Assembly (NCBI GenBank): GCA_048881705.1
Contig: JBHLSH010000095.1
Coordinates: 1 to 11,475, forward strand
DNA length: 11,475 bases
Origin: Candidatus Heimdallarchaeota archaeon
Lineage (GTDB): Archaea > Asgardarchaeota > Heimdallarchaeia > Hodarchaeales > Hodarchaeaceae
Direction: 5' to 3'
Position 1 is the first letter of the stretch; the number at the start of each line of letters is the position of its first letter. Shown here piece by piece: positions 1 to 11,475 of this stretch. The position numbers and the translations under genes are program-made. A model generated the notes under the pieces. It did not search any database, was not told where the DNA came from, and saw only the letters and a list, made by a program, of their open reading frames with translations.

Positions 1-2
1 GT

Positions 3-89
3 AGTGTGACGATTCCCATCGTTCTCCATGCGGATACAGTTAAATTAATTCAACCCAGTGAAGAAGAAGAAGGAGAGTTGAGTCTCTAG
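3..89 (+). CDS. spt5: Transcription elongation factor Spt5/NusG, C-terminal fragment (gene starts before the window)
   Basis: Not in the ORF track. Frame 3 reads SVTIPIVLHADTVKLIQPSEEEEGELSL* (TAG 87-89). The xIPIxxHADxVKLI stretch matches the end of the archaeal Spt5 KOW domain, and spt5 normally lies next to the L11/L1/L10 cluster. Confidence 0.8.
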   Translation, partial: SVTIPIVLHADTVKLIQPSEEEEGELSL

Positions 90-98
90 TTTTTTTTT
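90..98 (+). terminator. Oligo-T tract (T9), candidate archaeal intrinsic terminator
   Basis: Nine T's directly follow the spt5 stop codon. Oligo-U tracts are established archaeal termination signals. Confidence 0.45.
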
Positions 99-178
99 CC
101 TTAGAGCTGCCGATTTGTGCGAACTCTAGGTAACCGTAAAAAACCTGAAAAAAAAAAGCCGAGAATTGGGTAGATGGC

Positions 179-1090
179 ATGGCAACGAGTGTCGCTGAAT
201 TTTCATCAGGCATGGCAAGAAAACAGGAACAAGTCACGACGATTAGGGACTTGATCTCTCGGAACGCAAACATTGCGATTGCAAATCTGAGTGGTATCTC
301 TTCCAAGGCACTACAAGGAATTAGGAGATCATTGAGATCAGGTGATGTTACTGCCACCATTAAAATCGCAAAAAATACGTTGAAATCCCTAGCTTTCGAG
401 GAATTGGCCAAGGAGACAGGTAACAAGGATCTCACCAAACTCGTCCCTTATATTAGAGGGTCCTGTGCCCTAGTTTTCTTTAGTACTAATCCATTCAAAA
501 TGCAGAAATTTCTCGATCAGAATCGAGTTCCAGCCCCAGCAAAGGCAGGCCAAATTTCTTCGGTGGATGTTTATGTACCAGAAGGGGCAACCAATCTGGA
601 GCCAGGACCGATTATAAGTGAACTTGGAGCAGTTGGATTACCAACAAGAATAGAGCGCGGTAAAATAAAAATCACGAAAACGACAAAAGTATTGTCCGTT
701 GGAGAAGCAGTAACAGAAACGCTGGCTGCAGTACTGACTCGGCTTGGAATCCAACCATTCAAAGTGGGCCTAGAGCTTGGTGCCGTCTTAGAAGACGGAG
801 AACTCATTGATGGAGTAATCCTCAAGGTCGATCGGGAGAAGGTAGTGGCAGATCTACAAAGAGCCTATGCAGATGCCATTGCATTGGCCGTTCATCCTGA
901 AGTGGTCTATTATGCTGAGATTACAATTGGTTTACTTATGAGAAAAGCAGTTATGCACGCCCTTACGCTCTCATTGGCTACGGGGTATGTGACAGACAAG
1001 ACAACAAAACCTCTCCTAACTAAGTCACGTAGTCAAGCGTTACTGCTACAAGACGCGATTAAAAAGAAGAATCCTGAAATTAAATTTTAG
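179..1090 (+). CDS. rplP0: 50S ribosomal protein uL10 (archaeal P0), lacking the acidic C-terminal tail
   Basis: 303 aa with IKIAKNTL, GSCALVFFSTNPF, PAPAKAGQISSVDVYVPEGATNLEPGPIISELGAVGLPTRIERGKI (domain II insertion) and repeated stalk helices (LQRAYADAIALAV, LMRKAVMHALTLSLATGYVT). Alternative ATG at 212 (MARKQEQV). Confidence 0.95.
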   Translation: MATSVAEFSSGMARKQEQVTTIRDLISRNANIAIANLSGISSKALQGIRRSLRSGDVTATIKIAKNTLKSLAFEELAKETGNKDLTKLVPYIRGSCALVFFSTNPFKMQKFLDQNRVPAPAKAGQISSVDVYVPEGATNLEPGPIISELGAVGLPTRIERGKIKITKTTKVLSVGEAVTETLAAVLTRLGIQPFKVGLELGAVLEDGELIDGVILKVDREKVVADLQRAYADAIALAVHPEVVYYAEITIGLLMRKAVMHALTLSLATGYVTDKTTKPLLTKSRSQALLLQDAIKKKNPEIKF

Positions 1091-1147
1091 GTGTGAATCC
1101 AGCCTTAATGTTTGTATTAATACGGGCAGTACTCATTTTCTCTATGT

Positions 1148-2074
1148 TTACACCCTTAAAAGTTGCGTAACATAATCTTTCGGATCAAACGGTCGTAAGT
1201 CATCATATTTTTGCCCAGTTCCAATGAACAAAACGGGGATACCTCCCGTTGCGTGTGTAATTGATATTAAAGCTCCGCCACGGGCATCGGCATCCATTTT
1301 TGCAAGAATTACTCCACTGAGGGGGATGTGTTTATTGAAATCTATGGCCTGATTTGTTGCATCGTTACCAGCAAGGGCATCAACTACAAGGATCGTAAAA
1401 TCAGGGTTTGCAACACGATGAATTTTTTTCATTTCTTCCATCAGATCACGATTCACAGCCATTCGACCAGATGTATCAATGATGACCACATCAGCGTATT
1501 TTGCCTTAGCATGAGCGATGGCATCATATGCCACCGCTGCTGAGTCCCCACCGTATTTTCCTGCGATCATTCTGACTCCAACTTTGTCGGCATGAATCTT
1601 AAGTTGTTCTTGGGCACCAGAGCGGAAGGTATCACTTCCTGCTAGCACGACTCGTAAATCCCTTTTTTTCAAGAGATAAGCAAGTTTCGCAATCGTAGTC
1701 GTTTTTCCCGTCCCGTTAATTCCCAGAAAGAGGATAACAGTTGGATTAATGTGTTCTTCTAGCTTTTTTGTCTCTTGATGATGGGTTAAAATCTCAAAAA
1801 GGTCTATTGGGGTTTTGGAGGTAACAATATCCACCAAAATGGGGTTTGCTGCATCCAGAATCAATTTCGAAAGATCACTAAATCGTTTCGCACGTGTCCC
1901 TTGCAAAGACGCAGTAAGTTTTTTGGAGATTTGTTTGGCAACCGCTAAAGAAACGTCATTAGAGATGAGAAGTTGTTCAAATTCTCTAATAGCGTTTCGT
2001 ATGTTCTTTTCAGTGATTTCACGGGTCGAAATCCTTGTTAAAAATGCATTTAACCCCGATTTCAGCATAGACAT
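1148..2074 (-). CDS. ftsY: SRP receptor GTPase FtsY (NG domain only)
   Basis: N-domain LLISNDVSLAVA, G1 GINGTGKTTTIAKLA, DTFRSGAQEQL, G3 DTSGR, DALAGND, G4 AKMDADARGG, closing motif GTGQKYDDLRPF. No M domain. Canonical position after pfdA. Confidence 0.96.
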   Translation of the reverse strand: MSMLKSGLNAFLTRISTREITEKNIRNAIREFEQLLISNDVSLAVAKQISKKLTASLQGTRAKRFSDLSKLILDAANPILVDIVTSKTPIDLFEILTHHQETKKLEEHINPTVILFLGINGTGKTTTIAKLAYLLKKRDLRVVLAGSDTFRSGAQEQLKIHADKVGVRMIAGKYGGDSAAVAYDAIAHAKAKYADVVIIDTSGRMAVNRDLMEEMKKIHRVANPDFTILVVDALAGNDATNQAIDFNKHIPLSGVILAKMDADARGGALISITHATGGIPVLFIGTGQKYDDLRPFDPKDYVTQLLRV

Positions 2075-2104
2075 GGGAATTATGCAACCAAGAATATCTC
2101 TGTC

Positions 2105-2548
2105 TCACATCGCTATCTGATACTTTTGTGCAAGCTGAATTAGCTCTTGTCTGCGTCCCTCAAGTGCTTGTGCGAGCTGAATATAATTGTTTTGGAGTTG
2201 TTTTACGCTTTGCTCCAAACTAGTTACTTGGTTTCTGTTTTTTTCCTCGGAAAGATCTCGGGAGATCTGAAGATTGATACCAGAGCCTATTGAGACAAAA
2301 GCCGTGTCAGGATCCTTTACGGTACAAAGAATAAGATTAGATCCTCCAATTGGGACCAGTATTTCACCTCCGGGTTTTACCTGCCTAAGTTCTTCTTGGG
2401 TTTTGATCGCATCATTGATGGAATCTATGGCCCTTGCTGTAAGATTGAGCTGCTGTTCGATCGCGGAGAGCTGAAGCTGTACTTGGTCAATTTCATATTG
2501 TAATGTTCGAATTTTTGTAATAACTTCATTGGTGATTTCATTGGACAT
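2105..2548 (-). CDS. pfdA: Prefoldin alpha subunit
   Basis: Two coiled coils flank a beta-hairpin core EILVPIGGSNLILCTVKDPDTAFVSIGSGINL. Start moved from the track's TTG (2566, inside the LX gene) to ATG 2548, 5 nt after the LX stop. Confidence 0.93.
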   Translation of the reverse strand: MSNEITNEVITKIRTLQYEIDQVQLQLSAIEQQLNLTARAIDSINDAIKTQEELRQVKPGGEILVPIGGSNLILCTVKDPDTAFVSIGSGINLQISRDLSEEKNRNQVTSLEQSVKQLQNNYIQLAQALEGRRQELIQLAQKYQIAM

Positions 2549-2552
2549 AGGA

Positions 2553-2816
2553 TTACTCTCTCCCAAAAGGAATTTTGAAGTCAGCAGAGATTAGTTGTTT
2601 AATCATTGGGTCTTGAACGTCATCAGGGGAAATTTCCTGAATCGAAGAAACTCGAATTTGATTCCTCTTCAGCCGATTTCGACTACCTAAATCTTGCATT
2701 AATTTTTCAATTGCGTTTTCTTCCTTGATCTCGCATAACTCCTTGGAAAAGGCAGTAACTTTGTTTCGTTGCTTGAACTCCCCCTTAATTCGAAAGATCT
2801 TTACATCTTGTTTCAT
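2553..2816 (-). CDS. rpl18a: 50S ribosomal protein eL20 (LX / L18Ae)
   Basis: 87 aa: KIFRIKGEF...FSKE...EENAIEKLMQDLGSRNRLKRNQIRVSSIQEI. Canonical place between aIF6 and pfdA. Confidence 0.93.
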   Translation of the reverse strand: MKQDVKIFRIKGEFKQRNKVTAFSKELCEIKEENAIEKLMQDLGSRNRLKRNQIRVSSIQEISPDDVQDPMIKQLISADFKIPFGRE

Positions 2817-2850
2817 CTTGTTGAACCTTCCTAGTAAGTATTTTTACAAT

Positions 2851-3504
2851 TTAGGGTGTGAATACTCGGGTAAACTCCATGAGTTCTATACCAGTCGTTT
2901 CCCGTCCTATAAACATCCCTTTTGAATTTCCAAAAGTGCCCGACGCCACAAATTCGGAACCTTTATTAACACTGCCAATTCCTACTTCTTTTAATTTGAG
3001 AATGGCCTTTATTTCAGCTATCTCATCCTTTTTTGATAACGGTGAAAATAAACCACCGTAATTATTTACGTACGCTAGGCTACCCACCAAATCTGAGTTT
3101 GCGAGAGTTTTAGGTTCGATAGGTACATCCAATGTATCAGAGATTCCTTTTCGAATCTCATTAGGGATAATTGGCGAGATAATACCTCCTTGATCGTTCA
3201 CGAGAACCACGTTTCCAAAGGCAAAGAATTCAGGGGCCTGGTAGATGGGTAATTGGGTATTCTTAAGCTGGCCTAGTACCTCTGCGGATATAACCTTTGA
3301 TACAACTAATCCATACGAATTTCCTGCTACCAAACTTCCAAGGATGGTATCTGATACAAGGAATACATCGGCCTGAAGGCGCAGTTTCATGAGATCGATA
3401 AGTTTGGGAGGAGAAGTAATGGGACCAAAGGCATAGGCTTCTGCAGCGAACAAGGGTACACCGATATGCTGACTACCTAAGAAGTCTATAAGTTCGATCT
3501 CCAT
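2851..3504 (-). CDS. eif6: Translation initiation factor 6 (aIF6)
   Basis: Pentein-type repeats: GSLVAGNSYG, FGNVVLVNDQGGIISP, LVGSLAYVNNYG, GSVNKGSEFVASG, GRETTGIEL. GGAGG SD at 3513-3517, 8 nt before the ATG. Canonical L31e-eIF6-LX synteny. Confidence 0.95.
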   Translation of the reverse strand: MEIELIDFLGSQHIGVPLFAAEAYAFGPITSPPKLIDLMKLRLQADVFLVSDTILGSLVAGNSYGLVVSKVISAEVLGQLKNTQLPIYQAPEFFAFGNVVLVNDQGGIISPIIPNEIRKGISDTLDVPIEPKTLANSDLVGSLAYVNNYGGLFSPLSKKDEIAEIKAILKLKEVGIGSVNKGSEFVASGTFGNSKGMFIGRETTGIELMEFTRVFTP

Positions 3505-3583
3505 AGATTAGGCCTCCGCTTCAGTAAATTTATGTTATGAGTATATTGTTAAGGAAAAGTCTTGCCGTGAAGGAGATGATAGA

Positions 3584-3886
3584 TTATTCCAAAAACACAG
3601 TAACTCTATCATCTTCTGTTTTTACAGCCCGAATACGGATTTTTCGGGGTGGGTGTTGAATGCCGCGAGCCCACATAAATGCATTAACCACAGGATCTAT
3701 GCTGAGGTCATCATCACTGCATCGCATATGACGTTTGATAAAATCCTTGAGATGACGAACAGCTCGAGGAGTTCGTTGGGGACGCGGGATATTTCTTCCA
3801 TAGATCTTCTTTCCAAAAGGAATCGTATAGATTCGTTCTTCAACAATAGTCTCTGGGGATTCGCTCAACGAAATATCCTTCCTCAT
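3584..3886 (-). CDS. rpl31e: 50S ribosomal protein eL31
   Basis: EERIYTIP...[17 protein letters not shown]...[27 protein letters not shown]. The ATG overlaps the eL39 stop (ATGA). A TTG at 3868 preceded by GGAAGGA (giving [11 protein letters not shown]...) is an equally plausible start. Confidence 0.95.
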
Positions 3887-4038
3887 GGCTTAATTTTGGT
3901 TCTACGCCAATGTCTTCTCTTAGGATGGCTAGTGACGGTACGATTTGTCTTGAGAATGACCCATGTCGGTACTGTTTGATTCTCAGTATATTTTTTCGCA
4001 AGACGTAGTTTTTTCGCAGAAGGTTTGTTGCGTGCCAG
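3883..4038 (-). CDS. rpl39e: 50S ribosomal protein eL39 (51 aa), probable CTG start
   Basis: Not in the ORF track. Translates as (M)[50 protein letters not shown], matching the eL39 pattern (MARNKP...VPxWVxxKT...HPKRRHWRR). Stop TGA 3885-3883. An in-frame GTG at 4047 is the alternative start. Confidence 0.95.
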
Positions 4039-4042
4039 ATCT

Positions 4043-4049
4043 ATCACCT
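4043..4049 (-). promoter_or_regulatory. Shine-Dalgarno AGGTGAT overlapping the uL1 stop codon
   Basis: Minus strand reads TAGGTGAT AGAT CTG GCA CGC. Complementary to the conserved archaeal 16S 3' end (AUCACCU), 4 nt before the CTG of eL39. Confidence 0.7.
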
Positions 4050-4716
4050 AGTTTTTTGCAAGTTTTACTGTTGGTCCCATAGTAGTCTTGATACTCACTG
4101 ATTTGACTTGAACCATTCCTTTCGGGAGTCTTCCAGAAATAGCTTGGATAATTGTAGACGCGTTCTCTGCTAAATCCTTGTCTGGTTGACCAGCTTTTCC
4201 AATTGGGGCATTAATTACGGGGCTGGACTTTAATCTTAATTTGACTGTCCTGTCATACCGATTAACTAATTGCTGTAGGTCGGTTCTAGGGGGGATAGGT
4301 TTTGGCATTTTACCTCTAGGACCTAGTACTTTTCCCAAGAATCGAGCCACGACCGCCATCAATTGAGGTTGTGCCAGGAAGAATGCAAATTCGTTTGCTA
4401 ATTTTTTTGCAGATTTAGGTTCCTTACTGAGCTGTTCGATTTCCTCACGACCAATGGTTCGAAGGCCTAGATCGTTGGTTCGGACAGCTAGATCTCCTTC
4501 TGCAAAAACAGCAACCTTTGGTGATTTTGAGGCCGCACCCAGATCGTTTGGCACTATAGTTTCCAAATTAATTCTGTTGGAAGGGTTTTTCAAATCTAAA
4601 TCCCGCAAGCCAATGGATATTTCTACTGTTTCTTCGAAATTTCGTTTTCGTCTCTCTTGGCTCTTGGTTTTCGCTTGGGAAATAGCTTCTTCCAATCGAC
4701 TTGACGTGTAAGACAC
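4048..4716 (-). CDS. rpl1: 50S ribosomal protein uL1
   Basis: KRNFEETVEISIGLRDLDLK, VAVFAEGDLA, LGKVLGPRGKMPKP, LAENA, KTTMGPTVK. GTG start at 4716. Confidence 0.97.
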   Translation of the reverse strand: MSYTSSRLEEAISQAKTKSQERRKRNFEETVEISIGLRDLDLKNPSNRINLETIVPNDLGAASKSPKVAVFAEGDLAVRTNDLGLRTIGREEIEQLSKEPKSAKKLANEFAFFLAQPQLMAVVARFLGKVLGPRGKMPKPIPPRTDLQQLVNRYDRTVKLRLKSSPVINAPIGKAGQPDKDLAENASTIIQAISGRLPKGMVQVKSVSIKTTMGPTVKLAKN

Positions 4717-4880
4717 GATAAACCACTTAACTTGCGAATTACTACTGTTTGTGGTTGTTTTGACCTGGCTATTTTATTTTTTCAGTTCACGATTAGAAAT
4801 AAAGCCAGTTTATATTGTCAAGTCTAAATAAGTATAGGCATAAACAACATCATAATATCCTATATTTATGGTGAAACTCG
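4717..4880. promoter_or_regulatory. AT-rich divergent promoter region for rpl1 (-) and rpl11 (+)
   Basis: 164-bp spacer between head-to-head genes. TATA-like TTTATAT at 4809-4815, GGTGA SD at 4870-4874 six nt before the rpl11 ATG. Exact promoter elements are not certain. Confidence 0.6.
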
Positions 4881-5354
4881 ATGACAACGACAGTTGAAGC
4901 ACTTGTAGACGCGGGACAAGCAACTCCAGGCCCAGCATTAGGGGGGTCTCTTGGACCATTGGGTGTAAACGTCAATGAGGTCATTTCAGAAATAAACAAG
5001 AGAACACAACAATTCAAAGGTATGAAAGTCCCAGTTACAATTGAAGTGGATGATAATCGAAAATACACCATTACAGTAGGAATACCTCCGACGGCCTCAT
5101 TACTATTAGGAGAAGCAAAGGTCGATAAAGGTTCTGGTACCCCCAATACTGAAAAAGTTGGAAATTTAACGATGGATCAGGCTATTAAAATTGCTAGGAT
5201 GAAACAGGATACCATGTTAGCCATCGATTTGCGTAGTGCGGTTAAAGAGGTCATTGGCACTTGTGTCTCAATCGGACTCTCAGTAGACAATAAAGATCCA
5301 AAGGAAATGCTTTCGGATATCAATAAAGGGAATTATAACAAGTATTTTGATTAA
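4881..5354 (+). CDS. rpl11: 50S ribosomal protein uL11
   Basis: GQATPGPALGGSLGPLGVNV...EINKRTQQFKGMKVPVTI...VGIPPTASLL...KGSGTP...VGNLTMDQAIKIA...KEVIGTCVSIGLSVD. Confidence 0.97.
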   Translation: MTTTVEALVDAGQATPGPALGGSLGPLGVNVNEVISEINKRTQQFKGMKVPVTIEVDDNRKYTITVGIPPTASLLLGEAKVDKGSGTPNTEKVGNLTMDQAIKIARMKQDTMLAIDLRSAVKEVIGTCVSIGLSVDNKDPKEMLSDINKGNYNKYFD

Positions 5355-5356
5355 TC

Positions 5357-6589
5357 ATGGCTGGATCTTCGATTGAATCTCTTATCGGGATTCGAGGATT
5401 CTCAACCCCAACTATAATTGGCATGGGAGGAGTGATTAGGCAGCATTTTTCCGATTTTATAGTTCGAGAAATATTGCCTAATGGTTCCCCAATTTTTGAT
5501 GGATCAAAAATTGGATTTGGAGCTATTGGTGGACTATATGTTCATTGTCTTCTCCAAAAATCGGGATTAGATACCTTTACTGCCATTAGAAAGATCAGCA
5601 ATTGTCTGAAAGTTTCTGAAAGGGATTTTGGATATGCTGGATTAAAAGATGCGGAAGCAGTTACGTACCAAAGAATCTCCATTTGGAACATCGCGATTGA
5701 TCGTATGATGGCTATAGATTTACCTCAGATTAGGTTATTTAATCCAGTACGACAAAGATTTGCCGTTAAGATTGGGGATCTGGCAGGGAACCATTTCGAA
5801 ATAACCATACGAAAGATTCAGAGGAACTGGAATTCTCTTATGTGGGATGGATTCATAAGGTCCATTTCATCACGTGGTATATTGAATTATTTCATGGCCC
5901 AACGATTTGGATCACGCCGCCCTATACTTCATCTGATTGGACGTTTTCTGATTCAAAAGAGATATGCAGAGGTGATAAGTGCATATTTGGGATATACTAG
6001 TTTATTAGAGAATCCAAGAATTACGGAATTACGAAAGAAATGGTTACAGAATCGAAAAGAAGGCGAAGAGATAAGAGATAAGTTTATGTTCCCCAATTCA
6101 TATCATATCGAAAATATTATGCTCAGAGGTTTAAAGAGGAGGTTACCTGCAAGAATTATCATTGAAAACCTTCCCCACCCGTTTCTTCGATTAGCAATTT
6201 CCGCATACCAATCCTATCTCTACAATCTAGTTCTTAGCTATCTAAACAAATCTAATATCGTTGCGAAAAACACTCTTATTCCTTTGGTAGGTTATCAAAG
6301 TCCTAGACATAAACATTCATTCTCTGAACTAGTATGGAATACCATGAATGAGATTTTAGAGGATGAGGCAGTTGAATTTGATTGTTTTCGGCAAATAGAA
6401 TTACCATGGCTGCGTTCAAAAGGATCAAAACGCAAGGCAGTGGTATATCCAACCGATTTTAAACGATTCAAGTTAACTGGTTCAGCAATAAAGGTAACAT
6501 TTTCCCTTCCCAAAGGATCCTATGGAACAGCCGTTATGAGGGAATTATTGAAAACCCAAAGCGATCTTGAAATGGGTCATTCAGGGTAG
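5357..6589 (+). CDS. truD: tRNA pseudouridine(13) synthase TruD/Pus7 family
   Basis: SDFIVREI, GYAGLKD (catalytic Asp) AEAVTYQRIS, GDLAGNHFEITIR, NYFMAQRFG, SAYQSYLYN, FSLPKGSYGTAVMRE. Starts 2 nt after the rpl11 stop. Its 3' end overlaps the convergent gene by 13 nt. Confidence 0.93.
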   Translation: MAGSSIESLIGIRGFSTPTIIGMGGVIRQHFSDFIVREILPNGSPIFDGSKIGFGAIGGLYVHCLLQKSGLDTFTAIRKISNCLKVSERDFGYAGLKDAEAVTYQRISIWNIAIDRMMAIDLPQIRLFNPVRQRFAVKIGDLAGNHFEITIRKIQRNWNSLMWDGFIRSISSRGILNYFMAQRFGSRRPILHLIGRFLIQKRYAEVISAYLGYTSLLENPRITELRKKWLQNRKEGEEIRDKFMFPNSYHIENIMLRGLKRRLPARIIIENLPHPFLRLAISAYQSYLYNLVLSYLNKSNIVAKNTLIPLVGYQSPRHKHSFSELVWNTMNEILEDEAVEFDCFRQIELPWLRSKGSKRKAVVYPTDFKRFKLTGSAIKVTFSLPKGSYGTAVMRELLKTQSDLEMGHSG

Positions 6590-6981
6590 AAGGTATTTTT
6601 CTCTATTCTTCCGTTAAGCGAGCCAGTTTTTATAAGGGTCTGAATAGCCTTTTCAACAGAGGTAGATGAAATTCCTTTTATCTCAATTTGATCTATCGCC
6701 GTTGGTTCTCGGATTAAAGAAACAGCTTGGAGAAGAGTTTCCTTTTTTGACATCCCTGAGCCTATCTCATCACCTTTGATTTTTTTCAAAGAGGCCTTAA
6801 TGGATGCACCGCAAGTTGGGCACCGGAAACTTCCCATAATAGTCAGTGTCACACGTCCTTCTTTATCTGGCATGGGACTGACTAGCTGCCAGGTCTTACT
6901 AGGTGGTGTCTCGGTTGGGTTGATGGTGGTATCACACTTTTTACAGACAATCGCTTTGCTACGCTTTTTCTTTGGAGGCAT
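6577..6981 (-). CDS. Zinc-ribbon protein with Cren7-like N-terminal domain and C-terminal PCI-like winged helix (putative DNA-binding/chromatin protein)
   Basis: CKKC and CPTC pairs bracket PSKTWQLVSPMPDKEGRVTLTIMGSF. C-terminus SVEKAIQTLIKTGSLNGRIEKNTFY is winged-helix-like. Start set at ATG 6981 (GGGAG 7 nt upstream) rather than the track's GTG 6996. The CDS is solid; the family call is by eye. Confidence 0.7.
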   Translation of the reverse strand: MPPKKKRSKAIVCKKCDTTINPTETPPSKTWQLVSPMPDKEGRVTLTIMGSFRCPTCGASIKASLKKIKGDEIGSGMSKKETLLQAVSLIREPTAIDQIEIKGISSTSVEKAIQTLIKTGSLNGRIEKNTFYPE

Positions 6982-7014
6982 GTGAAATTCTCCCACAAAA
7001 CACGATAGAGATTT

Positions 7015-7242
7015 TTAAGACGAAACCAATTGGATTGAGGTTTTCAAACAGGCATGACACAGTTCTCCCCCGTAAGGGCGGGCCGCATGCCTAGTGCTCT
7101 TGGTTCTTTTTCTTCTTTGTAAATGAATAATGGCTCCACAGATCCGACAGTGACCCTTAGATGGTCCTTTCTTTATAGACTGGCGAAGAGATCTGGTTCC
7201 AGGACTTTTCTTTTGAGTAGTTCCCTTTTTAGTCGATACCAC
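7015..7242 (-). CDS. rpl34e: 50S ribosomal protein eL34 (short, divergent)
   Basis: KKSPG, CRICG, RPYGGELCHACL zinc signature. Lies directly downstream of DUF106 as in the usual archaeal order. GTG start. Confidence 0.9.
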   Translation of the reverse strand: MVSTKKGTTQKKSPGTRSLRQSIKKGPSKGHCRICGAIIHLQRRKRTKSTRHAARPYGGELCHACLKTSIQLVSS

Positions 7243-7263
7243 GGTAGGTTAATCTCCAAACAG

Positions 7264-7270
7264 TTTATAA
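7264..7270 (-). promoter_or_regulatory. Candidate TATA box (TTATAAA) upstream of rpl34e
   Basis: Consensus-like TATA element ending 21 nt before the GTG, within an AT-rich 66-bp spacer. No clear BRE. Confidence 0.35.
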
Positions 7271-7308
7271 CGAAATCCTATTCAGTTTTATCATATATAT
7301 CTTCATTT

Positions 7309-7887
7309 TTAATCTGGCTGCAGGCCGAATGCTCTTCTGAAAATTCCCGAAAACAGCAATGAGCCTGCCATATACCACATGTAATAAAACGGTACAAAAA
7401 CCCTCCCCCATTCCGGATGTACGATATTTCTTCCTGTGGGAAGGATAATGAGGGATTCAGGGAGGTTAAACGGTATTATAGCAGGTAAAGTACCACGGGC
7501 TTCCCAAATGCCGTCTACTTCAATGAAATTAGGGTCGTAATAAGCATTGAAAACTGCAAAAAACACTAGCATCGGAATAATTAGAATTAACATCGGTTTC
7601 ATTTGCATCCTACTTAGCTCAGACTGCACGCGCCGCATCCGATCGGCTTCGTGCTCATATTGTTTTTTTAGTTTTACATCCGCAGTTTTAAGCATTCGTG
7701 TGCGGAGTTTTTGATAGCGTTTCGTCTCTCGAGTAAGTCTACGGAGTTTATCCGTGTCAGTAAGATATCTAGCAACTCCTGCAGAGAGAAGTGAAACAAA
7801 AAAGGCAACCAGGAGGATAAAGATGGATGATAAGGGAGGTTCAGTAGGAGGAAACTGGGCCAAGGACAATATATTCACATCAAGCAT
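7309..7887 (-). CDS. DUF106 / EMC3-TMCO1 family membrane protein (Oxa1-superfamily insertase)
   Basis: TM1 (IFILLVAFFVSLLSAGVARYL), cytosolic coiled coil, QMKPMLILIIPMLVFFAVF (TM2), loop, then WYMAGSLLFSGIFRRAFG (TM3). This three-TM layout with KPM and WY motifs is typical of the family, which normally precedes rpl34e. Confidence 0.88.
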   Translation of the reverse strand: MLDVNILSLAQFPPTEPPLSSIFILLVAFFVSLLSAGVARYLTDTDKLRRLTRETKRYQKLRTRMLKTADVKLKKQYEHEADRMRRVQSELSRMQMKPMLILIIPMLVFFAVFNAYYDPNFIEVDGIWEARGTLPAIIPFNLPESLIILPTGRNIVHPEWGRVFVPFYYMWYMAGSLLFSGIFRRAFGLQPD

Positions 7888-7915
7888 GTTGTGCTATCAT
7901 TAGAAGATTCAGTTG

Positions 7916-7922
7916 TATATAA
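7916..7922 (-). promoter_or_regulatory. Candidate TATA box (TTATATA) for the DUF106 gene, probably a leaderless or short-leader transcript
   Basis: TTATATA lies 29-35 nt upstream of the ATG at 7887 and no SD is visible before that ATG. Confidence 0.45.
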
Positions 7923-8035
7923 TGTCGTACAACACTTTTCTGCTGTTTTACATCCAAGTTCTCAGCCGTTTTTTATCATTGATTTCTTGATATTATTCTC
8001 TGGCCGAAAACCAGATTCCCCGGAATATGGAGTCA

Positions 8036-9508
8036 TTAAGCTTTACGAACAATTTTTTTTGCTTCTAATGCATAATATAAGACTTCGGCCACGGATCTAT
8101 CCTTGGTCCGGCTGTCTTGACGCAATCGAGCAACACGTTTAAAACGGTTAATCTCTTCCTGAGCTCGTCGTGCCTCAATGTAAAGGCCTTCTCGTTGAGC
8201 GGTCTCTAGAACTTGCTCAATTTCAGTGAAGTCCGTTTCTCCCTCCAAGGTAATTTTTAACATGGCATTCACCATCGAGGCTCTTACATATCCTCGTAGG
8301 TGATCGGTGTCTTTCGTAATCTGTATTGCTTCTTCTATCAATTCTTGGGCTGTCCCCAAAAATGTAATATCAAAATAGATCCGATATCGATATATCGAAA
8401 TGATTGCTAGAGAAATGAGGGCGCCATAAAGGTCAGAGATCCGTGCACGGTCTTTTCGACGTAGAATATAGTTATAAAGTTCTTCAGCTCGAGCTAAATT
8501 TAGTTTGGTTAACTCCAAATTTCCCTTGTCTCCTGCAATGGCCATACGGCCCCATGGTAGGGATTTAAAGTCAAAAGATTGGCTAGATTCCACATTAGCT
8601 TGACGAAGGATGCGTTCCAGTTCTGCTATTAGGGTTGTTACTTGATTCAAATCTCCTAGTTCAAGGAAAAGGTCACAAAATCTTGATAGATGTCCAAAAC
8701 GATCAGAAAGAGGGATTATATTTTCGTTTGTTTTTAGTAGAGTCTCAAAATCGCCGTAATACTTGGCTAGAACTTCAATAGGTTTTTCACCCTCTTCTGA
8801 AAGAGATACAAGTTGTGATTCTACATCTGCAATTGACACAAGGACTTCAAGGAGTTTTCGTTCATTACTCAAGTATTCAAAAATCTGAAAAGCGATCTCA
8901 TAATTCCGACGAGCTTCCTTTAGATTACCTAGACGTAGAAAGCACTCTCCAATTCCATGATGTATCTGTGCAATGTAATATTTGTCATTTTCTTCAATAG
9001 CGTACTCAAGTGCCTTTTGGAATTCTTTAAAGATCGAATCGAAGCGGGATTCTCCGCGTTGAATCGACCGTTTCCCATGCCTGAAAATAACGGTCTTTAG
9101 AATCTTTTTCTTCTCTCCCTCCGATAACTGGGTTTCTGCGATTTCACGTGCCTCCTGAAAACTCGCTTGAGCTATTTCAGGAACATTGGTGGATTGAGCA
9201 AGCTCGAGAAGAGCGTTAACAATTCCCTTGTGATAATGTAATACTCTTGCGTTTTCTAGATTCCGATTTAAGTCGATCTGTTGATTACTAAAGTTTTTTC
9301 CTTCCCAAACGCGCTGGAACATTGCCAGATTCGTGAGGGCATCAATTTCAGCAAAACGGTCTTGACGGTCTTCTGCTTGGCCTCTCACAAAATACCAAAT
9401 TTCCGCAGCTCGGATTTCGTTCCCATGAATCCACTCATTCCACGCCATATCAAGTTGTTCAGTTAACAGTTCTGACCTCGTGGTCATGAATTCATCCGTC
9501 CCAGACAT
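8036..9508 (-). CDS. Tetratricopeptide-repeat-like alpha-solenoid protein, function unknown
   Basis: 490 aa, predicted all-helical. Clearest repeat: YIAQIHHGIGECFLRLGNLKEARRNYEIAFQIFEYLSNERKLLEVLVSIADVESQL. Weaker repeats elsewhere (EIDALTNLAMF, GIVNALLELA, LELGDLNQV). No catalytic motif recognised. Starts 2 nt after the tiaS stop; second possible ATG at 9487. Confidence 0.75.
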   Translation of the reverse strand: MSGTDEFMTTRSELLTEQLDMAWNEWIHGNEIRAAEIWYFVRGQAEDRQDRFAEIDALTNLAMFQRVWEGKNFSNQQIDLNRNLENARVLHYHKGIVNALLELAQSTNVPEIAQASFQEAREIAETQLSEGEKKKILKTVIFRHGKRSIQRGESRFDSIFKEFQKALEYAIEENDKYYIAQIHHGIGECFLRLGNLKEARRNYEIAFQIFEYLSNERKLLEVLVSIADVESQLVSLSEEGEKPIEVLAKYYGDFETLLKTNENIIPLSDRFGHLSRFCDLFLELGDLNQVTTLIAELERILRQANVESSQSFDFKSLPWGRMAIAGDKGNLELTKLNLARAEELYNYILRRKDRARISDLYGALISLAIISIYRYRIYFDITFLGTAQELIEEAIQITKDTDHLRGYVRASMVNAMLKITLEGETDFTEIEQVLETAQREGLYIEARRAQEEINRFKRVARLRQDSRTKDRSVAEVLYYALEAKKIVRKA

Positions 9509-9510
9509 AT

Positions 9511-10896
9511 CTATCGTCTCTTGATTAATTGATGGCGAGTCTTTAAAAATGCATTAAACAGTTGGGAGAAACTTGTATCCGAGGAGAGGTGGAATTGGAG
9601 ATGTCCATCTCTAACAATCGGCTTAGTTAGATGTCTATGTGCACACACCGGAGGGATATATCTAACCCTGGCTTTAATTTTCCTATGTGATGGAAAGTAA
9701 GTATAATCTTTCGTAGATGTGTCAAAAGAGCATCGTTTGCACTTGAATCCCTGTTTACGGCCAGCAGACTTTAGAGTTATTCCACATTCGGGGCACTTTG
9801 GAGTTTTTCTTTCAGATGAAGTTGCCAAATTAATAATTTCTAATTCTTCAAGATTTATTGTCATAGGAATTTGATTGGACGCTGGTCGTACTCCTCCACT
9901 CACAGTAATTTCATCATCTTCCTCTAGTTCCCGAACTATCTTACGAAATTGTTTAGTGGGTTCGTATGCAGCGCAATCGACCAAAACATGGTCCGAGTTT
10001 AGTTTAAAAATGACATGGCCGCCAGGATAATCTTTTGGTTTGGTGGCTACGGTTCCTCTTACGCGCACTGAAAGATGCGGTTCTAGTTCCTTTCCCTTGA
10101 ATTCCTTAGGAAAGTGAACTTGGGTATGTTGGTTGGTTCTAAACATCATAGAAGTTTGAACAGGCTCTAAGATATTAATCATTTTCCACATTTGAATGAC
10201 TGATTCCGTTGTTTCACCCCTGATCCCGCAAAAGACAGGATCAGGACCATGTGGGGTGATCATGACTTGTCGATTAACATAATCATAATTATTGAAGGTT
10301 AGCGGCGTCTTTTTGTCCGCTTCTATCACTGAATCTATATCGATCAGTCTTTTGGATTTTTTTTGATTAGGGTGACGATAAACGATTAGTTCAAAGGTGT
10401 AATCAGGAGACAGATCGGCCCCAATAGCTGCAGCGGCGCCTATCAATCCTCTTCCCTTCTTTGGATTAAAATACCGAGAATTGGATATCTCATCTAAACT
10501 CCCTGTTACTTGGCTAAGGGGAACCACTTGATAAAGAGCTTGGTAATAAAGATCCCTGAATGATGCTGGAACGTTTCCATCAATTAAAATCAGGCCAGGA
10601 TCTGTGTTCGGGTCTCTTACATCTGCATGGTTCATGATGAGATTAATAATCGCATTCCACAGTTTAATCATTTGTTTTTCCGATGTTACAAAGGTAATAG
10701 CGACCGCTCCATTGCCTCGTGTTTTATAAGGGATATTTGGATTTAATCGGACTAATTTTGGAAAATCTAAAAAGTCGACAGGAATAGAAAGCAATAGGTC
10801 AACGATAAGAGTTCCAATGTAGGTTGTACACATACCATTCTGTGAATCGGTGTCATCTATGCCAAGATGCCAGGTACGGATGTCCGAATTATTCAA
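9511..10896 (-). CDS. tiaS: tRNA(Ile2) agmatinylcytidine synthetase TiaS
   Basis: GIDDTDSQNGMCTTY, LVRLNPNIPYKTRGNGAVA, GRGLIGAAAAIG, TPHGPDPVFCGIRG, FRTNQHT, OB fold (CAAYEPT), zinc ribbon CPECG...CKRC, RHLTKP. TTG start with GGGAG upstream. Confidence 0.96.
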   Translation of the reverse strand: MNNSDIRTWHLGIDDTDSQNGMCTTYIGTLIVDLLLSIPVDFLDFPKLVRLNPNIPYKTRGNGAVAITFVTSEKQMIKLWNAIINLIMNHADVRDPNTDPGLILIDGNVPASFRDLYYQALYQVVPLSQVTGSLDEISNSRYFNPKKGRGLIGAAAAIGADLSPDYTFELIVYRHPNQKKSKRLIDIDSVIEADKKTPLTFNNYDYVNRQVMITPHGPDPVFCGIRGETTESVIQMWKMINILEPVQTSMMFRTNQHTQVHFPKEFKGKELEPHLSVRVRGTVATKPKDYPGGHVIFKLNSDHVLVDCAAYEPTKQFRKIVRELEEDDEITVSGGVRPASNQIPMTINLEELEIINLATSSERKTPKCPECGITLKSAGRKQGFKCKRCSFDTSTKDYTYFPSHRKIKARVRYIPPVCAHRHLTKPIVRDGHLQFHLSSDTSFSQLFNAFLKTRHQLIKRR

Positions 10897-10914
10897 TTAT
10901 CTCCCTTCTTTTCA

Positions 10915-11475
10915 TCAAACGAGTCGAGATAAAACACCAGAAACCAATAATGGCAATACTAAGGTTACATCGCCCATGATATCAATCCATTTAGCATCAA
11001 CAGCTACTTTGCCCCACGATATGGCCTCCCGCATGGAAGCTCCACTAACCCCGCCATGTTCAGGTCTATCCATCGTGATTTGGATGGCATAACTTAGGCC
11101 ATCATGTAATTGGGAGCCATTCATAATGAAATGTTTTGGTACGCCACCACCCAAGATAAGGGCACCCATTCGTTTGGTTTCATAGACAATCTGAGCAAAT
11201 TCAGTATGGTCCTGGAGGACATCTATTATTAATGGCCTTGACTGAGAAAAAAGCCAGGACTGTACCCCCAGTAAGGAGTCCGCAAAAGAGGGCGAAAAAA
11301 TGGGTATGTTTTTAAGAAACGCTGATCGAATGATGGAGTTAGAATCTGAGATCAGTCGCCCGAGTTCATAAAGGAAGCTGCGTGTGCTCATCTTTTTATT
11401 TGGAACGGTTTCAAGCATTTGCTGTGCAAGAGTTTCAAATTCCGCAAAAGCCCTATATGGGATTAATGTACTGAA
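10915..11475 (-). CDS. dys: Deoxyhypusine synthase, C-terminal part (gene starts beyond the window)
   Basis: Frame is open from 11475 (FSTLIPYRAFAEFETLAQQMLE...). Motifs IPIFSPSFADSLLG, GALILGGGVPKHF, YAIQIT...GGVSGASMREAISWGKV (Lys equivalent to the catalytic lysine) and GDVTLVLPLL. Confidence 0.95.
   Translation of the reverse strand, partial: FSTLIPYRAFAEFETLAQQMLETVPNKKMSTRSFLYELGRLISDSNSIIRSAFLKNIPIFSPSFADSLLGVQSWLFSQSRPLIIDVLQDHTEFAQIVYETKRMGALILGGGVPKHFIMNGSQLHDGLSYAIQITMDRPEHGGVSGASMREAISWGKVAVDAKWIDIMGDVTLVLPLLVSGVLSRLV

Follow-up and report, generated by a model that had tools for sequence, protein, structure and literature searches.

A Cren7-like zinc ribbon joined to a PCI-like winged helix in a conserved protein of Heimdall-group archaea

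The window analysed here, a stretch of 11,475 nucleotides from a Candidatus Heimdallarchaeota archaeon (contig JBHLSH010000095.1), encodes on its minus strand a small protein in which a Cren7-like zinc ribbon is followed by a PCI-like winged helix. The gene is very probably a two-domain form of the zinc-binding 'Cren7Znr' family of Kaur, Iyer, Subramanian and Aravind (2018, Sci Rep 8:6196; PMC5906684), the two families being equated by published description rather than by accession. As to its function, we lean slightly towards a DNA-anchoring adaptor that would serve as an accessory nucleoid factor. The relevant features are the following, in window coordinates:

6577..6981, minus strand: whole gene, 134 codons and a TGA stop (ORF; 81 homologues)
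6952..6981, minus strand: Lys/Arg-rich N-terminal tail MPPKKKRSKA, predicted to be disordered (pLDDT about 52-55)
6772..6951, minus strand: Cren7-like zinc ribbon, residues 11-70 (predicted fold, profile comparison)
6934..6945, minus strand: zinc knuckle 1, C13-K-K-C16, at the Cren7 beta1/beta2 turn (invariant Cys; hhalign register)
6883..6897, minus strand: K29-T-W31-Q-L33 on strand beta3, opposite Cren7 K24-x-W26-x-L28 in Sulfolobus numbering (alignment)
6862..6879, minus strand: family-specific loop S-P-M-P-D39-K with an invariant Asp (alignment)
6811..6822, minus strand: zinc knuckle 2, C54-P-T-C57, at the Cren7 beta4/beta5 turn (S/D-P-E-T-G) (hhalign, conservation)
6751..6771, minus strand: flexible linker DEIGSGM, residues 71-77 (pLDDT <50 at residues 74-77)
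6580..6750, minus strand: PCI-like winged helix, residues 78-134, H-H-H-beta-beta (predicted structure)
6982..7014, minus strand: 33-nt spacer between the eL34 stop and the ATG; GGGAG lies 8 nt ahead of the latter (sequence)

The 6577-6981 ORF is a real conserved gene. It runs on the minus strand from an ATG at 6981 to a stop codon at 6577-6579 and specifies a product of 134 aa; an in-frame GTG at 6996, upstream of this ATG, is unused in the homologues, all of which begin with MPPKK or MSPP. The sequence strings that the earlier note had quoted from this ORF are all present at the expected codons (CKKC at 6934-6945, KTWQL at 6883-6897, SPMPDK at 6862-6879 and CPTC at 6811-6822), as is the C-terminal string EKAIQTLIKTGSLNGRIEKNTFYPE. 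A word-indexed search recovered 81 homologues (E<=0.01, 48-95% identity) of full length and the same size, all from Asgard metagenome bins, and an exhaustive phmmer search of 1.8 billion representatives returned 34 clusters only, which indicates that the family of the 134-aa protein is compact. Eight residues are invariant among 26 diverse full-length members (C13, C16, W31, D39, G42, T45, C54 and C57), and the four cysteines are preserved in every sequence of both sets compared (26/26 and 38/38). The whole protein is small and basic (pI 9.6), residues 1-72 carry a net charge of +9 with a pI of 9.8, and the basic N-terminal tail is found in every family member, being longer in some of them. 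Its structure is predicted with moderate confidence (pLDDT 72).

Sequence searches link the head to a large set of crenarchaeal proteins. A single-sequence phmmer comparison relates it to a Fervidicoccus protein with an E-value of 3e-14, and a profile search yields 527 matches with E-values down to 1e-35, a range that covers the proteins of Sulfolobus, Pyrodictium, Staphylothermus and Hyperthermus. These head homologues of about 100-110 aa occur in Sulfolobus, Saccharolobus, Pyrodictium, Hyperthermus, Staphylothermus, Ignisphaera, Fervidicoccus and many uncultured Thermoproteota, the head being 40-55% identical to the Sulfolobus, Pyrodictium and Fervidicoccus members. As canonical Cren7 co-occurs in 4/5 of the crenarchaeal genomes that carry the zinc-binding relative, the latter is a paralogue of Cren7. 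Kaur et al. derived Cren7 from a zinc ribbon and described Cys-bearing Cren7 orthologues alongside the paralogous Cren7Znr (for example APE_2454.1), which retains its Cys ligands and extends at the C-terminus into a region bearing a conserved acidic motif; they reported the Cren7 family in Crenarchaeota and Bathyarchaeota only, and predicted a role in cell division for the Cren7Znr family (PMC5906684). The Asgard protein has the four cysteines at the beta1/beta2 and beta4/beta5 turns, significant similarity to the crenarchaeal members that coexist with Cren7, and, in common with Cren7Znr, the Cys4 knuckles and the stretches K-T-W-Q-L-V-S-P-x-P-D and G-R-I-T-I-T-V-M-G. It differs in its C-terminus: the tail of the crenarchaeal Cren7Znr proteins is acidic (about 40 aa, pI about 4.3) and closes with I-E-L-D-L-x-D-L, a motif confined to the crenarchaeal rows of the alignment and absent from the Asgard proteins, whereas the latter have a folded 57-aa winged helix where this tail stands. 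We call the Asgard protein a variant of Cren7Znr because the winged helix takes the place of the acidic motif. The two CxxC pairs to which the earlier note had drawn attention are invariant, and Cys-bearing crenarchaeal relatives are documented (PMC5906684); its view of Cren7 as a crenarchaeal, single-domain protein is, for its part, out of date because Cren7-family domains in multidomain proteins and zinc-binding paralogues were already known.

The public annotation of these proteins is heterogeneous. UniRef and NCBI name many of the crenarchaeal relatives 'chromatin protein Cren7', a label that NCBI already applies to some Asgard members as well. Near-identical Saccharolobus and Sulfolobus proteins (P0159, P0319-P0327) go under five public names, namely chromatin protein Cren7, eL43 family ribosomal protein, ZPR1-type zinc finger, 3CxxC-type zinc finger and DUF1610 RNA-binding protein, and the annotation of the Cren7Znr-like family is unstable. 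A search for literature on the Sulfolobus members Q4J919, Q97ZJ1 and Saci_1378 (a locus tag that we inferred) found nothing. A tblastn hint that some Acidilobaceae members reach residue 119 proved spurious, the ORF stopping at 91 aa.

The relationship of the head to Cren7 proper was assessed through both structure and profiles. Two different aligners returned Cren7 crystal structures as the top PDB structural matches of the predicted head (TM 0.58-0.68, rmsd 2.5-3 A over about 57 residues), which has the five-stranded SH3-like beta-barrel of Cren7. When the family profile was compared by hhalign with that of 31 canonical Cren7 sequences from crenarchaeal genomes, PSKTWQLVSP aligned with PIKVWALAP, CPTCG with SPETG, and CKKC fell at the beta1/beta2 turn, with an E-value of 0.005. 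Trimmed cores gave an E-value of 0.0011 and a score of 20.2, exceeding 200/200 column shuffles (9.5 +/- 2.1, maximum 19.1), and the reversed profile scored 7.9; the hhalign probability for the head against canonical Cren7 is 7-20% only. A Cren7-like core in this very register had been proposed on inspection of the sequence, and the structure searches and the profile comparison both uphold it. The head is not a canonical Cren7, since the Pfam model PF11520 (gathering score 25 bits), against which the earlier note had suggested checking it, gave no match at E<=10, whether the protein was scanned by hmmscan or the whole genome in six frames; the controls, S. acidocaldarius and four crenarchaeal genomes, scored 85-98 bits. 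The crenarchaeal members named 'Cren7' lack a PF11520 match too, Pfam and NCBIfam returned nothing above threshold for the window protein or ten relatives, and by sequence no solved chain in the PDB belongs to the family. The apparent best PDB sequence matches, designed Kelch 'SAKe' proteins and Keap1, were rejected as spurious because they sum weak tW-lv-P-m strand-turn matches over the Kelch blades with a per-domain E >100; two very long multi-stretch phmmer matches (P0111 and P0114) are the same summed Kelch-type artefact.

The most conserved residues of the head coincide with the minor-groove contact sites of Cren7, namely K29, W31 and L33 on beta3, T45, T47 and M49 on beta4, and K/R62 on beta5. 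Across 38 sequences K29 is kept in 35/38 and W31 in 38/38, position 33 is L, M, V or I in 35/38, and position 62 is K or R in 32/38. The alignment would make K29 and W31 the counterparts of Cren7 K24 and W26, and L33 that of L28, the residue that intercalates and kinks the DNA by about 50 degrees in Cren7 (PMC5042384). K-x-W-x-L on beta3, a basic residue on beta5 and a basic N-terminal tail are common to both. However, canonical Cren7 (PF11520; Sso6901; PDB 3KXT, 3LWH, 6A2I), a very abundant stand-alone chromatin protein, lacks a zinc site and a second domain, and the Asgard head has Thr on beta4 where Cren7 has the hydrophobic residues Val and Ile. Further, compared with Cren7, where the beta3/beta4 loop contacts DNA, that loop has five additional residues in the Asgard head and contains S-P-x-P-D with an invariant Asp and two Pro, which is unusual for a DNA-contact loop; the ligand or the binding mode may therefore differ from that of Cren7. 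DNA binding through the Cren7 face is a prediction that might equally hold or fail.

The C-terminal domain is predicted to adopt a winged helix-turn-helix fold, with three helices followed by a beta-hairpin wing. In a per-member Pfam scan of 26 members PCI was the commonest match (10 members, best E-value 1.4e-6), along with E3_UFM1_ligase and MCM5_C (5 members each) and DDRGK (3 members), and the winged helices nearest to it are those of PCI, DDRGK1 and UFL1. It is likened to the PCI-type winged helices of CSN, eIF3 and proteasome-lid subunits and of PCID2, and to the related ones of DDRGK1 and UFL1. The winged helix of the window protein itself falls below threshold, with no match to PCI (PF01399, gathering score 22 bits); the PF01399 matches of its relatives are confined to the winged-helix part of the profile (positions about 27-73 of 84). 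As the predicted structure has no helical repeats ahead of the winged helix, the domain is PCI-like rather than a PCI domain. A PCI-like C-terminal winged helix had been suggested earlier from a residue pattern, and the Pfam scans of relatives and the structure matches bear this out. The domain carries a net charge of +1 in the window protein and of -4 to +4 across the family, with a median pI of 6.5.

A survey of 201 genomes sampled across the phylum found a strong full-length match in 61 of them. In the class of the window, the Heimdall-group, the two-domain form is present as a single copy in 42/45 sampled genomes, and it also occurs in several other Asgard families; named records place it in Heimdall-, Hod-, Njord-, Borr-, Sif-, Kari- and Hermodarchaeota bins. 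Four large Asgard families either have nothing or match weakly, in unrelated longer proteins, to the winged-helix half alone. A related PCI-like winged helix is thus found again in larger Asgard proteins: such winged-helix-only profile matches (E-values of 1e-4 to 1e-6, for instance G052:C25:25930-26088 and G045:C36:78996-79151, and similar places) lie within open frames with lengths of about 500 aa and about 790-800 aa. In a tree of the head built from 63 columns, a single branch (support 70/96, 77% of bootstrap trees) separates the two-domain from the single-domain forms, which is compatible with one domain exchange as far as such thin data go. Three two-domain homologues of 31-38% identity, the winged helix included (L033, L083 and L084), are titled 'uncultured Nitrososphaerota archaeon', and the fusion may extend beyond the Asgard archaea or these bins may be mislabelled. 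The phyletic survey proposed in the earlier note thus recovers the fusion throughout most of the class and in some other Asgard lineages. Its further claim of a new architecture stands for the pairing of domains: in the literature searched we found no paper on a fusion to a PCI-like winged helix or on a near-universal presence in the Heimdall-group, and none combining Cren7, 'zinc ribbon' and 'winged helix'. It does not stand for the head family and its link to Cren7, which were published in 2018 (PMC5906684).

The window is a translation-related gene cluster, comprising uL10, FtsY, prefoldin, eL20, eIF6, eL31, eL39, uL1, uL11 and TruD, followed by the Cren7-like gene, eL34, an EMC3-like protein, a TPR protein, TiaS and DHS. 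The Cren7-like gene follows eL34 on the same strand after a gap of 33 nt, too short for a separate promoter, so the two are likely to be co-transcribed. Its 3' end overlaps that of the convergent TruD gene on the plus strand by 13 nt (6577-6589), leaving no room for separate terminators.

This setting raises the possibility, which we consider improbable, of an RNA- or ribosome-associated zinc-ribbon protein, whose head would sit on rRNA or tRNA and whose winged helix would contact the large subunit or a translation factor. Such a role would also agree with the weak sequence matches of the head to eL42 and eL43, with relatives named 'RNA-binding Zn-ribbon protein involved in translation' and 'eL43 family', with the eukaryotic DDRGK1 and UFL1 winged helices that act on the 60S subunit (according to PDB titles), and with one distant relative whose gene, after Orc1/Cdc6 and RFC, again adjoins uL1-eL31-eIF6. 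However, the order eL34, Cren7-like gene, TruD, uL11 is kept in 21 loci, all of them at least 66% identical to the query, and is found in none of the more distant loci (31-46% identity) nor in the crenarchaeal loci. Other distant loci have unknown genes as neighbours, and in Acidilobaceae and Desulfurococcales the gene lies between an MscS-like gene and GMP synthase; taken together, the distant Asgard and crenarchaeal neighbours are mutually unrelated (an unknown 250-330 aa protein, a small membrane protein, a DEAD-box helicase with DUF5814, TrkA, the MscS-like protein, GMP synthase and an M17 peptidase). As the distant loci have these other contexts, the ribosomal neighbourhood reflects synteny among close relatives rather than a functional signal. 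The location downstream of eL34, which the earlier note had stressed, is therefore true of the window and conserved among close relatives only, and we rejected gene context as a functional clue, since it points to no partner. Moreover, the eL42 and eL43 matches are limited to the CxxC knuckles, with TM values of 0.3-0.4 that lie below those for Cren7, and no family match was found in the solved chains of archaeal ribosomes and RNA polymerases, including those of Sulfolobus and Pyrobaculum, which counts weakly against a stoichiometric ribosomal or polymerase role. Since eL14 often follows eL34, we also considered the Cren7-like gene as an eL14 replacement, and rejected this on finding an eL14-like match elsewhere in the genome. 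In S. islandicus (CP001400.1, L001:5001-5330) some 2 kb separate a family member from the cell-division operon cdvA-cdvB-cdvC; on either side of this member is a small unannotated ORF (102 and 141 aa), and the three are seemingly co-transcribed.

Archaeal transcription factors such as TFE and TFB commonly pair a zinc ribbon with a winged helix, which suggests another reading, to our mind also improbable, as a sequence-specific regulator whose winged helix would read an operator and whose zinc ribbon would be a structural or dimerisation module merely resembling Cren7. Single members do match HTH_24, HTH_11, MarR, GntR, DeoR and Lrp/AsnC-type models. Against this, the gene is single-copy and housekeeping-like in its presence across 42/45 genomes of the class, the compared loci lack a conserved divergent target gene, and the winged helix, with its median pI of 6.5, is not basic. 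Furthermore, both the structure comparison and Pfam match it best to PCI-type protein-interaction winged helices, and conservation is strongest in the zinc-ribbon head rather than in the recognition helix. Very unlikely is a major chromatin protein that coats the genome of Heimdall-group archaea as Cren7 does that of Sulfolobus: the Cren7-like predicted fold with K-x-W-x-L kept, the small size and basic pI, and the probable co-transcription with a ribosomal protein gene, which would suggest high expression, are consistent with it, but the same genome has seven histone-fold matches and one Alba, making a bulk chromatin role unlikely, and the crenarchaeal orthologous family coexists with canonical Cren7, so that there is no replacement. 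The label 'chromatin protein' offered in the earlier note is unsupported on the same grounds, and on account of a winged helix that is not basic.

In the DNA-anchoring adaptor that we favour, the Lys-rich tail and the Cys4-stabilised beta-domain would together form a strongly basic nucleic-acid-binding head, which would bind duplex DNA with no sequence specificity via the face that Cren7 uses, L33 possibly kinking the DNA. The flexible linker would connect this head to the near-neutral PCI-type winged helix. Since the latter is not basic, and by analogy with the winged helices of PCI proteins, DDRGK1 and UFL1, its probable ligand is a protein partner and not DNA. The acidic tail of the crenarchaeal proteins may have an equivalent docking role. 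The protein as a whole would in this way act as a DNA-to-protein adaptor and not as a bulk chromatin protein.

Cren7-type proteins are treated as a hallmark of the histone-poor Crenarchaeota. With a zinc-bound relative that Heimdallarchaeia carry almost universally, in single copy and beside histones, the superfamily would reach into the closest archaeal relatives of eukaryotes, and the zinc-binding paralogue would then look like the older and more widespread form. It is conceivable, if on balance unlikely, that the head is an ancient DNA anchor older than the TACK/Asgard split, and that the Heimdall lineage swapped the acidic tail for a PCI-type winged helix, the head holding DNA while the winged helix recruits a segregation, division or replication machine. 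If this were true, the closest archaeal relatives of eukaryotes would tether DNA by a non-histone factor whose building module also serves in the eukaryotic PCI and UFL1/DDRGK1 complexes. The Sulfolobus member (Q97ZJ1 / Q4J919) belongs to a genetically tractable organism, and a function established there could carry over to >500 archaeal proteins; the orthologue is Q4J919 in S. acidocaldarius and C3MPT8 in S. islandicus.

Some of the neighbours are themselves conserved. A protein of 250-330 aa follows the homologue on the same strand in distant Heimdall-type genomes (L028:4356-5348, L051:4847-5710 and 18 further loci); it has no Pfam match and no PDB sequence match, and is marked by the conserved C-terminal block QEIAGFxGLDxIEFxGxNVxxGLxGLxxRHD. 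The window genome has a weak, unlinked match to it (G000:C22:41271-41576). In one Heimdall clade the Cren7-like gene and the unknown gene, there encoding 285 aa, are separated by a gene for a protein of 74 aa that is predicted to have two membrane helices (L051:4480-4704 and about 10 further loci). In the window, the TPR protein between the EMC3-like gene and TiaS (8036-9508) has 490 aa, and it is present in roughly half of the syntenic loci.
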